A stretch of 64,000 nt of DNA from an uncultured Bacilli bacterium. Its GTDB lineage: Bacteria > Bacillota_I > Bacilli_A > RF39 > UBA660. The stretch is from positions 96,863-160,862 of the forward strand of contig CAKOSO010000001.1 of NCBI GenBank assembly GCA_934102355.1. The letters run 5' to 3'. Made by a program: the position numbers and the translations under genes. The notes below the pieces were generated by a model. The model saw only the letters and a program-made list of their open reading frames with translations. It did no database searches and was not told where the DNA came from. This document shows, one piece after another, positions 1-64,000 of this stretch (the first letter of the stretch is position 1; every line of letters begins with the position of its first letter).

Positions 1-298
1 AAGTATTAAAACCCAGTTTTCTTGTTAGCGAACTTTCCAATCTTTCTAAACTAGCGCTACCCATATTTTTAATAAACCCATCAAAAGTTATTTCAATAAA
101 GAAATAAATTAATAAGTATACTAATGCTTTCTTTAATTCTCCCTTTGTAATTGCTTCTACTGCTAAACCATTTAAAAGTCCAGTAAATATACTAGAAATT
201 CCTGATAAAAACATTAATATACTAGACAAGATAAATTTTTTCTTTTCTTTTTTAGATATCAGTTTCATTAGAGGCTTGAATTCTTTAAAGTTTTTCAT
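1..298 (-). CDS. ABC transporter permease/ATP-binding protein, N-terminal fragment (gene continues beyond window start)
   Basis: Minus-strand ORF starting ATG at 298 with RBS AAGAGGT. The translation MKNFKEFKPLMKLISKKEKKKFILSSILMFLSGI... looks like an ABC exporter TMD N-terminus. It runs off the window edge. Confidence 0.4.
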   Translation of the reverse strand, partial: MKNFKEFKPLMKLISKKEKKKFILSSILMFLSGISSIFTGLLNGLAVEAITKGELKKALVYLLIYFFIEITFDGFIKNMGSASLERLESSLTRKLGFNT

Positions 299-365
299 AT
301 TCTTACCTCTTTTCTTATAAAAAAGACTACATTTAATGTAGTCTTTTATCAATTATAGTTTTATT

Positions 366-476
366 TTATCGAGTGAAAAAACAAAGAAGTTCCTCCATAT
401 CGACGTTACTATATTTCTCAAAAACTACACTTTTCTTATCAAAAACATTTAATCTATTGAATCTAAACTTCTTCAT
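366..476 (-). CDS. small hypothetical ORF (36 aa) with good RBS
   Basis: ATG at 476 preceded by GGAGTGAG. The product MKKFRFNRLNVFDKKSVVFEKYSNVDMEELLCFFTR was not in the ORF track. Function unknown. Confidence 0.2.
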   Translation of the reverse strand: MKKFRFNRLNVFDKKSVVFEKYSNVDMEELLCFFTR

Positions 477-579
477 TTTTCTCACTCCTTTCTCTTTAAA
501 TTCACCTTGATAGTAACATTAAGCTAACTTTTATGTCAACCATTTTTATAAATAAAATAAAAAAAATAGGTATTTTTTC

Positions 580-933
580 CTATTTTTTATCATTTTCTCT
601 TTGCTTAATCTCTGCAATCTTTTCATCAATTGCTTTTCCATATTCACTTGAATTATCATAATGGAAACTAATTTGAGGCATCTTTCTAATATCTATTTTC
701 TTAGATAAAGATATTTCAATATAATTAGCAGCTTTGTTTAATGCTTTTGTTGTTTCATCTAAATATTCTTTTTTTAAAGTTGTAAAATATACCTTTGCAT
801 AAGATAAATCATTAGTAACATCACAACCAGTTAAAGTAACAAATCTTATATTAGGATCTTTTATCTCTTCATGAATTATTAAACTTATTTCACGAACAAA
901 ACTTTTTCCGATCTTTTCAGTTTTTAAACTCAT
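580..933 (-). CDS. rbfA: ribosome-binding factor A
   Basis: 117 aa with typical RbfA sequence and KH-like fold, lying downstream of infB as in the conserved nusA-infB-rbfA operon. Confidence 0.9.
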   Translation of the reverse strand: MSLKTEKIGKSFVREISLIIHEEIKDPNIRFVTLTGCDVTNDLSYAKVYFTTLKKEYLDETTKALNKAANYIEISLSKKIDIRKMPQISFHYDNSSEYGKAIDEKIAEIKQRENDKK

Positions 934-3029
934 CTTTTAATTTCCTCCATAGTATAAGCTTCAATAATATCTTGTTCTTTGAAATCACTAAAGTTATCAA
1001 ATGTTATACCACACTCAATTCCTTTCTTAACTTCATTTGCTTTATCTTTTCCTCTTTGAATTGATGCGATTACTCCATCATGAACTACAATACCATCTCT
1101 TATTACTCTAGCTTTATCTTTAAGTTTAATAACACCATCTGTTACTAAAACTCCTGCTATCATACCTACTTTAGAGAATTTAAACAATTGTCTTATTTCA
1201 GCAGTTCCAAGAATTTTTTCTTCGTAAATTGGATCAAGTAATCCTTTTATTGCTTGTTCTATTTCTTCAATAATTTTGTAAATTACATTATATAATCTTA
1301 TATCAACATTATATTCCTTTGCAACATCTAAAGTTTTACTACTAGGTCTTACATTAAAACCAATAATTATTGCATTAGAAGCATTTGCTAAAACTATATC
1401 ACTTTCAGTTATCGTTCCAACACTACTTCTAATTACATCTACTTTAACACCTTCAATATTTATTTTTTGAAGTGCTGCTTTAATAGCTTCTTCTGATCCT
1501 TTAACATCAGTTTTTAATACAACACTTAACTTCTTTGTACCTTCTTGCACTTTATTAAATAAATCATCAAGTGTCATACCAGTACGATTTGTATTGGCTT
1601 CTTTACTTCTTAATAATCTTTTTTCTGCAATATGTCTTGCTTCTTTTTCTGTTTCAAATGCCATAAATAAATCTCCTGCAGTTGGAACATCATTTAAACC
1701 AGTTATTTCTACTGGAGTAGAAGGTTCAGCAGTTAAAATATTTTTTCCTTGATCATTCTTTAAAGTTCTAACCTTTCCATAACAAGTTCCTACAACTATT
1801 GGATCTCCAAGTCTTAATGTACCATTATTTATTAATAATGTACAAACAGAACCAACATTTTTATCTACTCTTGCTTCTAATACTGAACCAGTAGCATATC
1901 TTTTCTTATTTGCTTTTAAATCCTTTAAATCTGCCACAAGTAATACGTTTTCTAATAATTCATTAATTCCAGCTTTTGTCTTAGCTGAGATTCTGTTTAC
2001 TAATGTATCTCCACCCCATTCTTCAGGAGTAAGTCCATATTCAGTTAATTCTTGTAATACACGTTCTGGATTTGCATTTGGTAAATCCATTTTATTTACT
2101 GCAACAATTATTGGAACATTTGCAGCTTTAGCATGATCAATTGCTTCTTTAGTTTGTGGCATTATACCATCTTCTGCTGATACTACAATAATAACTATAT
2201 CAGTAATACTAGCTCCTCTTGCACGCATTTCTGTAAATGCTTCATGTCCAGGAGTATCAATAAATGTTATCTTTCTACCATTAATTTCTACTTGATATGC
2301 TCCGATTGCTTGAGTAATACCACCAGCTTCTTTACTTACTACATTACTATCTCTTATTGCATCAAGAAGAGAAGTCTTACCATGATCAACATGACCCATT
2401 ACAGTTACTACTGGAGGACGAGGTTCTAGGTCTTCTTCTTTATCAATAATTTCATATTCTTCAAAATTTACTATATCTCTTGTTTCTTCTTTTTTTAATT
2501 CTTTATTATAATCAACAGTAATCATTTCTACAGTTGAAAAATCAAGAGCTAAATTTATATTAGCCATTACACCTAAATTTAATAATTTCTTTAGTATTTC
2601 AGTTGAACTAATTCCTAATTCATCAGCTAAATCTTTAACTGTCATACCTTCTTTATATAAAATTATATTAGTATCATTATTATCATTAGTAGATAATTTT
2701 TCTTTATGTTTATACATAGCTTTTTTTGCTTTTAGATACTTAGTATTATCCTCTTTTTTAATAACTTGTTGCTTTTTCATTTTAACTTCAGATTTATCTT
2801 TGATCTCTGTATCAATTCTTAAGTCTTGTTCTAACTCATCATCATCAACATATTCATCATTATAAGCTTCATCTGAATTAGCTGATATAAAACTATCTAA
2901 CATTGTTATCTCATCTTGATCTAATGAATAGTTCCCATCAGTTGCATTTATATTAAGTTTTTTACAATAACTTAATACTTCTTCTATACTTAAATTCATG
3001 TCAATTGCGTATTCGCTAACACTCATCAT
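930..3029 (-). CDS. infB: translation initiation factor IF-2
   Basis: 699 aa with G-domain motifs [17 protein letters not shown] and NKMD. Operon position after nusA/ylxR. Confidence 0.95.
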
Positions 3030-3046
3030 CAGTAATCACCTCACTA

Positions 3047-3307
3047 TTATTTTATATATTTTTTTACCTCTTCATAAAATTCATCAGGAATAGATGTATT
3101 TAAGCTTCTTTCTAAAACTCTACTTTTTTTTGCTTGTTCTAATACATCATTATCTTTCTTTATATAAGCTCCACGTCCATTTTGTTTTCCTGTTTCATCT
3201 ACGAATAATTCTCCTATATTATTTCTTACAATTCTAAGTAAATCTTTTTTTTCTAATTTTTCATGTGTTACTACACACGTTCTCATAGGGATTTTCTTTA
3301 CCTTCAA
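3047..3307 (-). CDS. ylxR: YlxR/DUF448 family RNA-binding protein (nusA-infB operon protein)
   Basis: 86 aa with MRTCVVTHEKLEKKDLLRIV, typical of YlxR, between nusA and infB. Confidence 0.75.
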   Translation of the reverse strand: MKVKKIPMRTCVVTHEKLEKKDLLRIVRNNIGELFVDETGKQNGRGAYIKKDNDVLEQAKKSRVLERSLNTSIPDEFYEEVKKYIK

Positions 3308-3309
3308 GA

Positions 3310-4377
3310 TTATTCACCTACTCTTATGTTTATTCCAAGATCACGTGCTTGTTCACTTGTTTTAACATCGATTTTATATTTTGTAAGGCGTGATGCAAGT
3401 TTTACATTTTGACCTTTTTTGCCTAAAGCTAAAGAGAAATCATCGCCATCAGCAATTACTAATGCTTCTTGTTTTTTTGGATCTAAAATAAATACTCCAA
3501 TATTTTTAGCAGGTGCTAAAGCATTCTTAATAAATACTTCTTTATTTTCATCGTATTTTATTATATCTAATTTTTCACCATTAAGTTCTGTAATTATTCT
3601 TCCGATTCTTGAACCCTTCTCACCAATACAACAACCAATTGGATCAATATTTGCATATTCAGAATAAACTGCAACCTTACTACGAACACCTGGATCTCTT
3701 GCAACTCCCATTATCATTACAGATCCATCTGATAATTCTGGAATTTCAAGTTCAAACAATCTCTTAACAAAATTATAATGATTTCTTGATAAATGAATTG
3801 TTGTTTGCTTTCCATTATTCTCAACTTTTGTAACATATGCCTTAACTGTTGAACCCATCTCTATTTTTTCGTTTCCAATAAGTTCAGATTTAGGTAATAT
3901 ACCATTTGTTCTTCCAAGATCTATATAATAATTTCTTTCATCTTCTAATTCTGCAATTCCTGAAACTAATTCTCCTTCTTTATCTTGAAATTCATCTAAA
4001 ATACTATTTCTTTCTGCTTCTCTAATCTTTTGAATTACAACTTGTTTTGCAGTTGAAGCTGCTACTCTACCAAAATTTTGTGGAGTAACTTCAGTATCAA
4101 TAGTATCTCCAATTTCTTTTGTTTTATCGATTTTTTTAGCATCTTCTAAAGATATTTCTAATTCTTTATCTTCAACTTCTGGTACTATTACAAGATATGA
4201 ATAAATCTTAAATTCCCCAGTTTCTTCATTAAATGTTACTTTTGCATTCTCCTTATATTCATTTTTTTTATATGCAGAAAGTAAAGCATTTTTCATTGCG
4301 TCAATAATTATTTCTTTATCTATATGCTTTTCTTTTTCTAATACTTCCATTGCTTTTAAAAATTCTTTACCGTTCAT
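3310..4377 (-). CDS. nusA: transcription termination/antitermination factor NusA
   Basis: 355 aa with S1 + KH domain architecture. Synteny rimP-nusA-ylxR-infB. Confidence 0.95.
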   Translation of the reverse strand: MNGKEFLKAMEVLEKEKHIDKEIIIDAMKNALLSAYKKNEYKENAKVTFNEETGEFKIYSYLVIVPEVEDKELEISLEDAKKIDKTKEIGDTIDTEVTPQNFGRVAASTAKQVVIQKIREAERNSILDEFQDKEGELVSGIAELEDERNYYIDLGRTNGILPKSELIGNEKIEMGSTVKAYVTKVENNGKQTTIHLSRNHYNFVKRLFELEIPELSDGSVMIMGVARDPGVRSKVAVYSEYANIDPIGCCIGEKGSRIGRIITELNGEKLDIIKYDENKEVFIKNALAPAKNIGVFILDPKKQEALVIADGDDFSLALGKKGQNVKLASRLTKYKIDVKTSEQARDLGINIRVGE

Positions 4378-4378
4378 T

Positions 4379-4618
4379 TTATTTCACTCCTTTTTCTTTA
4401 CTTGATACATCAAGCACATAACTTTCTTTTATGAAATCTTTTTCATCAATTATTGGTGATATTACTTTAGTAGCTTTAACAATTGTATCAATATCTATCA
4501 CATCATCGCTATCTAATACAATACTTAATGTCTTATTTTCATAAGTTATATCATCAACCCATAAACCCATATCTTGTAATGGTTTTTCAATAAACTTCTT
4601 AATCTCTTTCATAATCAC
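4379..4618 (-). CDS. rimP: ribosome maturation factor RimP, short form (N-terminal domain only)
   Basis: 79 aa aligning to the RimP N-domain. It sits directly upstream of nusA. The C-terminal domain of canonical ~150 aa RimP is absent. Confidence 0.65.
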   Translation of the reverse strand: MIMKEIKKFIEKPLQDMGLWVDDITYENKTLSIVLDSDDVIDIDTIVKATKVISPIIDEKDFIKESYVLDVSSKEKGVK

Positions 4619-4798
4619 TCCCTAAAAAATATAAAAAGTGGGTATTCCCACTTCGTTGCTACAAGTATTATACCATTATATATTTTATTTGTAAAACTTT
4701 TTTTAATCTTTAATGTAAAGAATTTTATTTTTATTTTCTATAAATTTACACAAAGTATTTTTCATGTTATAATTTTTGATAGAATTGGTGGTTATTAT

Positions 4799-5488
4799 AT
4801 GAAAAAAATTATAAACATTTTATTATTTGTTGCACTATTTTTTACAGAAACATTTTTAAATTCAATTATATTTTACTCATTATATAGATTAGGAATAAAT
4901 ATTGATTCAATATATTTAAGACTTATAATTACTGTTATAAGTTGGATAGTATTTATGGTATTTATATTCCTTATATATCGTAAAAGTTTAATTGAAGAAT
5001 TTAAACTATACAAAAATAATTTTAAAAATTTCTTTATTTTTGGACTTAAAATATGGTTTATAGGTCTTACTATGATGGTTGTATCTAATATATTAATATC
5101 ATTTGTATATAGTAATAATTCCGCTAACGAAGAAGTAGTTCAATCCTACTTAGTTAAATATCCAATATATACTACTATTTCAACTCTTATATATGCTCCA
5201 TTTGTAGAAGAAATCATTTTTAGAAAAAGTTTAAAAGGTATTTTCGATAATAAAGCGTTATATATACTAATATCCGGTTTAATATTTGGACTTTGTCATG
5301 TAGTTGCAGGAATTGATAATACTATGGAACTATTATACTTAATACCTTACGGTATAATGGGTGCAAGTTTTGCTTATATTTATAGTAAGACTGATAGTAT
5401 TTTCGTATCAATGTCCATGCACTTTATACATAACTTAATTACACTTATAATATCTACTCTTCCTTATATAATTGGAGGTTTAGTATGA
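4799..5488 (+). CDS. CPBP family intramembrane metalloprotease (CAAX protease/Abi-like)
   Basis: Multi-TM protein with the CPBP motifs EEIIFRKSL (EExxxR), FGLCH (FxxxH) and HFIHN (HxxxN). Confidence 0.75.
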   Translation: MKKIINILLFVALFFTETFLNSIIFYSLYRLGINIDSIYLRLIITVISWIVFMVFIFLIYRKSLIEEFKLYKNNFKNFFIFGLKIWFIGLTMMVVSNILISFVYSNNSANEEVVQSYLVKYPIYTTISTLIYAPFVEEIIFRKSLKGIFDNKALYILISGLIFGLCHVVAGIDNTMELLYLIPYGIMGASFAYIYSKTDSIFVSMSMHFIHNLITLIISTLPYIIGGLV

Positions 5489-6372
5489 AAAAGACAAGAA
5501 CCAAAAAATTAGAAGAACAAGAAAAAGTATTAAAAAAAGAAAAAAGAAAGAAAGGTTTAAAAAAAATGCTTATTATACTATTAATAATTATTGTTTTAGG
5601 TTCTCTATATATGTTTTTTGTTGAACCGAAACTACTTGTTATTCATGAAAACAACTTAATAACAGATAAAATAGATAACTCTCTTCATGGACTTAAAATC
5701 GTACAATTTAGTGATGTTCATTTTGGTACTTCTGTTAATGAAAAAAATATAAAAAAGTTAGTTAAAAAAATCAATAAAACTAAACCAGATATAGTAATAT
5801 TTAACGGTGATTTAACAAATAATAATTTTACAAAAGAACAAGTTGATATTATAACTAGTGCTTTTAAAGAAATAACTGCTACACTAGGTAAATATGCTGT
5901 ATATGGTAATCATGACTATATGTATGGTTTACTATCTTACAATAATATAATGGAAGATTCAGGATTTAAAATTTTAAAAAATGAATATGATCTTGTATAT
6001 AAAGATTCCTCTACTCCAATTCTAATATATGGAGTTGATGATGTCTTAGAAGGTACACCAGATATGAGTAAATTAAACGAATATCAAAATAATGTATATA
6101 AAATAGTAGTTGTACATGAACCAGACTATATAGATAACTTTGATGTAAATAGTGTTGACCTAGTACTTTCAGGTCACTCACATAACGGTCAAGTAAATAT
6201 TCCACTATTAAAAAAATTAGTTCTTCCAAAAGGATCAAAAAATTATTATGAACCACATTATCTAATCAATAATACAGAAGTCTATATAAGTAATGGATGT
6301 GGATGCGGATTAATTTCAATGAGGTTATTTAACTTACCATCAATTAACTTATTTAGAATAATTAAAAAGTAG
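5485..6372 (+). CDS. metallophosphoesterase (calcineurin-like, YkuE-like), membrane-anchored
   Basis: N-terminal TM helix. Phosphoesterase motifs DVHFG, GDLTNN, GNHDY and GHSH. Confidence 0.75.
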   Translation: MKKTRTKKLEEQEKVLKKEKRKKGLKKMLIILLIIIVLGSLYMFFVEPKLLVIHENNLITDKIDNSLHGLKIVQFSDVHFGTSVNEKNIKKLVKKINKTKPDIVIFNGDLTNNNFTKEQVDIITSAFKEITATLGKYAVYGNHDYMYGLLSYNNIMEDSGFKILKNEYDLVYKDSSTPILIYGVDDVLEGTPDMSKLNEYQNNVYKIVVVHEPDYIDNFDVNSVDLVLSGHSHNGQVNIPLLKKLVLPKGSKNYYEPHYLINNTEVYISNGCGCGLISMRLFNLPSINLFRIIKK

Positions 6373-6390
6373 AATTCTTAATTCTACTTT

Positions 6391-7668
6391 TTAGTTTCTA
6401 TACTCAAATTCATAATCAAGTATTTTTATAATATCACCTTGTTTGGCCCCCATTTTTTCTAATTCATCATCTACTCCAAATTTAGTAAGCTTTTTAGCAA
6501 ATCTTAAGATTCCTTCTTCTGTTGTAAACTTAGTCATTCTAAATAATTTCTCAATTTGATCACCCTTTACAACGTACACATCATTTTCTTTTGTAATTGT
6601 AAATGGTTTTTCTTTTTTATACTTAAATAATACATAATCTACTGTATCATCTTCTACTAAAGGTTCTTCTTTAATTCCATCTAATAAATCTGCTAAATAA
6701 GTTAAAATATCATTAAAATCAGTACCATTTTGTGCACTTACTGGGAATATTTTTATATCTTCATTATTTAGTTTTTTTCTGAATATTTTTAGATTTTCTT
6801 CTGCTTGTGACATATCCATTTTATTAGCGATTATTACTTGCTTCTTTGTAGATAATTTTTCACTAAAGTTCTTTAACTCATTACAAATAATTTCATAATC
6901 ATTAAAAGGATCTCTGCCTTCAAAACCAGACATATCTATTACATGTAATATTACTCTTGTTCTTTCAATATGTTTTAAAAATTTATCTCCTAATCCTTCC
7001 CCTTTAGATGCTCCTTCAATTAAACCAGGAAGATCAGCCATTACAAAACTTCTTCCATCTTTAGTTTTGCATACACCTAAATTTGGATTTAATGTTGTAA
7101 AGTGATATGCAGCAATTTTAGGGGTACTTCTTGATACTTTTGATAAGAATGTACTCTTACCAACACTTGGGAAACCTACAAGTCCAACATCAGCAAGTAA
7201 TTTTAATTCAACTTTTAGATTTCTTTCTTCTCCAGGTTCACCTTTTTCAGAAAAGTTTGGTGCAGTATTAAATCTTGTTTTAAATGCTGTATTTCCTCTT
7301 CCCCCACGTCCACCATATGCAACAACGAACCTATCTTTATGATTCTTTAAATCACATATTAATACATTTGTAGTAGCATCAGTTACAACTGTTCCAGGAG
7401 GAACTTTAATTACTATATCTTTAGCGTTTTTACCATTCTTGTTTTTACCTTCACCATGTTCTCCACGTTCACCCTTAATTATTTTGTTAAAACGTAAATC
7501 AATTAATGTTCTAAGTCCTTCATCAACCTCAAAGATAATATCTGAACCTTTACCACCATTACCTCCAAAAGGACCACCCATTTCAACGTATTTTTCACGT
7601 CTAAAGGCTGTACATCCATCTCCACCATTACCAGCAATGACTTTAATGTATACTTCATCTAAAAACAT
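6391..7668 (-). CDS. obg: GTPase Obg
   Basis: N-terminal MFLDEVYIKVIAGNGGDGCTAFRREK glycine-rich Obg fold, a GTPase domain (GFPSVGKST, DLPGLIEGA) and a C-terminal TGS-like domain. Confidence 0.95.
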   Translation of the reverse strand: MFLDEVYIKVIAGNGGDGCTAFRREKYVEMGGPFGGNGGKGSDIIFEVDEGLRTLIDLRFNKIIKGERGEHGEGKNKNGKNAKDIVIKVPPGTVVTDATTNVLICDLKNHKDRFVVAYGGRGGRGNTAFKTRFNTAPNFSEKGEPGEERNLKVELKLLADVGLVGFPSVGKSTFLSKVSRSTPKIAAYHFTTLNPNLGVCKTKDGRSFVMADLPGLIEGASKGEGLGDKFLKHIERTRVILHVIDMSGFEGRDPFNDYEIICNELKNFSEKLSTKKQVIIANKMDMSQAEENLKIFRKKLNNEDIKIFPVSAQNGTDFNDILTYLADLLDGIKEEPLVEDDTVDYVLFKYKKEKPFTITKENDVYVVKGDQIEKLFRMTKFTTEEGILRFAKKLTKFGVDDELEKMGAKQGDIIKILDYEFEYRN

Positions 7669-7684
7669 AATATCACCTCTTTTT

Positions 7685-8938
7685 TTATAAGTTCAAAAAT
7701 TTTTCTTCTATTATAATATCATATATTTTATTTTTTTCTAGATTTTTATCTATCTTTAAATATAAATAATTTGAAGTATGTCCATATGAATATGTACCAT
7801 CATTTTCTTCAATTAATACTTTTTCTTTCTTACCAACACACCCTAATTTATATTCATGTTCCATTTTATTAGATAACTCAATTAACTTTTTATTTCTTTT
7901 TTTCTTTACTTCATTACTTAAATGATTTGGTATCGTACAAGCTCTTGTATTTTCCCTCCTTGAATAAGGGAAAGCATGCACTTTAGAAAAATTTACCTTT
8001 TCAATAAAACTTAATGAATCATAAAAGTCTTCTTCAGTTTCATCAGGGAACCCTACTATTACATCAGTTGTAACACTTATATTTCCTCTTATACTTCTTA
8101 TTTTTTCTATAGTTTTATAAAAAAAATCAGTATCATACTTTCTGTTCATTAATTTTAAAGTTTTGTCACAGCCACTTTGTAATGGTATATGTAAATGATT
8201 ACATATCTTTTCATTTTTTAAAAGTTCAAAGAACTTATCATCTAATTCAGTTATTTCAATTGAAGAAATTCTTATTCTTTCTAAACCATCAATTTCTAAT
8301 ATTTCCTCTAAAAGATTAGAAAATGTAGTATTAATATCCTTTCCATAATTACCAGTATGAATTCCTGTTAATACAATTTCTTTATAACCTTTTTTTACAA
8401 GATTGCTTATTTCCTCTAATACAAGATCTTTATTCTTTGATCTAGAATGTCCTCTTACAAAAGGAATAACACAATAACTGCAATAATTATCACAACCATC
8501 TTGAATCTTTACAAACGCTCTTGTGTGTTCATTAAAATCGTTAATTTCCATATTATCAAAAGGACATTTCATAATATTTTCTCTAACATCTAATTGCTTT
8601 TTGTCCTTAAAATATTCATCTATCAAGCTTACAATCTTTGATTTATTATGATTTCCTATTATTATGTCAACATCTTTAAAATCATAATTTTTATTGCTCT
8701 CTACAAAACATCCACAAACTACCAAACAAGCATCTTTATTTAAACTTCTTGCATGATGAATCATCTTTCTTGATTTAGCATCACTATTATTTGTAACTGT
8801 ACATGTATTAATTACATATATATCATTTTTATTATTAAAGTCACCAATTTCATAACCAGCTTCTTTTAATTTACTTGTTATATACTCACTCTCATAGATG
8901 TTTACTTTACACCCCAAAGTGCATAATCCAACCTTCAT
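7685..8938 (-). CDS. mtaB: tRNA methylthiotransferase MtaB (radical SAM, MiaB-like)
   Basis: N-terminal MTTase domain, radical SAM CxxxCxxC (CDNYCSYC) and a TRAM-like C-terminus. Confidence 0.8.
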   Translation of the reverse strand: MKVGLCTLGCKVNIYESEYITSKLKEAGYEIGDFNNKNDIYVINTCTVTNNSDAKSRKMIHHARSLNKDACLVVCGCFVESNKNYDFKDVDIIIGNHNKSKIVSLIDEYFKDKKQLDVRENIMKCPFDNMEINDFNEHTRAFVKIQDGCDNYCSYCVIPFVRGHSRSKNKDLVLEEISNLVKKGYKEIVLTGIHTGNYGKDINTTFSNLLEEILEIDGLERIRISSIEITELDDKFFELLKNEKICNHLHIPLQSGCDKTLKLMNRKYDTDFFYKTIEKIRSIRGNISVTTDVIVGFPDETEEDFYDSLSFIEKVNFSKVHAFPYSRRENTRACTIPNHLSNEVKKKRNKKLIELSNKMEHEYKLGCVGKKEKVLIEENDGTYSYGHTSNYLYLKIDKNLEKNKIYDIIIEEKFLNL

Positions 8939-8948
8939 TTCTAACTCC

Positions 8949-9749
8949 CTAATTAAGTTTGTTTTTAATTTCTTTTAATTGTTCTAAGAACTCTTCTGTC
9001 TTTTTAATTTCATTTTCAATATCTTTTAAATCCATAGTATTATAGAATTTATCTACACTATAATTAGTATAATTCTTATTATACACTCCATAAACAGGTG
9101 AAATTACCTCTGATTTTTTAAATTTACTTACCTGTTCAACAGTTTCAGCAAATATAGGATTTTCAAGTTCATCCTTACTACCTTCTTGTTCTTGTTCATG
9201 TAAAATATAAAGTTCTTCTATAGTAATAGGTTCATTCCCTTGATCTTCTAATAATTCATCATTTACATCATCAATATTAGCTTTAGCTTTTTTTAATTCT
9301 TCATAACTAATAATTGAATTTTGTTCTTGAGTTTTCTCAAAATCAGTATGACTTACTGGTTCATCATAATATTCTTCTATCTTTTTCTTTCTTAACTCTT
9401 CTTCTTTTTTAGCTAACTTTGTTGCTGTATCCTCTAATGCTTTTTTAGCTAATTCCTTTTCATCTTTTTTCTCGATATACACCACTTCATCAACAACTGG
9501 TTCTTCCTTTAATTCATCAAGTTTTTCACTTTCTTCTTTTACTTCTTTTTCTTCCTTTACTTCTTCTTTTTCATAATCATTCTTTGGAGATTCAACATAA
9601 TATTCTTTAAAATCATTAGATTTTTCTTTTCTCTTACTTGATAATTTATCCACTATAAATAATACTCCTAAAAGCACAACTATTACTCCTACAACTATTA
9701 TTAAAATAATAAAATTTCTATATCCTATTGCATCTATAAATTCATTCAT
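8949..9749 (-). CDS. hypothetical membrane-anchored acidic coiled-coil protein
   Basis: N-terminal TM helix, then a highly E/K-rich low-complexity region. No recognisable catalytic motif. Confidence 0.5.
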   Translation of the reverse strand: MNEFIDAIGYRNFIILIIVVGVIVVLLGVLFIVDKLSSKRKEKSNDFKEYYVESPKNDYEKEEVKEEKEVKEESEKLDELKEEPVVDEVVYIEKKDEKELAKKALEDTATKLAKKEEELRKKKIEEYYDEPVSHTDFEKTQEQNSIISYEELKKAKANIDDVNDELLEDQGNEPITIEELYILHEQEQEGSKDELENPIFAETVEQVSKFKKSEVISPVYGVYNKNYTNYSVDKFYNTMDLKDIENEIKKTEEFLEQLKEIKNKLN

Positions 9750-9817
9750 ACTACTTCACCTTCGTAAATAATATTTTAGCATATTAAACAAATAAAAAAA
9801 ATAGTAATTTATAATTT

Positions 9818-10426
9818 TTAACTTAAATCACTATTTTTTATTATATATAAATTATTATCCTTATAAATACTCAAAAATATATTGTCTATATCAGTGTCAA
9901 GTTTATCATATAACCATTTCTTATCCTTATTTAACATAGTTAAATTATTATAATTTATCTTTCCATTTGACACTAATACTAAAGTTTTATATGTATCTTC
10001 TTCTAATATAATATTTAATTTATTATCTTTTATATAAGCCTTCTCAATATTCTTTATTAAAACATCTTGCTTATTCAATTCTCTATAAAGAGTTTCAATA
10101 CTATAATTACTTTTAATTAAGTTTACCATCTTTATCCTACCATTTTTTATTATTAATAATTCATCTTTTCCATCTAGTTTTTCTATTATAATAGCTATAT
10201 TTATTATAAATACTATAATAAAATAAAATATATTTTTTATTGATGTGAATGCATCATTACTTATAATTCTATAAGATATATAGCCTATAAAAAATACAGT
10301 TAATATATCAAGTATATTAAAATCCTTTATTTTCTTTTTTAATACCAACTTAAAATAAATAAAAGTAACTAAATAAATTATGCATATCTTAATCATAAAA
10401 ACTATCATATTCATAAGTATCACCAA
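9818..10426 (-). CDS. DUF421 (YetF-like) membrane protein
   Basis: N-terminal TM segments followed by a soluble domain with the LLIIKNGRI pattern typical of DUF421. Confidence 0.4.
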   Translation of the reverse strand: MVILMNMIVFMIKICIIYLVTFIYFKLVLKKKIKDFNILDILTVFFIGYISYRIISNDAFTSIKNIFYFIIVFIINIAIIIEKLDGKDELLIIKNGRIKMVNLIKSNYSIETLYRELNKQDVLIKNIEKAYIKDNKLNIILEEDTYKTLVLVSNGKINYNNLTMLNKDKKWLYDKLDTDIDNIFLSIYKDNNLYIIKNSDLS

Positions 10427-10488
10427 TAATATAATGATTTAATTAATATTTTTTTATTCTTATCATATAAGATATTAGGTGATGTTTT

Positions 10489-10851
10489 TTGAAAAAATAT
10501 AAAAATTATTTAATATCTCTAGGTATTGCATTCTTAATTATTATTACCCTTGCCCTTTTAAATACAATTTTCTCATCATTTAATATCTTACCAAGTGGTA
10601 TATCTACTGTCCTAAAAGTTATAATACCTATTATTGCTATTTTTATATCAGGTATATTTATTGGTTCTAAAACAAAAGAAAAAGGTTATTTAGAAGGTTT
10701 AAAAATTGGTATTATTTATGTAATATTAATATTTATATTTACTCTATTTTTCTCAAAAATAAAACTTATTAATTTTTTAAACTATATAATTATAATACTA
10801 TCTTCTAGTATAGGTTCAATGATTGGTATAAATAAAAAGAAAGAAAACTAA
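10489..10851 (+). CDS. small integral membrane protein (TIGR04086-like)
   Basis: 120 aa with 4 predicted TM helices and a GSKTKEKGYLEGLKIG motif between helices. Confidence 0.35.
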   Translation: MKKYKNYLISLGIAFLIIITLALLNTIFSSFNILPSGISTVLKVIIPIIAIFISGIFIGSKTKEKGYLEGLKIGIIYVILIFIFTLFFSKIKLINFLNYIIIILSSSIGSMIGINKKKEN

Positions 10852-11945
10852 TCAATAAAGTCTTCTAATATACAATTTGATATATATAAATTATCTTCAC
10901 TTATAAAATAATAATTATTTTTATATTCTAAATTCTTAGTATTAAATACATCCTTAATATGACAATTATACTTTTTATAAAAAGTATTATCATTAACACC
11001 AATTAATTTTCTAAGTCCTAAAATCATTTCATTTTCCATATTTGTCTTTTTAGTCATTTTATCTTTTTCAAGAATATAATCATGTTTTATGTACTTGTTT
11101 ATATTCCTAGTATTAGTGTATCTATAATTTTTTATAAAACCAGATGCCCCAAGACCAAATCCATAGTATTTATCATTATTCCAATATGCTAAATTATGCA
11201 TAGATTGATAACCATCTTTTGAAAAATTACTTATTTCATAATGAATAAAACCATGTTTCTTTAAATATTTACATATAAAATCATACATTTTTCTATCAAG
11301 GTTATCATCAATTTCTTTGTAGTTATTTACTTTAAGAGATGTATGATCCTCTAAAATTAAAGAATATATTGAGATATGATTCATATTAAGTTTTATAAAA
11401 CTTTTTAAATCATTTCTTAAAATTCTTAAAGTTTCAGTATTTACTCCATACATTAAATCAATATTTATATTATTAAAATATTGTTTTACTAGTTCTATTT
11501 TCTCTTCTATAGAAAAGTCATAACTTCTATTTAATATTTTTAGTATTTTCTTATCAAATGATTCAACACCTATACTAATACGATTTACTTTATTATTTTT
11601 TAAAGTTTTTAATAAAGCAATATTAATATCTTCAATATTACATTCAAACGTAAATTCATAATTTCTATCTAATTTTATAACCTTAATTATTTGAAATAAC
11701 TTATTTAATGATTCTTTATTTAATGAAGATGGGGTTCCACCTCCTATATATAAAGTTTTTATCTTTTCATGTTTATAATTCTTATCTATTTCATATTTTA
11801 ATGATTCTAAATATTCATTTACTAATTCTTCTTTATAATATAGTTTTGCAAAATCACAATAAGAACAAATATTTTTACAAAATGGAATATGAATATAAAT
11901 ACTCTTAATGTCTTCTTGAAGAACTTTCCCCATACTTTTCTCCAA
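10848..11945 (-). CDS. hemW: radical SAM heme chaperone HemW (coproporphyrinogen III oxidase-like)
   Basis: YIHIPFCKNICSYCDF radical SAM motif and HemN-C-like tail. Located after lepA as in Bacillus (lepA-hemN). Confidence 0.85.
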   Translation of the reverse strand: MEKSMGKVLQEDIKSIYIHIPFCKNICSYCDFAKLYYKEELVNEYLESLKYEIDKNYKHEKIKTLYIGGGTPSSLNKESLNKLFQIIKVIKLDRNYEFTFECNIEDINIALLKTLKNNKVNRISIGVESFDKKILKILNRSYDFSIEEKIELVKQYFNNINIDLMYGVNTETLRILRNDLKSFIKLNMNHISIYSLILEDHTSLKVNNYKEIDDNLDRKMYDFICKYLKKHGFIHYEISNFSKDGYQSMHNLAYWNNDKYYGFGLGASGFIKNYRYTNTRNINKYIKHDYILEKDKMTKKTNMENEMILGLRKLIGVNDNTFYKKYNCHIKDVFNTKNLEYKNNYYFISEDNLYISNCILEDFID

Positions 11946-12414
11946 CTAAATTTACACTATATCGTGCTACTGATTTATTATAATTAAAAATCATCCTTAC
12001 TTTTTCTAACTTTTCTTTATCTAAGTATTTCATAAATAGTTCATATATAGTTGAAGTTGGAATATTGTATTTTGCTTCTAAATCCTTTAATGTCTTAACT
12101 TGCATATTACTATCACTCATTACTTCATAACTTGCTATCATATCATCAGCCATAAGATTAACTAAATCCATATCATAAGAAGTTGTTTTTTTACCTATCG
12201 TTCCACCAACTTTTTGTCTTTCTGTGGTAATTTTTGCTAAATGCTCCCTTACCATCTGATAACGATTTAGGTCAATATCTTTTAATTTTTCATTTATATG
12301 TATTTGCAACGTTCTTATATTAATCTTTAGTGCATCAGCTACTTCTGGCATTGTTCTTTTACCATGAAGTATAAAATCAGCCTCATATATTATCTTTTCT
12401 TCCACTTTAATCAT
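11905..12414 (-). CDS. SpoIIID-like HTH DNA-binding protein (two HTH-like segments)
   Basis: The segment [23 protein letters not shown] resembles the SpoIIID/sigma-70 region 4 HTH (VIAKEFGVSKSTVHKDLTERL). 169 aa, between lepA and hemW. Confidence 0.35.
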
Positions 12415-14200
12415 CCACCTTTAATATTGATAAAAATGCATCTGGTGGTAATTCTACACTACCAATCATTTTCATCTTCTTTTTTCCTTCTTTTTGTTTT
12501 TCTAATAGCTTTCTTTTTCTTGATACGTCCCCACCATAGCATTTTGCTAATACATCTTTTCTCATGGCTTTAACAGTTTCTCTTGCTATTACTTTTGATC
12601 CAATACTTGCTTGAATTGGTACTTCAAACATCTGACGAGGTATTATTTCTTTTAAATTTTCACATATCACTTTTCCTCTTTGATATGCAAAATCTTTATG
12701 TACTATAACTGATAAAGCATCAACCACTTCCTGATTAAGTAATATATCCATCTTAACTAAATTAGATGGCTTATAACCAATCATTTCATAATCAAATGAT
12801 GCATAACCCTTAGTAGCACTTTTTAATTTATTAAAGAAATCATAAACTATTTCTGATAATGGTAACTCATAATGAATTGTTGCCCTTGTTTTATTAATAT
12901 ATTCGATACCTAAATAATTTCCTCTTTTATTTTGGCACAACTCCATTACTGAGCCAATATATGAAGATGGAACATATATATTTGCTTTTATATATGGTTC
13001 CTTTATTTCTTTAATCAATGTTTGATGAGGTAATTTAGAAGGTGAATCTATTTCTACTGTTGTACCATCTGTTTTTACAACCTCATATATAACTGATGGT
13101 GACGTTGCAATTAAATCTATTTTAAATTCTCTTTCAATTCTTTCTCTTGTTATATCCATATGAAGAAGGCCAAGAAAACCACATCTAAATCCAAATCCTA
13201 GAGCTTTTGATGTCTCTGGAACAAAACTAAGTGATGCATCATTTAACTTTAATTTTAATAATGCTTCCTTTAAATCTTCATATTTTTTAGAATCAATCGG
13301 ATATATTCCAGTATATACAAATGGTTTTATTTCTTTATATCCATGAAGTGCTTCTTTACAAGGCTTATTTGCTAAAGTTATTGTATCTCCTACATGAACA
13401 TCACTTATTGATTTAATTGATGCAGTTATATAACCAACTTCACCTGCTCCTAACTTTTCAACTTGTTTTTCGAATGGATTATTTATATACATTGATATTA
13501 TTTCATAAGTTGCATCTGTTTGAAACATTTTTATAATATCTTTTTTCTTTAACTCCCCATCTACCACTCTTACTGATATTATTATTCCTTTATAAGGATC
13601 ATAAACAGAATCAAAAATAAGAGCTTTCGTCTCGTTAGAATTACTAACTGGAGCTGGAATTTTTTCAATTACTGCTTCTAGTAACTCTTTTATTCCTATA
13701 CCCATCTTAGCACTACATAATATTATTTCATCTTCTTTAAAACCAAGTGTATCAACAATTTCTTGCTTTACACGATCAACCTCTGCATTAGGCAAATCTA
13801 TTTTATTAATTATTGGAATTATCTCAAGATTATTTTCAAGTGCCAAATAAAAATTAGCTAATGTTTGAGCTTCTATCCCTTGTGTTGCATCAACAACAAG
13901 TATTGCCCCCTCACATGCTGCTAATGATCTTGACACTTCATATGTAAAATCTACGTGTCCTGGAGTATCTATTAAATTAAGCAAATACTCTTCGTTATTA
14001 TATTCATAACTTAAAGATACTGCATTAAGTTTTATTGTAATTCCTCTTTCTCTTTCCAAGTCCATATTATCAAGAATTTGATCTTTCATCTCTCTTTTAC
14101 TAATTGCTTTTGTTTCTTCCAAGATTCTATCAGCAATAGTTGATTTTCCATGATCTATATGAGCTATTATTGAGAAATTTCTTATGTTTTTCTGTTGCAT
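12407..14200 (-). CDS. lepA: elongation factor 4 (LepA)
   Basis: [17 protein letters not shown]-domain and LepA C-terminal domain. Start set at the second ATG (MQQKNIRNF), which has RBS CAGGTGA. The longest ORF begins at 14227. Confidence 0.95.
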
Positions 14201-14294
14201 GTAAATCACCTGTTTTAATTTTACCATAATTATAGGTTTTTTTCTTGTTTTATTTTTATTTTTTATTTATAATTTTATTATAGGAGGAAAGTAA

Positions 14295-15050
14295 ATGAAA
14301 AGGGATAAGAAATATTATTATTTTTTAGCTATGATATGCTTCATAGTTTGCTACATAATTTCTTTTATTTTATCAGGTAGCAATATTAAAGTTGGAAGGA
14401 TGCTAGCAACTGGAGGTGTTTTAATATATCCAGTTACATACTTCATTTCTACACTATTTAGTGATAGATACGGAAGAAGACATTCACTTATAATGATTAC
14501 TTATACAGTATTTGCATTTTTATTTGCTACAGTATTAATATTTGTAGCTAGTCTATTACCATTCTACAGTATTAGTAATACTTATAATTTGACTTTAAAT
14601 ATGATGATTGCAAATCTAGCCGGATTTGTAGTTGGTCAAACTTTAAATCTTTATATTTATTATTATCTTGGTGAAAGAAGCGGATTCAGTTATCTTATTT
14701 CATCTGTTATAGCTATTACAGTTGACAGCTTAATATTTACTTCTATTGCTTTTATAGGTGTTTATCCTTTAAAAACAATTATTAATATCTTTACTGGTCA
14801 ATATGTTATTAGTGTAATTATAACTCTTTTCTACTCATTATGCTTTGCATATCTCGCACCAGCTATGAAAAAAAGAAAAGATAAAATAGATCAAGAAAAA
14901 GCTTTACAAATAGCTAGAGAAACCGAACTTAAAATTAAAGAAGAAAAAGACGCTTCTAAAAAAACAGCATCTAAAAAGACAACAACTAAAAAAACTGCTA
15001 CTAAGAAAACTACAACAAAGAAAATAACTACTAAAAAAGAAACAAAATAA
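14295..15050 (+). CDS. YhhQ/VUT-family (queuosine precursor transporter-like) membrane protein with lysine/threonine-rich C-terminal tail
   Basis: Multi-TM core with a YPVTYFISTLFSDRYG motif resembling YhhQ/DUF165. C-terminal tail KKTASKKTTTKKTATKKTTTKKITTKKETK. Confidence 0.45.
   Translation: MKRDKKYYYFLAMICFIVCYIISFILSGSNIKVGRMLATGGVLIYPVTYFISTLFSDRYGRRHSLIMITYTVFAFLFATVLIFVASLLPFYSISNTYNLTLNMMIANLAGFVVGQTLNLYIYYYLGERSGFSYLISSVIAITVDSLIFTSIAFIGVYPLKTIINIFTGQYVISVIITLFYSLCFAYLAPAMKKRKDKIDQEKALQIARETELKIKEEKDASKKTASKKTTTKKTATKKTTTKKITTKKETK
14935..15047 (+). repeat. imperfect tandem 15-nt coding repeats (KKT[A/T]T units) forming a histone-H1-like basic tail
   Basis: Repeated aaaaaaac[ta]gc/acaact units are visible in the DNA at the 3' end of the transporter ORF. 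Confidence 0.4.
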
Positions 15051-15071
15051 AAAACTTCTTACGAAGTTTTT

Positions 15072-15299
15072 TTATTTATTATATTTTTCCATTTGTTTCA
15101 TCATTTGATTAACTTGTTTTTGAGTTGGTGTTCTTCCCATACCACTCATTAACATTTTTATCATTTCTTCATTAACTGGTGGATTTTTCTTTAAATACTT
15201 TTTCATAACTAATCTAGCTACTACAAAACCAATTACTGCACCAATTACAATTCCAATTAGAATCATCAATATATCTTGTAACATATTTATTACCTCCAC
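15072..15299 (-). CDS. yneF: UPF0154 family membrane protein (YneF)
   Basis: 75 aa with an N-terminal TM helix and the [32 protein letters not shown] motif characteristic of YneF. Confidence 0.8.
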
Positions 15300-15326
15300 T
15301 TGTTATTTTATATGATATTTTATGTT

Positions 15327-15767
15327 TTAACAAGGTATTTTATTAATTTTTATATCTCTTCTTCGTAAAAAGAAATAGTCTTGATTTTTAAAATCGCAGA
15401 AAAAAAGATTTCCATCAAACTGTTTTAAATCCAAAAGAAAACTAGAAGCATCTGTATTAGTTTGTAATCTTAAATTAGATGGTTTTACTTTTAAAACACT
15501 TATTTCATTTAAGAATAAATTATTTATAATATGTTCATCCTTTATATATGAATAAACCATTCTTCCTTCATACTTTTCTTTTATGAATTTATTTACTTTT
15601 TCCTTATCAAAAAAGTTACTTATCTGTTCAAATAAATTATATCCATAATCTTTATCAATTTCCTTCATATAATATATTCTATTAAAAATAGAAAATAGTT
15701 CACTCGGTTTATCTTTATATAACATTGCAAACTCCTTCTTTAAGTTAAAAATATAGTATTCTCTCAT
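15327..15767 (-). CDS. hypothetical protein (possibly SirA/YneE-like)
   Basis: 146 aa adjacent to the yneF homolog, as yneE (sirA) is in Bacillus. Similarity is only weak and positional. Confidence 0.3.
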   Translation of the reverse strand: MREYYIFNLKKEFAMLYKDKPSELFSIFNRIYYMKEIDKDYGYNLFEQISNFFDKEKVNKFIKEKYEGRMVYSYIKDEHIINNLFLNEISVLKVKPSNLRLQTNTDASSFLLDLKQFDGNLFFCDFKNQDYFFLRRRDIKINKIPC

Positions 15768-15845
15768 AATTCATCCTCCTAATATGTATTTAGTATATCT
15801 ATTTGGAATGATGAATTTTGTTGAAAAAGAGTAAGAATTTACTTT

Positions 15846-16202
15846 TTAAAAGCGAACTCTTACTCTTTTATTTTCATACTTATCTAAATAATATCTAATC
15901 TGATCATAATACTCTTCATCAGCAGGTTTTTCTAATTCATGTAAACTCCTAAACAATCTAGTCAACTGCTTTGCTATTATAAAATTTTTTCTTTCTATTA
16001 TATGAAACTTTGTATGTGATGATATCGTAAGAGGTGCACCATTTGTAATAATAGTTGTCCCTCCTTCTCTTTTTGGTTTAATATGATGAAATGTTAAAGG
16101 ATCTTCTTTACTTATCTCATAATTTAACCAATCAACATCATATACTTCAAATTTTTCAATAATTATTTCTAAACACTTATGCTCTCTAGTTTCTTTTCCC
16201 AT
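15846..16202 (-). CDS. HNH endonuclease family protein
   Basis: HNH motif region HHIKPKREGGTTIITNGAPLTISSHTKFH. 118 aa, 20 nt downstream of glyQS on the same strand. Confidence 0.7.
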   Translation of the reverse strand: MGKETREHKCLEIIIEKFEVYDVDWLNYEISKEDPLTFHHIKPKREGGTTIITNGAPLTISSHTKFHIIERKNFIIAKQLTRLFRSLHELEKPADEEYYDQIRYYLDKYENKRVRVRF

Positions 16203-16222
16203 AATCCCCTACTGCTAATTAA

Positions 16223-17587
16223 TTAAAATTTTATCGCATTATTTATATAGTCAATTAATTCATCAACATTTAATACTATTTGTTCCATAGTATCTCTATT
16301 TCTTAAAGTAACTGTATTATTTTCTAACGTATTATCATCTACTGTTATTGCAAATGGTGTTCCAATTGCATCACATCTTCTATATCTTTTACCAATATTT
16401 CCTGATGCATCATATGATGTCATAAATTCACTACTTAATTTTTTATATATTTCTAGTGCTTTATCATTGTGTAATTTCTTTACAAGTGGTAATACCGCTA
16501 CTTTGTATGGTGCTAAAAATGGATGAAGTTTCAATACATCTCTTGTATCATTTTCTAATTGTTCTTTGTTATATGCACTACAAAGTACTGTTAAAAATAA
16601 ACGTTCAACTCCAAGTGATGGTTCTACTACATATGGAATATATTTTTCATTTGTATCTGGATCTAAATATTCTTGTTTTACATTAGAATATTTTTGGTGT
16701 TGTGATAAGTCATAATTAGTACGACTTGCTATTCCCCATAGTTCTCCCCAACCGAATGGAAATTTATATTCTATATCTGTTGTAGCATTACTATAAAAAG
16801 ATAATTCTTCTTTAGAATGATCTCTTAATCTTAAATTTTCTTCTTTTATTCCAAGACTTAACAAGAAATCCTTACAATATTTTTTGTAATGTTTAAACCA
16901 ATCAAGTTCTGTTCCTGGTTTGCAGAAGAACTCTAATTCCATTTGTTCAAATTCTCGAACTCTAAAAATAAAGTTTCCAGGTGTTATTTCATTTCTAAAA
17001 CTTTTTCCTACTTGTGCAATACCAAAAGGTACTTTAAGTCTCATACTTCTTTGAACATTTAAGAAATTTGTAAATATTCCCTGCGCTGTTTCTGGTCTTA
17101 AATAAATTGTATCTTTTGCATCTTCTGTTACACCTTGGAATGTCTTAAACATTAAATTAAATTGTCTTATATCTGTAAAGTTTGACTTACCACACTTTGG
17201 ACAAGGTATTTTATTTTCCTTAATAAAATTAATCATTTCCTCTTCAGTCATTGAATCTCCCACTTCAGAGTTTGTAAAATCATCAATTAACTTATCAGCA
17301 CGATGTCTTGTTTTACATTCACGACAATCAATAAGTGGATCTGAGAATGTTTTAATATGACCTGATGCTTCCCATGTTTTAGGATTCATTAATATTGCAG
17401 AATCAAGTCCTACATTGTTTGGATCTTCCTGTACAAATTTTTTAATCCATGCCTTTTTGATATTATTTTTAAGTTCTGCCCCTAAAGGACCAAAATCCCA
17501 AGTATTTGCTAATCCTCCATAAATTTCACTTCCTTGGAATATAAATCCATACTGCTTACAATAGTTTACTAATTCTTCCATATTCAT
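16223..17587 (-). CDS. glyQS: glycine--tRNA ligase (dimeric class II GlyQS)
   Basis: 454 aa with N-terminal [23 protein letters not shown] and class II motifs. RBS AAGGAGG upstream. Confidence 0.95.
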
Positions 17588-17800
17588 ATTTTTTTCCTCC
17601 TTAAAAAATAAAAATCTTAAAAAAATATGTAAAGACGAATATAAATCCGCGGTTCCACTTTACTTATTCTTATTAAGAATCTCTTTTTTATCAAATGCTA
17701 AAAGTTTCCAAGCTTTATCATCGCATCAACTAACTTCATGTTAATTTTACTATATTTTCTTTTAGATGTAAATGTTTTTTTATACATAAACATTTGTTTG
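17588..17800 (-). promoter_or_regulatory. T-box leader (glycine-specific) upstream of glyQS
   Basis: Minus-strand reading contains AAAGTGGAACCGCGG, matching the T-box consensus GGGTGGNACCGCG, about 60 nt upstream of the glyQS RBS. A ~210 nt leader is typical. Confidence 0.6.
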
Positions 17801-17826
17801 ACAAACATATATTTTTATGCTATATT
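17788..17826 (+). promoter_or_regulatory. lexA promoter (-35 TTGACA 17798-17803, 17-nt spacer, extended -10 TGcTATATT 17818-17826) overlapped by SOS-box-like palindromes
   Basis: AAACATTTGTTT (17788-17799) and GTTTGACAAAC are palindromes resembling the Gram-positive LexA box GAAC-N4-GTTC. They lie in and around the -35. Confidence 0.45.
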
Positions 17827-17846
17827 TTTCCTATAAGGAGGATCAT

Positions 17847-18467
17847 ATGGAAAAACTAACTCAAAAACAAGAAGTTGTTTTAAAAGAATTGAAAAAATTT
17901 ATGGCCACAAAAGGATATCCACCTACTGTAAGAGAATTATGTGCTTTAACTAACTTAAATTCTACTGCTACTATTCAAGTTCACCTTGATAACTTAGTAG
18001 AAAAAGGTTACATCAGAAAAGAAGGAGAAAAAAATCGTACTATTGAATTATTAGTACCTAATGAATATCAAAAAGAACAAGATGGTATTATTACAGTTCC
18101 ACTTTTAGGAAAAGTTACTGCTGGTACTCCAATTGAAGCGATTGAAATGCCTAATGAATACTTTGAAATACCAGTTAGTTTACTTTCTCATAAGAACAAA
18201 GAAATATTTACTTTAACCGTTAGTGGTGAATCAATGATTAATGTTGGTATATATGACGGAGACATTATCATAGTTGAAAGATGTAATACCGCTAATAATG
18301 GTGATACTGTTGTTGCTATGAATGAAAATAATGAAGCCACAGTTAAAACATTCTATAAAGAAAAAGATCATATTAGATTACAACCAGAAAATGATTATAT
18401 GGAACCAATTATATTAAAAAATGTTACTATTTTAGGTAAAGTTGTTGGACTATATAGAAAGTTATAA
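17847..18467 (+). CDS. lexA: LexA repressor
   Basis: N-terminal winged HTH (VRELCALTNLNSTATIQVHLDNLVEKGYI) and C-terminal S24 peptidase domain (GESM, Lys). Start set at ATG 17847, 7 nt after AAGGAGG. Confidence 0.9.
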   Translation: MEKLTQKQEVVLKELKKFMATKGYPPTVRELCALTNLNSTATIQVHLDNLVEKGYIRKEGEKNRTIELLVPNEYQKEQDGIITVPLLGKVTAGTPIEAIEMPNEYFEIPVSLLSHKNKEIFTLTVSGESMINVGIYDGDIIIVERCNTANNGDTVVAMNENNEATVKTFYKEKDHIRLQPENDYMEPIILKNVTILGKVVGLYRKL

Positions 18468-18490
18468 TACTTAATCTATTTATAAAAATA

Positions 18491-18517
18491 AAAAGACTGA
18501 TTATTCAGTCTTTTTTT
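18491..18517. terminator. bidirectional rho-independent terminator between convergent lexA and the 356-aa ORF
   Basis: AAAAGACTGA-TTAT-TCAGTCTTTTTTT: a perfect 8-bp stem flanked by A-run and T-run. Confidence 0.6.
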
Positions 18518-19571
18518 GTACCCTTACCATATTGCCTGATCTTGATGTTTCATTAACTCCAGCTATATAATCAATTGGATCTACTACATATTCTTTTTTA
18601 AATACTTCTTTTGTTAATACACCTATTTGTTGTGCTTTAATTAATAAATCAACTTTCTCTGATTCAGATAAACCATATCTGCCTTCATTACATAGTTGCT
18701 TTTCTTTTGAATCCAACATATCTCTTGTTATTGATAACATTACCATAAGATATGATGATGTAATATTATCTTGTGCATTCATAACTGATGTTACCTTTTT
18801 ACCAGTTGATTTATTTACCTTTTCAATTATTTCGCCAGAACGATGTCCATAAAATCCAAGATATAATTTACCTAATAATTCGCCAGATATTGACTCACTA
18901 TTAAATAATGTTATACCTTTTTGAGATAATACCTTAAGATATGATTTATTATACTTAGATAATTCTGAATCACCATATATACTATATTGAGATTCCTTAT
19001 CAGAAGTAAATACTTTTTTTAATCTTTCATCTATACTTTTCATAACATCATTATAGAATCTATCATCACAATAAACATCTTTAAGTACTTTTGTATCAGG
19101 AAGTTTTCTTTCTATCCTATTATCTTTAATAAAAGTTAATGGAATTTTTTTTATCAATTTATAAAATTCTTCTTTTGCATATTTACCAATATTATTACCA
19201 TAATCTCTAAATGCAATATTATAATCATCATAATATGAAATTATATTCTCGTATAAATTAGGATCATCTTCATTATTATAATTAAGCATTTTTTCTACTT
19301 GTTCATTTAAGAAATATAATTCTTCTGCAGACATCAAACTATAAAAATTAGTTGTCTCTAATGTGCGATTCAAACAAGCAATACTTCTTCCACTATAAAA
19401 CTTAAATAGCAAACCTGCAAATAAAGAACCAATATTTTCCTTTACAGATGATATATTTAAATCTCTTGGAACACTTTTTGATTCCATTTCAAATCTTTCT
19501 TGAAGCTTTCTCTTATTTGATTTAAAAACCTCTAAAAGCTCTCTGTTTCCTAATAAACACTTAGTTCTCAT
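18501..19571 (-). CDS. hypothetical protein (356 aa), unknown family
   Basis: Long ORF 53 nt downstream of recG on the same strand. No motif I can assign. Confidence 0.5.
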   Translation of the reverse strand: MRTKCLLGNRELLEVFKSNKRKLQERFEMESKSVPRDLNISSVKENIGSLFAGLLFKFYSGRSIACLNRTLETTNFYSLMSAEELYFLNEQVEKMLNYNNEDDPNLYENIISYYDDYNIAFRDYGNNIGKYAKEEFYKLIKKIPLTFIKDNRIERKLPDTKVLKDVYCDDRFYNDVMKSIDERLKKVFTSDKESQYSIYGDSELSKYNKSYLKVLSQKGITLFNSESISGELLGKLYLGFYGHRSGEIIEKVNKSTGKKVTSVMNAQDNITSSYLMVMLSITRDMLDSKEKQLCNEGRYGLSESEKVDLLIKAQQIGVLTKEVFKKEYVVDPIDYIAGVNETSRSGNMVRVQKKTE

Positions 19572-19624
19572 ACCTTACCCCCATTGTTTGGTACATTATA
19601 TCATATTTTCATTATTTTTGCAAA

Positions 19625-21622
19625 TTATCCCTCAGTTATATTACTAATTATCATCTTTTTTAATAGATTATCCATTGGATCCTTACTATTTAAAAACTCC
19701 AAAGAATCTTCTTTGACTTTTAATAAAATCTTATAATCTGATCTTATATCAGCTATTTTAAATGTCATATCTCCACTTTGTTTAGTCCCAAATAAATCTC
19801 CATGACCTCTTAACTTAAAGTCTTCTTCTGCTATTTCAAAACCATCTATAGTATTAGTCATAACTTCAAGTCTTTTTGTATCACTATCACTTATCAAAAC
19901 ACAATATGAATCATAAGAATTTCTTCCTACTCTTCCTCTTAATTGATGTAAAGTTGATAAACCAAATCTTGATGCGTCAAATATTACAATCATTGTAGTA
20001 TTAGGAATATCAACGCCAACTTCTATAACAGTAGTACTAATAAGTATTTGAACTTTATTATCTTTAAAATCTTTCATAATCTTATCTTTTTCCGGTTGTT
20101 TTAATTTACCATGGACTACTGCAGTTTTATATTTAGTTCCAAATGCTAAATCCATCTTATCCTTTAATAGATTAACATTAGTTAAATCAAGTGTATCAGA
20201 TTCCTCAATAAGTGGCGAAATCACATATATTTGGTGACCTTCTTTTAGTTCATCATACATCATTTTTAAAACATCTTTTATTTCATTATTTTTCTTTAAA
20301 TATGTTTTTATAGGTCTTCTTCCATTTGGTAATGTTCTTATTGTTGAAATATCCATATCACCGTAAATAGTTAATGCATACGTTCTAGGTATTGGAGTTG
20401 CACTCATGTATAATACATCCGGCATATTACCCTTATTCATTAAATTAGTTCTTTGTAATACCCCAAATCTATGTTGTTCATCTGTTACTACAAGCCCTAA
20501 ATTATTATAAAATACCTCATCTTGAATAAGTGCATGAGTACCAATTACAATATCAATACTGCCATCTTTTAACCCTTCCTTAATACTGTCTTTTTCACTT
20601 TTCTTTAAAGACCCAATTAAAAGCTTAATATTAATATTTTTATCCTTTAGAATATTTGTAACTGTATTAAAATGTTGTGTTGCAAGTATTTCAGTTGGAG
20701 CCATTAAAGCTCCTTGATAACCTGCTAAAAAGTTTGCATACATAGCAAGTATAGACACAATTGTTTTACCGCTACCAACATCACCTTGCAATAATCTGTT
20801 CATACGTTTTTTAGATTTTAAATCATTAGTTATTTCATTTAAAACTGTCATTTGATCACTAGTAAGTTCGTATGGAAGTGCCTTTATTAATGATTCTAAT
20901 TTTTCATCATCATATGATTTTTCTATACCATTATCTATACTTTTATTCTTTAATTTTAAATAATTTATTCTAGTCATAAACACAAATAATTCTTCATATT
21001 TAAGTCTTATTTGTGCTTCCTTTAGCTTTTCTTTAGTAGTGGGATTATGAACTATATTTAATGCCGTTTTTTTATTTAAAAACTCATACTTTAATACATA
21101 CTTTTTAGGAATATAATCCATTATACTTCCACTATATTGCATAAGACAATTGTTTATATATGTCTTTATATTTTTAGAAGATAATCCACTTGTTCCATGG
21201 TATACTGGTTCTATTTTTTCTGATTTTGGTAATAACCCAATTCTTATATCAGACGCTAAAATTATATTTTTGGCTTTATCAAGTTTTCCAAATACTGTAA
21301 TACTTGTCCCAACAGTCAAATTACTCTTTAAGAAAGCACGATTAAATATTGAAACACCAATTACCTTTCCATCGCTCGTTATAAGTCTTAAATTCATCTT
21401 ATTAAGATTACCTTTTAATCTTATTAAAATTGGCATTGAATCTATCTTACCATCTACTATTACCTTATCACCATCAACAGCAGCATTTAAATCACTTCTT
21501 GAAATTATTTCATATCTATATGGAAAATGCATTACTAAGTCATTTATGTTATTTATATTCATTTTTGAAAGTAGCATCATGCTTTTAGGTCCTATACCTT
21601 TTACCTTATCTACACCTATCAT
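19625..21622 (-). CDS. recG: ATP-dependent DNA helicase RecG
   Basis: Wedge domain plus SF2 helicase motifs GDVGSGKT, DEQHRFG and HQLRGRVGR. Start moved to MIGVDKVKGIGPK, which has RBS AAGGGAG. The longest ORF starts at 21688. Confidence 0.9.
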   Translation of the reverse strand: MIGVDKVKGIGPKSMMLLSKMNINNINDLVMHFPYRYEIISRSDLNAAVDGDKVIVDGKIDSMPILIRLKGNLNKMNLRLITSDGKVIGVSIFNRAFLKSNLTVGTSITVFGKLDKAKNIILASDIRIGLLPKSEKIEPVYHGTSGLSSKNIKTYINNCLMQYSGSIMDYIPKKYVLKYEFLNKKTALNIVHNPTTKEKLKEAQIRLKYEELFVFMTRINYLKLKNKSIDNGIEKSYDDEKLESLIKALPYELTSDQMTVLNEITNDLKSKKRMNRLLQGDVGSGKTIVSILAMYANFLAGYQGALMAPTEILATQHFNTVTNILKDKNINIKLLIGSLKKSEKDSIKEGLKDGSIDIVIGTHALIQDEVFYNNLGLVVTDEQHRFGVLQRTNLMNKGNMPDVLYMSATPIPRTYALTIYGDMDISTIRTLPNGRRPIKTYLKKNNEIKDVLKMMYDELKEGHQIYVISPLIEESDTLDLTNVNLLKDKMDLAFGTKYKTAVVHGKLKQPEKDKIMKDFKDNKVQILISTTVIEVGVDIPNTTMIVIFDASRFGLSTLHQLRGRVGRNSYDSYCVLISDSDTKRLEVMTNTIDGFEIAEEDFKLRGHGDLFGTKQSGDMTFKIADIRSDYKILLKVKEDSLEFLNSKDPMDNLLKKMIISNITEG

Positions 21623-21709
21623 GTGATCACTCCCTTCGTCTTTCATATTATAACATATTTTACTTTTTTTAAAAAGAAAAAACTTCAAAATCTTGAAGTT
21701 TTTATTCTA

Positions 21710-23839
21710 TTATAATACATCTTTTCTAGAGAAGTTAATTCTTCCTTTATTATCAGTTCCAATCATTTTTACAACTATTTCATCTCCGACTTTTACAACG
21801 TCTTCAACTTTATTTACTCTTTCCTTAGCAAGTTTTGAAATATGTACAAATCCTTCACAACCAGGCCATACTTCAACAAAACATCCAGCTTCAATAATTT
21901 TAACTACTTTTACTGTGTAAACTTGATTTAGTTCTGGTTCTCTTACTATGTCTTCAATCATCTTTCTTGTCTTATCAATAACTTCCTGATTTGTATGATA
22001 AATAATTACTTTACCATCATCTTCAAGATCAACTTTTACTGCATTAATATCACTTACTGATGTTACATTACTTGATTCAAGAATAATCTTAGTAATTGTT
22101 TCTCCACCCTTACCAATTACTTCCTTAATCTTATCTGGATTAATCATAAATATACATGTTTTTGGAGCATATTTACTTACTTCTTTTCTTGGTTCTGGAA
22201 TTTGAGCTTTAATTACATCAAGAATTTGTAAACGAGCTTTTTTAGCTTGTGCTAAAGCTTTTTCTAAAATATCTTTAGTAATTCCTGTTATTTTGATGTC
22301 CATTTGAAGTGCACAAATACCATTTCTTGTACCAGCAACTTTAAAATCCATATCTCCTAAATGATCTTCCATACCTTGAATATCAGTTAAAATTGTATAA
22401 TCATCACCATATGTTATAAGACCCATAGCGATACCTGCGACTGGAGCTTTAATTGGAACTCCTGCTGCCATAAGACTCATACAACCTGCACAAATTGATG
22501 CTTGTGATGATGAACCATTACTTTCTAAGATTTCTGATACAACACGAATTGTATATGGGAATTCATCTTCAGATGGTATAACTTGTGCTAAAGCTCTTTC
22601 ACCTAAAGCCCCATGACCAATTTCTCTACGTCCCGGACTTCCATATCTTCCGGTTTCTCCAACTGAAAATTGAGGAAAGTTATAATGTAACATAAATCTT
22701 TTTTCTGTTTCTATATCTAATCCATCAAGAATTTGATGTTCACCTAAAGCACCAAGAGTAGTAATTGATAAGCTTTGTGTTTCTCCTCTTGTAAATAATG
22801 CTGATCCATGTGTCCTTGGTAATAAATCAATAGCAGTTGATAAAGGTCTAATTTCATCCATTGCTCTTCCATCACTACGTTTTTTCTCTTTTACCACTAT
22901 TGCTCTAAATAAATCATATTCAATACTTTCAAGAACTAATTTTATTTTTGTAAGTAATATATCCAAATCTTCTTTTTCTAAAATATGTTTATTTTCATTT
23001 TCATATTTTGCTACTACTTCTGCTTTAATTTCATCTATAGCATTATATTTAGCAAGTTTTTCTTTAATATGTAATGCTTCATTTAATTTATCAGCACATA
23101 ATAATGATACTTCATTCTTTAATTCTTCTGAAATATCAAGGTGTTCATATTCCATCTTTGGAACACCAATTTCATCTATTATTTCTTCTTCGAATAAACA
23201 TAGTTCTTTAATTGCTTCATGACCAAACATTAAAGCTTGTAGCATATCTTCTTCACTTACTTCTTTAGCACCAGCTTCTACCATGTTGATAGCATCTTTT
23301 GTTCCTGCTAGTGTTAATTCAAGATCAGAAAGATTCATCTCTTCTACTGTTGGGTTTATTACAAACTCACCATTAACACGTCCTACTTTTACTCCTGCAA
23401 CTGGTCCATTAAATGGAATCTTACTTATACTTGTTGCAAGCGATGAACCAAATAATGCTGATAATTCTGGTGAATTATCTTGATCAACACTTAAAACTGT
23501 ATTTACTACTTGAACTTCATTTCTAAAGTTTTCTGGGAATAATGGACGCATAGGACGGTCAATCATTCTTGCTGCTAAAGTTGCTGCCTCAGTTGGTCTT
23601 CCTTCTCTTTTTATAAATCCTCCAGGTATTTTACCTACAGAATATAATTTTTCTTGGTATAACACCATAAGTGGAAAAAAATCAGATAAAAGGTTAGCTG
23701 TTTTACTTACTACTGCAGTAGATAGTATCACAGTATCACCATATCTTACTAAGATTGAACCATGAGCTTGTTTTGCTAATTCCCCTGTTTCAATTACTAT
23801 TTTTCTTCCTCTAAAATCTTTTTCAAATACTCTTTTCAT
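21710..23839 (-). CDS. pnp: polyribonucleotide nucleotidyltransferase (PNPase)
   Basis: 709 aa with two RNase PH domains, KH and S1. Directly downstream of rpsO. Confidence 0.95.
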
Positions 23840-23908
23840 TTAATTACTCCTTATATTATATTGTTACCGCAAAGTACATAAAATAAAAGACACTAAAAAA
23901 AGTGCCTA

Positions 23909-24178
23909 CTATTTTCTTAATCCTAATTTTTTAACAAGTTCACGATATCTTTGAATATCTGTTCTCTTTAAAAACTCAAGCATATTCTTTCTTTGTCCAA
24001 CTTTCTTTAAAAGCCCACGTCTTGAATGGAAATCATGAATATGAGTTTTTAAGTGTTCAGTCAAAGCATTAATTTCTTCAGTTAGAATAGCGATTTGAAC
24101 TTCTGCTGAACCAGTATCTTTTTCATCTCTTCTATACTTAGAAATTATCTCTTGTTTTTTGTCTTTTGTTAAAGCCAT
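23909..24178 (-). CDS. rpsO: 30S ribosomal protein S15
   Basis: 89 aa with canonical S15 sequence. Confidence 0.95.
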
Positions 24179-24310
24179 AATTTACCTCCTATCAATAATT
24201 CTCTAAAACCTAGATATATAAGGATTTCGTATATCCAAGAAATAGAACAAATACATTATAATACAAATTTATGAAAAAGGAAAGCAAAACTTTCCTTTTT
24301 TTATATTTTT

Positions 24311-26218
24311 TTAAAATTCTCTTCTACAATATGGACAAGTTTTAGCACTTTCTATAACTTTATGACCACATATCGAACATGTTTTATATGTTATCTTATT
24401 CTCATCAGATAATATATTACTATATGCATCTTCAAGTTGTTCTTTTCTTAATTCTTCCCTAGCACTTAAATTTCTATTCTCATTCATCTTATTTATTTTT
24501 AATATTATATCTTCATTTGCAGGTGTTCCATTTTTTAAATAACTATCTATTGGATCAACCATTTGTCTTTGAACATCTTCTTCATTTTTATATTCAATTG
24601 TTTTTTCTAAAGTATTATCTAATTGATCATTTACTTTATTAACCAAATCTTTCCCTCTTATTTCCTTATCTACAACCTTATCCTTTTTCTTCTTATTCTT
24701 TGATATAAATATAAATAATATAAGTGATGCTAATGCTATTGATACAATTGATATTAATAAAATAAATATCATATTTGATTTTTCAATCTTAATTTCATAT
24801 GTTTCTTGTACTTCACCATCTGCACTTGTTGTAATAATTTTAATTACACTACCATTTTTTAATTTTTCATTTCCAACTATTCTTGCTGCTTTAGCATTTT
24901 CATCTTCCATTACAACATCAATATCTAATGATTTTTCATTATCTATTTTTAAAGTATAACTAAATTTATCTTTTTTAAAATCTATATCGTATCCTTTAAT
25001 CTTTAAAGAACCAATATATGCATTATCTCCTAAAGTTTCTCCCTCTTTAAGACGATTAACTATTATTTTATACTCAGTAGTTGTCTTTTCATCTTCTGCT
25101 GTAACTTTTATTGTTATAGTATTTTCTCCAACAACTAATTTATCTCCACCAATTATTTCTACTTTAGCTTTTTCACTATTAGCTATTGCTTCTGCTTTTA
25201 TGCTTTCCACTTCATATAACACCTTAGTTTTATACAGTGTTTTATTTTTTTCAAATTTTAATTTGCCAGCACTTAATGTAATTGATTTTAATATAGTATC
25301 ATTTGACCTGTCGTCTTTTCTATTGATTTTTATATTATAATAACCTTTATCTCCAGCTTCACTTGTTACAGTAATAGTAATCTTGTTTTCACCATATGCT
25401 AATTTTATATTCTTAGCATCACCTGAAGTTGTTTGTTTATCATTATTCTTAGTCGCAACAATATCTATTACTTCAACATCTGATGGAACATCAACAGTAT
25501 AATTTTTTGTATCTTTTTGAAATGCTGGTGAAAGAGTTCCTTTTGATATTGCAATATTTTTTAAATATGTATCCTTACTACATTTTCTATTTACTGTTAT
25601 TGAATAATCTGTTTTTGTCCCATCCTCTGCAACACCTGTTACTGTAAAATTATTAGTACCACAGCTTACATTTTTGCTTCCAATACCTTCAATTTTAGTA
25701 GTTGCAGCTTCAGCATCAGCAGTAATAGTAAGTGATGCATTTGAAAAATTTAAACTATATGTTTTATTACTTGATGAAAAACCTTCTATAGTACTACCAT
25801 CAATTTTAATCGCCTTAAGTGATGAATTATCATCTAATACCAAAACCTCAGTAGTATTAGTGTTTGATACATCTGTACCAGATAAACTTATATCCTTTAC
25901 TTCTACATTACCCTTTCCACTAAGACTCTTAGATTTCAACGTAACATTTACGCTAAATACATAACTTCCATCATTTTCGGTTCCAGTAACAGTAAATGTA
26001 TTTGTTGACATACTAAATTTATCATTATCATAATTTATAGTTCCAGATACTTCACTTGCCTCATCTAAACTACCACTTACTACACATGTAAATTCTTTTT
26101 CTTTAACAACACTTTTAGGGCACTTAACATCTAAACTCGTTATCTCTAAAGCTCTAACATTAAGTGGCAATATAAGCACCATAAAGAATGATAAAATTAA
26201 TAACTTCTTATTTTTCAT
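24311..26218 (-). CDS. cell-surface protein with cadherin-like beta-sandwich repeats, single TM anchor and C-terminal cytoplasmic zinc ribbon
   Basis: Signal peptide, several LKxIxLSxGxLxPxFxxxxxxYxVxV cadherin-like repeats, a TM helix FILLISIVSIALASLILFIFI and a CxxC...CxxC tail (CSICGH...CPYCRREF). Start set at MKNKK, which has RBS GGAGGAG. Confidence 0.6.
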   Translation of the reverse strand: MKNKKLLILSFFMVLILPLNVRALEITSLDVKCPKSVVKEKEFTCVVSGSLDEASEVSGTINYDNDKFSMSTNTFTVTGTENDGSYVFSVNVTLKSKSLSGKGNVEVKDISLSGTDVSNTNTTEVLVLDDNSSLKAIKIDGSTIEGFSSSNKTYSLNFSNASLTITADAEAATTKIEGIGSKNVSCGTNNFTVTGVAEDGTKTDYSITVNRKCSKDTYLKNIAISKGTLSPAFQKDTKNYTVDVPSDVEVIDIVATKNNDKQTTSGDAKNIKLAYGENKITITVTSEAGDKGYYNIKINRKDDRSNDTILKSITLSAGKLKFEKNKTLYKTKVLYEVESIKAEAIANSEKAKVEIIGGDKLVVGENTITIKVTAEDEKTTTEYKIIVNRLKEGETLGDNAYIGSLKIKGYDIDFKKDKFSYTLKIDNEKSLDIDVVMEDENAKAARIVGNEKLKNGSVIKIITTSADGEVQETYEIKIEKSNMIFILLISIVSIALASLILFIFISKNKKKKDKVVDKEIRGKDLVNKVNDQLDNTLEKTIEYKNEEDVQRQMVDPIDSYLKNGTPANEDIILKINKMNENRNLSAREELRKEQLEDAYSNILSDENKITYKTCSICGHKVIESAKTCPYCRREF

Positions 26219-26304
26219 ATACTCCTCCATTTTTATAATTAAAGTATAACAAAAGAAAGAAAAATAGTAAACAAATTATAAGTTTTTGATTACTAGTTTA
26301 CATA

Positions 26305-27498
26305 TCAAATTACTTGTAAAAAATTTACTATTTCTTTCTCTAAATTTTCATTTAATTTTTCTAAATCAAATAAATAATCATATCTATAAATACTAAATCC
26401 CTTATAGTTTTTAGAAGATCTACTTACCACTATTTGTTTTCTTATTATATCAGTATCATTAACCCATTCATCAACTCCATCAAGAGCATATCTATCATAA
26501 GTTCCACTCTTATACAAAGCAAGTGCAGGTATAAGACCTATATTATTATTAATTAAATCATCGAATTCATCTAAAGTACTTTTAAAAGGTTTTGATGTAT
26601 TTAAAAATCCATAATATAACTGAGGCATAATAAAGTCTAAATATTTATCATTCTTTAACAAAAATGATACATCCAAATATTCCTCATTCAAATTATTAAT
26701 ATTATTTCCTGATGGTGATATTCCAAACAATACATTTGGCTTAATTCTTTTTATCTCATCATATGTAGTCTTAATTAAAGTATTTATATTATTAATTCTA
26801 TACTCCTCTATAGTTATATTACCATTTTTAGAAACATATTCATCATACTCTTTTTTATCAATTTCCTTATTCGGATAAAAATAATCATCATATAAAATTC
26901 CATCAACATCATAATTTGAAACTATTTCCTTAATTCCATTTATAATAAGATCTAAAACCTCTCTACATGCTGGATTAAAATATATTCCTTGTTCTGATTC
27001 ATATATTTTTGTTGAATTAAAAAAATTATTAAAATAAGATGACTTTGATATAGTACTCTTATCATTTGTATTTCTTATTCGATATGGGTTTATCCATGCA
27101 TATAATTTTATCTTTTTATCATGAGATTTTTTAATAAAATACTCTAATACATCTAAATCAATTTCAGAATCTTCACTTTCATATACAGTAGTTGATGGTT
27201 TAAAATATATTGATTTATAAATTGCATCAGCAAATGGTCTTACCTGTAATATTATTGTATTTAACTTACTATTTGAAACATTATCTACCATATTATCAAT
27301 CACTTCTTTTTTTATCTCTATACTTTTACCCTTTAACTTATCTGAATAATCAATATATGATATAAATATTGCTTTTGTTTCTATAACACCTTCTTCATTT
27401 ATAACAACATTATCTAAAGTTTCCTTATCCTTAAATAAATAAAATATACAAAATGATAAAACTATAAATACTAAAAATGATAAAATTATTTTCCTCAT
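26305..27498 (-). CDS. glycoside-hydrolase-like family 10 (GHL10/YngK-like) lipoprotein
   Basis: N-terminal signal/TM. The ILQVRPFADAIYKS...LYAWINPYRI pattern resembles the DUF4015/GHL10 TIM-barrel family. Confidence 0.45.
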   Translation of the reverse strand: MRKIILSFLVFIVLSFCIFYLFKDKETLDNVVINEEGVIETKAIFISYIDYSDKLKGKSIEIKKEVIDNMVDNVSNSKLNTIILQVRPFADAIYKSIYFKPSTTVYESEDSEIDLDVLEYFIKKSHDKKIKLYAWINPYRIRNTNDKSTISKSSYFNNFFNSTKIYESEQGIYFNPACREVLDLIINGIKEIVSNYDVDGILYDDYFYPNKEIDKKEYDEYVSKNGNITIEEYRINNINTLIKTTYDEIKRIKPNVLFGISPSGNNINNLNEEYLDVSFLLKNDKYLDFIMPQLYYGFLNTSKPFKSTLDEFDDLINNNIGLIPALALYKSGTYDRYALDGVDEWVNDTDIIRKQIVVSRSSKNYKGFSIYRYDYLFDLEKLNENLEKEIVNFLQVI

Positions 27499-28199
27499 AA
27501 CTTATGTTCAAACCTTTCTTTTAAAAATGAATCTTCTGTTATATATTTATTATTAATTTTTATAACATGTCTTTTACTTTTATAAAAACTATCTTTATTC
27601 TTAATTATCTTACATCTTTTAAATTTATACTTTTCTAAATATCTTTCTAATAACAACCTATTAAATAAATAATTCTGCCTCTTTAAATATATTAATCCTT
27701 CTATAAATAATAAAATTCCAAAGAAAATAAAATTAATATTTTTTCTTTCAAAATATAATAAAAAAGCAATTATTATAATAGAAATATATACTATTAATTT
27801 ATTTCCTTTTTTATATGGTAATAAATAATTAATAATACAATTTAAAATACGTCCTCCATCTAATGGATATATAGGTAATAAATTAAAACACAATAAAGTA
27901 TAGTGATAGTTTTTAAATAATATATAATTACGCATTGAAATAAAGTTTAATCTAAATAAAAATGATACTAGTAAAAAAAGAATAATCTGTACAGCTGGTC
28001 CACCTAAAAGAATTAATAATTCTTCATAAATTGGTTTATTTAACTTTTCGTTAAATTTCACACATCCTCCAAAAGGATATATATCTATCTTTTCTAAATT
28101 CCACTTAAATACTTTTGATACTAAAACATGACCTAATTCATGAATAATTACAATTATAAAAATAATTAAAAATTCTTTATACATACCTGTTAAACACAC
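27495..28199 (-). CDS. site-2 protease family (M50) protein, SpoIVFB-like
   Basis: HELGH zinc motif and LDGGR motif in a polytopic membrane protein. Adjacent to an M23-like SpoIVFA candidate and mreCD, as in Bacillus. Confidence 0.6.
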   Translation of the reverse strand: MCLTGMYKEFLIIFIIVIIHELGHVLVSKVFKWNLEKIDIYPFGGCVKFNEKLNKPIYEELLILLGGPAVQIILFLLVSFLFRLNFISMRNYILFKNYHYTLLCFNLLPIYPLDGGRILNCIINYLLPYKKGNKLIVYISIIIIAFLLYFERKNINFIFFGILLFIEGLIYLKRQNYLFNRLLLERYLEKYKFKRCKIIKNKDSFYKSKRHVIKINNKYITEDSFLKERFEHKL

Positions 28200-28233
28200 T
28201 ATTACTATTAGTAGTATTGTTGATAAATTAATA

Positions 28234-28839
28234 TTAAACTTTTTTAAAGTATTCTTTATAGTTTAAATAACTTCCCTTCTTTTCAAATACTAAATATATA
28301 TAATCTCCCTTAGCTTCCCCTAAAAATTCACCCTTAGAGACATAATCATATAAATCAACACTTATATTATCAATATTTCCATACCATGAAGTTACTCCAT
28401 CAACCTGTTCAATCATAACTACCTTACCGTATTCTTCTTTCTCACCAATAAATACAACTACTCCACTTTCCAATACTGGAGTTAAATAATTATCAGCCAC
28501 TGTAAGTTTTACACCATCTTTATAAATAGAAGCATCTTTATATGATATTTCTTCATTAAATACTTTAGTAATATTTTCCTTTGCAACATTTTCAAAAGGT
28601 AATATATTTCCCAAATACTTATGATAAAGCTTATTTATACTAGCCATGGAAATATTATGAGATTCCATAAAATTATATATTACTTTATTATGAGATTTAT
28701 CATATTTAAGTACTATCAATCCAGTCAAAAATATTACAATACATACTAAAACTTTAATACCTAATTTTACTAAGAATTTTTTAAAACTAAATTTTTCTTT
28801 ATTTTTACTTAAAAACTTTTCAATTGATTTGTATTCCAT
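28234..28839 (-). CDS. membrane-anchored M23/LytM-like domain protein, SpoIVFA-like
   Basis: N-terminal TM helix and a C-terminal degenerate LytM-like beta domain. Synteny with the SpoIVFB-like gene. Confidence 0.5.
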   Translation of the reverse strand: MEYKSIEKFLSKNKEKFSFKKFLVKLGIKVLVCIVIFLTGLIVLKYDKSHNKVIYNFMESHNISMASINKLYHKYLGNILPFENVAKENITKVFNEEISYKDASIYKDGVKLTVADNYLTPVLESGVVVFIGEKEEYGKVVMIEQVDGVTSWYGNIDNISVDLYDYVSKGEFLGEAKGDYIYLVFEKKGSYLNYKEYFKKV

Positions 28840-28874
28840 TTATTTCACCCATTTAAGAATATGTATCAATTGAT

Positions 28875-29360
28875 CTAATTAATATTTATTTTATACTCCT
28901 TTTTTCGACTAATACCTTTTCTAAATATTATACATGTTAATACTATAAACACACTTATATATATGAAAATAGGTAAAACCATTTTTATAAAATGATAAAT
29001 ATCATATGTATGTCCTATTGCTATTTTAGCTACTATGAACATAATGAAATTATATGAAAAAGTTATAAATATACTATAAATTATTACTTCTATTACAGAT
29101 AACTGTTTATTTTTTGATATCAAAAAAGTTATAAGAATAATAAAAGCTATTAATATTGTAGTAAGAAATGGTAATGATTTATCTACTAACTCATATATTA
29201 ACCCAATAAAAATATACAATACGATTGGTATTGTTTTATTTTTCGATATTAAAAGAATTGTTGGAATAGAAGAGATTATAAGAGAAATCTTAAAATAAGG
29301 AAAAAATACTATACTTATACCATAAAATATTAAAGTAATAATAAAATATATAATACTCAT
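28875..29360 (-). CDS. mreD: rod shape-determining protein MreD
   Basis: 161 aa polytopic membrane protein overlapping the mreC stop by 4 nt. Operon position. Confidence 0.55.
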   Translation of the reverse strand: MSIIYFIITLIFYGISIVFFPYFKISLIISSIPTILLISKNKTIPIVLYIFIGLIYELVDKSLPFLTTILIAFIILITFLISKNKQLSVIEVIIYSIFITFSYNFIMFIVAKIAIGHTYDIYHFIKMVLPIFIYISVFIVLTCIIFRKGISRKKEYKININ

Positions 29361-30172
29361 TTTAATCTCCTTAAGATTGATACATATTTTAAATTTCCAA
29401 AATCTTCATATGGTTTAACATATAAAATTTTACTCATTCCATAACTATCTGTTTCTATTTTTGATACCACGCCTATTGGTATTTCCTCATAAGTCTTAGA
29501 AAAACCAGACGTAAAAACCTTATCATCTACTTTTATTTTGTCATAACTACTAAGTCCTGATATTACTAAATAATTATCTTTATATTCCTCTATCTTTGCT
29601 ATATAATTTTCTTCACCAATTACTTTTACTGATATTTCATTATCATTTGATGTAATTAACTTAACATTACTATAATTTTTAAATACTTTAGATACTAATC
29701 CTACCATACCTTTATTTGTTAATACCAAATCATTTTCATTTATATTAAAGTCTTTCCCCTTATCAATTGTAATTTCATTAAACCAATATGTATCATTTCT
29801 TAATATTACAGTTGATGTTATAACATCATAATTAGTATATAATTCTTTTAATCCCAATAAATCTTTTAATTTTGTTATTTCATCTTCCAAACTCTTTTCT
29901 TTTTCCTTTAATGAAAGAATTACAGCATTTTCTTTTCTTAATTTATCATTTTCATTTAATATTTCTTTTTCTTCTTTGAATAATTTAAAATATTCATTTA
30001 ACTTTTTAAATGGTTTTTCAATAACACTTATAACTTTTATTGATACATTATTTAAACCATCTAAAACACCAGAATTATTTTTATCTATACATAAAATCAA
30101 TAAAAATACTAAAATTATAACAATTGGTATTATTATAATTTTAATTTTTTTCTTTCTTCTCGTTACTATCAT
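29357..30172 (-). CDS. mreC: rod shape-determining protein MreC
   Basis: N-terminal TM helix, coiled coil and C-terminal beta domains typical of MreC. Confidence 0.8.
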   Translation of the reverse strand: MIVTRRKKKIKIIIIPIVIILVFLLILCIDKNNSGVLDGLNNVSIKVISVIEKPFKKLNEYFKLFKEEKEILNENDKLRKENAVILSLKEKEKSLEDEITKLKDLLGLKELYTNYDVITSTVILRNDTYWFNEITIDKGKDFNINENDLVLTNKGMVGLVSKVFKNYSNVKLITSNDNEISVKVIGEENYIAKIEEYKDNYLVISGLSSYDKIKVDDKVFTSGFSKTYEEIPIGVVSKIETDSYGMSKILYVKPYEDFGNLKYVSILRRLK

Positions 30173-30876
30173 CTTACATTTATACTATTTTCATAGAAAC
30201 TATAATACTTATCATTTGTAAATATAATGTGATCTAATACCGGTATTTGTTGTAATTGCCCAATCTCCATTAAAGCCTTTGTAATTCTTTTGTCATCAAG
30301 TGATGGCGTTACATTTCCACTTGGATGATTATGCATACATATTATTGATGACGCTGATGATAAATACGCTCCTTTAAATATTTCTCTTGGGTGTACTGTA
30401 GATTTATTTAATGTCCCCATGAATAATAATCTCCTTTCTATCATTTCATTATTAGTATTTAAATAAATACAATAAAAATACTCCTGTTTTTTATTTAAAA
30501 ATAAATGCCTGTTATATTCATATATTTTTTTAGAACTATTTAATATAACTTTTTTACTTATTTCTTTTTCTACAAATATTCTTTTTCCAAGTTCTATTGT
30601 TGAAAGAATTTCAGCAGCCTTAGCTTCTCCTATTCCTTTTATACTTAATAATTCTTTACTTGTCATATATTTTAAATTACTAATATTTTTACATTTATTT
30701 AATATTTCACTTGCTAAAGTTGTTACACTTTCTCCAATCCTACCACTTTTCAATACTATAGAAAGTAATTCTGTATTTGATAATTTTTCACTTCCATATT
30801 TTATAAGTCTTTCTCTTGGTCTTTCACTTTTTTGCATATCCTTAATTTTCATATGATTGTAATACCATCTCCTCAT
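30169..30876 (-). CDS. radC: RadC-like JAB domain protein (UPF0758)
   Basis: ERPRERL motif, HhH GIGEAKAAEI and a JAMM-like HNHPSG motif. The true start is probably MKIKDMQKSERPRERL at ~30852. Confidence 0.85.
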   Translation of the reverse strand: MRRWYYNHMKIKDMQKSERPRERLIKYGSEKLSNTELLSIVLKSGRIGESVTTLASEILNKCKNISNLKYMTSKELLSIKGIGEAKAAEILSTIELGKRIFVEKEISKKVILNSSKKIYEYNRHLFLNKKQEYFYCIYLNTNNEMIERRLLFMGTLNKSTVHPREIFKGAYLSSASSIICMHNHPSGNVTPSLDDKRITKALMEIGQLQQIPVLDHIIFTNDKYYSFYENSINVR

Positions 30877-31285
30877 AATTAGCTAATACTATTTTTTCTA
30901 TATTTATTAAATCCAGCTCATTTGCAATTAATAGTACTTTATCGTACTCATTTAGTACATTTATATATTCTTTATTTGCAATTCTTTTTTCACTTACACT
31001 ACAATTATTACCAAGTTTTTTATAGTATTCCTTAATTCTTTCCGCAGTTTCTTTATTATTTGTAATTCCAACATATTCATGGAAACCATCATCCTCCAAC
31101 TGATATATTGATCCTTCAAAATGATGTTCTTCCTTTTCATCATAAACCCCAGTTGTTATAAAATAGATACTTTCCCCTTCATAAAAAACCGATATACTAT
31201 TATCTCTATTATTGGTAATTATTTTCCCTACTAAAAACCCTAATAATATTGCAGCACATAATGGAATAAAGTATCTTGTTTTCAT
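30842..31285 (-). CDS. hypothetical membrane-anchored protein
   Basis: N-terminal signal/TM helix. 147 aa. No assignable motif. Confidence 0.4.
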   Translation of the reverse strand: MKTRYFIPLCAAILLGFLVGKIITNNRDNSISVFYEGESIYFITTGVYDEKEEHHFEGSIYQLEDDGFHEYVGITNNKETAERIKEYYKKLGNNCSVSEKRIANKEYINVLNEYDKVLLIANELDLINIEKIVLANYEEMVLQSYEN

Positions 31286-31380
31286 TTACTATCACCATCT
31301 AAATTATAGAAAAAACACATTTCTAATTTTGTCGAAAAAAACAAAAAAAATAACATTTAAAAATGTTATTTAATTATTAA

Positions 31381-31887
31381 TTATTTTTCTAAATAATCCT
31401 CACCCTTATGAGGTTCAGTCATATAAAGATTTGGATAGTTTTGTTGCCTTAATACTTCATACGTTACAATAGCAACAGCATTTGAAACATTAAGTGCTCT
31501 AACATTATTTGTCATTGGTATTCTCATACAGTAATCCAAATGATCTTTTAATATTTCTTTTGGTATCCCAGTTGATTCTTTTCCAAAAATCAAATAAATA
31601 TCTTCATTTTTATCACTATAATCAAAACTTGTATGAGGTTTCTTACCGTATCTTGTAAAATAGTAAAATATTCCTTTATTATTGTCTAAAAATTCTTGAT
31701 AATCTTTATAAACCCTATAATCTAATTTATCAATATAGTTTACTCCAGATCTTTTTAAATGTGCATCATCTATTTTAAAACCAAGTGGCTCGATTAAATG
31801 TAATTTCGCTCCAGTTGCCACACAAGTACGCATTATATTTCCAGTATTTTGTGGTATCTCTGGTTCATATAAAACAACATTTATCAT
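31381..31887 (-). CDS. trmL: tRNA (cytidine(34)-2'-O)-methyltransferase TrmL (SpoU-TrmD class)
   Basis: MINVVLYEPEIPQNTGNIMRTCVATGAKLHLIEPLGF is typical of TrmL/YibK. Confidence 0.85.
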   Translation of the reverse strand: MINVVLYEPEIPQNTGNIMRTCVATGAKLHLIEPLGFKIDDAHLKRSGVNYIDKLDYRVYKDYQEFLDNNKGIFYYFTRYGKKPHTSFDYSDKNEDIYLIFGKESTGIPKEILKDHLDYCMRIPMTNNVRALNVSNAVAIVTYEVLRQQNYPNLYMTEPHKGEDYLEK

Positions 31888-32393
31888 TATAGTTCATACC
31901 CTGATAAAAAGTTCTTTATCATCTTTACAGTAATTTTTTCATTTTTATTTACTCTTAATACATTAACAATCTTACCATCTACAAATACCATTATAGTAGG
32001 ATAATTAATCTTTGCAGTTGATAAATCTGCACTCTTATTTTTCAAATAAAAGTCTTGTAATCTTGAATTATTTACATACTTTTCACCAAGTTTTAAATAT
32101 ACCATACTATCACTTAAATCATTTTGTTTAATATAATCTTTAAACTTATATTCAAAGTTTCTACACTTATCTTCAGCTGAATAACATGCATATACAAGTA
32201 AGAAATTTCTTTCTTTCGTAATTGTACTTATATCTTCATAACTTACTTCTGTTAATGTATCAGAAATAACTGGAGTCTTAAGTTTAGTATCATTATATTG
32301 CTTATACCAAGAAAGAATATAAAATGTTATAACCAAAGTTACTAAAATAATAATAGTAAGTATTAAATAATTCTTTAATTCCGTTTTTTTCAT
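31887..32393 (-). CDS. hypothetical membrane-anchored protein
   Basis: N-terminal TM helix. 168 aa. Unknown. Confidence 0.4.
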   Translation of the reverse strand: MKKTELKNYLILTIIILVTLVITFYILSWYKQYNDTKLKTPVISDTLTEVSYEDISTITKERNFLLVYACYSAEDKCRNFEYKFKDYIKQNDLSDSMVYLKLGEKYVNNSRLQDFYLKNKSADLSTAKINYPTIMVFVDGKIVNVLRVNKNEKITVKMIKNFLSGYEL

Positions 32394-32448
32394 AATCCAC
32401 CTCGATTATATTTTATCATATAAATTTTTCTTTATCTACATGTAATAA

Positions 32449-34185
32449 TTATATCTTCTTAGTTTCTATTTCATTCTTTATTAATTTGATGAATTCATCT
32501 TTAGATAATGTTGTAGTTTTTTCTTCTTTATATCTTCTGAAACTAATAGTATTATTATCTCTTTCATTATCTCCAAGTATTAAAGTTATTGGTATTTTCT
32601 TAGTAACAGCTTCTCTCATTCTGTAACCAACTTTTTCTTCTCTATCATCTAAATCAGCTCTAATATTTTGTTCTTTTAATAAATCTACTATTTCTTTTGC
32701 ATATTCTAAATGATAATTATTGTTTACTGGTATTACCCTTACTTGAACAGGTGCAAGCCATAGTGGAAAAGCTCCACCAAAATGTTCTATTAAAATTCCT
32801 ATAAATCTCTCAACTGATCCATATATTACCCTATGTAACATAACTGGTCTTTTCTTTGCTCCATCACTATCTACATATGTTAAATCAAATCTTTCAGGTA
32901 AATTCATATCCAATTGAATAGTACCACATTGCCATACTCTTCCTAATGAGTCTTTAATATGAAAATCAAGTTTTGGTCCATAGAAAGCGCCATCACCTGG
33001 ATTAATTTTACAAGCATGACCTGCTTTTCTACAAGCTTCCTCCAAAACTTTTTCAGACCTATTCCATACTTCTATTGATCCAATATATTTTTCTTCTGGT
33101 CTTGTAGATAATTCAATATCATATGTAAGCCCAAATACTTTATACATACGATCTATAAAATTAATCAAACGAATAATTTCTTCCTCAATTTGATCTTCTC
33201 TCATAAATATATGTGCATCATCCTGAGTAAATGTACGAACTCTAAATAATCCGTTTAATGCACCACTTGCTTCATGCCTATGTACTTGTCCCAATTCTCC
33301 CATTCTTATCGGTAAATCTTTATATGAATGAAGTGAATTTTTATAAACTAGCATTCCTCCAGGACAATTCATTGGTTTTATAGCAAATATTTTATCATCA
33401 ATTTCTGATGTGTACATATTTTCACGATAATTATACCAATGACCTGATAATTCCCATAATTCCTTATTTAACATTATAGGAGTTTTTACAAATTGATATC
33501 CTTCTTTAGTATGTTCTTGATACCAAAAATTTTCTAGTTCATTTCTTAGAATCATTCCATTAGGTAAAAAGAATGGAAATCCAGGACCATATTCTGAAAT
33601 CATAAATAATTCAAGTTCTTTTCCTAACTTTTTATGATCACGTTTTTTAGCTTCTTCTAAAAACTCTAAATGTTTTTGTAAGTCTTCTTCTGTCTCAAAG
33701 CAAACACCATAAATTCTTTGTAACATTTTATTTTTAGATTCGCCCTTCCAATAAGCACCAGATACTTTCAAAAGCTTAAAATGTTTTAATTCTTTTACTG
33801 TGTCAACATGTGGGCCACGGCAAAGATCTGTAAAATCACCTTGTGTATAGCATGATATAACTGCAGTATCATCCATATTGTTTATTAAATCAATCTTATA
33901 TGGATCATCTTTAAATTGTTCTAACGCTTCCTCTCTTGTAATTTCATGTCTTACAATTCTTTTACCATCTTTAGAAATTTTCTTCATTTCTTTTTCTATT
34001 TTTGGTAAATCTTCTTCCTTTATTACTTCATCACCAAGATCAATATCATAATAGAAACCTTCATCTATTACTGGTCCTACCCAAAACTTGGCTTGTGGGT
34101 AAAGATGTTTTACTGCTTGTGCAAGTAAATGTGCACATGAATGATTCATCATGCTTAAATGTTCATTTTCTTTAATACTTTCCAT
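32449..34185 (-). CDS. thrS: threonine--tRNA ligase (N-terminally short form lacking TGS domain)
   Basis: 578 aa beginning at the second additional domain (HSCAHLLAQAVKHLYP). Class II catalytic and anticodon-binding domains are intact. Strong RBS AAAGGAGAG at the start. Confidence 0.95.
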   Translation of the reverse strand: MESIKENEHLSMMNHSCAHLLAQAVKHLYPQAKFWVGPVIDEGFYYDIDLGDEVIKEEDLPKIEKEMKKISKDGKRIVRHEITREEALEQFKDDPYKIDLINNMDDTAVISCYTQGDFTDLCRGPHVDTVKELKHFKLLKVSGAYWKGESKNKMLQRIYGVCFETEEDLQKHLEFLEEAKKRDHKKLGKELELFMISEYGPGFPFFLPNGMILRNELENFWYQEHTKEGYQFVKTPIMLNKELWELSGHWYNYRENMYTSEIDDKIFAIKPMNCPGGMLVYKNSLHSYKDLPIRMGELGQVHRHEASGALNGLFRVRTFTQDDAHIFMREDQIEEEIIRLINFIDRMYKVFGLTYDIELSTRPEEKYIGSIEVWNRSEKVLEEACRKAGHACKINPGDGAFYGPKLDFHIKDSLGRVWQCGTIQLDMNLPERFDLTYVDSDGAKKRPVMLHRVIYGSVERFIGILIEHFGGAFPLWLAPVQVRVIPVNNNYHLEYAKEIVDLLKEQNIRADLDDREEKVGYRMREAVTKKIPITLILGDNERDNNTISFRRYKEEKTTTLSKDEFIKLIKNEIETKKI

Positions 34186-34430
34186 ATTTATCTCTCCTTT
34201 TAATTTATACTAGTAAAATAAAAAGACGCATCCACCAAGGAGCGTCTTTCGCGGTACCATCCTACTTTATAACTTATATTTATAACGGAATTACCCGAAC
34301 TTCTTTTCTAGTTTGCTCATAAGGTAGTAATTATAAATCTATTACACCAGTCTTTCAGCCCAGAACCAGTTCTCTATAGTAAATCAATTTAAAATCTTAT
34401 CCTTATTCTTCGCATTACACCGTAAATATT
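34186..34430 (-). promoter_or_regulatory. T-box leader (threonine) with intrinsic terminator upstream of thrS
   Basis: Minus-strand reading has GGATGGTACCGCG (T-box consensus GGGTGGTACCGCG), then the terminator AAAGACGCTCCTTGGTGGATGCGTCTTTTTATTTT at 34222-34249. Confidence 0.7.
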
Positions 34431-34431
34431 A

Positions 34432-35355
34432 TCACTTTAAATTTCTTCTGTCAATACTAGTTAGTTCAAGTGATGTTGTTAAGCTTTTAATTCTTTCAAT
34501 TATTCTTCGAGCTTTTAACTTTTCTGACTTTGTTCCACTAAAACTTAAGTGCTCCTCAAGTTCATCAATACTCATATTTGAAGTAAAAAAAGTTGGTAAG
34601 TTTTCTTCCATTCGATATTGAAGTATTGTTCCTAATATTTCATCTCTTCCCCATGGGGTTACATTCTCAGCTCCAATATCATCAATTAACAATAATGGCG
34701 TTTTTTTTACAAATGTAAATCTCTCATTATAACTTGCAGTATCATCTTTAGAAAATGACCCTTTTAATGTTCTTAGAAATTCCGGAAAATATATAATAGT
34801 TGATTCAACATCTTTTTTAGCTAGCTCATTAAATAAAGCTGCTATTATATATGTCTTACCACTACCAAAACTACCATATAAATATAACCCTTTATCTTTA
34901 TTTTCAAAGAAATTATTATAATAATTATTTATATATTTTATTATAGGTAATCTTTTTTCATCATCTGTATATATATCTTTTATCTTTGCATCCTTAAGTG
35001 ATGTTGGAATATCATATAACTTAACATTTTTCTTATAAGAACTGTCTTTTAATTCTTTCTTTTTATATTTACATGGAACATATGAAAAATTCAATACATC
35101 TTCATTAACACTAGGAAAATATACATAACCAGTTAAAGCATTTTTGCAATTTTTTAATCCTTTACAATTTTTACAATTATTATACTCAATTGATGAATCT
35201 TTTAATAATGAAGTATATTTTGATAAAACTTTTTCGCTACATGGAATAGCATCACATAAATTCTTAAACTTTTCATCTTTTAGATTTAATACAAATTCAT
35301 TTATCAAGTCTTGATCACTTGCTCTTTTTGAAATCATATTTTTAACAGCGTCCAT
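34432..35355 (-). CDS. dnaI: primosomal protein DnaI (helicase loader)
   Basis: N-terminal Cys-rich zinc-binding region (CKNCKGLKNCKN) and C-terminal AAA+ domain (GSFGSGKTY, LLLIDDIG). Upstream of thrS as in Bacillus. Confidence 0.75.
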   Translation of the reverse strand: MDAVKNMISKRASDQDLINEFVLNLKDEKFKNLCDAIPCSEKVLSKYTSLLKDSSIEYNNCKNCKGLKNCKNALTGYVYFPSVNEDVLNFSYVPCKYKKKELKDSSYKKNVKLYDIPTSLKDAKIKDIYTDDEKRLPIIKYINNYYNNFFENKDKGLYLYGSFGSGKTYIIAALFNELAKKDVESTIIYFPEFLRTLKGSFSKDDTASYNERFTFVKKTPLLLIDDIGAENVTPWGRDEILGTILQYRMEENLPTFFTSNMSIDELEEHLSFSGTKSEKLKARRIIERIKSLTTSLELTSIDRRNLK

Positions 35356-35422
35356 TTAAATCACCTAAAAATATTATAATGTATTTTTTAAAAAAAGACT
35401 ATGTTTATTTTAGAATTTATTT

Positions 35423-35596
35423 TTATTTAAATCCACACATTTTACCTGCTATAGTTCTCCTAAAACTACTTCCAATATTTCTTCCTACATCTAAAAGATC
35501 ATCAATTGCAGATATAATTACTTTTATTAATGCAGCAGATAAATTAATGCCTCCTTTCACCTTTTTTAATTCATTACTATTTAATTTTTTCATCAT
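35423..35596 (-). CDS. double-glycine leader peptide 2 (57 aa), candidate class IIb bacteriocin subunit; not in ORF track
   Basis: Translated by hand: MMKKLNSNELKKVKGG / INLSAALIKVIISAIDDLLDVGRNIGSSFRRTIAGKMCGFK. The leader matches the LSxxELxxIxGG pattern. Its ATG overlaps the stop of peptide 1 (ATGA). Confidence 0.6.
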   Translation of the reverse strand: MMKKLNSNELKKVKGGINLSAALIKVIISAIDDLLDVGRNIGSSFRRTIAGKMCGFK

Positions 35597-35730
35597 CGAC
35601 ACCTCAAAGGTCTAGTAAAACCATCTAGTATTCCACTTCCGAAAATTATACCTGCTATAGCAGAAATTATCGTCCAAATACCTACCCCACCTCTTATACT
35701 TTTTAATTCAACTTTACTTATTTCTTTCAT
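35593..35730 (-). CDS. double-glycine leader peptide 1 (45 aa), candidate class IIb bacteriocin subunit; not in ORF track
   Basis: Translated by hand: MKEISKVELKSIRGG / VGIWTIISAIAGIIFGSGILDGFTRPLRCR. Perfect RBS AAGGGAGG 6 nt upstream. Glycine-zipper-like GIIFG in the mature part. The start overlaps the last 17 nt of the transporter gene. Confidence 0.6.
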   Translation of the reverse strand: MKEISKVELKSIRGGVGIWTIISAIAGIIFGSGILDGFTRPLRCR

Positions 35731-37768
35731 AAACCTCCCTTAATTCAAAAACTTTATTAAACATACAAACATTATTCTTTCTATGAGAAATTAAAATAAC
35801 TGTTAAACCAGGATAGTACTTAAATATATTATTTAAAATTATCTTCTCTTCTTTTACATCTATTTCATTAAAACTTTCATCAAATATTAAGATATCTTTT
35901 ACTTTAAGAAGTGCCCTTGCAATTATCATTTTCTTCCTTTCTCCTCCCGAGAAATTATTGCAATTTTCCTCTATAAAATAATCTTCATCTATTTTCTTCT
36001 TTTCTAAAATTTCATTAATCAAACAAGTTTTAAATGCTTTATTTATTTTCTTTTTATCAGATGTTATTAATTTCATATTATTAATAATTGAATCATTACA
36101 AAGCATCTCATTTTGTGAAACATAAGTAATACTATTTCTTATATACTCTAATGGCAAATACTTTATATCTATTCCATCAATTAAAATTTTACCGCCAGTT
36201 AACTTATCATATTTTAGTAAAAGTTTTATTAATGTTGATTTACCTATACCACTTTTTCCAGTTATAAATAAATGACAATCTCTATTAATTTTTAAATTTA
36301 CTTTATCTAAAACAGACTTATTATTTATAACATATGTAACATCAATAAAATCAATACTTTTAATTCTCGATAGTTTTGTTTCTTTAAACTCTTCTTTTTC
36401 TATATCCAATATATCTAATATCTTATTTATAGATGATTGATATATTGTAAAATACAGTACTACATCACAAATATTTGCAATATAACTAACTCCAAAATAA
36501 AATAAACTAGAAAACAAAATCATATCATAAATACTTATTCTTTTTTTTATCACTAAATATGATGAAAATAACATAATTAAAATATAAAATATATCTATCA
36601 TGTTATTTAATACAAACTTATAATTATTACTTATTTTATAATAATCCCTTGTGCTATCAGATACTTTCTTATAAGTACTACCAACTCTTTTACATATTTT
36701 ATCTTCCACATGAAGACTTTTTATAGTGTTAAATGATGTAAAAAAGTTAAATATTTTCGAGTTAAAAATAATTTTATCACTCTTAAGTTTTAAATATCTA
36801 CTATTAAATATATTCTGATACTTATATGAAATAAATATAAGTACAGCTATAAAAATAATATAAATAATACAGTAAACATACGAAAAACTAACCAGATATA
36901 TAAGCAAACTTAAAATCACTAATATATCAATAATACACATTATTAAAAATTTTTCCGTTATAATTCTAAAATTTTCTATATCATTTATGATAGTAGATAA
37001 TTCCCCAGTTGTTTTTTTATAAAAATATTTGTATGGAAGGAAAATAATATGATTAAATACTTTTTTTATCATTTTTTTATCTATCTTTATATTTAGAAAT
37101 ATAACTAATTTATCCTTTATAAAACCTATAACATTCTTAAATAAATAAACTAATAAATAGATAAATGATATCCTTATTAAATTTGTTAAACCATTGTCTA
37201 AAAATTTTGTTAAATTACTAAAATAATAATTTGATAATATCGATATTATTATAAATAAAAGTGAAAGACCTATAATAAGTAATATAATACTCTTATTATT
37301 TTTCAAAAGATCGATTATTACTTTCTTAAATCTTTTATCTCTATCTCTTTTTAAAATATCACTTGAAAATAATATAAATATTCCTGTAGTTTCATTCTCA
37401 AATTCCTCATATGACTTTTCACAAATACCAATTGTCGGATCCATTACAATTAGTTTTTTACTTTTTTTATTATTTCTTAAGATAACAATATAATGAAAAT
37501 AGCTTTTATTTTTGATAGTATGCGCTATGACCGGATAGGTTTTATCATTTAAATCATTTATTGTTGCCTTAACTCCTTTCGCAGCAACTCCTATTACTTT
37601 ACTCACCCTAATTAAATCATATGCACTAACACCATCATCAATATTAATTAGTTCTAAAATTCTTTCCCGAGATATTTTAATACCAAATTGTAAAAATATT
37701 GTTATTAAACATGCTATCCCACAATCATATTTATCTTCTTGTAAAACAAAATTATATGACTCATTCAT
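35714..37768 (-). CDS. peptidase C39 domain-containing bacteriocin/competence-peptide ABC transporter (ComA/LagD/SunT-type)
   Basis: N-terminal C39 peptidase (YDCGIACL Cys, FHYIVI His), a 6-TM domain and a C-terminal ABC ATPase (GKSGIGKST, FSGGERKK, ILIFDE). Start set at MNESYNF with RBS GGGAGA. The longest ORF starts at 37783. Confidence 0.85.
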   Translation of the reverse strand: MNESYNFVLQEDKYDCGIACLITIFLQFGIKISRERILELINIDDGVSAYDLIRVSKVIGVAAKGVKATINDLNDKTYPVIAHTIKNKSYFHYIVILRNNKKSKKLIVMDPTIGICEKSYEEFENETTGIFILFSSDILKRDRDKRFKKVIIDLLKNNKSIILLIIGLSLLFIIISILSNYYFSNLTKFLDNGLTNLIRISFIYLLVYLFKNVIGFIKDKLVIFLNIKIDKKMIKKVFNHIIFLPYKYFYKKTTGELSTIINDIENFRIITEKFLIMCIIDILVILSLLIYLVSFSYVYCIIYIIFIAVLIFISYKYQNIFNSRYLKLKSDKIIFNSKIFNFFTSFNTIKSLHVEDKICKRVGSTYKKVSDSTRDYYKISNNYKFVLNNMIDIFYILIMLFSSYLVIKKRISIYDMILFSSLFYFGVSYIANICDVVLYFTIYQSSINKILDILDIEKEEFKETKLSRIKSIDFIDVTYVINNKSVLDKVNLKINRDCHLFITGKSGIGKSTLIKLLLKYDKLTGGKILIDGIDIKYLPLEYIRNSITYVSQNEMLCNDSIINNMKLITSDKKKINKAFKTCLINEILEKKKIDEDYFIEENCNNFSGGERKKMIIARALLKVKDILIFDESFNEIDVKEEKIILNNIFKYYPGLTVILISHRKNNVCMFNKVFELREVYERNK

Positions 37769-37829
37769 ATTATCTCCCTTCATAATAATTATTAGAGAGA
37801 AAATAAAAATAACCTACATAAGTAGATTA

Positions 37830-38549
37830 TTATTTTTGATTTGCTAAATTATAAAGTTGTTTTACCTCTTTAATTGTTAAACTTCTATATTCTTTAGAGT
37901 TCAAGCCTTGAAGATTTAAAAATGCAATCTTTTCTCTTTTTAATTTTAATACTTCATGTGAAACCGCCTCAAACATCTTCTTAACTTGATGATTTTTTCC
38001 TTCATGAATAGTTATTTCAACTATAGAAGTATTAGTCTTCTTATTAAAACTTCTAACCTTTACCTTTGAAGCAGAAGTTTTAACATTCTCAATTAAAACT
38101 CCACTTTTTAATTTTTTTTGCTCTTCTACAGTTAAAAAACCATTTATTTTTGCAACATACACTTTATCGATATTGTTTTTTGGATGCATAAGTAAATTGG
38201 ACAATTCACCATCATTAGTTAAAAGAATAAGTCCTGTTGTATCATAATCAAGTCTCCCCACTGGATATATTCTCTTATCTGTATCAATTAATGATACAAC
38301 TGTTTTTCTATTTAACTCATCACTCGTTGTTGACACATATCCACGTGGTTTATTAAGTAAAAAATATACCTTTTCTTCTTTACCTAAGATTACTCCATCG
38401 ATTTCTATCTTATCATTTTTATTAACCTTCGTACCAAGACTATTTACTATTACACCATTAACTTTGACTCTTGAATTTATAATTAATTCTTCTGCTTTTC
38501 TCCTAGAAGTATATCCAGAATTAGCAATAACTTTTTGAAGTCTTTCCAT
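37830..38549 (-). CDS. RNA pseudouridine synthase, RsuA/RluB family (S4 domain + PseudoU_synth)
   Basis: S4 domain MERLQKVIANSGYTSRRKAEELI and catalytic VGRLDYDTTGLILLTNDG motif. Confidence 0.8.
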   Translation of the reverse strand: MERLQKVIANSGYTSRRKAEELIINSRVKVNGVIVNSLGTKVNKNDKIEIDGVILGKEEKVYFLLNKPRGYVSTTSDELNRKTVVSLIDTDKRIYPVGRLDYDTTGLILLTNDGELSNLLMHPKNNIDKVYVAKINGFLTVEEQKKLKSGVLIENVKTSASKVKVRSFNKKTNTSIVEITIHEGKNHQVKKMFEAVSHEVLKLKREKIAFLNLQGLNSKEYRSLTIKEVKQLYNLANQK

Positions 38550-38563
38550 AATATCACCATTTT

Positions 38564-40558
38564 CTATTTTAGTGTTTTTAGAATTTTATTAAGAATAGAA
38601 TCCTTATCAAGCTTATATTCTTTTAATAAATCATCCTTCTTACCCGATTTACCAAATATATCAATTGTAAACATATTACTTGGATTAGTAATAAATTTAT
38701 ACCAAGAATATGAAGAAGAATACTCTATAACATATCTCTTACAATTTTTTGGTAACACATCATATAAATATTTCTTATCTTGCATAGAGAATTTTTCAAT
38801 TGAAGGCATTGAAACAACTCTAATTTTTTTACCTAATTCTTCTAATCTTTTAGCAACATACAATGCTGTTTCCACCTCAGAGCCAGTAGAAATTATACAA
38901 GCATCAAGATCTGTATTATCTTTTAAAATATATGCACCTTTTGATACAGAATTAATACTTGTATTTTCTAAAGTATTTAATTTTTCCTTACTTATAATAA
39001 GTATACTTACATGTTCTAAATCATTTATTGCAGATTTATAAGAACCAATTATTTCATTAGCATCACAGGGTCTATAAACAACAACATTTGGTATTGATCT
39101 TAAAGAAACTAGTTGTTCAACTGGTATATGTGATGAACCATCCTGTCCATTCATTAATGTATCATGAGTAAAAATATATATTACTGGTAATTTCATTAAA
39201 GCTGCAGAACGAATTGCAGGTTTTAAATAATCAGAAAAAGTTAAAAAACAACTTCCAAAACATCTAATACCACAAGCAGTAATTCCATTTAAAATTGCTC
39301 CCATTGCATGTTCTCTTACACCCATATGAATATTTCTACCACAACTACTCTTAGTAAAATCTCCCATTGATTCAATGTACGTATTACAAGATGTAAAAAC
39401 ATCAGCTGATGCATTTAATACTAGATTTTCATCTGTTATAATTTTTTCTAACATTTTTTTAGAAATAGCAATTCCTTTTTGTTCTTCAGTATCTTCTTTA
39501 TTTAATGAAAAATCTATATTCATTTTAAAATTATTATTTTTAAGGTTTTCAAATTCAACTTTAAAATTACTTATTTTTTTATTTTTAAATTCATAAAGAC
39601 TATTATATTTATCAATAATTTTATAATTTCTTTCCAATACTTCCTCAGTCATTTTATTATAACATTCTGAAACAACTGTAAATGGAATATCCCTTATTTC
39701 TAATTTTTCCTTCAATAAAGTTATATCATCTTCTTCAAGAGGTTTTCCATGAACTAAATTTGTATTTTCAAGTTTTGATCCTAAACCTAATATAGTTTTA
39801 ACTTCAATTAAAGATGGCTTATCTTTTCTTGATTTTGCTTTGGAAATAGCAACATCAATTGCATTTAAATCATTACCATTAACCTGATGAACATCCCAGT
39901 TCATTGCTCTAAATCTTTCTAAAACCTTCTCATTTGATGAAGTTTCTCTTGGTCCATCAAGCGTCATATTATTTGAATCATATAATACTATTAATTTACC
40001 AAGTCCTAAAAGCCCTGCCATACTACATGCTTCATATGAAACACCTTCCATTAAATCACCATCTCCACATAAACAATAAGTATAGTGATCAATTAAACTA
40101 TTCTTTTTAGTATATGAATATCTCTTGTTTAAAAACTTTTCAGCCATAGCCATACCTACTGCTGATGCAATTCCTTGACCTAACGGACCAGTTGAAAAAT
40201 CAACTCCTGGCGTCTTGTCTAATACAGGATGTCCTGGTGTTTTTGAATTAATGCTTCTAAAAGCTCTTAAATCATCAATAGTTAAATTAAAACCACTCAT
40301 AAAAAGTGTTGAATATAAAACTGATGAACCATGTCCTGCTGACATAACAAATCTATCTCTATTTATCCATTTATCATTTTTAGGATCAAAAACTAAATGT
40401 TTAGCATACAAAGTATAAAGTATTGGAGCACAAGACAATGCTATTCCAGGGTGACCACTTTGTGCTTCATTAATCATATCTATTGCTAAAGCTTTAATAT
40501 TGTTTACAGTTTTATAATCTAAATCTGTCATTTTATTTGATAATTGTATTATTCCCAT
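38564..40558 (-). CDS. tkt: transketolase
   Basis: 664 aa with a TPP-binding GDG motif (CGDGDLMEG), Pyr and C-terminal domains. Confidence 0.95.
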   Translation of the reverse strand: MGIIQLSNKMTDLDYKTVNNIKALAIDMINEAQSGHPGIALSCAPILYTLYAKHLVFDPKNDKWINRDRFVMSAGHGSSVLYSTLFMSGFNLTIDDLRAFRSINSKTPGHPVLDKTPGVDFSTGPLGQGIASAVGMAMAEKFLNKRYSYTKKNSLIDHYTYCLCGDGDLMEGVSYEACSMAGLLGLGKLIVLYDSNNMTLDGPRETSSNEKVLERFRAMNWDVHQVNGNDLNAIDVAISKAKSRKDKPSLIEVKTILGLGSKLENTNLVHGKPLEEDDITLLKEKLEIRDIPFTVVSECYNKMTEEVLERNYKIIDKYNSLYEFKNKKISNFKVEFENLKNNNFKMNIDFSLNKEDTEEQKGIAISKKMLEKIITDENLVLNASADVFTSCNTYIESMGDFTKSSCGRNIHMGVREHAMGAILNGITACGIRCFGSCFLTFSDYLKPAIRSAALMKLPVIYIFTHDTLMNGQDGSSHIPVEQLVSLRSIPNVVVYRPCDANEIIGSYKSAINDLEHVSILIISKEKLNTLENTSINSVSKGAYILKDNTDLDACIISTGSEVETALYVAKRLEELGKKIRVVSMPSIEKFSMQDKKYLYDVLPKNCKRYVIEYSSSYSWYKFITNPSNMFTIDIFGKSGKKDDLLKEYKLDKDSILNKILKTLK

Positions 40559-40596
40559 GATGTCCTCCTTGTTAAAATTTTATCATTTTTTATTAG

Positions 40597-40818
40597 TTAT
40601 TGCAAATTCTTAAGTCTGTTTAATTGTTCCTCTATCTCAGACATTATTCTTTGCTTTTCATCTTCATCTTTATAATACTTATTATTTTCATACACTAAAA
40701 TGTCCCCCTCTTCAACATTAAAATCAATTTCTGATAAATCAATTTCAACCATCGAAGTTGTATCATATATTTCACAAACTGCTACATTATCAGTGACTCT
40801 ATCTACAATATATTTCAT
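40597..40818 (-). CDS. DUF3006 family small protein
   Basis: 73 aa. Members of this family typically co-occur with ComEC-C-terminal-like MBL proteins. Overlaps the upstream gene stop. Confidence 0.45.
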   Translation of the reverse strand: MKYIVDRVTDNVAVCEIYDTTSMVEIDLSEIDFNVEEGDILVYENNKYYKDEDEKQRIMSEIEEQLNRLKNLQ

Positions 40819-41714
40819 TTACTACCTCCATCTGTATTAGTATTCAAAAACTCTACCTTTAATTTTTCTCCATCACTAGATACTTTAATAGTGCCATCTT
40901 CATCTGTTCTATAAACTTTACTTCCTATGTTTTTCAATCTTTCAATAACTTCATATCTTGGGTGACCATAATTATTATTTTTTCCTACCTCTATTATTGA
41001 TATTTTAGGTTCTACCTCTTTTATAAAGTCTTCACTTGTTGAATATATAGAACCATGATGTCCAACTTTTAATACATCTGATTTTAAATCTTGCAACAAT
41101 ATTTTTTCTTCAACTTTAGTACTAGCATCTCCCATAAATAGCATAGATATATCTTTATAAGTTAGTTTAAGAACAATAGATGTATCATTTAATTCATCAT
41201 CTGAAGATACGTAGATAACTCTTATATTTACATCCCCAAAGCTTAATTCATCCCCTATTTCTGGAACATTAAACTTTATTTGTTTTCTTTCCAAAGCATC
41301 CAAAACATCTCTAAATGTCTTTGTCGTTGTTATCTTATCTGGCATATAAAACTTTCCAATTTCAAAATTATCTATAATATTATCCATTCCACCAATATGA
41401 TCTTCATGAGCATGTGTACCAACTACATAATCAAATTTTTCAATGCCAATACTTTTAAAATATGATACCAAATAATCACCATCATTATTATTTCCAGCAT
41501 CTATCAACATATTTTTATCTTTATTTCTTATCAGTATTGAATCTGCTTGACCAACATCTAAAAAATATACTTCTAATTCTTCATTTATATCTTCGCTAAA
41601 TTTAGAAGAACCGTCTTCTAATGCAAAACTAAAATTATTATTGTTATATAAAAAATAACCGATACTAGCAAATAAAAACAATATTATAAATAGTATAGAC
41701 TTTTTACTTTTCAT
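40815..41714 (-). CDS. secreted MBL-fold metallo-hydrolase (ComEC C-terminal domain-like)
   Basis: Signal peptide and metallo-beta-lactamase motif GTHAHEDHIGG. Confidence 0.7.
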   Translation of the reverse strand: MKSKKSILFIILFLFASIGYFLYNNNNFSFALEDGSSKFSEDINEELEVYFLDVGQADSILIRNKDKNMLIDAGNNNDGDYLVSYFKSIGIEKFDYVVGTHAHEDHIGGMDNIIDNFEIGKFYMPDKITTTKTFRDVLDALERKQIKFNVPEIGDELSFGDVNIRVIYVSSDDELNDTSIVLKLTYKDISMLFMGDASTKVEEKILLQDLKSDVLKVGHHGSIYSTSEDFIKEVEPKISIIEVGKNNNYGHPRYEVIERLKNIGSKVYRTDEDGTIKVSSDGEKLKVEFLNTNTDGGSK

Positions 41715-41907
41715 CTACTTCATCAACTCTATTCTTACACTATTAATAATAACAAAAATAATATTTTTAGTAAAGTTAGTTTACAATCAATAGTTTATAA
41801 TACAACCAACCATAACATATGTATATTAGTAAAAATGTGATGATACTATAATAAGAATTAATTTAATAAAAAAACAAACGACTTATAAAAGTCGTTTTTA
41901 TTATTTT

Positions 41908-41994
41908 TGGTGCCTGTGGTGGGACTCGAACCCACACGATATTGCTATCACTGGATTTTGAGTCCAGCGCGTCTACCAGTTCCGCCACACAGGC
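41908..41994 (-). tRNA. tRNA-Leu (anticodon CAA), long variable arm
   Basis: Minus-strand read GCCTGTGTGGCGGAACTGGTAGACGCGCTGGACTCAAAATCCAG...GGTTCGAGTCCCACCACAGGCACCA. Anticodon loop CTCAAAA. Terminator hairpin AAACGACTTTTATAAGTCGTTT follows. Confidence 0.85.
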
Positions 41995-42003
41995 ATAGAA
42001 AAA

Positions 42004-42579
42004 TTATATTTCCTCTTTATATTTTGAGTTATATAATTCAATTTCTTCTTGATCTTTCTCAATCTCTTCTATTTTAGGAAGTTCATCTCTTGAAGAAAGC
42101 CCAAAATAATCAAGAAACTGATCTGTTATTCCATATAATCTTGGTCTTCCTATCTTATCGCTTCTTCCTACCTCTTTAACAAGATCTCTTGCTATAAGAC
42201 TTCTTATCATTTGTCCAGAGTTAACTTTTCTTAATTCATCAACTTCCAAACGTGTGATAGGTTCATTATACGCAATTATTGCTAAAGTTTCAAGTGCTGA
42301 AGGTGACAAAGTTCTAATATTAGATAATTCTGTTAATTTTTTATAATAATCCTTATATTCTTCCTTTGTTACTAATTTATATGAATTACCCAGTTCCTTA
42401 AGTGCTATTCCCCTATCATTATTATTATATTCATCCTGTAATTCACCTAAAAGCTTAATACACACTTCTTCATCTTCTTCTAAAATGGCTTCTATTTGAG
42501 GTAGAGTTAACCCTTCATTTCCTATTAAAAATAATAGACCCTCTAATGCTGCTTTTTTATTCATTGTCTCACCTCGCAA
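42004..42579 (-). CDS. scpB: segregation and condensation protein B
   Basis: 191 aa with N-terminal winged helix LEGLLFLIGNEGLTLPQI typical of ScpB. Overlaps the scpA stop. Confidence 0.9.
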   Translation of the reverse strand: MRGETMNKKAALEGLLFLIGNEGLTLPQIEAILEEDEEVCIKLLGELQDEYNNNDRGIALKELGNSYKLVTKEEYKDYYKKLTELSNIRTLSPSALETLAIIAYNEPITRLEVDELRKVNSGQMIRSLIARDLVKEVGRSDKIGRPRLYGITDQFLDYFGLSSRDELPKIEEIEKDQEEIELYNSKYKEEI

Positions 42580-43274
42580 TATATTTTATCAAAATTATTT
42601 TCTTGAGTTATAATTAATTCATTATTTTTAGCCATTTCTAAAATAGATAAAAATGTTACAACCACATATGGTTTAGAAAAATTATCAAACAAATCAAAAA
42701 ACTCTAATCTTTCTTTTGTTTTAAATAAACTTCTTATTTCACTTATTCTATCATCAACTGAAAATTCTTTAGTAGTTATTTTAGTTAATAACGGTTCTAA
42801 ACTTTGTTTTCTTTCCAAAAACTTTTGAAAAGCTTCTAAAAGATTCTCTAAAGTTACGCCATCACCTATCATTGTTTTAGAATCAGAATACTCCTTTAAA
42901 CTTGATGGAGCCTTTGTAAATATATCTTTTCGCTTTTCTTCCAAATATTGAAATTTACTACTAATTTCCTTATATTGTTTAAATTCAATTAATCTATTAA
43001 TTAAATCTTCTTTTGCCTCTTCATACTCTTCTTTTTCTTCATCCTTAATTGGTAAAAGTGATTTAGATTTCAAATATGCTAATTCTGATGCCATTACTAA
43101 ATATTCAGAAGCAATATCTAAATTCATATCCTTCATATCATTTATAAATTTTAAATATTGATCTGTTAACTTTACTATTTCAATATTTGTTATTTCCATT
43201 TCTGATTCTTTTATTAAATGTAAAAGTAAATCTAATGGACCTTCAAAATCATTTATTTTAAATTTGTACTCCAT
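42561..43274 (-). CDS. scpA: segregation and condensation protein A
   Basis: 237 aa with the kleisin-like FEGPLDLLLHLI motif. Confidence 0.85.
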   Translation of the reverse strand: MEYKFKINDFEGPLDLLLHLIKESEMEITNIEIVKLTDQYLKFINDMKDMNLDIASEYLVMASELAYLKSKSLLPIKDEEKEEYEEAKEDLINRLIEFKQYKEISSKFQYLEEKRKDIFTKAPSSLKEYSDSKTMIGDGVTLENLLEAFQKFLERKQSLEPLLTKITTKEFSVDDRISEIRSLFKTKERLEFFDLFDNFSKPYVVVTFLSILEMAKNNELIITQENNFDKIYCEVRQ

Positions 43275-43345
43275 ATTCTTATCACCTAAAACAATTATAT
43301 TATATCATGAAAAAACTAGATTGCAAAAGAAAACTAGCAGTAACG

Positions 43346-43783
43346 CTAGTCTTCTTTAATATATCTTTCTTTTAATTTCATCATATTTTCTGAAATATTT
43401 GTTTCTATTTCACTTAATGATTTTTTACTCAAATTAGTTATTATCACTTTTTCTTTTACAGTATCTATTATTACTTTTCCAAACACCATATTAGCTATCA
43501 CTGTTAAATCATTAAACATATCCGGTGTTATTGACCATAAAAAGTAACCAAAGAATAATCTTTTCATACCAACAAGAATTCTTTTATTAGTTATTGCAAC
43601 AACACAACTCGTAAAAATATTATACGATTCATCATTTTTCTGTCCTGCAAAAGCATAAAGAACTTCTTCTTGTGGATTTAAATGCTTATCTATTATTCTA
43701 GCATGACTTTTTACTCTCCAAGCTACTGTACCTGGATATTTTCTTTTATATTCTGTTGCTAACGAAACAGTATCTTTACTCAT
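43346..43783 (-). CDS. bacterial PH-domain (bPH_2/DUF304-like) protein
   Basis: 145 aa. Hydrophobic hairpin plus PH-like beta region. Weak assignment. Confidence 0.35.
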   Translation of the reverse strand: MSKDTVSLATEYKRKYPGTVAWRVKSHARIIDKHLNPQEEVLYAFAGQKNDESYNIFTSCVVAITNKRILVGMKRLFFGYFLWSITPDMFNDLTVIANMVFGKVIIDTVKEKVIITNLSKKSLSEIETNISENMMKLKERYIKED

Positions 43784-43784
43784 T

Positions 43785-44504
43785 TTATTTTTCCTTTGTT
43801 TCGTCTATAAATAATTTAAGATATACATCATTTAATTTAGAAACAATTGTATCTTTATCTACATAACCACTAATCATTTCAACTCTTTGTCCATTATAGT
43901 AAATCATTGTAGTTGGTGTCCCCCATTGTTCAGTTGCAAAATATGTATCAGATTTTAATAAATTTTCATAATCCTCTTCTTCAAGTGTTGATAAATCTAA
44001 ATAATACATATTAATTTTATATTCTTCATAGAACTTTGCAATTTCTTCTTTGAACATTTTACAATATCCACAGCTTTCACTTCCTACAAACATAAAATGA
44101 AGACCATCTTTTTTGATAATATCTAAATATTCACTCATAGTAACTGTTTGTAATGAACCTTTTTCTTCTCCATCTTTTAATTTAAATGAATCAAAAGTAT
44201 AAGTAGACACTAACTCATTATTTTTCCAATATTCAATTACTTCTGATGTCTCATCCTCTAAATCTTTTGTATTTAATTCTTTCATTCTCAAATCATTAAC
44301 ATTAGAAAATTGTTTTAATGACTCTGCTGTTGAACTTGAAGTTCCCTTATACACTAATAATTCATCTTTTTTCATAGTATTATAATCTTCATAAGAAATT
44401 TCTTTAAAATATTTATTTGCTTGTTTACTTGATATAACAGACACTAATACTATAAATATTACTACTAATGCAATTGTTCCTATCATACTTAATATTTTTT
44501 TCAT
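43785..44504 (-). CDS. membrane-anchored thioredoxin-like protein (CxxC)
   Basis: N-terminal TM helix. SESCGYCKMF thioredoxin-like active-site motif. Confidence 0.5.
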   Translation of the reverse strand: MKKILSMIGTIALVVIFIVLVSVISSKQANKYFKEISYEDYNTMKKDELLVYKGTSSSTAESLKQFSNVNDLRMKELNTKDLEDETSEVIEYWKNNELVSTYTFDSFKLKDGEEKGSLQTVTMSEYLDIIKKDGLHFMFVGSESCGYCKMFKEEIAKFYEEYKINMYYLDLSTLEEEDYENLLKSDTYFATEQWGTPTTMIYYNGQRVEMISGYVDKDTIVSKLNDVYLKLFIDETKEK

Positions 44505-44609
44505 ATTTACCTCTCCTATCTACATATATCATTTTATCATTTAATAAAACTTAAGTAAACAAAAAATAAACCAAGATAATTAATATATCTTAGTTTATTT
44601 TTGAATATT

Positions 44610-44774
44610 CTATTCATCTTTTAATTTGTAATTAGAACAAATCGTTTCTTCTTTTTCAGTAACACATCCACATTGTTTTGCTATTTCTACTTCTCTTAAT
44701 TTACAACAATCAGAATCACAATCGCAATGTTCACAGCTGTGTACTGTACAATTTATCTTTTGATCTTTTTTCAA
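44610..44774 (-). CDS. small Cys-rich protein, DUF1540-like (54 aa, TTG start); not in ORF track
   Basis: Hand translation LKKDQKINCTVHSCEHCDCDSDCCKLREVEIAKQCGCVTEKEETICSNYKLKDE, preceded by AAAGGGTGA. The CxxxxCxxC...CC...CxC pattern resembles DUF1540. Confidence 0.3.
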   Translation of the reverse strand: MKKDQKINCTVHSCEHCDCDSDCCKLREVEIAKQCGCVTEKEETICSNYKLKDE

Positions 44775-44806
44775 TATAATCACCCTTTTATATTGTTTAC
44801 ATATTT

Positions 44807-45478
44807 TTATTTTTTATACTCAAGTCTTATTGATTTTGCTAAAGAAACAATAAAAGATAGCGAAGGTGTCCCACTTCTATATATTGTAGTTGATTTTCCA
44901 CCATTTATAATTGGTTCTAATTTTAAATTTTTTCCCTTTATAAGACAAGCTATTCCAGGTATACCTTTAAAAAGTAATGAATCAAAACATACTAAATCAA
45001 TACCATTTAAATCTTTAAAATAATTATCTTCTGTTAAAATTAAAAAATATACACACCCATATGATCTACATAATTTCATTAAATAATCATCATACTTATT
45101 AGTACATACTATTAAAGTATTATCATCAACTAATTTATTTACATCACTTTCTATATTACTAGTTTCTCTTATTTCTAAATTTTTATTAAATTTTTTAGAA
45201 ATTTCATCTAATGAAGAATTAATATTTTTTTCTATTACTATATTTTTATTTTTTAAATTATGATTTTCTAAATATCCTAAAACACCTAAAGTTATTGATT
45301 CAGATAAATCACTAGTATAAATTATCTCTTTATCATTTAAAGATAAAATATCAAGAATTTGTTTAGAAGCTGCAGTTTCTAATTTTTTAGAAAGTGTACC
45401 TAGACCATGCAACGAATTAACATTTCCAATATATTTTAATGATGTATTTTTAAATGTTTCTAAAACTTCTTTTCTCAT
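44807..45478 (-). CDS. truncated cysteine desulfurase-like paralog (PLP domain only, lacks catalytic Cys loop)
   Basis: Aligns to IscS residues ~25-265. It has GNVNSLH, IYTSD, a degenerate SxxK region (DSLLFKGIPG) and GGKSTTIYRSGT. The C-terminal SSGSAC domain is absent. Overlaps the upstream gene stop by 4 nt. Confidence 0.5.
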   Translation of the reverse strand: MRKEVLETFKNTSLKYIGNVNSLHGLGTLSKKLETAASKQILDILSLNDKEIIYTSDLSESITLGVLGYLENHNLKNKNIVIEKNINSSLDEISKKFNKNLEIRETSNIESDVNKLVDDNTLIVCTNKYDDYLMKLCRSYGCVYFLILTEDNYFKDLNGIDLVCFDSLLFKGIPGIACLIKGKNLKLEPIINGGKSTTIYRSGTPSLSFIVSLAKSIRLEYKK

Positions 45479-46545
45479 TTTTTATCACCTTTTAAATTTA
45501 ATTTATTATAACATTCCATTATTTTAGATGTAACATAATGAATCTCATCACTATTATTATATATTGAAAGACTTATCCTCAAACTTGTTTTAGCTAATTC
45601 AAGATTATTAGTTAATGATAAAACAGATAAAGAATAATCATTATTTGTAGAACAAGCACTCTTTGTAGATACATATATTTCATATTGTTCTAATGCATGC
45701 AAAAAAGTTTCTGGTTTTATACTATTTACACTAAAATTAACTATATATGGTATACAACTACTATTTGAATTAATTGTAATTCCACCAAAATCTTTTAAAT
45801 CATTTATAAACTCTTCTTTTAATTTTTCAACATAAATATAATTTTCTTTTATTTTTTTTATTGCATCAGAAACTGTATAATTAAATGATTTAATAAGTCT
45901 TAAATTATATGTTCTTTCACCAAAAATTATTTTATCTAACTCTATATTTTTATTTTTTAATAACACACCTATTCCCTTTAAACCAAATATTTTATGAGAA
46001 TTAAAAGTTACTAAATCTATATTATTTAAATCAATATTAACCTTACCTATACTTTGTGTCATATCACAATGAAAAATAACACTTTCATATTCTTTTAATA
46101 ATTCTTTTATCTTATCAATCGGTTGTAATAAACCAGTCTCACTATTAACTGAACAAATGCTTACTAAAACAGTATCACGAGTTATTAAATCTTTTAATGA
46201 TTCAATATCTACTATACCATTATTTAATTTAACATAGTCAATTATAAAACCAAATTTTTTCATATATAGTAATGTTTCATTAACAGATGAATGTTCCAAA
46301 GTTGTAGTTATAATATGTTTATTTTGATTCTTATATTTATTTAATACTCCTTTAATAGCAAGATTATTTGATTCAGTTGAGCCACTTGTATATATAACAT
46401 CTAAATTAGTATTTAAAACTTTCTTTAAATTTTCTTTTTCTAAACTTAATGTATCATTATCACAAATCTTATCTGCATCTCTTAAAAATATATTCATTGA
46501 TTCATCACTTGGTTTAGTTGTTGCAGAAAAATCAAAGTAATACAT
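45475..46545 (-). CDS. cysteine desulfurase (NifS/IscS family), divergent
   Basis: FDFSATT N-terminus, TSGSTESNNLAIKG, PLP-Lys region NSHKIFGLKGIG and catalytic-loop STKSACS. Start set at MYYFDFS with RBS GAAGGTGA. Confidence 0.75.
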   Translation of the reverse strand: MYYFDFSATTKPSDESMNIFLRDADKICDNDTLSLEKENLKKVLNTNLDVIYTSGSTESNNLAIKGVLNKYKNQNKHIITTTLEHSSVNETLLYMKKFGFIIDYVKLNNGIVDIESLKDLITRDTVLVSICSVNSETGLLQPIDKIKELLKEYESVIFHCDMTQSIGKVNIDLNNIDLVTFNSHKIFGLKGIGVLLKNKNIELDKIIFGERTYNLRLIKSFNYTVSDAIKKIKENYIYVEKLKEEFINDLKDFGGITINSNSSCIPYIVNFSVNSIKPETFLHALEQYEIYVSTKSACSTNNDYSLSVLSLTNNLELAKTSLRISLSIYNNSDEIHYVTSKIMECYNKLNLKGDKK

Positions 46546-46606
46546 AATTTCACCTTCTTTTGCATACAATAGTAACATAAAATTTTAAAAAAATAAATAA
46601 AAAGTG

Positions 46607-46642
46607 TTGACAACAACTACTATTTAATATAGAATTATAAAT
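46607..46642 (+). promoter_or_regulatory. putative sigma-A promoter for tRNA-Gly (-35 TTGACA, 17 nt, -10 TAGAAT)
   Basis: TTGACA at 46607-46612 and TAGAAT 17 nt later, about 25 nt before the tRNA 5' end. Confidence 0.35.
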
Positions 46643-46665
46643 GCCTACTATTTAGTAGTAGTTAT

Positions 46666-46739
46666 GCAGATGTAGTTTAATGGTAGAACCTCAGCCTTCC
46701 AAGCTGACTACGTGGGTTCGATTCCCATCATCTGCTCCA
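46666..46739 (+). tRNA. tRNA-Gly (anticodon UCC)
   Basis: GCAGATGTAGTTTAATGGTAGAACCTCAGCCTTCCAAGCTGACTACGTGGGTTCGATTCCCATCATCTGCTCCA. Anticodon loop CTTCCAA. CCA is encoded. Confidence 0.9.
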
Positions 46740-46750
46740 TTTGAAGACAA

Positions 46751-46781
46751 CTTACGGACTAAAGTTCGTAAGTTTTTATTT
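46751..46781 (+). terminator. rho-independent terminator after tRNA-Gly
   Basis: CTTACGGACTAAAGTTCGTAAG hairpin followed by TTTTTATTTT. Confidence 0.55.
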
Positions 46782-46837
46782 TATAAAAATATAATGTAGA
46801 AATAGTTAGTTTTTTTGTTATGTAAAGGAGCCTTTTT

Positions 46838-46957
46838 ATGTTAAATATAGAAACAAAAGAATTAAAAATAAATGATAAATTAAAAAGAAAAATTGAGATG
46901 ATTGGAAGATTTACTAATACTACTACAATTATAAATAATGGTTGTGTTAAAATATAA
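46838..46957 (+). CDS. small hypothetical ORF (39 aa) with strong RBS; not in ORF track
   Basis: AAAGGAG is 8 nt before the ATG. Product MLNIETKELKINDKLKRKIEMIGRFTNTTTIINNGCVKI. Confidence 0.3.
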   Translation: MLNIETKELKINDKLKRKIEMIGRFTNTTTIINNGCVKI

Positions 46958-46980
46958 CAGGTACAAATGTTGCTTATGTT

Positions 46981-47211
46981 ATGCCACATATCATTGTTAT
47001 TAAGAATAATAAATACCTAATGTTTGATGAATGTAATGATACTTATGTAAATACTTTTAAAATCAAAATATCATTTAAAGATTTAGAAGGTAAAAGCCAC
47101 AAAAAAATTACAAACATCTACAATAAAGAAAATATTTTAGGTAAAACTTGGAGAGATTTAATAAGAATAATACCTATAAAAGATAATGATAAATTTAAAG
47201 TAACAAATTAG
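46981..47211 (+). CDS. hypothetical protein (76 aa)
   Basis: ORF-track ORF on the plus strand downstream of tRNA-Gly. It has no obvious RBS and no recognisable motif. Confidence 0.25.
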   Translation: MPHIIVIKNNKYLMFDECNDTYVNTFKIKISFKDLEGKSHKKITNIYNKENILGKTWRDLIRIIPIKDNDKFKVTN

Positions 47212-47293
47212 AACTCGGAATAATCACTATTAATTTATCAAATATAACAAGTCTTTAGCAAAAAGATAACCATTATCAATCATTAATCATCAC

Positions 47294-48064
47294 CTAAATC
47301 TTTCCTATAAACATTTCTGTATGAAAATCAAAACGAACGATGTCATCTTTTTTATATTTATTAAAAATAGTTATAATACCATTTATAAACTCATCATAAT
47401 ACTCACTATCTTCTTTTGGAGCATACGATAATGATTTAGATAACCCTATTAGCATATCTATAGTATAATCCTTAGAATGGATAAATGTATAAGTCTTATA
47501 TTCACTATTCTTAAAAAAATTTTTACGATCATCAACATTTTTATGTTGATATGTTTTACCAGTAAGTTTAGTATTCCAAGAGCTTATATATTTGAAGTAT
47601 TCCTTACTAAATTCATTATTTTCATCTTCCCAGTCATTCCAAACTATTGCAAAATATCCATTAGATTTTAATATTTTATTTACTTCTTGTTTTAATTTTT
47701 GTTTATCAAACCAATGAAAGCTTTGAACTGCAAATACTATATCAACTGAATTTTCAGGCAATTCTGTTGATTCTGCACTTTTATTAATATAAACAATATT
47801 ATCACAATCATTGCAATATTCTTTTCCTTTGTTAATCATATCAATATTTGGTTCAACATAATAAATTTGTTTACAATACGAACTTGCTATTTTAGAAAAC
47901 TTTCCAGTTCCTGCTCCTAACTCAACTATAATTTTATTTTTAATATTGTATTCTTTTGATAAAAAATCAAAAAGTTCAATTGGATATGTAGGTCTATATT
48001 TTGAATAGTCTTCTTGTTTTCCAAAATAAAATTTTTTACTATCTTTTTCCACATTATATTTCAT
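47294..48064 (-). CDS. class I SAM-dependent methyltransferase
   Basis: SAM-binding motif VELGAGTGKFS and a Methyltransf_11-like core. Confidence 0.7.
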   Translation of the reverse strand: MKYNVEKDSKKFYFGKQEDYSKYRPTYPIELFDFLSKEYNIKNKIIVELGAGTGKFSKIASSYCKQIYYVEPNIDMINKGKEYCNDCDNIVYINKSAESTELPENSVDIVFAVQSFHWFDKQKLKQEVNKILKSNGYFAIVWNDWEDENNEFSKEYFKYISSWNTKLTGKTYQHKNVDDRKNFFKNSEYKTYTFIHSKDYTIDMLIGLSKSLSYAPKEDSEYYDEFINGIITIFNKYKKDDIVRFDFHTEMFIGKI

Positions 48065-48118
48065 ATAATCACCTTTACAAAATTATACTATAAAATAACA
48101 AAATTCTCCATACTCCCA

Positions 48119-48268
48119 TTGAAATTTAATAAGAATTTATATATAATATTTTTAGAAAGAGAGCGTTATGATTCGTAAGTTGTAGCTTAACCGCTCCAAA
48201 TTGATAGGAAACTCGGAAATTAACTTCTGAGAATAATAAGTGCTAACTAGAAATAGTTAGTTTTTTTT
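48119..48268 (+). ncRNA. small-RNA-like element E1: sigma-A promoter (TTGAAA-17-TATAAT) + ~110-nt conserved RNA + intrinsic terminator
   Basis: -35 at 48119-48124, -10 at 48142-48147. Transcript begins AGAAAGAGAGCG and contains GTAAGTTGTAGCTTAACCGCTCCA. Terminator GCTAACTAGAAATAGTTAG + T8 at 48242-48268. A paralogous copy lies at 49131-49248. Confidence 0.4.
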
Positions 48269-48334
48269 AATATAAATTTTATTATATAAAAAGATTAGTT
48301 GTATTTCAAACTAATTCAATCAACAAATTGTAAT

Positions 48335-48838
48335 TTATCTTTTAACTTTTTTAATAAATAGGAAGTAAACGATTATAGGTATTATTATTAAATCTGGTAT
48401 AGTAAATGTTCTAACTAGTATATAATTTCCAATAATTGTTACTAAAATAAGTCCTATTGATATAAATTTGGCAAATAATCCTTCTTCTTTTGTTTTCCAA
48501 GTAAAATAAGCAAATAAAGGCGATAAACAAGAAAATATTGTCCAACCTTTGATAAAATTCCAGCTATATACTGCATTTGTTAATTCTGCTGTTACATAGT
48601 ATGAAATTAGCATTCCTATACAAAATGGAAATATATTTATCATTGCTTTTTTCCTTGTATCACTATATATCGAAATCAATATTCCTAATAGTACCCATAT
48701 TGGTAAATCTGAAAACATATATCCAAGTGTCATCATAAATAAATTGCCAACAAAAAGTATATCCAATAATTTGCTTATTATTCCTAAAATAGCACCTATA
48801 AAAAATAATGAAATAGGATTTAATATATATTTCTTCAT
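48335..48838 (-). CDS. hypothetical polytopic membrane protein (167 aa)
   Basis: 5 predicted TM helices. No assignable family. Confidence 0.5.
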   Translation of the reverse strand: MKKYILNPISLFFIGAILGIISKLLDILFVGNLFMMTLGYMFSDLPIWVLLGILISIYSDTRKKAMINIFPFCIGMLISYYVTAELTNAVYSWNFIKGWTIFSCLSPLFAYFTWKTKEEGLFAKFISIGLILVTIIGNYILVRTFTIPDLIIIPIIVYFLFIKKVKR

Positions 48839-48860
48839 AAATTATCTCACTTTCAAATTA

Positions 48861-49028
48861 CTATTTTTCTTTCTTATCAAACGAAATTAAACAAGCAATA
48901 ATAGAAAATAAAGTTCCAAATAAAATCATGGCAAATCTTCCTATACCATCAATTTCAGTAATAATTCCATAATCTAAAATTCCTATTCCTAAAATCATTA
49001 AAACAATTTTAAATATATTCTTTTTCAT
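48861..49028 (-). CDS. small membrane protein (55 aa, 2 TM); not in ORF track
   Basis: RBS AAAGGAGGACATT before the ATG. Product MKKNIFKIVLMILGIGILDYGIITEIDGIGRFAMILFGTLFSIIACLISFDKKEK. Confidence 0.45.
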   Translation of the reverse strand: MKKNIFKIVLMILGIGILDYGIITEIDGIGRFAMILFGTLFSIIACLISFDKKEK

Positions 49029-49130
49029 AATGTCCTCCTTTAACTATTTGTCTTTCAGTTCTATGTATAATTATAACATGAAAATAGATTTTAATTATTA
49101 AAATATTATTAAAAAGTTAATTATTAAAAT

Positions 49131-49248
49131 TTGTCATTTAAGAAAAAATGATGTATAATCATATATAGAAAGAGAGCGAGTTTGTAAGATGTATTTAAAC
49201 TGCTCCATTGAGAGAATTACTCACACCTTGTGTGAGTTTTATTTTTAT
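49131..49248 (+). ncRNA. small-RNA-like element E2 (paralog of E1): promoter TTGTCA-17-TATAAT + conserved RNA + terminator
   Basis: -35 at 49131-49136, -10 at 49154-49159. Transcript AGAAAGAGAGCGAGTTTGTAAGATGTATTTAAACTGCTCCATTGAGAGAA. Terminator ACTCACACCTTGTGTGAGT + T-run at 49219-49248. Confidence 0.4.
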
Positions 49249-49736
49249 AGAATATCCTATATCACTTGTTGATATGGGCTTTTTTCATTACTAAAGAATT
49301 TGATAAATCAACTAATATAACTTTAGAAAAATCTAAACGAATCAAAGAGAAATTGTTAATAATTTTAAACCTACAAAACTTACTAAAAATAATTATATAA
49401 TTAGTTACGATGATATAAATACCATTAATGAATATATAAAAAATGTTGATAGTAATGTTAGTAAAATTATTGAAAAGCCTAAAAAATACTTAGAAAAAAT
49501 CATTAGACTTTCTTATTAAAAACTATATAGCAAGAATAAAAAAGATTCAATTTATGGAGATGTAATAATTGAGATGTCAGATAACGGATTTTTTAGTAAT
49601 GAAGATAAAAACTATATTGAAACTACTATTAATAAAATTAAAAATGAATCAAATTTTGATTATTATATTAATGACTATGAAACAAAAAAATAATGATGAT
49701 TACGAATCATAACAATTCACAATTATCATCATTTTA

Positions 49737-52628
49737 TTAAATTACCTTTTTTAAAGTTTTTCCATTTTTTAAAGAAATCGAGCTTATTTCGTTATTAGCT
49801 CTTTCATCTGATGAATTATTAAATGTTTCTATATCTCCAGTTATATAACTTATAACGTACCAATCATCATTACAATAAACTTCTTTTAAATCTTCCACAT
49901 CTATTACTTTATAGGATTCTAAAGTATTATTTCTTTCTGCTTTTACATATCTTAAAGCATTAACTTTCTTATTCATAATTTTTACATAATCCTCTTCATA
50001 AGATTCATCTTTTGAATAATACATAATATCTTTTCTTTCATCTTGATATGTCAAATAACTTTGACCTAAATTAAATACACCATTTCCTCTAATTAAATAT
50101 TGAACATTTTTTGAATCTGAATATCCAACTTTTTCAATCGGTTGAGGCAAAACATCAACAAATTTTCTATTACTTCCTAATCTACTTCCAAAATCTTTAT
50201 ATTCCAGATCACAATCTTTTGCTATTAAACAAGGATATTGTTCAATACCTTTTATTTCTTTGTCAAAGTTAGTAAATCCAATTGTAACATTTTTAATACA
50301 TTTTTCTATTCCTTCTGATTGATATGAAGTTTTTATTACTTCATCCGCAGCTTGTAAATATACATCAAAGAAATCTACTGAGTTTATTTTTTTAGAAATT
50401 TCAATATTATCTAAACATAATAAATCCCCATTTCTCCATATCCAACTATGTGCTAAAATTTCATTACCCTTTTTAACTACCAATATTCTACCATTATTAC
50501 TTGTTAAAGAATGCTTTAAGCACGAATAACCGTTACCCAATACAGTAAAACAACAATCTGTTTTATTGCCTATGGCTAATGCCTCCATATCATCTAACCT
50601 TAATATTTCATAAGAATATTCATTTTTAGTACCTTTAATTCTTGGTATTGTAGAACTTACTCTAGCTAACATTTGATCATGTAATAATAAAGTTTCATTT
50701 ACATTACTATTACTGCATCCAATAAATTTAAATAATCCCTCTAAACGATAATATTTAGATGGTAATGATATTTCATCACTTTTTAAAAAATCTACTATTA
50801 TTTTTAATGATTTATCTTTATCATTCATGGCAATTACTTTCCATTCATTAAATATTCTTGGAAAATATTTATATAAATCATTATCTTTGTTAGATAACAT
50901 TTCTTTCATTTTAGAATAATTTTTATCACTAAATAATAAATTCATTAACTTAGTATTTAATATTGGGTTACTTTGTTCATCTAATTTAACGCTTTTAATA
51001 TCAACATTACCTATTAAATGTTCTAATACAGGTAATGTATCATCTATTTCTAATAAAGCTCTTGCATTATTAAAACCCACCATTAACATTAATTTTAAAA
51101 TTAACTGTTTATAAATTCTAAAATGCCAATCACTTTTTTCGAACTTTTTATATAATTGTTTATGTTGTTTAACATTATAATTTTCTAATTGTTCTACTGT
51201 AAAATCTTTTACTTTAAAATCAATTTGACCTAATCTATTAAATATAGTTATTTCTTCAATACTTGATAATTGATATAGTATCGTAATTGATTTACCCATA
51301 ACAATTCTATAAAATAATTTTTCTATTTCTTTAAAATTGTTATTTTCAATATTATTTATAATATTTTGATTTTTTAAAAATAATATAAAATTTGATAAAT
51401 GTTGTTTATAGATTTTATCATTTTTTGAAATAGCATTATTTTGCAACATTTCTTTAAGTTCACTTAAATTATTTAAATATTTCTCTGAAAAAATTGAAGT
51501 TGTTACATCTATTTCTTCTAATATACCTTTATTCTTAATATTATTTCTATACTTTGTTTCAATATATCTTAATGCAGATACATCTCCCCTATGTAAATAA
51601 GAAGTATAAAACTTTGTATCAAATAATTCTTCTATATTATCTATTTCAAAAGTATCTAATATATTTTTTAAATCATCATTAATTGTTTCAATTTTAGAGC
51701 ACAATTTAATCCAATCATTTAAAGTTAATGACTTAAAAACTTCTTTATTATTACTATACAAATCTACAATAATTCTAGGACTTATTTCAGATAATATCTT
51801 TTTAATATCTTGTTTCTTAATTATATTTTTAAAAAATTTTGGTATTAAAATTTCTTTCTTGATGCTATAAGTTTCACTTAAATATTTTTCTAAATCATAT
51901 TCATCAATATTGGCGAAAGCAAGATTTAATTTAACATAATGTTTATTTACAAACTCTTTATATACTTCTGTATTATCTATATATTTTAAAAATGATAAAA
52001 GTTGTCTGGGATTAAATGTATTGATTTTATCATTAAACACATCTAAAAAATAGTTCATAAATTCTTCATTATACACTTTTTGTTGTTGAAAAACATTATT
52101 CATTTCATTTGTATTAGCATTTTCATAACAACATCTATTATGAAAATACACTCCATGAATAAATTTTCTATTTTCTATTTCAATTAAATCAGTATAAAAT
52201 TGATTATAAAAAGAATAATAATCTTCATGAGTAAATCCGTGAAATAAATTTTCAGGATTTTGATTTATAACTCTTTTAAATATTTCTACGTCGATATTCT
52301 TTAATTCTTTTAAAACATTAAAAGAGAAAAAATAAGATAAAGATTTAGGCTCCATCATTGTATATAAAAATATATCTTTATCATGTTCTTTTATATATTT
52401 AATATTTTCCTTTAAAAACGCTATTTGTCTTTCTTCTGGTAATTTACTAATAATATAATAAATAGTAAGAGGCGTCATATCATTAATAGCTTTATCACCA
52501 TTCTTAATATATTCATAACATTCTTTAAGTGCTTTTTCTTCATTTTTCTTACCAACATTTAATGAAAGTGATATAAGATTTGTTTGTTTCAATAAATCTT
52601 TCATTTGTTCATCAGTTAATTTTGGCAT
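49737..52628 (-). CDS. large hypothetical protein (963 aa), last gene of 4-gene operon; possible C-terminal Cys/His peptidase-like region
   Basis: No nucleotide-binding motif. The C-terminal third has GNKTDCCFTVLGNGYSC...AHSWIWRNGD (candidate Cys-His-Asp arrangement). Followed by a minus-strand terminator (AATGATGAT...ATCATCATT + T7). Confidence 0.6.
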   Translation of the reverse strand: MPKLTDEQMKDLLKQTNLISLSLNVGKKNEEKALKECYEYIKNGDKAINDMTPLTIYYIISKLPEERQIAFLKENIKYIKEHDKDIFLYTMMEPKSLSYFFSFNVLKELKNIDVEIFKRVINQNPENLFHGFTHEDYYSFYNQFYTDLIEIENRKFIHGVYFHNRCCYENANTNEMNNVFQQQKVYNEEFMNYFLDVFNDKINTFNPRQLLSFLKYIDNTEVYKEFVNKHYVKLNLAFANIDEYDLEKYLSETYSIKKEILIPKFFKNIIKKQDIKKILSEISPRIIVDLYSNNKEVFKSLTLNDWIKLCSKIETINDDLKNILDTFEIDNIEELFDTKFYTSYLHRGDVSALRYIETKYRNNIKNKGILEEIDVTTSIFSEKYLNNLSELKEMLQNNAISKNDKIYKQHLSNFILFLKNQNIINNIENNNFKEIEKLFYRIVMGKSITILYQLSSIEEITIFNRLGQIDFKVKDFTVEQLENYNVKQHKQLYKKFEKSDWHFRIYKQLILKLMLMVGFNNARALLEIDDTLPVLEHLIGNVDIKSVKLDEQSNPILNTKLMNLLFSDKNYSKMKEMLSNKDNDLYKYFPRIFNEWKVIAMNDKDKSLKIIVDFLKSDEISLPSKYYRLEGLFKFIGCSNSNVNETLLLHDQMLARVSSTIPRIKGTKNEYSYEILRLDDMEALAIGNKTDCCFTVLGNGYSCLKHSLTSNNGRILVVKKGNEILAHSWIWRNGDLLCLDNIEISKKINSVDFFDVYLQAADEVIKTSYQSEGIEKCIKNVTIGFTNFDKEIKGIEQYPCLIAKDCDLEYKDFGSRLGSNRKFVDVLPQPIEKVGYSDSKNVQYLIRGNGVFNLGQSYLTYQDERKDIMYYSKDESYEEDYVKIMNKKVNALRYVKAERNNTLESYKVIDVEDLKEVYCNDDWYVISYITGDIETFNNSSDERANNEISSISLKNGKTLKKVI

Positions 52629-52648
52629 GATATTATCCTCTTTCTTTT

Positions 52649-54235
52649 TTATTTTTTAAATTTATTAAAATCTATTTTTAATACTCTTTGAACTGGTTTA
52701 GATATACTTGTATCTAATTTTCTTAATTCCGCTTTTGCTTGTTCTCTTGTAAATTCATATATTCTATCACAATATTCAAATCCTTCAGCAAAATGTTCTG
52801 CTGTAATAAATTCACTATCATAAACTTTTGCAAATGCAAACGCCTTGTCAACAATAGATATTGCTAAATCTGGGTTATTAACGCTATCATTATATACTCT
52901 ATGCCTTTTTTCAGTAGCATTTAATATAATATTTACTATTTGAGTTCTTATATTTTCATTTTCAAAAGATATTCCACTTTTTATATAATAATCCCCAATT
53001 ACCTTATCCACTATTTGATATAAAATATCTTCATTAGGTTCTTTAACAATAATTTTTTCAAATCTTCTTTTTAAAGCATCATCACTAAAGAATTCTTGAT
53101 ATTCTTTTTCAGTTGTTGTTCCAATTACTTTTAAGTTAGATCTATCTATATAATGTTTTAACATAGATGACATGTCGTTATTTTTACCTACAGTTGAACC
53201 AAGACCATATATTGTATGAATTTCATCTATAAATACTATTACATCTAATCTTTCACATAGCTTCATTAATTTAGTCACGTTATCTTCAAACATTCCAACG
53301 TATTTACAGCCTGCAACTATATCACTTGGATTAACCTCCAAAATTATTTTTCCTTGTAAAAAGTTTGACACTTGTCCAGTTTTAATTCTATAAGCAAGTT
53401 CATCTACTATAGCAGTTTTACCAACACCTGATTCACCAACTATTAATGGTCTCTTTTTATCTTGAGCTAAAGTAATTATAAGATTTTTTAGTTCTTTTCC
53501 CCTTCCAATAGTCGGTGCAACTACATAATTCTTTCTATTTAATATTTTCCCATATTTTTCAAGTTCTGAAATATCTCTATCAGATAATGTTACAGTTACT
53601 GTAGAAGCAGGATTTTTTTGTTTTACTGATACATTATTAGCAACAGCAGGTTTAGCTTCTTTAAGTTGATTATTTTGTTTAACCTTAGAATATCTTTCTT
53701 CAAATTTTTTCTTAAAACTTTCTATTTGTTTTTTAGAATATTGCTTTTGAAAAATCATTGCTTCCAATAAATTTCTGCCTTCTGAACAAACCTTAGTACA
53801 ATCATATCCATTAGAACATAATAAATCATAAATTCCTTCAACTTCGCCTAAATAATCATCACTATATATTGCAGTATGCATAATAGTGTCTTTATCACTA
53901 TCAACATGATTAACATTTAAATTATATTTTAATGCTTCAGTAATAATATTTAAAATAAATTCTTCACTATATCCAGCATATAAAGCAGTTTGAATAAAAT
54001 TATAATTATAATCTGCTTCTAAATTTGGACTTAATCCAAATTTTAATAATGATTTAATTGCAAGGAAACATTTCGCTTCATCATACTTATCATCTACTAA
54101 AATATGCAAAATAGATTGATTATCTTCATCTATATAATCTATACCTCCAAATACACTCTTAATTTTTTTTACATTAGAATGCATATTATCTGTCATTTTT
54201 GATAATAAATTTTTTATATTATTTTCGCTTAACAT
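52649..54235 (-). CDS. ankyrin-repeat + ClpA/ClpB D1-like AAA+ ATPase (single AAA+ module)
   Basis: N-terminal degenerate ANK repeats (NQSILHILV...LLKFGLSPNL; DTIMHTAIYS...LLCSNGYDC). Walker A GESGVGKTAIVDELAYRI is near-identical to ClpA/B D1. Walker B VIVFIDEIH, sensor VIGTTT, Arg finger ALKRRFEKI. Start at MLSENN with RBS GGGAGGAA. Confidence 0.65.
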   Translation of the reverse strand: MLSENNIKNLLSKMTDNMHSNVKKIKSVFGGIDYIDEDNQSILHILVDDKYDEAKCFLAIKSLLKFGLSPNLEADYNYNFIQTALYAGYSEEFILNIITEALKYNLNVNHVDSDKDTIMHTAIYSDDYLGEVEGIYDLLCSNGYDCTKVCSEGRNLLEAMIFQKQYSKKQIESFKKKFEERYSKVKQNNQLKEAKPAVANNVSVKQKNPASTVTVTLSDRDISELEKYGKILNRKNYVVAPTIGRGKELKNLIITLAQDKKRPLIVGESGVGKTAIVDELAYRIKTGQVSNFLQGKIILEVNPSDIVAGCKYVGMFEDNVTKLMKLCERLDVIVFIDEIHTIYGLGSTVGKNNDMSSMLKHYIDRSNLKVIGTTTEKEYQEFFSDDALKRRFEKIIVKEPNEDILYQIVDKVIGDYYIKSGISFENENIRTQIVNIILNATEKRHRVYNDSVNNPDLAISIVDKAFAFAKVYDSEFITAEHFAEGFEYCDRIYEFTREQAKAELRKLDTSISKPVQRVLKIDFNKFKK

Positions 54236-54567
54236 ACAGAATTCCTCCCTAAATAGTTGGTGGTTATTATAACATAATATCAAAATCAATACAATATCTA
54301 AGTATGTAAAATTTCCACTTAGAATTCACAAAATAAGGTAATTTTTAATTTCTATTAATTAGAAATGTTAAAATTAAAAAGGTATTATGAATATAGTAAT
54401 AGAAACATTGATATAATATAAAACATTTAAAAGATCAACTTATTCAAGCTGATCTTTTAAACTTTATTTATTTTCTTCTCGTTCAGAATAATACTCCGGT
54501 ACATCCAGATATAGCCATACCCACAACTTCATTACCATTATGATATTCATATTGAACATTATCAGCT

Positions 54568-56034
54568 CTATTTATTCTTTTGTTCATAAACACGTTTTAA
54601 TGTTCTAGCTAATCTAACCTGTTCAATATCTTTTTCAAATTTTCCCACAACACTTTTAGGATCACATTCAAGATGTTCTTTTTCATCAAAAATCTTAAGT
54701 AAAAGTTTTTCTTCAGTAGTCATTTTACGATACCAACAAGACTCATACGCTATTTTACAAAGATCATCAACTCCAAAAGGATATTTATCTGGATTAACAT
54801 AATACTGTTGTTTTCTAACATTATATAGCACCTTTAATAAAACATCTGGTGCTATAGGTGAATTAAAATATTTTACTATTTGAGCTAATTTTTGATTAAA
54901 CTCTTCATTATCTAATTCAAACGTTTTTTTACTATTAATTAATGCAATTCTAAATAATAAAGAATTACTGCCAGTTAAACCTGCCATATAATTTATTGAA
55001 TCTATAAATTCTTTCGGTAAACCATTAAGTCCAACTTCACCAACTAGCTTTTCAAATTCTTGAACCATATCTTTTGAATAATATGGAAATTTAAGTTCGA
55101 ATAAATTACGCCCACCAATTTTATCCATTTTTGCTTTTGTAACAGCAAACCATCTATATGAATATAAGAAATTATTATCTGATTCACTTTTCTTATTATC
55201 ATAAGTAGGATCAAAATAGTAAACACCCTTAACACCATATTTTTCATCATCAACAAAAATTACATTTCTTGCATGTCCATTTTTATTATTATTAGAGTTG
55301 ATTAAAAATACCGTATTACATTTAATTCCAAGTCTTTTAATCAATGTAGTAAATATTCTAGCATACCCAAGACACACTATTTTATCACTTAATAATGATG
55401 ATGTTAAATCTCTTGAATTCCTTTTATCTTCACCATCATCTACTTCTGTATAAACTTTATCTCTTACTATATCATAAATATACATAATTTTTTCAAGAGG
55501 TGAAAAATTAAATTTTTCTACCTCATTAATCATTTTATCAATTGCACTAATAGTATCTTTATATTCCTTAAATGTAATTAAACTATCATTATCATATAAT
55601 GAGAAATATAAATTTGAAGTATTGTAATCAAATAATTCATTTATTTCATCCATTTTTTCCAAACTCAAATCAAAAGGAACATTAAAAATTAATCTTTTTG
55701 TACTTAAAACTGGATTTTTCTTTACAAAATCTGCTATTTTCTTATAATCAAAGTATCCAAATGTAATATCATTAATACTTTTAATATATTGTAATCTATT
55801 ATTCTTAAACTTAGTTAAAAAATCTTTCCACTCTTCATCATATAAACGTGAATCAATATCAATATCTATATTCTCTTCTAAATCATAAGGATTTGAAATA
55901 ATATCATAAAAATCATCATCTAACAAAGTATTAATGCGTACCTCATAGTCATGATATATGTCACCCTTAAACACATTCGCACGGGAAAGATCATCATCTT
56001 CTTCAAGTGGATAAAATGATAGTAATCCTTTCAT
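54568..56034 (-). CDS. transglutaminase-like cysteine protease core domain protein (488 aa)
   Basis: The central region KIVCLGYARIFTTLIKRLGIKCNTVFLINSNNNKNGHARNVIFVDDEKYGVKGVYYFDPT matches the TGase-like Cys-His-Asp core (CxGxA ... GIPxR ... HaWxEVy ... DPT). Confidence 0.55.
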   Translation of the reverse strand: MKGLLSFYPLEEDDDLSRANVFKGDIYHDYEVRINTLLDDDFYDIISNPYDLEENIDIDIDSRLYDEEWKDFLTKFKNNRLQYIKSINDITFGYFDYKKIADFVKKNPVLSTKRLIFNVPFDLSLEKMDEINELFDYNTSNLYFSLYDNDSLITFKEYKDTISAIDKMINEVEKFNFSPLEKIMYIYDIVRDKVYTEVDDGEDKRNSRDLTSSLLSDKIVCLGYARIFTTLIKRLGIKCNTVFLINSNNNKNGHARNVIFVDDEKYGVKGVYYFDPTYDNKKSESDNNFLYSYRWFAVTKAKMDKIGGRNLFELKFPYYSKDMVQEFEKLVGEVGLNGLPKEFIDSINYMAGLTGSNSLLFRIALINSKKTFELDNEEFNQKLAQIVKYFNSPIAPDVLLKVLYNVRKQQYYVNPDKYPFGVDDLCKIAYESCWYRKMTTEEKLLLKIFDEKEHLECDPKSVVGKFEKDIEQVRLARTLKRVYEQKNK

Positions 56035-56081
56035 AAAAACACCTCTTTTAATTAATAATTAAGCAATGAAAACAATTCATA

Positions 56082-57344
56082 TTATTTATTTCTTTTAATA
56101 CTTGGAACTAATATTCTAGGCTTTACTTTTTTAAAATTTGATACTTGTTCCTTTTGTCTATCAACACTTTCTCTAGTTATCTCACCATTTAAAAATTTTG
56201 CTCTTGCTAACACATAAGACTTATTAATAATAGGAATTCCATTAATTTTTAAATAATCTAAAACTAATGTTTTATCTTCATCTGTAATTTCTATACCATT
56301 TATAGTAGTTCTAGTCTGATAAAGAGCTTTTAGATTTAAAGGTTCAAACGCATCTATTAAAGACAACTTATTATCGTTAACATATGAAACAATTGTACTC
56401 ATATCTTTAGGATTATTCCTTTTCATAAAACTTGCTAATGCTGAACCAAAACTTTTATCATTCTTAAATGGTACTCTTTTAATAAATTCTAATAATTCAA
56501 ATTTTGTACCATCTGATAAAACACCAGTATTTATTCCATTTGCTAAATCAGATATGGTAGCAGCATTTTTAAAACAATTTTCTTTTCTATTTAACTCTCT
56601 CTTTGATAAATATTCTTTATATAAATCTACATCTAATTCTTCAATAACACTAGCACAATATGCTAATATTTCTCTATCAATTCCTAACTCATCTAAGAAT
56701 TCCTTCTTGTAACTACTAGGAGTATTAACATAAGCACTTATTACAAACTTAGCATAATCATAAACTTGAAGATAATTCTCTATACTTAAAACATATTTAA
56801 CGTTACTAACTATATCCTTATCTTCATATTCTTTAAATTTAGCATATAAAAAATCAAAATTATCAAGTGCTTCCCTTGCTAAATCTAACCTAGCATCATT
56901 TTTGCCATATTTACTTAATAAAGCATATGATCTTTTAAATTCTTTTGAGCCTTTAAATAAAGTTAACAATTTTTCTACCTTTTTATAATCATTATCATTA
57001 GAATTAATAATATCAAAAACTAAATTAATTTTTTTAACTCTTAATGCTATTTCTTCCAAAGTACATCTATAAGAATTTTTCATAATCTTAAAATAGCCCT
57101 TTTCTTCATATTCTTTATAAATTTTCAATAATTCCTTAAGTTTTTCTACTTCTTTTAAACCTAAAGTATTATAAAGTTCAATATTATTCTTTAAACTAGA
57201 ATCATTACAAAAAGAATATAAGTTTATAGCTTTTGCATCTTCATCTAAATCCGAATTAATCAAATCAAACATATGATTAATATCATCCATAGTAATTAAA
57301 GCACCTTTACTACCATAGTTTAATTTTGTTCTACCTTTCATCAT
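56082..57344 (-). CDS. hypothetical protein (420 aa), first gene of 4-gene operon
   Basis: Start set at MMKGRTKLNYG with RBS AGGAGGGG 8 nt upstream. The longest ORF starts at 57404. Predicted mostly alpha-helical, no known motif. Confidence 0.55.
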   Translation of the reverse strand: MMKGRTKLNYGSKGALITMDDINHMFDLINSDLDEDAKAINLYSFCNDSSLKNNIELYNTLGLKEVEKLKELLKIYKEYEEKGYFKIMKNSYRCTLEEIALRVKKINLVFDIINSNDNDYKKVEKLLTLFKGSKEFKRSYALLSKYGKNDARLDLAREALDNFDFLYAKFKEYEDKDIVSNVKYVLSIENYLQVYDYAKFVISAYVNTPSSYKKEFLDELGIDREILAYCASVIEELDVDLYKEYLSKRELNRKENCFKNAATISDLANGINTGVLSDGTKFELLEFIKRVPFKNDKSFGSALASFMKRNNPKDMSTIVSYVNDNKLSLIDAFEPLNLKALYQTRTTINGIEITDEDKTLVLDYLKINGIPIINKSYVLARAKFLNGEITRESVDRQKEQVSNFKKVKPRILVPSIKRNK

Positions 57345-57439
57345 TTTTAAAACCCCTCCTACTATGTAATAGTTATAACAAGATTTATATATAACATAAG
57401 TCATTATTTTAAAACTATATCATCTGATAACTGCGACAT

Positions 57440-57468
57440 ATTATAGCATTTTTAACCAATTTTGTCAA
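57440..57468 (-). promoter_or_regulatory. perfect consensus sigma-A promoter driving the 4-gene operon (-35 TTGACA, 17-nt spacer, extended -10 TGcTATAAT)
   Basis: Minus-strand reading TTGACAaaattggttaaaaatgcTATAAT. -35 at 57463-57468, -10 at 57440-57445, about 95 nt upstream of the first start codon. Confidence 0.5.
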
Positions 57469-57504
57469 TTTTATGTAAACTTTATCAAATAAAAACAAGA
57501 TCTG

Positions 57505-57930
57505 TTATGATCTTGTTCTACTATTTCCTTTTTTGTTTTCTGTTACCGTTGCTTTTAATTTAGCTTCTATTTTATATAATCTTGAATCTATTTCCTCATC
57601 TTTATCTTTTAATTCATTTGAATTATGCATTTTAAGTGATTTAGAGAATTCTTTATATATATTAATTATTTGAACCCATTCATCTAAACTATACCTTCTA
57701 TGTTTTATAGCATTAGTAATAGTTCTTGTATCTATATCATATTCAACGATATCACCAATTATCAATGATGCACTACCAATATAATCTGATGATGAAAACG
57801 TAGTTAATGATTTATTTTTATCTAAAGTAAGTATTGTACTCCTTTTAACCTTTTTTACATATACCATTCTAGTCTTATCTAAAACTGGTTCAGAATATTC
57901 TATATCCACTACTATTCCTACTTTTTTCAT
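57505..57930 (-). CDS. hypothetical protein (141 aa)
   Basis: Start at MKKVGIVVDIEY with RBS AGGAGG + 7 nt. Followed on the minus strand by the terminator ACAAGATCATAACAGATCTTGT + TTTTTATTT at ~57494-57520. Confidence 0.5.
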   Translation of the reverse strand: MKKVGIVVDIEYSEPVLDKTRMVYVKKVKRSTILTLDKNKSLTTFSSSDYIGSASLIIGDIVEYDIDTRTITNAIKHRRYSLDEWVQIINIYKEFSKSLKMHNSNELKDKDEEIDSRLYKIEAKLKATVTENKKGNSRTRS

Positions 57931-58025
57931 AAATTTCCTCCTGAAAACATATTTTCTTTTTTCGAGCGTTATTCTACCACATTTTCTATTTTTAGTCAAA
58001 TAAAAAGCCATTATTAAATGACTTC

Positions 58026-58484
58026 TTAATAACCTAAAGCTTTTACAAATGATTTAACTTCATCTTTATATGTTGCTTCTACTCTTAAATAAATCAATGT
58101 ATTATCAACTCTAGATAAATACATATAATATCCATCAGTTGTAAGAGAGTAAGTACTATAATTCTTAAGTGATACACTTGATTCAGCATTTGATGAAGTT
58201 TTGTAATCCTCAAAAGTTGCTTTATTAGTATCAAACATTGATTTTGCATTTGTTTCATTATCTAAAACGTAAAACTCTACTTGATAATTATCATTCATTG
58301 CAAGTGTTGCGGCTTTCAACTCATCATATTCACTAAATTGAGCTTTTACATCAATTGTTTGATATCCATTCGCTTCAGATTTTGATATAAATTCTTCTGT
58401 TGTTAAAGCAGCTTTTTTACCACACCCAGTTAAAGTAACAATAGCAACTAAACATAGTAATCCAAAAAGTATTTTCTTTTTCAT
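58026..58484 (-). CDS. lipoprotein (152 aa)
   Basis: Signal peptide with lipobox LTGC (MKKKILFGLLCLVAIVTLTGCGKK). Confidence 0.6.
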   Translation of the reverse strand: MKKKILFGLLCLVAIVTLTGCGKKAALTTEEFISKSEANGYQTIDVKAQFSEYDELKAATLAMNDNYQVEFYVLDNETNAKSMFDTNKATFEDYKTSSNAESSVSLKNYSTYSLTTDGYYMYLSRVDNTLIYLRVEATYKDEVKSFVKALGY

Positions 58485-58526
58485 ATTATCCTCCTATTTT
58501 GATTCTATTATAAATCTAGTGTTTAA

Positions 58527-59210
58527 TCAATACATTTTATCTAACTTCCAAACATCATTTTCTTTTACAGCTTTTAATGTATATTGTCTTTCTTCTAAAA
58601 TTGTTTTTTCTTTATTCATATATGCATCTAACTTATATATTATTTCAAAAGATGTATCAGTATAATTTTTAACTTCTACATATTCATTTGTTTTTCCCGC
58701 AAAAACATTTGCAATACTTGCATTTTGTAAGTCAATAACAAATTCACCATTTTCTTCTAAATAAACTGGATTACTATTTAATAATTGCTCTGCAAATTCT
58801 TTTGTATATACCTTTTCTACATCATTTTTAAGATCTTGATAATTTTTATATCTTTCATCATTTACTTTCGCATACCTATCATCATTATTTGATGTAACAT
58901 ATGATAAACTTCCAGTTTTAAAAATAGAACTTAAATCAAAATTTTTTGAAGCTAAATCAAGTGCCGTTGTATAAATTTTTTTTGGAACACTATCACTATC
59001 ATTATTATTAACTTCCTCATATCCATTAATTATTTCATTTTTTTCTTCTACTTTTAATTTCCATACCACTAATAACATACCAGATATAATAAATAAAGAA
59101 CCTAGTACTATTAAAATTATGATAGCAACATGATACTTCTTCTTTTTAACTTTTACTTCATTTTCAGATGGTATATCACCTATTTTTATATTAATAGAAT
59201 TATTATCCAT
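58527..59210 (-). CDS. membrane-anchored hypothetical protein (227 aa)
   Basis: N-terminal cytoplasmic segment, one TM helix (HVAIIILIVLGSLFIISGMLLVVW) and an extracytoplasmic domain. Confidence 0.5.
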   Translation of the reverse strand: MDNNSINIKIGDIPSENEVKVKKKKYHVAIIILIVLGSLFIISGMLLVVWKLKVEEKNEIINGYEEVNNNDSDSVPKKIYTTALDLASKNFDLSSIFKTGSLSYVTSNNDDRYAKVNDERYKNYQDLKNDVEKVYTKEFAEQLLNSNPVYLEENGEFVIDLQNASIANVFAGKTNEYVEVKNYTDTSFEIIYKLDAYMNKEKTILEERQYTLKAVKENDVWKLDKMY

Positions 59211-59324
59211 TTTATTGCCCCTTTTCTATGATTTAATTATACCATACCAAATTCATTTTTTAAATAAACATTAAATTTTATTATATTATAGCACAAAAAA
59301 AAGACTTATTAATTACTAAGTCTT

Positions 59325-60470
59325 TTATGATTTACTCTTAAATCTTGCTATTATATTATTTATTACTATAAATAAAATTGAAAAACCAATTAGTACTAAT
59401 ATATTTATAACAATTTGTTGTATAGATTTTGTATTCATTACCTCTATCTTCTGTAATAAATCATTTGTATTTATAAACCAATATGATGGTAATATATGTG
59501 CAATATTTATTACAGATTGTGGTAAAAACTCTGTAGGAATAAAAGCACCACATAAAAATGCTTGACCTAACGCTACAATATTAACAACACCACCAACGGC
59601 ATTTTTATTATTTACAAGTGTAGATATCAAAAGTGCTAAAGAAAGAGAACAAAATGAAAATATAAATGAGTTTAATAAATAAAATAATCCTTTCAAATTT
59701 AAGAAATTTACTTTTAATATTATTACACCAAGAATTACATATATAAACCATACTAATACAGCATAACATAAACTTGCTAAAAGTATTAATCTATTATGTT
59801 TTTTATAATCCATACTACTAACAATTGTTCTAAGTTTTACTTCTTTTTTATTAAAACTTGCTAAGTTTAAACACACTATAAATAATATTACAGCCATAAT
59901 ACTATAACTTGCATAGTTAAAATATCTTGATACTTTTTCTTCTTTAGTTTGATCTAATTTAGAAGTTACTTCTACATTTACATTTTCACTTAAACTATCA
60001 TTTATAGATTCAATTAATTGATCTTCATCACTTATATACTTTCTATAAACATTTTGTACCTTTAAATATCTTTTTAGCATTATATCTGCTAATGAAGCAT
60101 CATAATTTCCAGTTGTCTTAATTTCTATTTCTGGAACCTCACCATTTAAAACTTCATTTCTATATCCATCTTTTATATAAATAACATAACTTACTTCTCT
60201 ATAGAATAATGCATCATCTAAAGCATCTTCATTATTTTTTAATGTAATTACTTTAGAATTATCTTTTATATAATCAATTAAATTCTTAGTTAATCCAACT
60301 TCTAAATCATTATTTACAATTACCACACTTGGTTTACTATTTGAAAATGTCGTATTGTTATTATTACTTGATATATTTATTCCACTAAATGACACTAATA
60401 ACACTGTATATAGAATTACTAACCATCTATATTTCTTAATTATTTTCCAAAATGTCTTAAATACTGTCAT
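59325..60470 (-). CDS. ABC-2 family transporter permease
   Basis: N-terminal TM helix, a large extracytoplasmic loop and a C-terminal 5-TM bundle typical of ABC-2 permeases. Overlaps the upstream permease gene. Confidence 0.55.
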   Translation of the reverse strand: MTVFKTFWKIIKKYRWLVILYTVLLVSFSGINISSNNNNTTFSNSKPSVVIVNNDLEVGLTKNLIDYIKDNSKVITLKNNEDALDDALFYREVSYVIYIKDGYRNEVLNGEVPEIEIKTTGNYDASLADIMLKRYLKVQNVYRKYISDEDQLIESINDSLSENVNVEVTSKLDQTKEEKVSRYFNYASYSIMAVILFIVCLNLASFNKKEVKLRTIVSSMDYKKHNRLILLASLCYAVLVWFIYVILGVIILKVNFLNLKGLFYLLNSFIFSFCSLSLALLISTLVNNKNAVGGVVNIVALGQAFLCGAFIPTEFLPQSVINIAHILPSYWFINTNDLLQKIEVMNTKSIQQIVINILVLIGFSILFIVINNIIARFKSKS

Positions 60471-61629
60471 ACTTTTGCCTCCTTAATCCATTTAGAGATA
60501 AAAGTATCATTATTACTGAAAATACCACTAAACTTATAACATCAAAATAATATCTATTTAACGTATTGTAATAATAAAGTGAATACAATCCATCTGTTAT
60601 CATACTAGCAGGATTTATTAAATTTATTATTGGTACATTTTTATCAATCACATACTTTAACACCATTCCTGTCATTCCTGATAAAGTACACCACAACATT
60701 GTTGTTGCTATTAAAATTCCTGTTTTAACATTTTCATTTGTTTTAAATAAAGTTGATAATGCAACTCCATATGATAAACTTGCTAATGAACCAGTTGCAA
60801 CTAATAATATTAAAAGTGGAAGATTCTTACCATAGTCTACTTTAAGAATAAATATTGTATATAAAATTAATATTGTCATTCCTATTATTTGCACCACATA
60901 ACTAGCAAGAAGACTTCCAAAAATCATTGTTAATTTACTAGTTTTTGACACTGAAGTTCTTTTTCCCACACTATCCATATTAGGTAGTTTTTTATTTGTT
61001 ATATACATTGAAATAAGTCCACCATATAAACATGCCATTGCAATAAGAGTATAATACTCTATCATAGTATAACTAATATTCTTATTAGTAGTATTTTTAA
61101 GTACTATATCACTTTCGTTTATGCTTTTATTAATATTTTTATATATCTTTTGATAATCTATCTCAGTACTTTCACTATTTTTTAACTCATTTTCAAATAG
61201 CTTTTCATACATCTTTTTATTACTATTTATCTCATCAACAGTAAGTCTTAAAACAGTTTCTTCTGTACCACTTGACGATACAGTTATATTTTCTTTATCA
61301 TCAAAAAACTCTATATACCCAACTATTTTATCATTACTTAGTAAATAATTACATTCATCTTTTGTTGTATATTTAATGTTATACATATAATTATCACTAT
61401 TTTTATCACTTAACTCTTTAAAAGTTTTTTTAAATATCTCATCACTATTAAATACTTCATTATCTACTATAGCTATATCTATAATTTGTAACTTTTCACT
61501 ACTTTCTATATTAGAAAAAGCCATATGAAAGAATGTTCCTAATATTATTGGAAAAGCAAAAGTCCAAAAAAGTAGTGCCTTACTTCTTAATAAAACTTTT
61601 AAAGAATACTTAAAATTATGAAAGAACAT
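60457..61629 (-). CDS. ABC-2 family transporter permease
   Basis: Same topology as the adjacent permease. Overlaps the ATPase gene stop by 1 nt. Confidence 0.55.
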   Translation of the reverse strand: MFFHNFKYSLKVLLRSKALLFWTFAFPIILGTFFHMAFSNIESSEKLQIIDIAIVDNEVFNSDEIFKKTFKELSDKNSDNYMYNIKYTTKDECNYLLSNDKIVGYIEFFDDKENITVSSSGTEETVLRLTVDEINSNKKMYEKLFENELKNSESTEIDYQKIYKNINKSINESDIVLKNTTNKNISYTMIEYYTLIAMACLYGGLISMYITNKKLPNMDSVGKRTSVSKTSKLTMIFGSLLASYVVQIIGMTILILYTIFILKVDYGKNLPLLILLVATGSLASLSYGVALSTLFKTNENVKTGILIATTMLWCTLSGMTGMVLKYVIDKNVPIINLINPASMITDGLYSLYYYNTLNRYYFDVISLVVFSVIMILLSLNGLRRQKYDSI

Positions 61630-62567
61630 TAATCTCTTAATCCCTTTCCTGTTAATTCTAGGAACACATCATTTAAAGTTGGTCTTTCTGAGAAAATTTT
61701 ATTATATATAACATTATTTTCTTTCAAGAAATCAATTAATTCTCCTAGATTGTTTTTGCCTTGTTTATATGTTATTACTAATGTATTATCATTAAATTTT
61801 ACATTATCTACTGTTTTTAATTTTTCAATTTTTTCAATTATTTTACTTTCAATATCACTTAACTCTATAGTTATTTTTTCTTCAATATTTGCTCTTTTCT
61901 TTAATTCATCAGATGTGCCTTCTGCAATTATTTTTCCTTTATCTAATATGATAATACGATCACAAAGTATTTCTACCTCTTCCATATAATGTGTCGTATA
62001 AAGAATAGTTGAACCACTTTCTCTTAACTTTTTAATTCCATCTAATATATTATTTCTACTTTGTGGATCAACTGCTACAGTTGGTTCATCTAAAAATATT
62101 AACTTTGGTTTATGAGCTATACCACACGCTATATTTAATCTTCTAAGTAATCCTCCAGATAATTGTTTTGGATAAAATTTCTTAAAATCATTTAAACCAA
62201 CTAATTCAATTGCATCTTCAATACACTTTTTTCTTTCTTTCTTATCTTTAATATAAAGTCCACAAAAATAATCTATATTTTCATAAACAGTTAACTCATC
62301 AAATACAGAAACTTCTTGGAAAATTACCCCTATTTTACTTTTAATATCATAAGAAGTTGGAGTCATCTCTTCTCCAAATATCTTAATACTTCCTTTTTGA
62401 AAATTCAGTAATGAGAGCAAACAATTAATTGTTGTTGTTTTACCACTACCATTTGGTCCTAAAAGTCCTAAAATCTCTCCTTCTTTAACTTCAAAAGATA
62501 AATCATCTATCGCTTTTACCTTTTTATATGATTTAGTTAAGTTTTTAACTTCTATTATATTATTCAT
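61629..62567 (-). CDS. ABC transporter ATP-binding protein (ABC-2 subfamily)
   Basis: Walker A GPNGSGKTT, signature LSGGLLRRL, Walker B LIFLDEPT and the H-loop. Confidence 0.9.
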   Translation of the reverse strand: MNNIIEVKNLTKSYKKVKAIDDLSFEVKEGEILGLLGPNGSGKTTTINCLLSLLNFQKGSIKIFGEEMTPTSYDIKSKIGVIFQEVSVFDELTVYENIDYFCGLYIKDKKERKKCIEDAIELVGLNDFKKFYPKQLSGGLLRRLNIACGIAHKPKLIFLDEPTVAVDPQSRNNILDGIKKLRESGSTILYTTHYMEEVEILCDRIIILDKGKIIAEGTSDELKKRANIEEKITIELSDIESKIIEKIEKLKTVDNVKFNDNTLVITYKQGKNNLGELIDFLKENNVIYNKIFSERPTLNDVFLELTGKGLRD

Positions 62568-62578
62568 ATTAATCCTTT

Positions 62579-63997
62579 CTAAATATTTATTTTCTTTATC
62601 TTTTTATTGCCATATTTTTTAAGTACATTCCACAAAACAATAGTAATAACTAATATTAATACTGTTGTTAATACAACCGACAAACTACATGATGTAATAT
62701 TTGATAACAATACTACACTTAATATAAGTAATATTGCAATAAGCATTCCTCCAAATACTGAAACCATCGAACTTGCACTTTGTTTTACTACTTCTGCATC
62801 TGATGTAGCATCCATCTTCGGATACTTTAAATTAATAATAAGTCCAAATATCGCTATTAACGTTGGCATAATAACTGTAACAACTAATGTTGTTATTATA
62901 AAAATAATGCTAGGTCTAAAGAAAATAAAGAAAATTACATCGCTTAAAAAAATTATCGGAATACTAATTAAATTACTACATAATATTTTCGAAAAAAATA
63001 TTTCTTTTGATGTTATTGGTAAACATTTTGTTATATTAAAACTTTTTCCCTCAATCGAAATTGATGAAGAAGTAATCTGTGTTAATGATGATGTTAATAC
63101 AACTAAACAATAAAATATTATTGGCATTAAATTCAATAATGTTTTACTTGAAATACCTAATCCTTGTCCTTCTGTTACTAAATTTACTACAGCATCTATA
63201 TTAATACACATTGCAATAGTTGCAATAAGCATTAAAACAAGTCCCACTAAAGTATTAAACATATATACATTTGAAGAAAAATATTTCTTTATTTCTTTTT
63301 TTACTAAAGCCTTTAAATGACTATTTTGTCTATATTCTAATTTTTTATTTTTATTTTTAATAGTAGAATACCCAGTTGATTTAGATATAATATTAAAATA
63401 ATATTTACTAATTATTAATATAGATAGCACTAATGGTACAATCGTTATACAAAGTAATTTTATTAAAGTTACAATATCAAATTTTTGAATCAAATTTAAA
63501 TATGCCCCAATTGGATAATAAACTTTAATTATTACATCATTTATACTAGTTGCCTTTGCTACAACATTTTTAATTATATTATTAGTATTTAATGACAAAT
63601 ACATAAGAAGTGCAAAGAAAATCATAGTTAACACCATTTGTGCTGCTTTTTTAGATTTAAAATTAACTGATATTTTCTTAATAATAAACCCAATAAAACT
63701 TGCAATTATCGTTGGAATAATTGGTATTAAAAAAGTCATTAAAATTGATATAAAATAAAAAGTTATTCCTGGATGTTCATAATAAATATAAATTGCATAC
63801 CCAGGTAATATAAATATTAAATTATATAGATATTGAAATATATATAATTTTATTAATCTTGCCATCACTATTGTTGATTTACTTATTGGTAATGAAAACA
63901 ATAAATCATTATCTTTATTTTCAAATAATATACCTTGTGATTTATAAATACCTTCAACTAATGTAAATAAAGTTGGTACCAAAAGTGATATGGTCAA
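62579..63997 (-). CDS. polytopic membrane protein (>=472 aa), possibly a further permease; may extend beyond window end
   Basis: More than 10 predicted TM helices. The ORF reaches within 3 nt of the window edge, so its N-terminus may be truncated. Confidence 0.5.
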   Translation of the reverse strand: MTISLLVPTLFTLVEGIYKSQGILFENKDNDLLFSLPISKSTIVMARLIKLYIFQYLYNLIFILPGYAIYIYYEHPGITFYFISILMTFLIPIIPTIIASFIGFIIKKISVNFKSKKAAQMVLTMIFFALLMYLSLNTNNIIKNVVAKATSINDVIIKVYYPIGAYLNLIQKFDIVTLIKLLCITIVPLVLSILIISKYYFNIISKSTGYSTIKNKNKKLEYRQNSHLKALVKKEIKKYFSSNVYMFNTLVGLVLMLIATIAMCINIDAVVNLVTEGQGLGISSKTLLNLMPIIFYCLVVLTSSLTQITSSSISIEGKSFNITKCLPITSKEIFFSKILCSNLISIPIIFLSDVIFFIFFRPSIIFIITTLVVTVIMPTLIAIFGLIINLKYPKMDATSDAEVVKQSASSMVSVFGGMLIAILLILSVVLLSNITSCSLSVVLTTVLILVITIVLWNVLKKYGNKKIKKINI

Positions 63998-64000
63998 TAA

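Follow-up and report, generated by a model that had tools for sequence, protein, structure and literature searches.

A minimal cassette encoding a candidate class IIb-like, two-peptide bacteriocin in an uncultured gut bacterium of the Bacilli

In this study we describe a compact locus of three genes that is probably a minimal cassette for a class IIb-like bacteriocin made of two peptides, from an uncultured low-GC Bacilli/Mollicutes-like gut bacterium. Within the window, by which we mean the whole 64 kb stretch of DNA analysed, positions 35423-37768 carry three overlapping minus-strand genes in the order exporter, pepA and pepB. A class IIb-like two-peptide cassette is in itself an expected kind of system. 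The carriers are uncultured, small-genome, low-GC Bacilli/Mollicutes-like bacteria of poorly known ecology. If active, the peptides would act as antimicrobials of narrow spectrum, and they come from a lineage without characterised bacteriocins. The locus also raises the questions whether a one-Cys rule in both peptides reflects a covalent heterodimer, whether orfC, a third small ORF of related loci, is an immunity factor, and how minimal cassettes escape self-killing.

The cassette and its setting in the window

The first gene (35714..37768, minus strand) encodes a 684 aa peptidase-containing ABC exporter of the PCAT type, recognised by the Pfam domains C39 (E = 5.5e-29), ABC_membrane (1.9e-23) and ABC_tran (1.5e-24) and by its match to PCAT1, whose structure 4RY2 aligns over the full exporter length with E = 4.6e-68. 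Started from another ATG further upstream, at 37783, the protein would have 689 aa, and a Shine-Dalgarno (SD) sequence GGGAG is located at 37778-37774; public gene callers start the exporter at the 684 aa form, which is found in public sequences, and the 689 aa form has no exact match there. The PCAT architecture is complete, with a C39 domain, a six-helix transmembrane domain and an ATPase. The C39 peptidase domain (residues 10-140 when counted on the 689 aa form; 37364..37756, minus strand) has the oxyanion Gln, the catalytic Cys (YDCGIACL), the His (YFHYIVIL) and the Asp (VMDPTIG), and a residue-by-residue alignment sets these four on the Q, C, H and D of PCAT1, which are its catalytic residues. 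The ATPase domain (35867..36310, minus strand), located by Pfam, by the PCAT1 alignment and by direct reading of the translation, keeps Walker A GKSGIGKST, the signature FSGGERKK, Walker B ILIFDES and the H-loop SHR intact. On the model TIGR01193 (bacteriocin_ABC) the exporter scores 264.7 bits, below the cutoff of 523.85, and its closest public homologues, all unnamed, are 41-58% identical. It is a divergent branch of the peptidase-containing ABC transporters.

The two small ORFs, translated by hand in an earlier sequence-only reading as minus-strand products of 45 aa and 57 aa immediately 3' of an exporter with an intact C39 domain, exist exactly so, and the exporter gene, with its Q/C/H/D set and ATPase motifs kept, overlaps the first of them. 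The 45 aa pepA precursor (35593..35730, minus strand) runs from an ATG to a TGA; the end of the exporter gene (stop at 35714) overlaps its start by 17 nt and contains its SD AGGGAGG (35734..35740, minus strand), the perfect ribosome-binding site that had been claimed. The pepB precursor (35423..35596, minus strand) is 57 aa from its first ATG and begins at a coupling junction (35593..35605, minus strand), where an SD-like GAGGTG (35605-35600) is followed by ATGATG overlapping the pepA TGA; the ATGA overlap on which translational coupling had been proposed is thus present at 35596-35593. Reading pepB from the ATG at 35593 gives 56 aa with a 15 aa leader, a start used by the variants P0021 and P0022, and a GTG start at 35602 (59 aa) has no SD. 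Relatives too have strong SDs and genes that overlap in this manner; in L174, an 86%-identical allele, the junction is a 1-nt TGATG-type overlap. Since the three genes overlap and are arranged for coupled translation, roughly equimolar amounts of the two peptides may be expected.

On the minus strand, the pepA precursor divides into a leader MKEISKVELKSIRGG of 15 aa (35686-35730) and a predicted mature peptide VGIWTIISAIAGIIFGSGILDGFTRPLRCR of 30 aa (35596-35685; 3203.8 Da, pI 10.3), and the pepB precursor into a leader MMKKLNSNELKKVKGG of 16 aa (35549-35596) and a predicted mature peptide INLSAALIKVIISAIDDLLDVGRNIGSSFRRTIAGKMCGFK of 41 aa (35426-35548; 4378.2 Da, pI 9.8). Both leaders are textbook double-glycine (GG) leaders, as had been stated: they fit the consensus at all positions, hydrophobic at -4 (I or V), -7 (L in both) and -12 (I or L), with Glu at -8 and the GG. 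The 64 kb window holds 135 ORFs of 35-90 aa in its six frames, and this GG-leader pattern is matched by only two of them, pepA and pepB, which are therefore more than chance. The mature parts of both are cationic and hydrophobic or amphipathic.

Compared with L174, dN/dS is 0.11 for pepA and 0.10 for pepB, at a dS of about 0.7, against 0.07 for dnaI, and mature pepA shows 11 synonymous changes and 1 non-synonymous; pepA and pepB are under purifying selection. One may still ask whether they are chance ORFs in AT-rich DNA, the true feature being on the other strand, where a 78 aa ORF (35379..35615, plus strand) lies antisense to pepB. We give this practically no weight: the antisense ORF is interrupted in L174 and was rejected as a gene, synonymous changes are in excess, and the comparison of orthologous loci, named earlier as a possible refutation, finds the sense frames conserved in dozens of loci (more than 80) with invariant motifs. 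The small ORFs had been called unannotated, which is true of the supplied ORF track but not of public data, for both have already been called, with neither a name nor a Pfam match, in NCBI, ENA and Logan assemblies. An extension of pepA by reading TGA as Trp (code 4) was also rejected; 11 of the 52 long ORFs in the window end in TGA, no in-frame TGA was found, and with 61 TGG codons besides, TGA is a genuine stop here.

Outside the cassette, and given for context only, an RsuA/RluB-type pseudouridine synthase gene lies upstream (37830..38549, minus strand), and downstream is dnaI, the helicase loader gene (34432..35355, minus strand; NF006505 DnaI, 271.7 bits against a cutoff of 228). As had been claimed, no immunity or accessory gene accompanies the cassette in the window: dnaI starts 67 nt past the pepB stop, between which a third small ORF would not fit, and the HMM of orfC has no match anywhere in the 64 kb. 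Nor does a regulator adjoin the cassette in the window. Promoter and terminator signals do not exceed the background of such AT-rich DNA, with 36 sites where 39.5 were expected. No direct repeats were found flanking the 2.4 kb module, whose sole notable repeat is the pair of leader-coding segments, which are separated by 137 nt and share 70% identity. Two further genes were considered and rejected as parts of the system. A PedC-like/DUF6568 gene (31887..32393) has a SpoU methylase gene as its partner here as well as in the related locus L090, and so looks like part of a core gene pair; an Abi/CAAX-protease homologue (4799..5488), as a candidate immunity gene, cannot be tied to the cassette because it is 30 kb away. 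The module had further been described as an accessory insert in an otherwise conserved dnaI-thrS neighbourhood. This holds in part: the cassette occupies different contexts in different lineages and is near dnaI in none of 70 relatives, but the synteny upstream of dnaI is loose. Two relatives were read closely, and in both a DnaB/DnaD-like gene precedes dnaI, directly in L046 and with two small genes between in L013; the window has no such gene.

Paired peptides in related loci

Word-indexed protein searches with pepA or pepB returned near-identical variants only, and the wider family was reached via exporter homologues, an exhaustive HMMER run and a pattern scan of metagenomes. On the whole, 87 related loci from human gut, rumen and digester metagenomes were examined, and among the 81 with room pepB directly follows pepA in 80. 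The exporter is upstream in nearly all loci with enough upstream sequence, being undetected in L132, L171 and L172, and homologues of 25-58% identity keep the exporter-pepA-pepB order in unrelated housekeeping contexts. Moreover, in P0119 pepA and pepB are naturally fused into one ORF, which indirectly supports a functional partnership of the two. By tblastn, consensus-like pepA and pepB had no match in 72,556 plasmids. The pairs are a large uncharacterised family of uncultured gut and rumen bacteria.

The GG, GxxxG and Cys columns are invariant in the family alignments. The pepA family has the motif G-x3-G-[YF]-x-R-P-x-x-C, which appears in the window pepA beside two GxxxG segments, GIIFG and GILDG, and of its glycines G33 and G37 are invariant across the family; the pepB motif is G-[RQK]-x-x-G-[ST]-[SA]-x-R-R...C, with GRNIG (G38 invariant, G42 at least 90% conserved) and GKMCG in the window. 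With an invariant GxxxG in each peptide, the description of the mature regions as glycine-zipper-like is apt, and the single Cys per mature peptide, also pointed out before, is a property of the family: of the distinct sequences, 60 of 64 for pepA and 54 of 56 for pepB have exactly one Cys, which is conserved near the C-terminus. Literature searches on the family motifs turned up irrelevant papers only. Searched against PDB sequences, the pepA and pepB family profiles gave nothing significant; the only suggestive match was to CtA, the cargo of PCAT1, confined to the leader, with E of about 1. pepB has no solved relative and its mature domain no curated family; a one-sequence search found about 60 public clusters at 50% identity.

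In most relatives a third small leaderless ORF with one helix, orfC, overlaps the end of pepB; it was detected by HMM in 51 of 74 related loci, in addition to divergent copies, and its peptide shares with pepB the tail G-x3-G-[ST]-x-x-R...C. About half of the relatives carry a membrane ORF of 130-160 aa. In relatives, orfC likely encodes the immunity protein. It is absent from the window, from L082 (the nearest relative of the window with a readable downstream region) and from several other lineages, pepA and pepB being intact there, and minimal exporter-pepA-pepB cassettes recur in several lineages. Lacking both orfC and the 130-160 aa ORF, the window therefore holds a minimal, reduced variant of the cassette. 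In orfC-less lineages such as that of the window, orfC appears to have been lost with the peptides still under purifying selection.

Bacteriocin models, mechanism and rival readings

We take the definition of class IIb from a review (PMC2850506), according to which the preforms have a double-glycine-type leader of 15-30 residues and the operon of the two structural genes always includes an immunity gene. pepA and pepB are adjacent, overlapping and on the same strand, their leaders are 15 and 16 aa long, and both peptides have GxxxG, the motif of helix-helix packing; the gene overlapping on the 5' side, with intact motifs, is a candidate dedicated exporter for leader cleavage and export. The immunity gene is missing from the window cassette, which counts against the assignment. 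The class IIb two-peptide reading proposed earlier holds in all testable sequence-level elements, and antimicrobial activity is what we infer from them. Among curated models, TIGR03949 (cutoff 21.5 bits) gives 20.8 bits for the window pepA, 0.7 bits short, and 15.8 for pepB; 6 of 8 pepA relatives pass over the whole 45-position profile with 24.2-27.4 bits, so that the model recognises the family, and all ten pepA family members tested match it. The mature parts of pepA and pepB alone match no curated bacteriocin model, and the TIGR03949 signal is therefore partly leader-dependent; on curated bacteriocin models in general, the scores are owed in large part to the leaders. The leader checks suggested with the sequence-only reading came out below threshold: on PF10439 Bacteriocin_IIc (gathering 27.1 bits) pepA has 15.9 and pepB 14.0, the best E-values among relatives being about 1e-3, and on the GG-leader model TIGR01847 both fall just below the cutoff (pepB 15.0 against 15.7). 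For annotation this means that pepB-type precursors have no curated model and pepA-type precursors stand right at the TIGR03949 threshold.

As a bacteriocin system, the cassette would work as follows. The C39 domain would cleave the precursors after GG during export, releasing a very hydrophobic 30 aa pepA with a basic tail and an amphipathic, basic 41 aa pepB, which may pack helix-to-helix through the invariant GxxxG in the target membrane, probably at a membrane-protein receptor. The membrane would then become leaky, in the manner known from lactococcin G and the plantaricins. More speculatively, the conserved C-terminal Cys of pepA and pepB may form an inter-peptide disulfide. As a mimic of pepB in the membrane, orfC might shield the producer; those lineages that are without it could be intrinsically insensitive, for example by lacking the receptor, or the pair may not serve to kill close kin. 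As the window lineage and L082 have no orfC, their self-protection must have another source or be due to a missing receptor. To the full combination, namely a disulfide-linked pepA-pepB heterodimer (~7580 Da), orfC as a mimic of pepB, and orfC-less lineages that are insensitive or use the pair otherwise, we assign a small though appreciable chance; a covalent heterodimer, if true, would define a subclass of two-chain bacteriocins for which class IIb has no described example.

GG-leader export via a C39 ABC transporter also yields the ComC and BlpC pheromones, and the pair could accordingly be exported signals and not toxins. ComA is among the best solved exporter relatives after PCAT1, a few family members weakly match the BlpC, ComC and EntF induction-factor models at the level of the leader, and the window has no immunity gene. 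We nevertheless regard signalling as quite improbable. The cognate histidine kinase and response regulator of a ComC/BlpC-type pheromone are found neither flanking the window cassette, whose neighbours are the pseudouridine synthase gene and dnaI, nor, in eight relatives, among the genes with a Pfam label that were called near the cassette; the mature peptides, with 30 and 41 residues, an invariant GxxxG and a strongly hydrophobic or amphipathic character, do not resemble short pheromones; and obligate pairing together with a leaderless membrane ORF in most relatives fits toxin and immunity.

Membrane-active peptides might instead be aimed at host or eukaryotic cells, as a cytolysin or modulator, or at the producer's own envelope, for which immunity would be dispensable. 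The loss of orfC in the window, L082 and several lineages with intact pepA and pepB would suit such a target, as would cassettes amid core genes of small, host-associated genomes, but every recognisable similarity is to bacteriocin models and the putative immunity ORF is kept by most family members, which makes this unlikely, if the least so of the three. Slightly less probable is that the cassette here is a decaying, non-functional remnant of a larger exporter-orfX-pepA-pepB-orfC array. It is without orfX and orfC, and some strains have damaged alleles, with pepA interrupted by foreign DNA in L175 and L176 and the exporter frameshifted in L174, the last possibly an assembly error. Against this, the exporter is full length with all motifs intact, pepA and pepB have dN/dS of about 0.1, similar to dnaI, the strong SDs and coupling overlaps are retained, and the same minimal arrangement recurs in several lineages. 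The best reading remains a class IIb-like bacteriocin pair.

Comparison with known systems

Lactococcin G, plantaricin EF/JK and enterocin 1071 (class IIb, PMC2850506) likewise have two adjacent genes in one operon. The likeness extends to GG leaders, here of 15-16 aa, to a dedicated C39 ABC exporter, to cationic mature peptides with GxxxG, here of 30-41 aa, and to an overlap favouring equimolar synthesis. Unlike these systems, the window cassette has no immunity or accessory gene, its mature regions have no significant similarity, and it belongs to an uncultured, low-GC, Bacilli/Mollicutes-like lineage of the gut and not to a lactic acid bacterium. A further difference is that pepA and pepB each have exactly one conserved C-terminal Cys; we know of no class IIb pair with this feature in both peptides, and a class IIb pair joined by a disulfide did not turn up in literature searches. 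TIGR03949 (lactobin A/cerein 7B) owes its pepA score to the leader and a Gly/Ala-rich helix; it has no counterpart of the C-terminal DG[YF]xRPxxC motif of the pepA family and does not cover pepB.

As to the exporter, the Mycoplasma Mbov_0121 family model NF045998 gives 254.0 bits, near the 264.7 of TIGR01193, and since this is far under its cutoff of 500 the exporter is not a member. The streptococcal ComAB/BlpAB systems, which handle GG-leader pheromones and Blp bacteriocins, follow the same export and processing logic, and ComA is the next-best solved exporter relative after PCAT1 (E of about 1e-58); unlike them, the present cassette has no ComB/BlpB accessory protein, two-component system or pheromone-sized peptide. 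A parallel in build is PCAT1 with its cargo CtA from Clostridium thermocellum (PDB 4RY2, 7S5J and others), also a stand-alone exporter without a HlyD/ComB-type partner, although the relation is distant and the cargo here would be two peptides, encoded 3' of the exporter.

Cassette anatomy and coding status of the small ORFs

The minus-strand gene order is transketolase, an RsuA/RluB-type pseudouridine synthase (37830-38549), a 684-aa ABC exporter (35714-37768; an in-frame upstream ATG at 37783 would make 689 aa), pepA (35593-35730, 45 aa), pepB (35423-35596, 57 aa), dnaI (34432-35355) and thrS. The hand translations of pepA and pepB in the sequence-only reading are exact. AGGGAGG precedes the pepA start, and the TGA stop of pepA lies within ATGATG at the ATG of pepB, with GAGGTG just upstream. 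The final 17 nt of the exporter gene overlap pepA, and the whole arrangement fits coupled, roughly equimolar synthesis. The real pepB start may be the second ATG (35593, 56 aa), because the close public variants P0021 and P0022 begin with a single Met. Of the 135 small ORFs in all six frames of the window, only pepA and pepB match the double-glycine (GG) leader pattern, and each leader has the consensus residues: GG at -2/-1, Glu at -8, and a hydrophobic residue at -4, -7 and -12. Mature pepA is predicted to have 30 aa (3203.8 Da, pI 10.3, GRAVY +1.0) and mature pepB 41 aa (4378.2 Da, pI 9.8). The leader-coding segments 35550-35593 and 35687-35730 share 70% DNA identity over 44 nt, which is consistent with an origin by duplication.

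pepA and pepB are real genes. Public gene callers have already predicted both in NCBI, ENA and Logan human gut metagenome assemblies, with neither name nor Pfam match, so that the description of the ORFs as unannotated holds for the supplied ORF track and not for public assemblies. The same exporter-pepA-pepB-dnaI layout is present in L174, an 86%-identical DNA allele, against which dN/dS is 0.11 for pepA, 0.10 for pepB and 0.07 for dnaI, at a dS of 0.64-0.77. Mature pepA differs from L174 by 11 synonymous and one non-synonymous changes, and mature pepB by 11 and four, respectively. The opposite explanation, that a frame antisense to these ORFs is the conserved one, fails, because the sense frames have dN/dS of about 0.1 and the 78-aa ORF antisense to pepB is interrupted by stops in L174. 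TGA does terminate translation in this genome: of 52 long ORFs, 11 end in it and none contains it in frame, and Trp is encoded as TGG 61 times. The public 74-aa 'protein' P0004, from two assemblies of the window's species (L175 and L176), is an artefact of reading TGA as Trp (code 4), while the genome uses code 11.

Damaged alleles were also observed. L175 (1-1721) and L176 (1-1427), which are independent assemblies, agree with the window as far as the '..GILDG' codons of pepA (junction at window 35621) and then run into unrelated DNA, where the encoded protein looks like a DnaD/replisome-organiser type; the break may be a mobile element insertion or a rearrangement. In L174 (about 300-580), the frame of the exporter gene shifts some 85 codons before its end, which is either a real frameshift or a low-coverage assembly error.

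The exporter and the peptide family

The exporter contains the Pfam domains Peptidase_C39, ABC_membrane and ABC_tran, and aligns over its full length with PCAT1 (4RY2, E=4.6e-68) and with ComA. Its C39 domain is intact as proposed, with the oxyanion Gln, Cys (YDCGIACL), His (YFHYIVIL) and Asp (VMDPTIG) matching the PCAT1 catalytic residues, and the ATPase motifs are all present (Walker A, signature FSGGE, Walker B with its Glu, H-loop). With 264.7 bits against TIGR01193 (cutoff 523.85) and 254.0 bits against the Mycoplasma-type NF045998 (cutoff 500), it is, as judged from such scores, a divergent member of its kind. Another C39 ABC exporter, 30% identical to this one, lies about 8 kb downstream of dnaI-thrS in three relatives (L048, L050 and L056, at about 18.8-20.9 kb), where the sequence stops within the exporter at the locus end.

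Word-based peptide searches return near-identical variants only, and the wider family was reached via contigs of exporter homologues (31-58% identity). Every readable contig has the order exporter, pepA-like ORF (44-49 aa) and pepB-like ORF (54-67 aa), flanked by unrelated housekeeping genes, e.g. rpoZ, rseP...thyA, obg and rpsU. An exhaustive HMMER search with pepB in 1.84 billion representatives gives 60 matches at E<=1e-3, nearly all being GG-leader peptides of 49-76 aa. One of these matches, the 102-aa protein P0119, is a natural fusion of the pair: one reading frame runs from a pepA-like peptide through a further GG leader into a pepB-like peptide, and cleavage is predicted at two sites. 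Scanning metagenome contigs with a pattern from the pepA alignment adds 80 loci from rumen, human gut and digesters, and the locus statistics are drawn from 87 loci in total, with a GC content of 19-44% (median 25%). pepB directly follows pepA in 80 of the 81 loci with room for it, and the exporter is upstream in nearly all loci with enough upstream sequence, being undetected in L132, L171 and L172. On the whole, pepA and pepB are obligately paired and under purifying selection.

The pepA family has the GG, a hydrophobic helix, an invariant G-x3-G and [YF]-x-R-P-x-x-C, followed by one or two final residues, while the pepB family has the GG, an amphipathic stretch, G-[RQK]-x-x-G-[ST]-[SA]-x-R-R and an invariant Cys that is followed by 0-4 residues. 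The single Cys per mature peptide noticed earlier extends to the family, with exactly one in 60 of 64 distinct pepA and 54 of 56 distinct pepB sequences, where the zero-Cys cases include sequences ending at a contig edge. No paper on these motifs was found in a literature search. In one sub-clade (L082, L083, L086, L089, L090 and L092), the pepB ATG lies inside the GAT-GG. codons of the invariant Asp-Gly of pepA, so that the two genes overlap by about 29-35 nt and the leader is longer (MxxQDxLxV...); three small genes form a chain of nested overlaps there, the ATG of the third, orfC, overlapping the pepB Cys codon.

Genomic setting around dnaI

In a set of 185,579 species-representative genomes, the closest DnaI is only 62% identical and comes from MAGs that carry the labels Bacilli bacterium, uncultured Mycoplasma or Tenericutes; named relatives are placed under Bacilli or Mollicutes incertae sedis in NCBI taxonomy, and we take their group to be RF39 in GTDB. 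In 70 relatives, the cassette is never found within 10 kb of dnaI. The two relatives examined closely, L046 and L013, have a DnaB/DnaD-like gene upstream of dnaI, immediately adjacent in L046 and separated from it by two small genes in L013; no such gene is found within the 64-kb window. In L046 and L049, 4.8 kb separate the pseudouridine synthase gene from dnaI downstream of it; in L046 this interval holds five other genes. Since the cassette is absent near dnaI in all 70 relatives and these upstream layouts differ, the proposed insert in a conserved neighbourhood is retained as a lineage-specific cassette that occupies other sites elsewhere, while the surrounding synteny is looser than claimed. 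In position, the cassette (35356-37829) stands where the DnaB/DnaD-like gene is in L046 (5192-10001) and L013 (7827-9961). The exporter region has 17-20% GC against 25-30% in the flanks, which is also expected where an AT-rich genome encodes a membrane protein, and no flanking repeats marking an insertion of the cassette were found.

Upstream of thrS, a T-box leader (34235-34419, minus strand) carries an ACC triplet and a terminator hairpin with a T-run behind it. Its score of 70.3 bits (E=1.8e-15) is below the Rfam gathering score of 93, and it was therefore missed by the whole-window scan at that threshold. ThrRS (32449-34185, minus strand; 578 aa) begins in the tRNA_SAD/editing region, with no TGS domain in its Pfam list; this looks like a lineage feature, because the thrS matches of relatives are similar in length. 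A membrane-anchored DUF6568/'PedC-like' (PF20207) protein with a conserved C-x6-C is encoded at 31887-32393 (minus strand) and at 707-1210 of L090, in both cases directly upstream of a SpoU methylase gene and less than 5 kb from the cassette; the two proteins are 48% identical. That it oxidises the single-Cys peptides is conceivable but unsupported.

Self-protection and comparison with class IIb bacteriocins

The window lacks orfC and orfX, and dnaI begins 67 nt after pepB, in agreement with the earlier remark that no immunity or accessory gene is visible; an orfC HMM finds no match across the 64 kb. In related loci, orfC is present in 51 of 74, encodes 45-62 aa, and in most relatives has its ATG overlapping the pepB Cys codon. 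Its product lacks a GG leader and has a single predicted membrane helix and a G-x3-G-[ST]-x-x-R motif; most copies also carry a C-terminal Cys. By position and character, orfC is a putative immunity gene. orfX (130-160 aa, with an N-terminal membrane helix), located between exporter and pepA in about half of the loci, may encode an accessory protein. Neither matches a Pfam family. Minimal exporter-pepA-pepB cassettes are not confined to the window: L082, its closest relative whose downstream region can be read, has one, as do several other lineages. In these, pepB directly precedes a gene whose product resembles RNA polymerase omega (by Pfam label in L082) or, judged from sequence, ribosomal protein S21 or a FemAB-type transferase. 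Abi/CAAX-protease family members are immunity proteins for some class IIb bacteriocins. A homologue (Rce1-like) is encoded at 4799-5488 (plus strand), 30 kb from the cassette, and its 49%-identical counterpart in L090 is 3.5 kb from the cassette there.

By analogy with PCATs and class IIb systems, the C39 domain would cleave after GG during export, and the mature peptides would pair helix-to-helix through GxxxG in the target membrane, with receptor-dependent leakage following. An inter-peptide disulfide between the conserved single Cys residues is speculative; no report of one in class IIb pairs was found in the literature, and we know of no such pair. It is possible, but unproven, that the pair forms a covalent heterodimer and that the immunity peptide is of a mimic type.

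Against TIGR03949 (class IIb, lactobin A/cerein 7B; cutoff 21.5 bits), pepA scores 20.8 and pepB 15.8 bits, while six of eight pepA relatives reach 24.2-27.4 bits; this signal is partly leader-driven, because the mature pepA region alone matches no curated model. Against PF10439 (Bacteriocin_IIc, cutoff 27.1 bits), pepA scores 15.9 and pepB 14.0 bits, with a best E of about 1e-3 among relatives. No curated family covers the mature pepB region, and no relative of it has a solved structure. Under the definition of PMC2850506, class IIb bacteriocins depend on both peptides for activity and have an immunity gene in the same operon; the window locus lacks such a gene. Adjacent genes, GG leaders, an intact C39 exporter predicted to be dedicated to the pair, and GxxxG support the class IIb reading, with a putative antimicrobial role. 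Overall, the locus is a reduced form of a sizeable uncharacterised family, belonging to a known kind of system.

Follow-up and report, generated by a model that had tools for sequence, protein, structure and literature searches.

The window analysed here is a 64,000-nt stretch of DNA from an uncultured Bacilli bacterium, and on its plus strand lie two related elements, E1 (48119-48268) and E2 (49131-49248), each composed of a promoter, a common segment and a terminator. An earlier note on this DNA had described both promoters as near-consensus sigma-A sites, and TTGAAA-17-TATAAT of E1 (48119-48147) and TTGTCA-17-TATAAT of E2 (49131-49159) indeed each give 11/12 matches to the sigma-70 consensus; promoter-like sites as a class show no enrichment in the AT-rich DNA here (47 found vs 44 expected). 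The common 5' segment reported there is equally real. AGAAAGAGAGCG occurs exactly twice in the 64 kb (at 48154 and 49167, with 0.2 expected), the alignment of E1 and E2 continues through GTAAG.TGTA..T.AAC.GCTCCA, and nhmmer with an E1/E2 profile returned the two from the window at E = 4e-16 and 2e-11, with no third copy in the window and no further copy in the first ten loci fetched. Both elements also have the intrinsic terminators ascribed to them: that of E2 was called by the scanner at 49219-49237, and that of E1 (CTAACTAgaaaTAGTTAG + T8, 48243-48268), with too few G-C pairs for the scanner, folds nonetheless. The folding z-scores are -1.5 for E1 and -3.0 for E2, with the terminators contributing most, and the ORF list contains no intact plus-strand gene after either element, as had been stated.

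The 45-nt core of E1 (48154..48198, plus strand), a predicted right-end attachment arm (P arm), terminates in the GCTCCA core at 48193-48198 and reads ATTCG where 47/49 other copies have GTTCG. Before it lies a divergent promoter region (48065..48153, both strands), in which the plus-strand promoter points outward and a minus-strand promoter-like site at 48110-48082 points toward the cargo gene. Behind it, a class C trailer (48199..48268, plus) contains a small hairpin and then the terminator; this trailer is 97% identical over 69 nt to the one after an E2-type copy in another genome (locus L096), where it precedes an ORF beginning MLNIETKELK, and is also homologous to the trailer behind tRNA-Gly(GCC) in L001. 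We take it to be the left-end arm of another element, cut off past the terminator. In E2 the outward promoter (49131..49159, plus) is of the form kept in all E2-type copies, and the 41-nt core (49167..49207, plus; GCTCCA at 49202-49207), the putative right-end arm of the E2 type, has a 4-nt deletion relative to the E1 core, with GTTTG replacing GTTCG. Its trailer (49208..49290, plus) contains the terminator ACTCACACCTTGTGTGAGT + T-run at 49219-49246 and a second hairpin at 49256-49278, past which it is cut off, and appears to be the left-end arm of a further element type. The same ~85 nt stand in L100 behind an unrelated promoter and an arm that terminates in GCTCCA, which rules out that the trailer is the native tRNA-Gly terminator. 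Judged by eye, the L100 trailer precedes a frameshifted ORF resembling the ~90-aa family described below.

Upstream of E1 lies tRNA-Gly(UCC), the chromosomal target gene (46666..46739, plus; Rfam 71.4 bits, ARAGORN), the only match in the window to the pattern GTTCG..GCTCCA. Its 3' end (GTTCGATTCCCATCATCTGCTCCA) is the predicted left arm of the integration site. It is followed by an element-derived trailer, a class D left-end arm (46740..46796, plus), with a terminator (AACTTACGGACTAAAGTTCGTAAGTT + T-run, called at 46749-46774). A trailer of this type stands between tRNA-Gly and a ~90-aa ORF with LSR in L086, L089 and L097, and also behind tRNA-Gly in L088 and L054; because the trailer is the left end of an LSR element, tRNA-Gly and the trailer together form a putative attL junction. 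The 20 nt after it (46797..46816, plus) are an exact direct repeat, TAGAAATAGTTAGTTTTTTT, 100% identical to 48248-48267; it corresponds to the 3' half of a terminator with which E1 likewise closes, and marks a rearrangement or deletion joint within the array; in L001 the whole E1-type terminator stands behind the true tRNA-Gly(GCC), ahead of the MLNIETKELK ORF. Next comes a frameshifted remnant of the ~90-aa first ORF (MLNIETKELK...; 46832..47211, plus; ORFs 46838-46957 and 46981-47211), to which the family is matched by tblastn at 46832-46951 and 46954-47085. No recombinase gene follows this broken ORF, and LSR, TnpV and NikA have no tblastn match anywhere in the window.

The remaining genes are on the minus strand. 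A class I SAM-dependent methyltransferase gene (47294..48064; Pfam Methyltransf_11, E = 1.9e-16), the cargo of the first decayed element, runs divergent from E1. The gene of a 167-aa membrane protein (48304..48873, CDS 48335-48838) is a ~570-bp single-gene cassette: the exact protein sequence is indexed in 9576 assembly blocks, and ten loci with five distinct gene contexts have only these ~570 bp in common, at 98-100% identity. We read it as a promiscuous cassette sitting in the cargo slot of the second element. A weak nhmmer match near this cassette in L001, L009 and L010 is only the common trailer after a true tRNA-Gly. The gene of a 55-aa membrane protein, also cargo (48861..49028, from the ORF list), adjoins E2 divergently, and 324 nt upstream of E2 that include it are 94-95% identical in L061 and L094. 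No same-species empty site was found, and the cysteine desulfurase gene adjoining the tRNA is on record in one identical arrangement only.

The window would then be a decayed tandem array, starting with tRNA-Gly, a left-end remnant, the broken ~90-aa ORF, the methyltransferase cargo and E1, and continuing with a second element's left-end remnant, membrane-protein cargo, E2 and a third element's left-end remnant. Because the window contains no LSR, TnpV or NikA and GTTCG is mutated in both E copies, these copies appear to be decayed relics of a known kind of element from which the recombinase was lost.

Copies of E and the elements that they bound

A genome-wide search for further copies, as the earlier note had proposed, used the pattern GAAAGAGAGCG N2-14 GTAAGNTGTA and gave 50 loci, comprising 49 real copies of E and one chance match. 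The hosts of all 49 are gut MAGs of uncultured Bacilli, Mollicutes and 'Clostridium sp. CAG'. Viral contigs gave 0 matches to the 3' pattern and 38 to the 5' pattern, all by chance except a doubtful partial one in L027. The conserved part consists of a divergent promoter pair and 41-45 nt and breaks off exactly at GCTCCA; conservation is partly circular at GAAAGAGAGCG, GTAAG and TGTA, which the search pattern fixed, and diverged members are missed. Upstream, an alignment of 44 sequences has conserved columns at the TTG of the -35 hexamer, at TATAAT and at ATTATA (the minus-strand -10), and the spacers vary.

Beyond GCTCCA the trailers fall into many unrelated classes. In seven genomes 617 to ~1500 nt upstream of E2-type copies, measured as far as each contig reaches, are 97-100% identical, yet seven different trailers follow; likewise, the 324-nt flank of E2 (94-95% identity) leads into a different trailer in each of three places, the window, L061 and L094. 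The same trailer classes recur behind copies of both E types as well as behind true tRNA-Gly genes and unrelated arms. Arm-swapping with a sharp breakpoint is expected of recombination junctions, and E displays it. The unrelated right-end arms in L001 and L100 have promoter-like -35/-10 hexamers before GCTCCA, read by eye only.

On the other side, almost all loci that reach far enough upstream have a variable minus-strand gene starting ~20-175 nt (mostly ~100) before E, and the cargo adjoining E elsewhere includes methyltransferase, lipoprotein-like, MATE-like and enzyme genes. What follows E is either part of an element (the ~90-aa ORF, LSR) or genes that are unrelated or on the opposite strand. 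Going by the locus table, about nine copies or more are no further than ~100 nt from a contig end, and two copies occur in several genomes, both of which fit a repeat. With variable neighbours on both sides, near-identical flanks across species, multiple copies and linkage to LSR and TnpV, E is not a host-inherited fixed locus.

The ~90-aa ORF, which belongs to no known family, starts ~100-150 nt past E, beyond a terminator, in 14 loci where the DNA after E opens a new element, with LSR next in 7 of these. By tblastn, LSR maps next to E in 14 loci, and the ORF, LSR, TnpV and NikA-like genes lie upstream of E on the same strand in 16. In Pfam searches with proteins from L086 and L065 the LSR has the domains Resolvase, Recombinase and Zn_ribbon_recom, and the element proteins gave TnpV at 1e-29 and a NikA-like protein; no relaxase was seen in E elements. 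Nine loci and the window have a tRNA-Gly(UCC) on the strand of E, 0.5-6.4 kb before it, and the arrangement with tRNA-Gly...GCTCCA on the left and E...GCTCCA on the right is found in L086, L089, L074, L088, L054, L097, L072 and the window. In L086 (3.9 kb) and L089 (6.4 kb) the element between tRNA-Gly and E is complete, and a tandem pair of intact elements is present in L082. A simple attL/attR scheme does not predict the arrangement in L077, where the tRNA and the two E copies all have the same terminator behind them.

We put at roughly 0.8 the probability that E1 and E2 are right-end att modules (P arms) of small LSR-encoding integrative mobilizable elements at the 3' end of tRNA-Gly(UCC). 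At the level of sequence, the comparisons establish the membership of E in a family, its behaviour as a junction at GCTCCA, its association with LSR, TnpV and tRNA-Gly, and the attP-like symmetry described below. Excision of the elements to a circle and LSR-catalysed re-integration are predicted.

Symmetry of the predicted attachment site and likeness to tRNA-Gly

When E is joined to the trailer that stands behind tRNA-Gly, the result is a ~48-bp imperfect inverted repeat centred within GCTCCA, which matches the expectation for the attP of an LSR. For E with class D trailers, six pairs gave 14-17 of 28 symmetric matches, with 2-72/2000 shuffles as good, and in all six the centre of symmetry is 4 nt before the CCA end. 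The pair from the window, E1 with the class D trailer at 46740..46796, gave 16/28 matches (13/2000 shuffles). The motif GT(T/C)CGTAAG(C/T)TGTA is present on both arms of the E + class D site. Trailers of classes A, B and C gave no significant symmetry with E, nor did E2 with its own trailer; since it is confined to class D, E beside other trailers has to be read as a junction between different tandem elements. The last ~28 nt of the E core (GTTCGTAAG.TGTA...C.GCTCCA) would form one half of attP, with crossover inside GCTCCA, and the candidate attP of 48-60 bp is AGTTCGTAAGCTGTAGCTTAACYGC|TCCATTTGAATACAACTTACGGAC.

The earlier note had read E1 and E2 as decayed att-like repeats derived from the nearby tRNA-Gly at 46666 by fusion of its 5' and 3' parts. 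The att-like part of this proposal stands, with att junctions placed at the tRNA-Gly(UCC) 3' end, and the fusion does not. E would be the element-borne arm of the attachment site, with a GCTCCA core and a T-arm-like GTTCG like those of the tRNA, and the tRNA-Gly GTTCG sits 4 bp closer to the centre than that of E. Of the resemblance to tRNA-Gly, that in the GCTCCA core is real; that of the 5' part (AGATGTAGTTTAA) is marginal against shuffles, with 93-126/2000 as good for E1 and 8-17/2000 for E2, and tRNA-Gly 5' ends differ among other hosts while E stays constant.

Expression of the recombinase and readings of E as an RNA

An intact element (3.9-6.4 kb) would run from tRNA-Gly through a trailer with one or more terminators, the ~90-aa ORF, LSR, TnpV and in some cases a NikA-like gene to cargo genes on the opposite strand, and end with E at the border to the next sequence. 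The E module itself would comprise two divergent promoters, one facing the cargo and one outward, and the 41-45-nt segment. Once the element is a circle, the outward promoter of E probably reads into the recombinase operon. In L086 the stretch from tRNA-Gly to the ~90-aa ORF has no promoter-like site and two terminator-like hairpins, the second of which covers the ribosome-binding site. Circularisation would place the strong outward promoter upstream of this otherwise promoter-less operon of ~90-aa ORF and LSR and drive it through the attenuating terminators, making recombinase expression state-dependent; with one or two terminators in between, expression may need read-through or antitermination. 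In the integrated state the outward promoter would give only a short terminated transcript, which would be the small RNA of the earlier note. Its suggestion of an orphaned leader comes near in spirit, as E is probably a promoter and leader into the recombinase operon after circularisation, and is not supported in the form given. Since the predicted recombinase-binding arm lies ~17 nt past the transcription start, the promoter could be repressed by recombinase bound there. LSR attL and attR are normally inert; the tRNA-like GTTCG and GCTCCA may let an occupied site take further elements, which would explain the tandem arrays.

A bolder version, which we consider unlikely, has the E transcript as a canT-like antiterminator that spares only polymerase from the right-end promoter, and E DNA as a portable tRNA-Gly mimic and landing pad. 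Polymerase from the tRNA-Gly promoter would then stop at the terminators, so that recombinase is made only after circularisation, and each inserted element would be a fresh landing pad, giving rise to serine-recombinase-driven cassette arrays behind tRNA-Gly.

The other readings of E as an RNA have to be weighed against that of an att module. The earlier note had proposed stand-alone sRNAs or riboswitch-like leaders, and neither was borne out: there is no Rfam 15 match at threshold (at gathering scores only the two tRNAs pass in the window, with no family at E1 or E2, and a permissive cut-off brought no accepted family), covariation is at the level of shuffles, downstream genes have no common function, and the module travels with mobile-element genes and has no fixed chromosomal site. 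It is quite unlikely that E is a cis-acting regulatory RNA, either a riboswitch-like aptamer or an antiterminator like canT of Tn916, controlling terminator read-through into the recombinase operon. Its layout would suit such a role (promoter, conserved leader, variable hairpin, terminator, genes), the operon has two terminators ahead of it and lacks its own promoter, unrelated right-end arms read by eye also open with a promoter-like site, and Tn916 is a precedent in which an element-encoded cis-acting RNA antiterminator is used after excision. Against it, no metabolic theme unites the downstream genes, a predicted recombinase-binding arm already accounts for most of the conserved segment, and the joining of the same E to unrelated terminators makes direct anti-terminator pairing unlikely. 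The closest Rfam candidate, a SAM/SAH riboswitch, was rejected: it is on the wrong (minus) strand of E2, reaches 29.9 vs 40 bits, has its 12-nt loop reduced to 1 and has no start codon after the 'SD'.

Very unlikely, in our judgement, is a set of independent functional tRNA-like small RNA genes with a mature CCA 3' end, merely used as integration sites. Several properties are those of such a gene: a near-consensus promoter and a terminator, by consensus match only, with promoter hexamers kept in 44 sequences; a highly conserved 41-45 nt in ~49 MAGs, terminating in GCTCCA; a predicted fold that is 94.8% paired, with G-U pairs that work on the plus strand only; and LSR elements directly downstream in 7-14 loci, as expected of attB. 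The two-helix fold is compatible with the alignment, and at one pair of the predicted hairpin G-C, G-U and A-U all occur. However, the covariation score was matched by 143/500 shuffles, in an alignment whose diversity is limited by the search pattern, and the one double change is in one sequence; ARAGORN and the Rfam tRNA model found no tRNA cloverleaf, and Rfam no other family, at E in the window and the 49 loci. A small conserved ORF within E was also rejected, since E1 has an ATG, 5 codons and a stop and E2 has no equivalent. The surroundings of E likewise argue against a small RNA gene: the upstream neighbour is almost always variable cargo, LSR/TnpV/NikA lie upstream on the same strand in 16 loci, complete elements span tRNA-Gly to E, E pairs with the left end of the element as an inverted repeat, flanks show 97-100% identity between species, and copies are often at contig ends and are 1 kb apart in the window. 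A type I toxin-antitoxin pairing, with E1 and E2 supplying antitoxin-like sRNAs against the small membrane proteins of the minus strand (the 55-aa hydrophobic protein encoded divergently beside E2 and the 167-aa protein encoded between E1 and E2), has a negligible chance, as E transcripts overlap neither gene and the same E adjoins unrelated cargo in other genomes, which rule the reading out, and the 167-aa cassette occurs in ten other contexts where nhmmer finds no E core.

Known systems and meaning for the family

Several known systems resemble the E elements in part. The Tn4451/Tn4453 family consists of IMEs with a 2-bp crossover, and Tn4451 has low target specificity (PMC5704250); its circle joint forms the tnpX promoter, according to the title of Lyras & Rood 2000 (in PMC13023037). 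E elements are likewise small and mobilizable, with LSR at one end, a TnpV homologue and, as their layout suggests, recombinase expression tied to the circular form. The tnpX promoter of Tn4451 is reportedly split across the circle joint, whereas the right end of E elements has a complete -35/-10 promoter; unlike Tn4451, they are also site-specific for the tRNA-Gly(UCC) 3' end and have a NikA-like protein, no relaxase seen, and the ~90-aa first ORF.

In ICEKp1, as described in passages of PMC13023037, the integrase promoter switches from the tRNA promoter in the integrated state to a 3'-end promoter on excision, and read-through toward int is attenuated by stem-loops or a terminator located in the 5' leader of the integrase gene. 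The parallel with ICEKp1, ICEclc and ICEEc1, as far as those passages describe them, is the order of tRNA, terminators, ORF with LSR and a far-end outward promoter in E elements; those are large conjugative elements of Proteobacteria with tyrosine integrases, whereas E elements are 4-6 kb serine-recombinase elements of gut Bacilli.

At the Dehalococcoides ssrA islands a CcrB-like serine recombinase targets the T-loop region at the tmRNA 3' end, the islands follow one another in tandem with a repeat of the tmRNA gene's 3' end at the border of each, a conserved extra motif that is not alignable with the gene lies just upstream of each repeat, and islands without integration modules are read as cis-mobilizable elements (PMC3146451). 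These islands thus resemble the E elements in their tandem order and in a serine recombinase that targets the 3' end of a gene for a small structured RNA. They differ in the tmRNA target and in having two recombinases, on the reverse strand, beside attL, and no outward promoter module is described for them. CIMEs are decayed elements that retain their att sites without a recombinase, and elements arriving there later stack up with them (PMC5704250), a description that fits the array of tRNA-Gly, E1 and E2 without LSR in the window. Accretion is best documented for tyrosine recombinases, whereas E elements use LSR; tandem SCC elements with serine recombinases are known from passages of PMC11470126.

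A limited full-text literature search found no published description of the E-element family. Two orphan sRNA genes that look convincing are explained as scars of mobile elements, which guards against a false ncRNA annotation, and the comparisons outline a family of serine-recombinase elements, very small at about 4-6 kb and widespread in uncultured, little-studied gut Bacilli. These elements would target the tRNA-Gly(UCC) 3' end and leave the gene intact, with a tRNA-borne attB and a defined ~48-bp attP as predicted sites, and they stack into arrays and have a cargo slot that would be expressed from the conserved divergent promoter. Site-specific LSRs with short, defined att sites are useful genome-engineering tools, and the LSR of the E elements has a predictable target. 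The layout of the E elements offers a compact system for probing state-dependent recombinase expression in serine-recombinase elements.

Features and homologues of E1 and E2

Both elements carry the near-consensus plus-strand promoters ascribed to them in the earlier note, TTGAAA-17-TATAAT for E1 (48119-48147) and TTGTCA-17-TATAAT for E2 (49131-49159), each with 11/12 matches. The claim of a shared 5′ segment is also borne out: AGAAAGAGAGCG occurs within the 64-kb window only at 48154 and 49167, with 0.2 occurrences expected, and the similarity runs on to GCTCCA (48193-48198 in E1 and 49202-49207 in E2). Intrinsic terminators are present as described, that of E2 being called at 49219-49237 and that of E1 (CTAACTAgaaaTAGTTAG + T8), which is weaker, also folding, and among the ORFs of the window no intact plus-strand gene follows either element, as had been stated. 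We conclude that the E1/E2 feature is genuine and not a product of chance.

A scan of one genome per species with the pattern GAAAGAGAGCG N2-14 GTAAGNTGTA returned 50 loci, 49 of which are clearly homologous to E (the module in general) and one of which, in Bryobacteraceae, is a chance match. All 49 are labelled as gut uncultured Bacilli, Mollicutes or ‘Clostridium sp. CAG’ MAGs, and they fall into an E1 type with a 45-nt core and an E2 type with a 41-nt core carrying a 4-nt deletion. Conservation covers ~100 nt upstream together with the core and ends exactly at GCTCCA; the sequences beyond belong to many unrelated classes, common to E1-type copies, E2-type copies and true tRNA-Gly genes. The best-conserved upstream columns are the TTG of the -35 hexamer, TATAAT, and an ATTATA ~73 nt upstream, which is an opposite-strand -10 box directed at the neighbouring gene. 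Since three core words were fixed in the scan pattern, their invariance is to some degree a consequence of the search; GTTC, which the pattern left free, GCTCCA and the promoter owe none of their conservation to it. A second, more diverged copy (AGAAAGAGAGCATTATGGTTCGTAACCTGCTGTTTAACCGCTCCA) accompanies the canonical copy in locus L052 (minus strand, oriented position ~6114), near a fragment of a large serine recombinase (LSR), and diverged members thus exist outside the reach of the pattern. In viral contig IMGVR_UViG_3300033186_000039 (locus L027, 7397-7490), AGAAAGAGAGCGTATTCGTAAGCTGTATTCA...GATTGATAGG partially resembles E1, with neither promoter nor GCTCCA, and the locus stops there; this may be a diverged E fragment or chance.

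Genomic context and attachment-site symmetry of E

Directly upstream of E, nearly all loci have the start of a variable minus-strand ‘cargo’ gene, and further upstream on E's strand 16 loci encode at least part of a gene set made up of a ~90-aa ORF, a ~600-aa recombinase, a TnpV homologue and a NikA-like protein. In 14 loci the ~90-aa ORF lies ~100-150 nt downstream of GCTCCA, with the recombinase next in 7/14. Pfam domains Resolvase, Recombinase and Zn_ribbon_recom identify the latter as an LSR, and Pfam also confirms TnpV (1e-29) and the NikA-like protein; the ~90-aa ORF matches no Pfam family. A tRNA-Gly(UCC) is located 0.5-6.4 kb upstream of E on the same strand in 9 loci and in the window. 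Locus L086 is a complete 3.9-kb unit consisting of tRNA-Gly, trailer (the sequence after GCTCCA), ~90-aa ORF, LSR, TnpV, cargo and E, followed by a different terminator; L089 is its 6.4-kb counterpart, and L082 holds two intact units in tandem whose recombinases are only ~30% identical.

E2-type copies in seven genomes have 617 to about 1500 nt of upstream sequence in common (up to contig limits, 97-100% identity) and are followed by seven different trailers, and the E2 flank of the window is joined to three different trailers across three genomes. Going by the locus table, about nine or more E copies are no more than ~100 nt from a contig end, and several genomes have two copies. Together, these features are typical of a recombination junction in a repeated mobile element and do not fit a chromosomal RNA gene. 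In locus L077 (1950-4320), the same terminator (ATTTGTACTCCCAYAYGGGAGTA) follows a tRNA-Gly(UCC) and each of two diverged E copies. The short units between them contain a small ORF and a pair of genes for 194 and 277 aa. Three identical right arms are not what a simple attL/attR scheme would give.

To reconstruct attP, we joined the final 34 nt of E to the 34 nt that come after tRNA-Gly at the opposite end of the element concerned. This gives an imperfect inverted repeat that in every case is best centred 4 nt short of the CCA end, between C72 and U73 (tRNA numbering), with 14-17/28 symmetric matches in L086, L089, L074, L088 and L054 and 16/28 for window E1 with the window tRNA trailer; shuffled right arms equal the observed symmetry in 2-72/2000 trials. 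The symmetric motif GT(T/C)CGTAAG(C/T)TGTA is found on both arms about 10-24 bp from the centre, and ‘TGTAGCTTAA’, the D-arm-like stretch likened earlier to a tRNA-Gly 5′ portion, is therefore part of this recombinase-site motif; its likeness to the tRNA 5′ part is only marginal against shuffles. The T-arm GTTCG of the tRNA lies 4 bp nearer the centre than the motif on the E arm. Structural work on LSR att sites places the distal motifs nearer the centre in attB than in attP, by a few bp, and by analogy the tRNA offset may reflect this spacing, which we take as a lead. Symmetry of E with other trailer classes, and of E2 with its own trailer, was not significant against shuffles, and we read such junctions as places where E meets the left end of another element. 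For the E2 trailer this reading has direct support in locus L100, where the same ~85 nt come after an unrelated arm that carries promoter-like hexamers and ends in GCTCCA, and before a frameshifted ORF resembling the ~90-aa family by eye.

The tandem array in the window

The array starts with tRNA-Gly(UCC) (46666-46739, plus strand), followed by a left-end trailer of class D (46740-46796), a joint at a 20-nt repeat (46797-46816), a frameshifted ~90-aa ORF (46832-47211) and a minus-strand methyltransferase cargo. E1 is followed by a truncated left-end trailer of class C (to 48268), a 167-aa cassette and a 55-aa gene, both on the minus strand, and E2 by a truncated third type of left-end trailer (to about 49290). 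No LSR, TnpV or NikA homologue was found anywhere in the window, and the otherwise invariant GTTCG is mutated in both copies (ATTCG in E1, GTTTG in E2). The locus is a decayed tandem array, and the earlier suggestion of decayed att-like repeats beside tRNA-Gly holds in this form. Similar arrangements have been described elsewhere: cis-mobilizable elements and accretion among other integrative elements (PMC5704250), and, in Dehalococcoides, ssrA islands in tandem that use a serine recombinase (PMC3146451).

The exact direct repeat TAGAAATAGTTAGTTTTTTT is present at 46797-46816 and 48248-48267, 1451 bp apart. Its first copy, just past the tRNA-Gly terminator, represents no more than the 3′ half of such a hairpin, and its second is the 3′ half of the E1 terminator. 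This suggests a joint within the array, made by deletion or recombination, as though a circular unit had been opened at the terminator and not at GCTCCA. In locus L001, which also carries the 167-aa cassette, a true tRNA-Gly(GCC) has a 3′ flank matching the 3′ part of E1, terminator included; the E1 3′ half is thus sequence that elsewhere follows a real tRNA-Gly. After this flank an ORF starts with MLNIETKELK and resembles the window ORF at 46838.

The 167-aa membrane-protein gene (48335-48838, minus strand; cassette 48304-48873) has a weak DUF6518 match, and 9576 assembly blocks are indexed as containing exactly this protein. Its cassette occurs in ten loci with five distinct gene contexts, among them conjugative elements with relaxase/T4SS, a site next to Shedu SduA, and one between spore genes and rpsI/rplM, the common part being only ~570 bp (98-100% identity); the gene is a promiscuous single-gene cassette. 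Just past the array, 49737-54289 (minus strand) encodes a 963-aa protein that matches no Pfam family and a 546-aa one that has an AAA ATPase domain and a weak ankyrin match. The two could have been carried by another decayed island or could form a defence-like pair; downstream on the plus strand, no further GCTCCA-type junction was found.

A candidate right-end promoter for the recombinase operon

The ~90-aa ORF, LSR, tRNA and E are all on the same strand. In L086, no promoter-like site was found from the tRNA to the start codon of the ~90-aa ORF, and this interval contains two terminator-like hairpins, the second covering the ribosome-binding site; the outward promoter of E matches 11/12. This second hairpin, AATGTTCTCTTCTAGAAAGGAGAACATT + TTTT (3917-3890, minus strand), ends right at the ATG and could attenuate transcription and translation of the recombinase operon; a similar sequence is seen in locus L097 (2575-2620). 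Excision would place E directly upstream of the promoter-less ~90-aa ORF/LSR leader, so that E would be a right-end promoter expressing the recombinase operon in the circular state, and in the integrated state would give only a short terminated RNA. Since transcription is predicted to start ~17 nt before the recombinase-binding arm, bound recombinase could repress the promoter. For ICEKp1, PMC13023037 describes a tRNA promoter used when integrated, a 3′-end promoter used when excised, and attenuating stem-loops, and a title cited there reports a tnpX promoter formed by the circle joint of Tn4451; both are precedents for an E promoter acting in the circle.

Two more right-end arms, unrelated to each other and ending in GCTCCA, were seen in L001 (5930-5790, minus strand) and L100 (4130-3930, minus strand). 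By eye, outside the promoter scan, both have promoter-like -35/-10 hexamers before GCTCCA, and a trailer, a terminator and an ORF like the ~90-aa family (split in L001, frameshifted in L100) follow. The layout of outward promoter, GCTCCA, terminator and ORF appears to be common to several element lineages, and its recurrence in unrelated arms suggests that selection acts on the promoter and not on this particular RNA sequence.

A canT-like antitermination role of the E leader (PMC11658703) is possible but gains no support from covariation. The proposal of stand-alone sRNAs or riboswitch-like leaders is not supported as it stands, E1 and E2 being no new RNA class and having recombination-junction properties instead. 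They match no Rfam family at gathering score, at which the window yields only tRNA-Gly (46666-46736) and tRNA-Leu. The sole notable match at permissive thresholds, SAM/SAH (29.9 bits against a cut-off of 40, E = 7e-4; 49201-49239), lies on the minus strand of the E2 terminator and is made by its hairpin and AATGGAGCA, the reverse complement of the att core; we regard it as chance. E1 and E2 are best read, from sequence comparison, as relics, the right ends left behind by mobilizable elements of a family that uses a serine recombinase and is specific for tRNA-Gly, and the E family is relevant to mobile-element specialists more than as an sRNA candidate.

Follow-up and report, generated by a model that had tools for sequence, protein, structure and literature searches.

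Among the class I Clp/Hsp100 proteins, ClpA carries its ClpP-docking loop on NBD2/D2. Skd3 (human CLPB) combines N-terminal ankyrin repeats with a single Hsp100 AAA+ ring, and acts as an Hsp70-independent disaggregase for which both the ankyrin and NBD regions are needed in cis (PMC7343390). Dodola, in which DolA is paired with the ClpB-like DolB, is a two-gene anti-phage system (PMC11514479). The locus described here encodes an ankyrin–Clp protein (gene C) followed directly by a large protein with a GNAT-like C-terminal domain (gene D), and lies behind two further genes (A and B) in the window (the whole 64,000-nucleotide stretch of DNA that was analysed). The sequence-only reading of the window had joined the four genes into a single operon, and had seen in their products an echo of the p97–PNGase pairing. 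This one-operon reading is corrected here: the region consists of two transcription units of two genes each, independent and self-contained, which are neighbours by chance in this genome, and the true conserved unit is C-D. Our confidence is high for the anatomy taken by itself, meaning the separateness of the two units, the pairing of C with D and the domain identities. The features of the region are as follows.

57519-57492, minus strand: terminator-like hairpin of a 168-aa gene upstream of the A-B promoter (hairpin scan)
57468-54425, minus strand: unit 1, consisting of consensus promoter, gene A, gene B and strong terminator
57440-57468, minus strand: A-B promoter, consensus sigma-70 (TTGACA-17-TGcTATAAT)
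56082-57344, minus strand: gene A, 420 aa from the ATG 3' of an AGGAGG site (440 aa from a more upstream ATG)
54568-56034, minus strand: gene B, 488 aa
54425-54462, minus strand: A-B intrinsic terminator, a perfect hairpin of 17 bp with a U-rich tail after it
54294-49683, minus strand: unit 2, consisting of its own extended -10 promoter, gene C, gene D and weak terminator
54266-54294, minus strand: C-D promoter, with weak -35 TTGTAT, 17-nt spacer and extended -10 TGtTATAAT (54274-54266)
52649-54235, minus strand: gene C, 528 aa
49737-52628, minus strand: gene D, 963 aa
50664-52628, minus strand: N-terminal two thirds of D (aa 1-655), all-helical in the predicted model
49740-50663, minus strand: C-terminal domain of D (aa 656-963), a predicted core of divergent GNAT fold (aa ~656-870) followed by a small beta/alpha tail (aa 871-963)
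49683-49739, minus strand: probable but weak C-D terminator, an AT-rich hairpin and U-tract immediately 3' of the D stop codon
46666-46739: tRNA-Gly, 3 kb downstream of D, as the sequence-only reading had placed it near the genes

Four consecutive minus-strand open reading frames of 420, 488, 528 and 963 aa are present as first described, and so is the perfect-consensus promoter ahead of them; at 57468-57440 it is the sole 12/12 consensus match in the region, while promoter-like sites overall are not enriched (100 observed versus 95 expected from shuffled sequences). The idea of one promoter and one terminator serving all four genes fails at the 278-bp gap between B and C, which contains both the A-B terminator hairpin and a separate C-D promoter. 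The hairpin folds with a dG of -20.1 kcal/mol (z -5.4), which none of 200 shuffles equals, and the extended -10 block of the C-D promoter is kept in every orthologous C-D cassette in an alignment of the upstream regions of 14 loci, the window counted among them. Genes C and D are spaced by 20 nt, carrying an AAGAGG ribosome-binding site. As for the intrinsic terminator said to end the operon, a hairpin and U-tract do follow D, but the structure is weak and AT-rich (dG -14.8, z -2.0), and is probably a weak terminator of the C-D cassette.

Comparison with related genomes draws the same borders. Homology to the window DNA in ~20 related species comprises the promoter, C, D and the terminator only (66-89% identity). 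At the 20 loci detected by blastn, it is limited to ~49.7-54.3 kb of the window, with upstream borders at 54248-54302; between species it extends from the -10 box to within ~60 nt past the D stop. The flanks are unrelated between species, and A and B are missing from them. The conserved 4.6-kb C-D cassette is carried by ~20 uncultured species of low-GC gut Bacilli, and its contexts there are unrelated. The 8-10 kb around C-D contain neither A nor B, whether in the 18 assessable species-level genomes reached via D or at the 9 metagenome loci reached via C; reciprocally, there is no C or D near B homologues in three other contexts, nor near A homologues in two. In all, A-B and C-D are never seen together in ~30 other loci. 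The sequence-only reading had itself named a lack of co-occurrence as refuting a four-gene unit, and this is what is found: A and B are missing at C-D loci, and C and D at A/B loci.

Genes A and B travel as their own pair, separately from C-D. An A homologue adjoins a B homologue at two loci (L043/L044), where the pair lies beside a 680-aa serine recombinase, and stands alone at a third (L045). Gene A shows no recognisable domain in Pfam, PADLOC, NCBIfam or PHROGs; its family is small, with 55 homologues at 33-63% identity. Gene B is, as judged by sequence, a cytoplasmic transglutaminase-like (papain-fold) protein: the PF01841 transglutaminase core is matched at E 4e-7 (30.7 bits against a Pfam cut-off of 23), and C221, H254 and D275 of the core (~aa 178-300) are invariant in 17 family members, in agreement with the TGase/PNGase-like Cys-His-Asp core proposed earlier. 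An N-terminal signal peptide is not evident on inspection by eye. Compared with PF01841 proteins, B (~490 aa) has large N- and C-terminal regions without an assigned domain. It is partially similar to the mycoplasma MAG6410 TGase-related lipoprotein family (E 6e-12), although its score against the NCBIfam family (44.8 bits) falls far under the 450-bit cut-off. B has 130 homologues; it is paired with gene A in some genomes, and lies beside FemAB genes in others.

The sequence of gene C identifies it as a single-ring Clp/Hsp100 NBD1-type AAA+ ATPase with three ankyrin repeats in place of the Clp N-domain. The ankyrin part consists of about three repeats (aa ~40-165; nt 53741-54118); the signal is weak in the single sequence (Pfam E 0.008-0.011) and clear with a family profile, which matches DARPins and ankyrin proteins at E 3e-17 to 2e-9. 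The paralogues at locus L020 match Ank_4 at E 1.9e-17. A variable linker (aa 181-210) precedes the ClpA/ClpB NBD1-type AAA+ module (aa ~222-528), which matches TIGR02639 (E 4e-50, aligned to ClpA 128-413 of 734) and ClpB in PDB entry 1qvr (E 3e-36, aligned to about 129-396 of 853). These matches substantiate the fusion of ankyrin repeats to a ClpA/ClpB D1-type module that had been read from the letters. The absence of a D2 and of a Clp-type N-domain, likewise claimed, holds too: every match is confined to D1, with the protein ending 58 aa past the aligned region and so leaving no NBD2, and there is no Clp_N match in Pfam, the N-terminus being occupied by ankyrin. An M-domain is also absent, with no sequence left for a coiled-coil insertion. 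The motifs of the ATPase are Walker A GESGVGKT, pore loop AGCKYVG, Walker B VFIDEIH, sensor-1 GTTT and Arg finger KRRF; Walker A/B, the pore-loop Y/F, sensor-1 and the Arg finger are kept in 15 of 16 orthologues. At one locus (L017) the Walker B glutamate is replaced by alanine and the Arg-finger arginine by glycine, suggesting that at least one lineage can do without the ATPase activity. The ankyrin domain is conserved to the same degree as the ATPase (81-89%). Isolated ClpB NBD1 hexamerises poorly, and ring formation by the gene C product is for this reason an assumption.

Gene D is divided into two dissimilar parts. The all-helical N-terminal region is modelled confidently at aa 30-470 and is ill-defined at aa 470-655; no PDB structure matches aa 1-655 better than the GNAT matches obtained for the protein. 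Identity to the window protein is 52-71% in the N-terminal region versus 75-90% in the C-terminal domain, of which the GNAT core is the best-conserved segment of D (87-90%). The Cys/His-rich C-terminus had been suggested to be a peptidase-like domain; structure models and Foldseek point to a GNAT fold instead. The domain model (pLDDT 93) has the topology beta1-alpha1-alpha2-beta2-4-alpha3-beta5-alpha4-beta6, its best Foldseek matches are GNAT proteins, and the fold is recovered in two independent models. The beta/alpha tail (aa 871-963) is missing from a subgroup of D proteins of 877-891 aa. In a 27-sequence superfamily alignment R656, P662, Y673, C693, R714, R732, E743 and Y861 are invariant, and C692, S728, W729, W731, C738 and D740 almost so. 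Many GNATs have a general base on beta4, and the invariant E743 sits on beta4 of the model. The same alignment shows no conserved Q/RxxGxG/A motif, and no conserved glycine after the DNIE strand; lacking this canonical acetyl-CoA motif, the domain could use another donor or be non-catalytic. None of the 27 members matches a GNAT family in Pfam at E<=1, and the profile gives no match in the PDB at E<=10. On the evidence of the models, the C-terminal domain of D is a GNAT-like fold that forms a new sequence family without a Pfam model. Clustered at 50% identity, the superfamily forms at least 1,135 clusters; many belong to giant proteins from the gut bacteria of humans and animals, and tandem arrays of 1,200-1,900-aa paralogues are included. 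In the sampled cases, most of the superfamily has no C partner, which implies that C is an add-on in one clade, outside the core mechanism of D.

Within that clade, the pairing is tight. Starting from D, an intact C-like gene lies directly upstream in 17 of 18 assessable genomes, and a C pseudogene in the eighteenth; starting from the ankyrin domain of C, D or a D remnant lies directly downstream at all seven loci with enough sequence. Locus L020 carries two pairs, one of which is an ankyrin-only protein with D, pointing to a functional link between ankyrin and D. The cassette is at the same time accessory, patchy, mobile and freely decaying. C is a pseudogene beside an intact D at L016, and D is truncated beside an intact C at L052 and L049; a toxin-antitoxin or addiction pair was rejected on these grounds.

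In at least one case, judged by gene set, C-D appears to be the cargo of a Tn4451-like mobilisable element. This IMG/VR contig (L046) has the order (i) MTase-TnpV-serine recombinase, (ii) C-D, and (iii) Mob_Pre-serine recombinase-tyrosine integrase-ImmA/HTH. It has in common with the Tn4451/Tn4453 integrative mobilisable elements a gene set of TnpV, large serine recombinase and Mob_Pre (MobV) relaxase (PMC5704250), and differs in cargo: a cat gene in the Tn4451 family, C-D in the contig. Elements of this type show little site preference when they integrate (PMC5704250). At four further loci (L008, L009, L014, L015) D adjoins genes for a recombinase, Mob or integrase, or their remnants; three of these loci (L009, L014, L015) hold remnants of Tn4451-type elements. 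A distant D-like gene at L022 has neighbours of the same kind. In the window, tblastn finds no recombinase or relaxase beside C-D. Transfer RNA genes lie beside D at L011 and L016, and 2.6-3 kb off at L013 and in the window. Within the window's clade, C-D is flanked mostly by genes for metabolism or housekeeping and by unknown genes (PPDK, DcuC, Ffh, ABC transporters); distant D-like genes lie amid R-M, GmrSD, McrB/LlaJI and AAA_13 genes.

We favour reading C-D as an accessory module that is mobile, and in which an acyltransferase of the GNAT type and its dedicated unfoldase play a role in conflict; taken whole, with its mechanism and role, this is plausible, if a little short of probable. Built on domain logic and analogy, the mechanism would run as follows: (i) D would be an acyl- or aminoacyl-transferase, (ii) its helical part would pick a macromolecular target, most likely a protein, (iii) the gene C product would form a hexamer, with its ankyrin repeats docking on D or on the substrate of D, and (iv) C would thread a polypeptide through its pore, either unfolding or extracting the modified target or switching D on. 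In ClpA the ClpP-docking loop is borne by NBD2, which C is without, so that remodelling or inactivation would be expected, and not degradation that depends on ClpP. For an accessory, mobile and freely decaying cassette, the most probable role is inter-genomic conflict (defence against phage or mobile DNA, or competition), not housekeeping; the mobile-element context makes C-D a somewhat more likely conflict or defence candidate. A more specific version holds that C-D is a mobile "tag-and-unfold" immunity or competition system working without ClpP, in which D acylates or aminoacylates targets that the ankyrin-Clp protein extracts or unfolds, and that gut Bacilli possess, in the GNAT-like domain, a major family of uncharacterised effectors; this we regard as unlikely.

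The alternative that survives best, though it too is doubtful, takes C as a chaperone for the assembly or activation of D alone, like CbbQ-CbbO, NorQ-NorD or Rubisco activase, with no third-party threading. The ankyrin repeats would hold the helical region of D, and the AAA+ ring would remodel the protein, for instance by freeing an autoinhibitory N-terminus. Such a role accommodates the strict adjacency of C and D when searched from either side, the pairing of an ankyrin-only protein with D (L020), and an ankyrin domain as conserved as the ATPase, which fits a constant partner better than variable targets. It sits less well with the D-like proteins that lack C in most sampled lineages, with the intact D beside a C pseudogene (L016), and with the conserved aromatic pore-loop residue, which suggests that a polypeptide is really threaded.

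Rather less probable is that C is a stand-alone disaggregase, a convergent counterpart of Skd3/CLPB with a general proteostasis role in reduced-genome gut Bacilli, and that D is unrelated and merely co-transcribed. The overall architecture is that of Skd3 (PMC7343390), and the AAA+ motifs of C are all intact. Yet C is of the NBD1 type and Skd3 of the NBD2 type; an accessory, patchy, mobile and decaying gene is unlike a proteostasis core gene; and the C-D linkage is too strict for chance.

We consider it improbable that C-D is a resistance or immunity determinant, in which the GNAT of D acylates a small molecule (an antibiotic, bacteriocin or microcin-like toxin) with C as an accessory. While the fold matches include aminoglycoside acetyltransferases and MccE, and C-D occupies the cargo slot that in classical Tn4451 holds a resistance gene, catP (PMC5704250), known resistance GNATs are single-domain proteins of 150-200 aa with a CoA motif. 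D has 963 aa, a 650-aa helical part and no CoA motif, and an unfoldase partner would be superfluous for a small-molecule enzyme.

Finally, a single four-gene remodelling or degradation system, with a Clp-like unfoldase feeding a TGase-fold enzyme in the manner of p97-PNGase, is very improbable: the genes are closely spaced on the same strand in this genome and both the Clp-D1 and TGase assignments are correct, but the interval between B and C holds a terminator and a promoter, the lack of co-occurrence already refutes the idea, none of the ~30 other loci joining A-B to C-D, and the homology blocks stop at the cassette borders.

The presence of C-D on mobilisable elements makes it a candidate new defence or competition system, and naming the C-terminal family of D would annotate a sizeable share of the gut "dark matter". 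No described system with this architecture was known to the sequence-only reading, and searches of PADLOC, Pfam, NCBIfam and PHROGs agree in giving no system-level match. The PADLOC run that it had proposed gave no defence-system match: in PADLOC-DB 2.0.0 there is none for A, B or D, and for gene C only marginal ones at the P-loop level (mad8, E 1.1e-3).

Set against the GNAT superfamily, including the Fem-type aminoacyl transferases, D has no Pfam or PDB sequence similarity and no Q/RxxGxG/A motif; it has a signature of its own (TDCC...NGR...SWxWRN...DNIE), embedded in proteins of 860-1,900 aa. The logic of a modifying protein plus an unfoldase is shared by C-D with McsB-ClpC, Aat/Bpt-ClpS-ClpAP and PafA-Mpa, to which it has no sequence relation. 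The same is true of Dodola, likewise a modifying or effector gene plus a Clp-type ATPase; DolA is a DUF6414 protein whereas D has no DUF6414 match in Pfam, and the two Dodola genes together span ~2 kb, whereas the products of C and D are far larger. With the class I Clp/Hsp100 proteins (ClpA, ClpB, ClpC), gene C has in common an NBD1 with Walker A/B, a KYxG-type pore loop, sensor-1 and Arg finger. It differs from them in having no Clp_N, M-domain or NBD2, and in its one ring, its ankyrin N-domain and its fixed partner gene; an ankyrin region with NBD1 alone is a Clp/Hsp100 form not described before. Skd3 is closest in layout, but its ring is NBD2-like (PMC7343390) while that of gene C aligns best on the NBD1 coordinates of ClpA, ClpB and ClpC, and Skd3 is eukaryotic without an operon partner, whereas gene C is bacterial and partnered by D. 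The likeness is thus one of convergent architecture, without orthology; if C is a stand-alone unfoldase, then machines combining ankyrin repeats with a single ring arose twice, from NBD1 in gene C and from NBD2 in Skd3.

The window (G+C content ~25%) contains four consecutive open reading frames, as the sequence-only reading had described:

56082–57344, minus strand: gene A, encoding a 420-aa protein
54568–56034, minus strand: gene B, encoding a 488-aa transglutaminase-like protein
52649–54235, minus strand: gene C, encoding a 528-aa ankyrin + Clp-D1 AAA+ protein
49737–52628, minus strand: gene D, encoding a 963-aa helical + GNAT-like protein

The consensus promoter proposed for this set was also confirmed: TTGACA-17-TGcTATAAT, at 57468–57440, is the sole 12/12 promoter match in the region (in total, promoter-like sites are as numerous as in shuffled sequence). 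The 278 bp spacer between B and C contains two transcription signals: (i) a perfect 17-bp hairpin with a U-rich tail (dG -20.1, z -5.4), and (ii) an extended -10 promoter, TGtTATAAT. Genes C and D are separated by a 20-nt gap, which contains an AAGAGG site.

A scan with the D alignment, covering one genome per GTDB species, returned 30 loci. An intact C-like gene lies immediately upstream of D in 17 of the 18 loci with an assessable upstream side; in the remaining locus, L016, C is a pseudogene from which the AAA+ part has been deleted. Neither A nor B was found in any of the D-scan loci. The window shares DNA homology with these loci only across ~49.7–54.3 kb (66–89% identity over 4.2–4.6 kb), and the homology ends at both sides: similarity among the aligned upstream regions begins at the -10 box, and downstream similarity between loci stops within ~60 nt of the D stop codon. 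The reverse search, in which the ankyrin profile was run against metagenome contigs, gave nine loci, with D or a truncated D remnant following C wherever sequence is available.

Genes A and B are a pair of their own. Their homologues adjoin each other in L043/L044 (61% and 48% identity), where the neighbouring gene encodes a large serine recombinase of 680 aa; an A homologue occurs alone in L045, and three other contexts have a B homologue but none of A, C and D. The proposal of a single four-gene operon is thus contradicted by the hairpin and promoter between B and C, and by the absence of A and B from C-D loci; the analogy with the p97-PNGase pairing is not supported. What emerges is that C-D is a real, conserved and previously undescribed combination made of known folds.

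Two further arrangements were observed among the relatives of these genes. Firstly, in two of the three other B contexts, the B homologue lies directly beside a FemAB-family gene (L032 9590–12072; L036 9546–10808). Members of the FemAB family are peptidoglycan interpeptide-bridge aminoacyl transferases, and the adjacency is a hint that the B family has a role involving cell-wall precursors. Secondly, locus L020 (2440–12880) carries two D paralogues in tandem, one after a 919-aa protein with three ankyrin modules and an AAA+ module, the other after a 409-aa ankyrin-only protein. In this locus, the ankyrin module has undergone duplication, and it can be partnered with D in the absence of the ATPase.

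The domain assignments made for B and C from sequence alone were borne out. Gene B exceeds the Pfam Transglut_core threshold, and the proposed Cys-His-Asp core (Cys221, His254 and Asp275) is invariant in 17 relatives. The AAA+ module of C matches TIGR02639 (ClpA) with an E-value of 4e-50, over ClpA positions 128–413; it also matches ClpB, ClpV, ClpK and ClpG—always the first AAA+ module only—and the ClpB structure 1qvr (residues 129–393, E 3e-36). The Walker A, AGCKYVG pore loop, Walker B, sensor-1 and KRRF arginine finger are kept in 15 of 16 C orthologues. As a single sequence, the N-terminus of C gives only a marginal ankyrin match in Pfam; a profile of 15 family members matches DARPins and natural ankyrin proteins (E 3e-17 to 2e-9), and the C paralogues of L020 exceed the Pfam ankyrin thresholds. 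Gene A had no match as a single sequence in Pfam, NCBIfam, PHROGs or PADLOC, and its profile gave no significant match against PDB and Pfam.

The exception among the C orthologues is that of L017 (66–1613), in which the Walker B Glu is replaced by Ala (FIDAIH) and the first Arg of the RRF finger by Gly. The gene is intact apart from these changes, is still followed by D, and has the appearance of a natural variant without ATPase activity. A stand-alone AAA+ protein of 297 aa, without ankyrin repeats and 36% identical to the C NBD1 module (aa 223–469), is encoded at L045 12809–13702 among housekeeping genes (ftsY, ylxM-like, RNase J). The ATPase module of C may have come from this chromosomal gene, or the protein may be a minimal Clp-D1 type in its own right.

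Gene D gave no match in Pfam, NCBIfam, PHROGs, PADLOC or PDB, either as single sequences or as two family profiles. The full-length model is of moderate quality (pLDDT 68), helical in its N-terminal region and alpha/beta in its C-terminal region. An exhaustive profile search returned 1,135 clusters at E<=1e-3, which have mainly D residues ~580–790 in common; many of them are proteins of 1,100–1,900 aa without a Pfam domain, and some are encoded by paralogues arranged in tandem (L041). From these relatives, an alignment of 27 C-terminal sequences was drawn, in which R656, P662, Y673, C693, R714, R732, E743 and Y861 are invariant, and C692, S728, W729, W731, C738 and D740 nearly so. The domain model built with this alignment is of high quality (pLDDT 93.3, pTM 0.89); all of its fold matches are GNAT, Foldseek is in agreement, and the modelled strand order fits GNAT topology. 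The helical part had no structural match better than these GNAT matches. Within D, conservation is highest in the GNAT core (87–90%) and lowest in the first 420 and the last 90 aa.

Two other readings of the D C-terminus were considered. The second peptidase-like domain suggested by the sequence-only reading falls away, as conservation of His727, required for the Cys-His-Asp triad, does not extend to the distant subfamily, and the domain has a GNAT fold. An R-S-E ADP-ribosyltransferase, read from the motif pattern NGR/SW/NIE, was likewise rejected: the motifs lie on three consecutive beta-meander strands, and the fold matches are all GNAT. In the GNAT domain model, the invariant Glu743 is situated on beta4. 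The conserved Gly-rich CoA-binding motif after beta4 is absent from the 27-sequence alignment; the acyl donor may therefore be either an acyl-CoA bound in an unusual manner or an aminoacyl-tRNA, as in Fem and L/F-transferases.

In the CAG:451-like group (L026–L030), a D-like gene occurs without C; its neighbours include an LlaJI-type R-M system, other DNA methylases, GmrSD, an HNH protein and an AAA_13 ATPase. This defence-island signal is suggestive only, because another D-like gene, P0275, has housekeeping genes around it. Several giant proteins were also noted. Locus L041 (1–19669; contig ERZ28019037 k141_169839) is a tandem array of five giant genes without a Pfam domain (products of 1,872, 1,305, 1,222, 1,615 and 1,693 aa); tblastn matches to the D-type GNAT-like core were found in four of the five, the fifth being cut by the locus end. 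Repeated (Y/H)PELF(L/I)DxxAPxELKxxFY motifs are present in relatives such as P0325 and P0343. Immediately upstream of the decayed C gene in L016 (3867–8810) is another giant uncharacterised protein of the lineage: 1,647 aa, with approximately eleven repeats of a helical motif '...GY(V/I)P(S/T)...', a centre rich in Cys (HGCCCSY...KYCC) and, at the C-terminus, an HD domain (Pfam E 5e-5).

The C-D genes are accessory, and are sometimes carried on a mobile element. In the IMG/VR contig L046, C-D is preceded by genes for a DNA methylase, TnpV and a large serine recombinase, and followed by those for a Mob_Pre relaxase, a large serine recombinase, a tyrosine integrase and ImmA/HTH. Tn4451-type integrative mobilisable elements, which insert at many sites (PMC5704250), have this same gene set. 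Recombinase, relaxase or integrase genes or remnants adjoin D in L008, L009, L014 and L015, and a distant D-like gene in L022; none is adjacent to C-D in the window. Only a few loci besides the window have a tRNA gene near D. Such genes lie beside D in L011 and L016, and 2.6–3 kb from it in L013 and the window; no repeat of the tRNA-Gly 3' end, as a possible att site, was found in 46–64 kb. Decay has occurred in both directions: C is lost and D intact in L016, while D is truncated and C intact in L052 and L049. This disfavours an addiction (toxin-antitoxin) pair, and is as expected of dispensable accessory genes. A phage or plasmid origin was rejected: the D domain had no tblastn match among 50,697 phage and 72,556 plasmid records, and B has no relative in IMG/VR.

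Further features were noted around tRNA-Gly in the window. The last tRNA-Gly bases and the following hairpin terminator (46734–46789) are 90% identical to a 58-nt stretch of L046 (5742–5799) situated between the serine recombinase gene and C; the match could reflect a terminator common to both, or what is left of an attachment site. Two perfect copies of a 20-nt sequence, TAGAAATAGTTAGTTTTTTT, in direct orientation at 46797–46816 and 48248–48267, flank a 1.45-kb segment with a 76-aa ORF and the gene for a class I methyltransferase (47294–48064). A match to L009 (93% identical) begins exactly at 46797, and one to L007 (81%) spans the second copy; the repeats may mark the limits of a further small mobile cassette. 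The gene at 48316–48873, for a 167-aa membrane protein (weak DUF6518), is 99.1% identical in DNA to L010 17481–18039; since the C-D cassettes of the two genomes are only 83.6% identical and the other flanks are unrelated, the sequence comparison points to a very recent between-species exchange of this small gene. Two neighbouring ORFs at 44807–46578 (223 and 367 aa, 4-nt overlap) both match Pfam Aminotran_5, the 223-aa product over profile positions 13–144 only; one may be a duplicate that was truncated, or the two may be a single gene that was split.

C-D joins an ankyrin/NBD1 ATPase and a helical/GNAT protein in a fixed pair with its own promoter, for which we infer the following function. 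Protein D would acylate a macromolecule that its helical part selects as the target. Hexamer assembly in ClpA is driven by D1, and C would likewise assemble as a hexamer, with its ankyrin repeats docking on D or on the substrate of D while C threads the polypeptide. The outcome would be remodelling rather than ClpP proteolysis, because C is without NBD2 and so has no place for a ClpA-type ClpP-docking loop. Parallels in logic, unrelated to C-D in sequence, are McsB-ClpC, Aat/Bpt-ClpS-ClpA and PafA-Mpa. The same is true of Dodola, a two-gene defence system with a ClpB-like protein. In architecture—ankyrin repeats and one ring—C is like Skd3, but its ring is the other of the Hsp100 rings.
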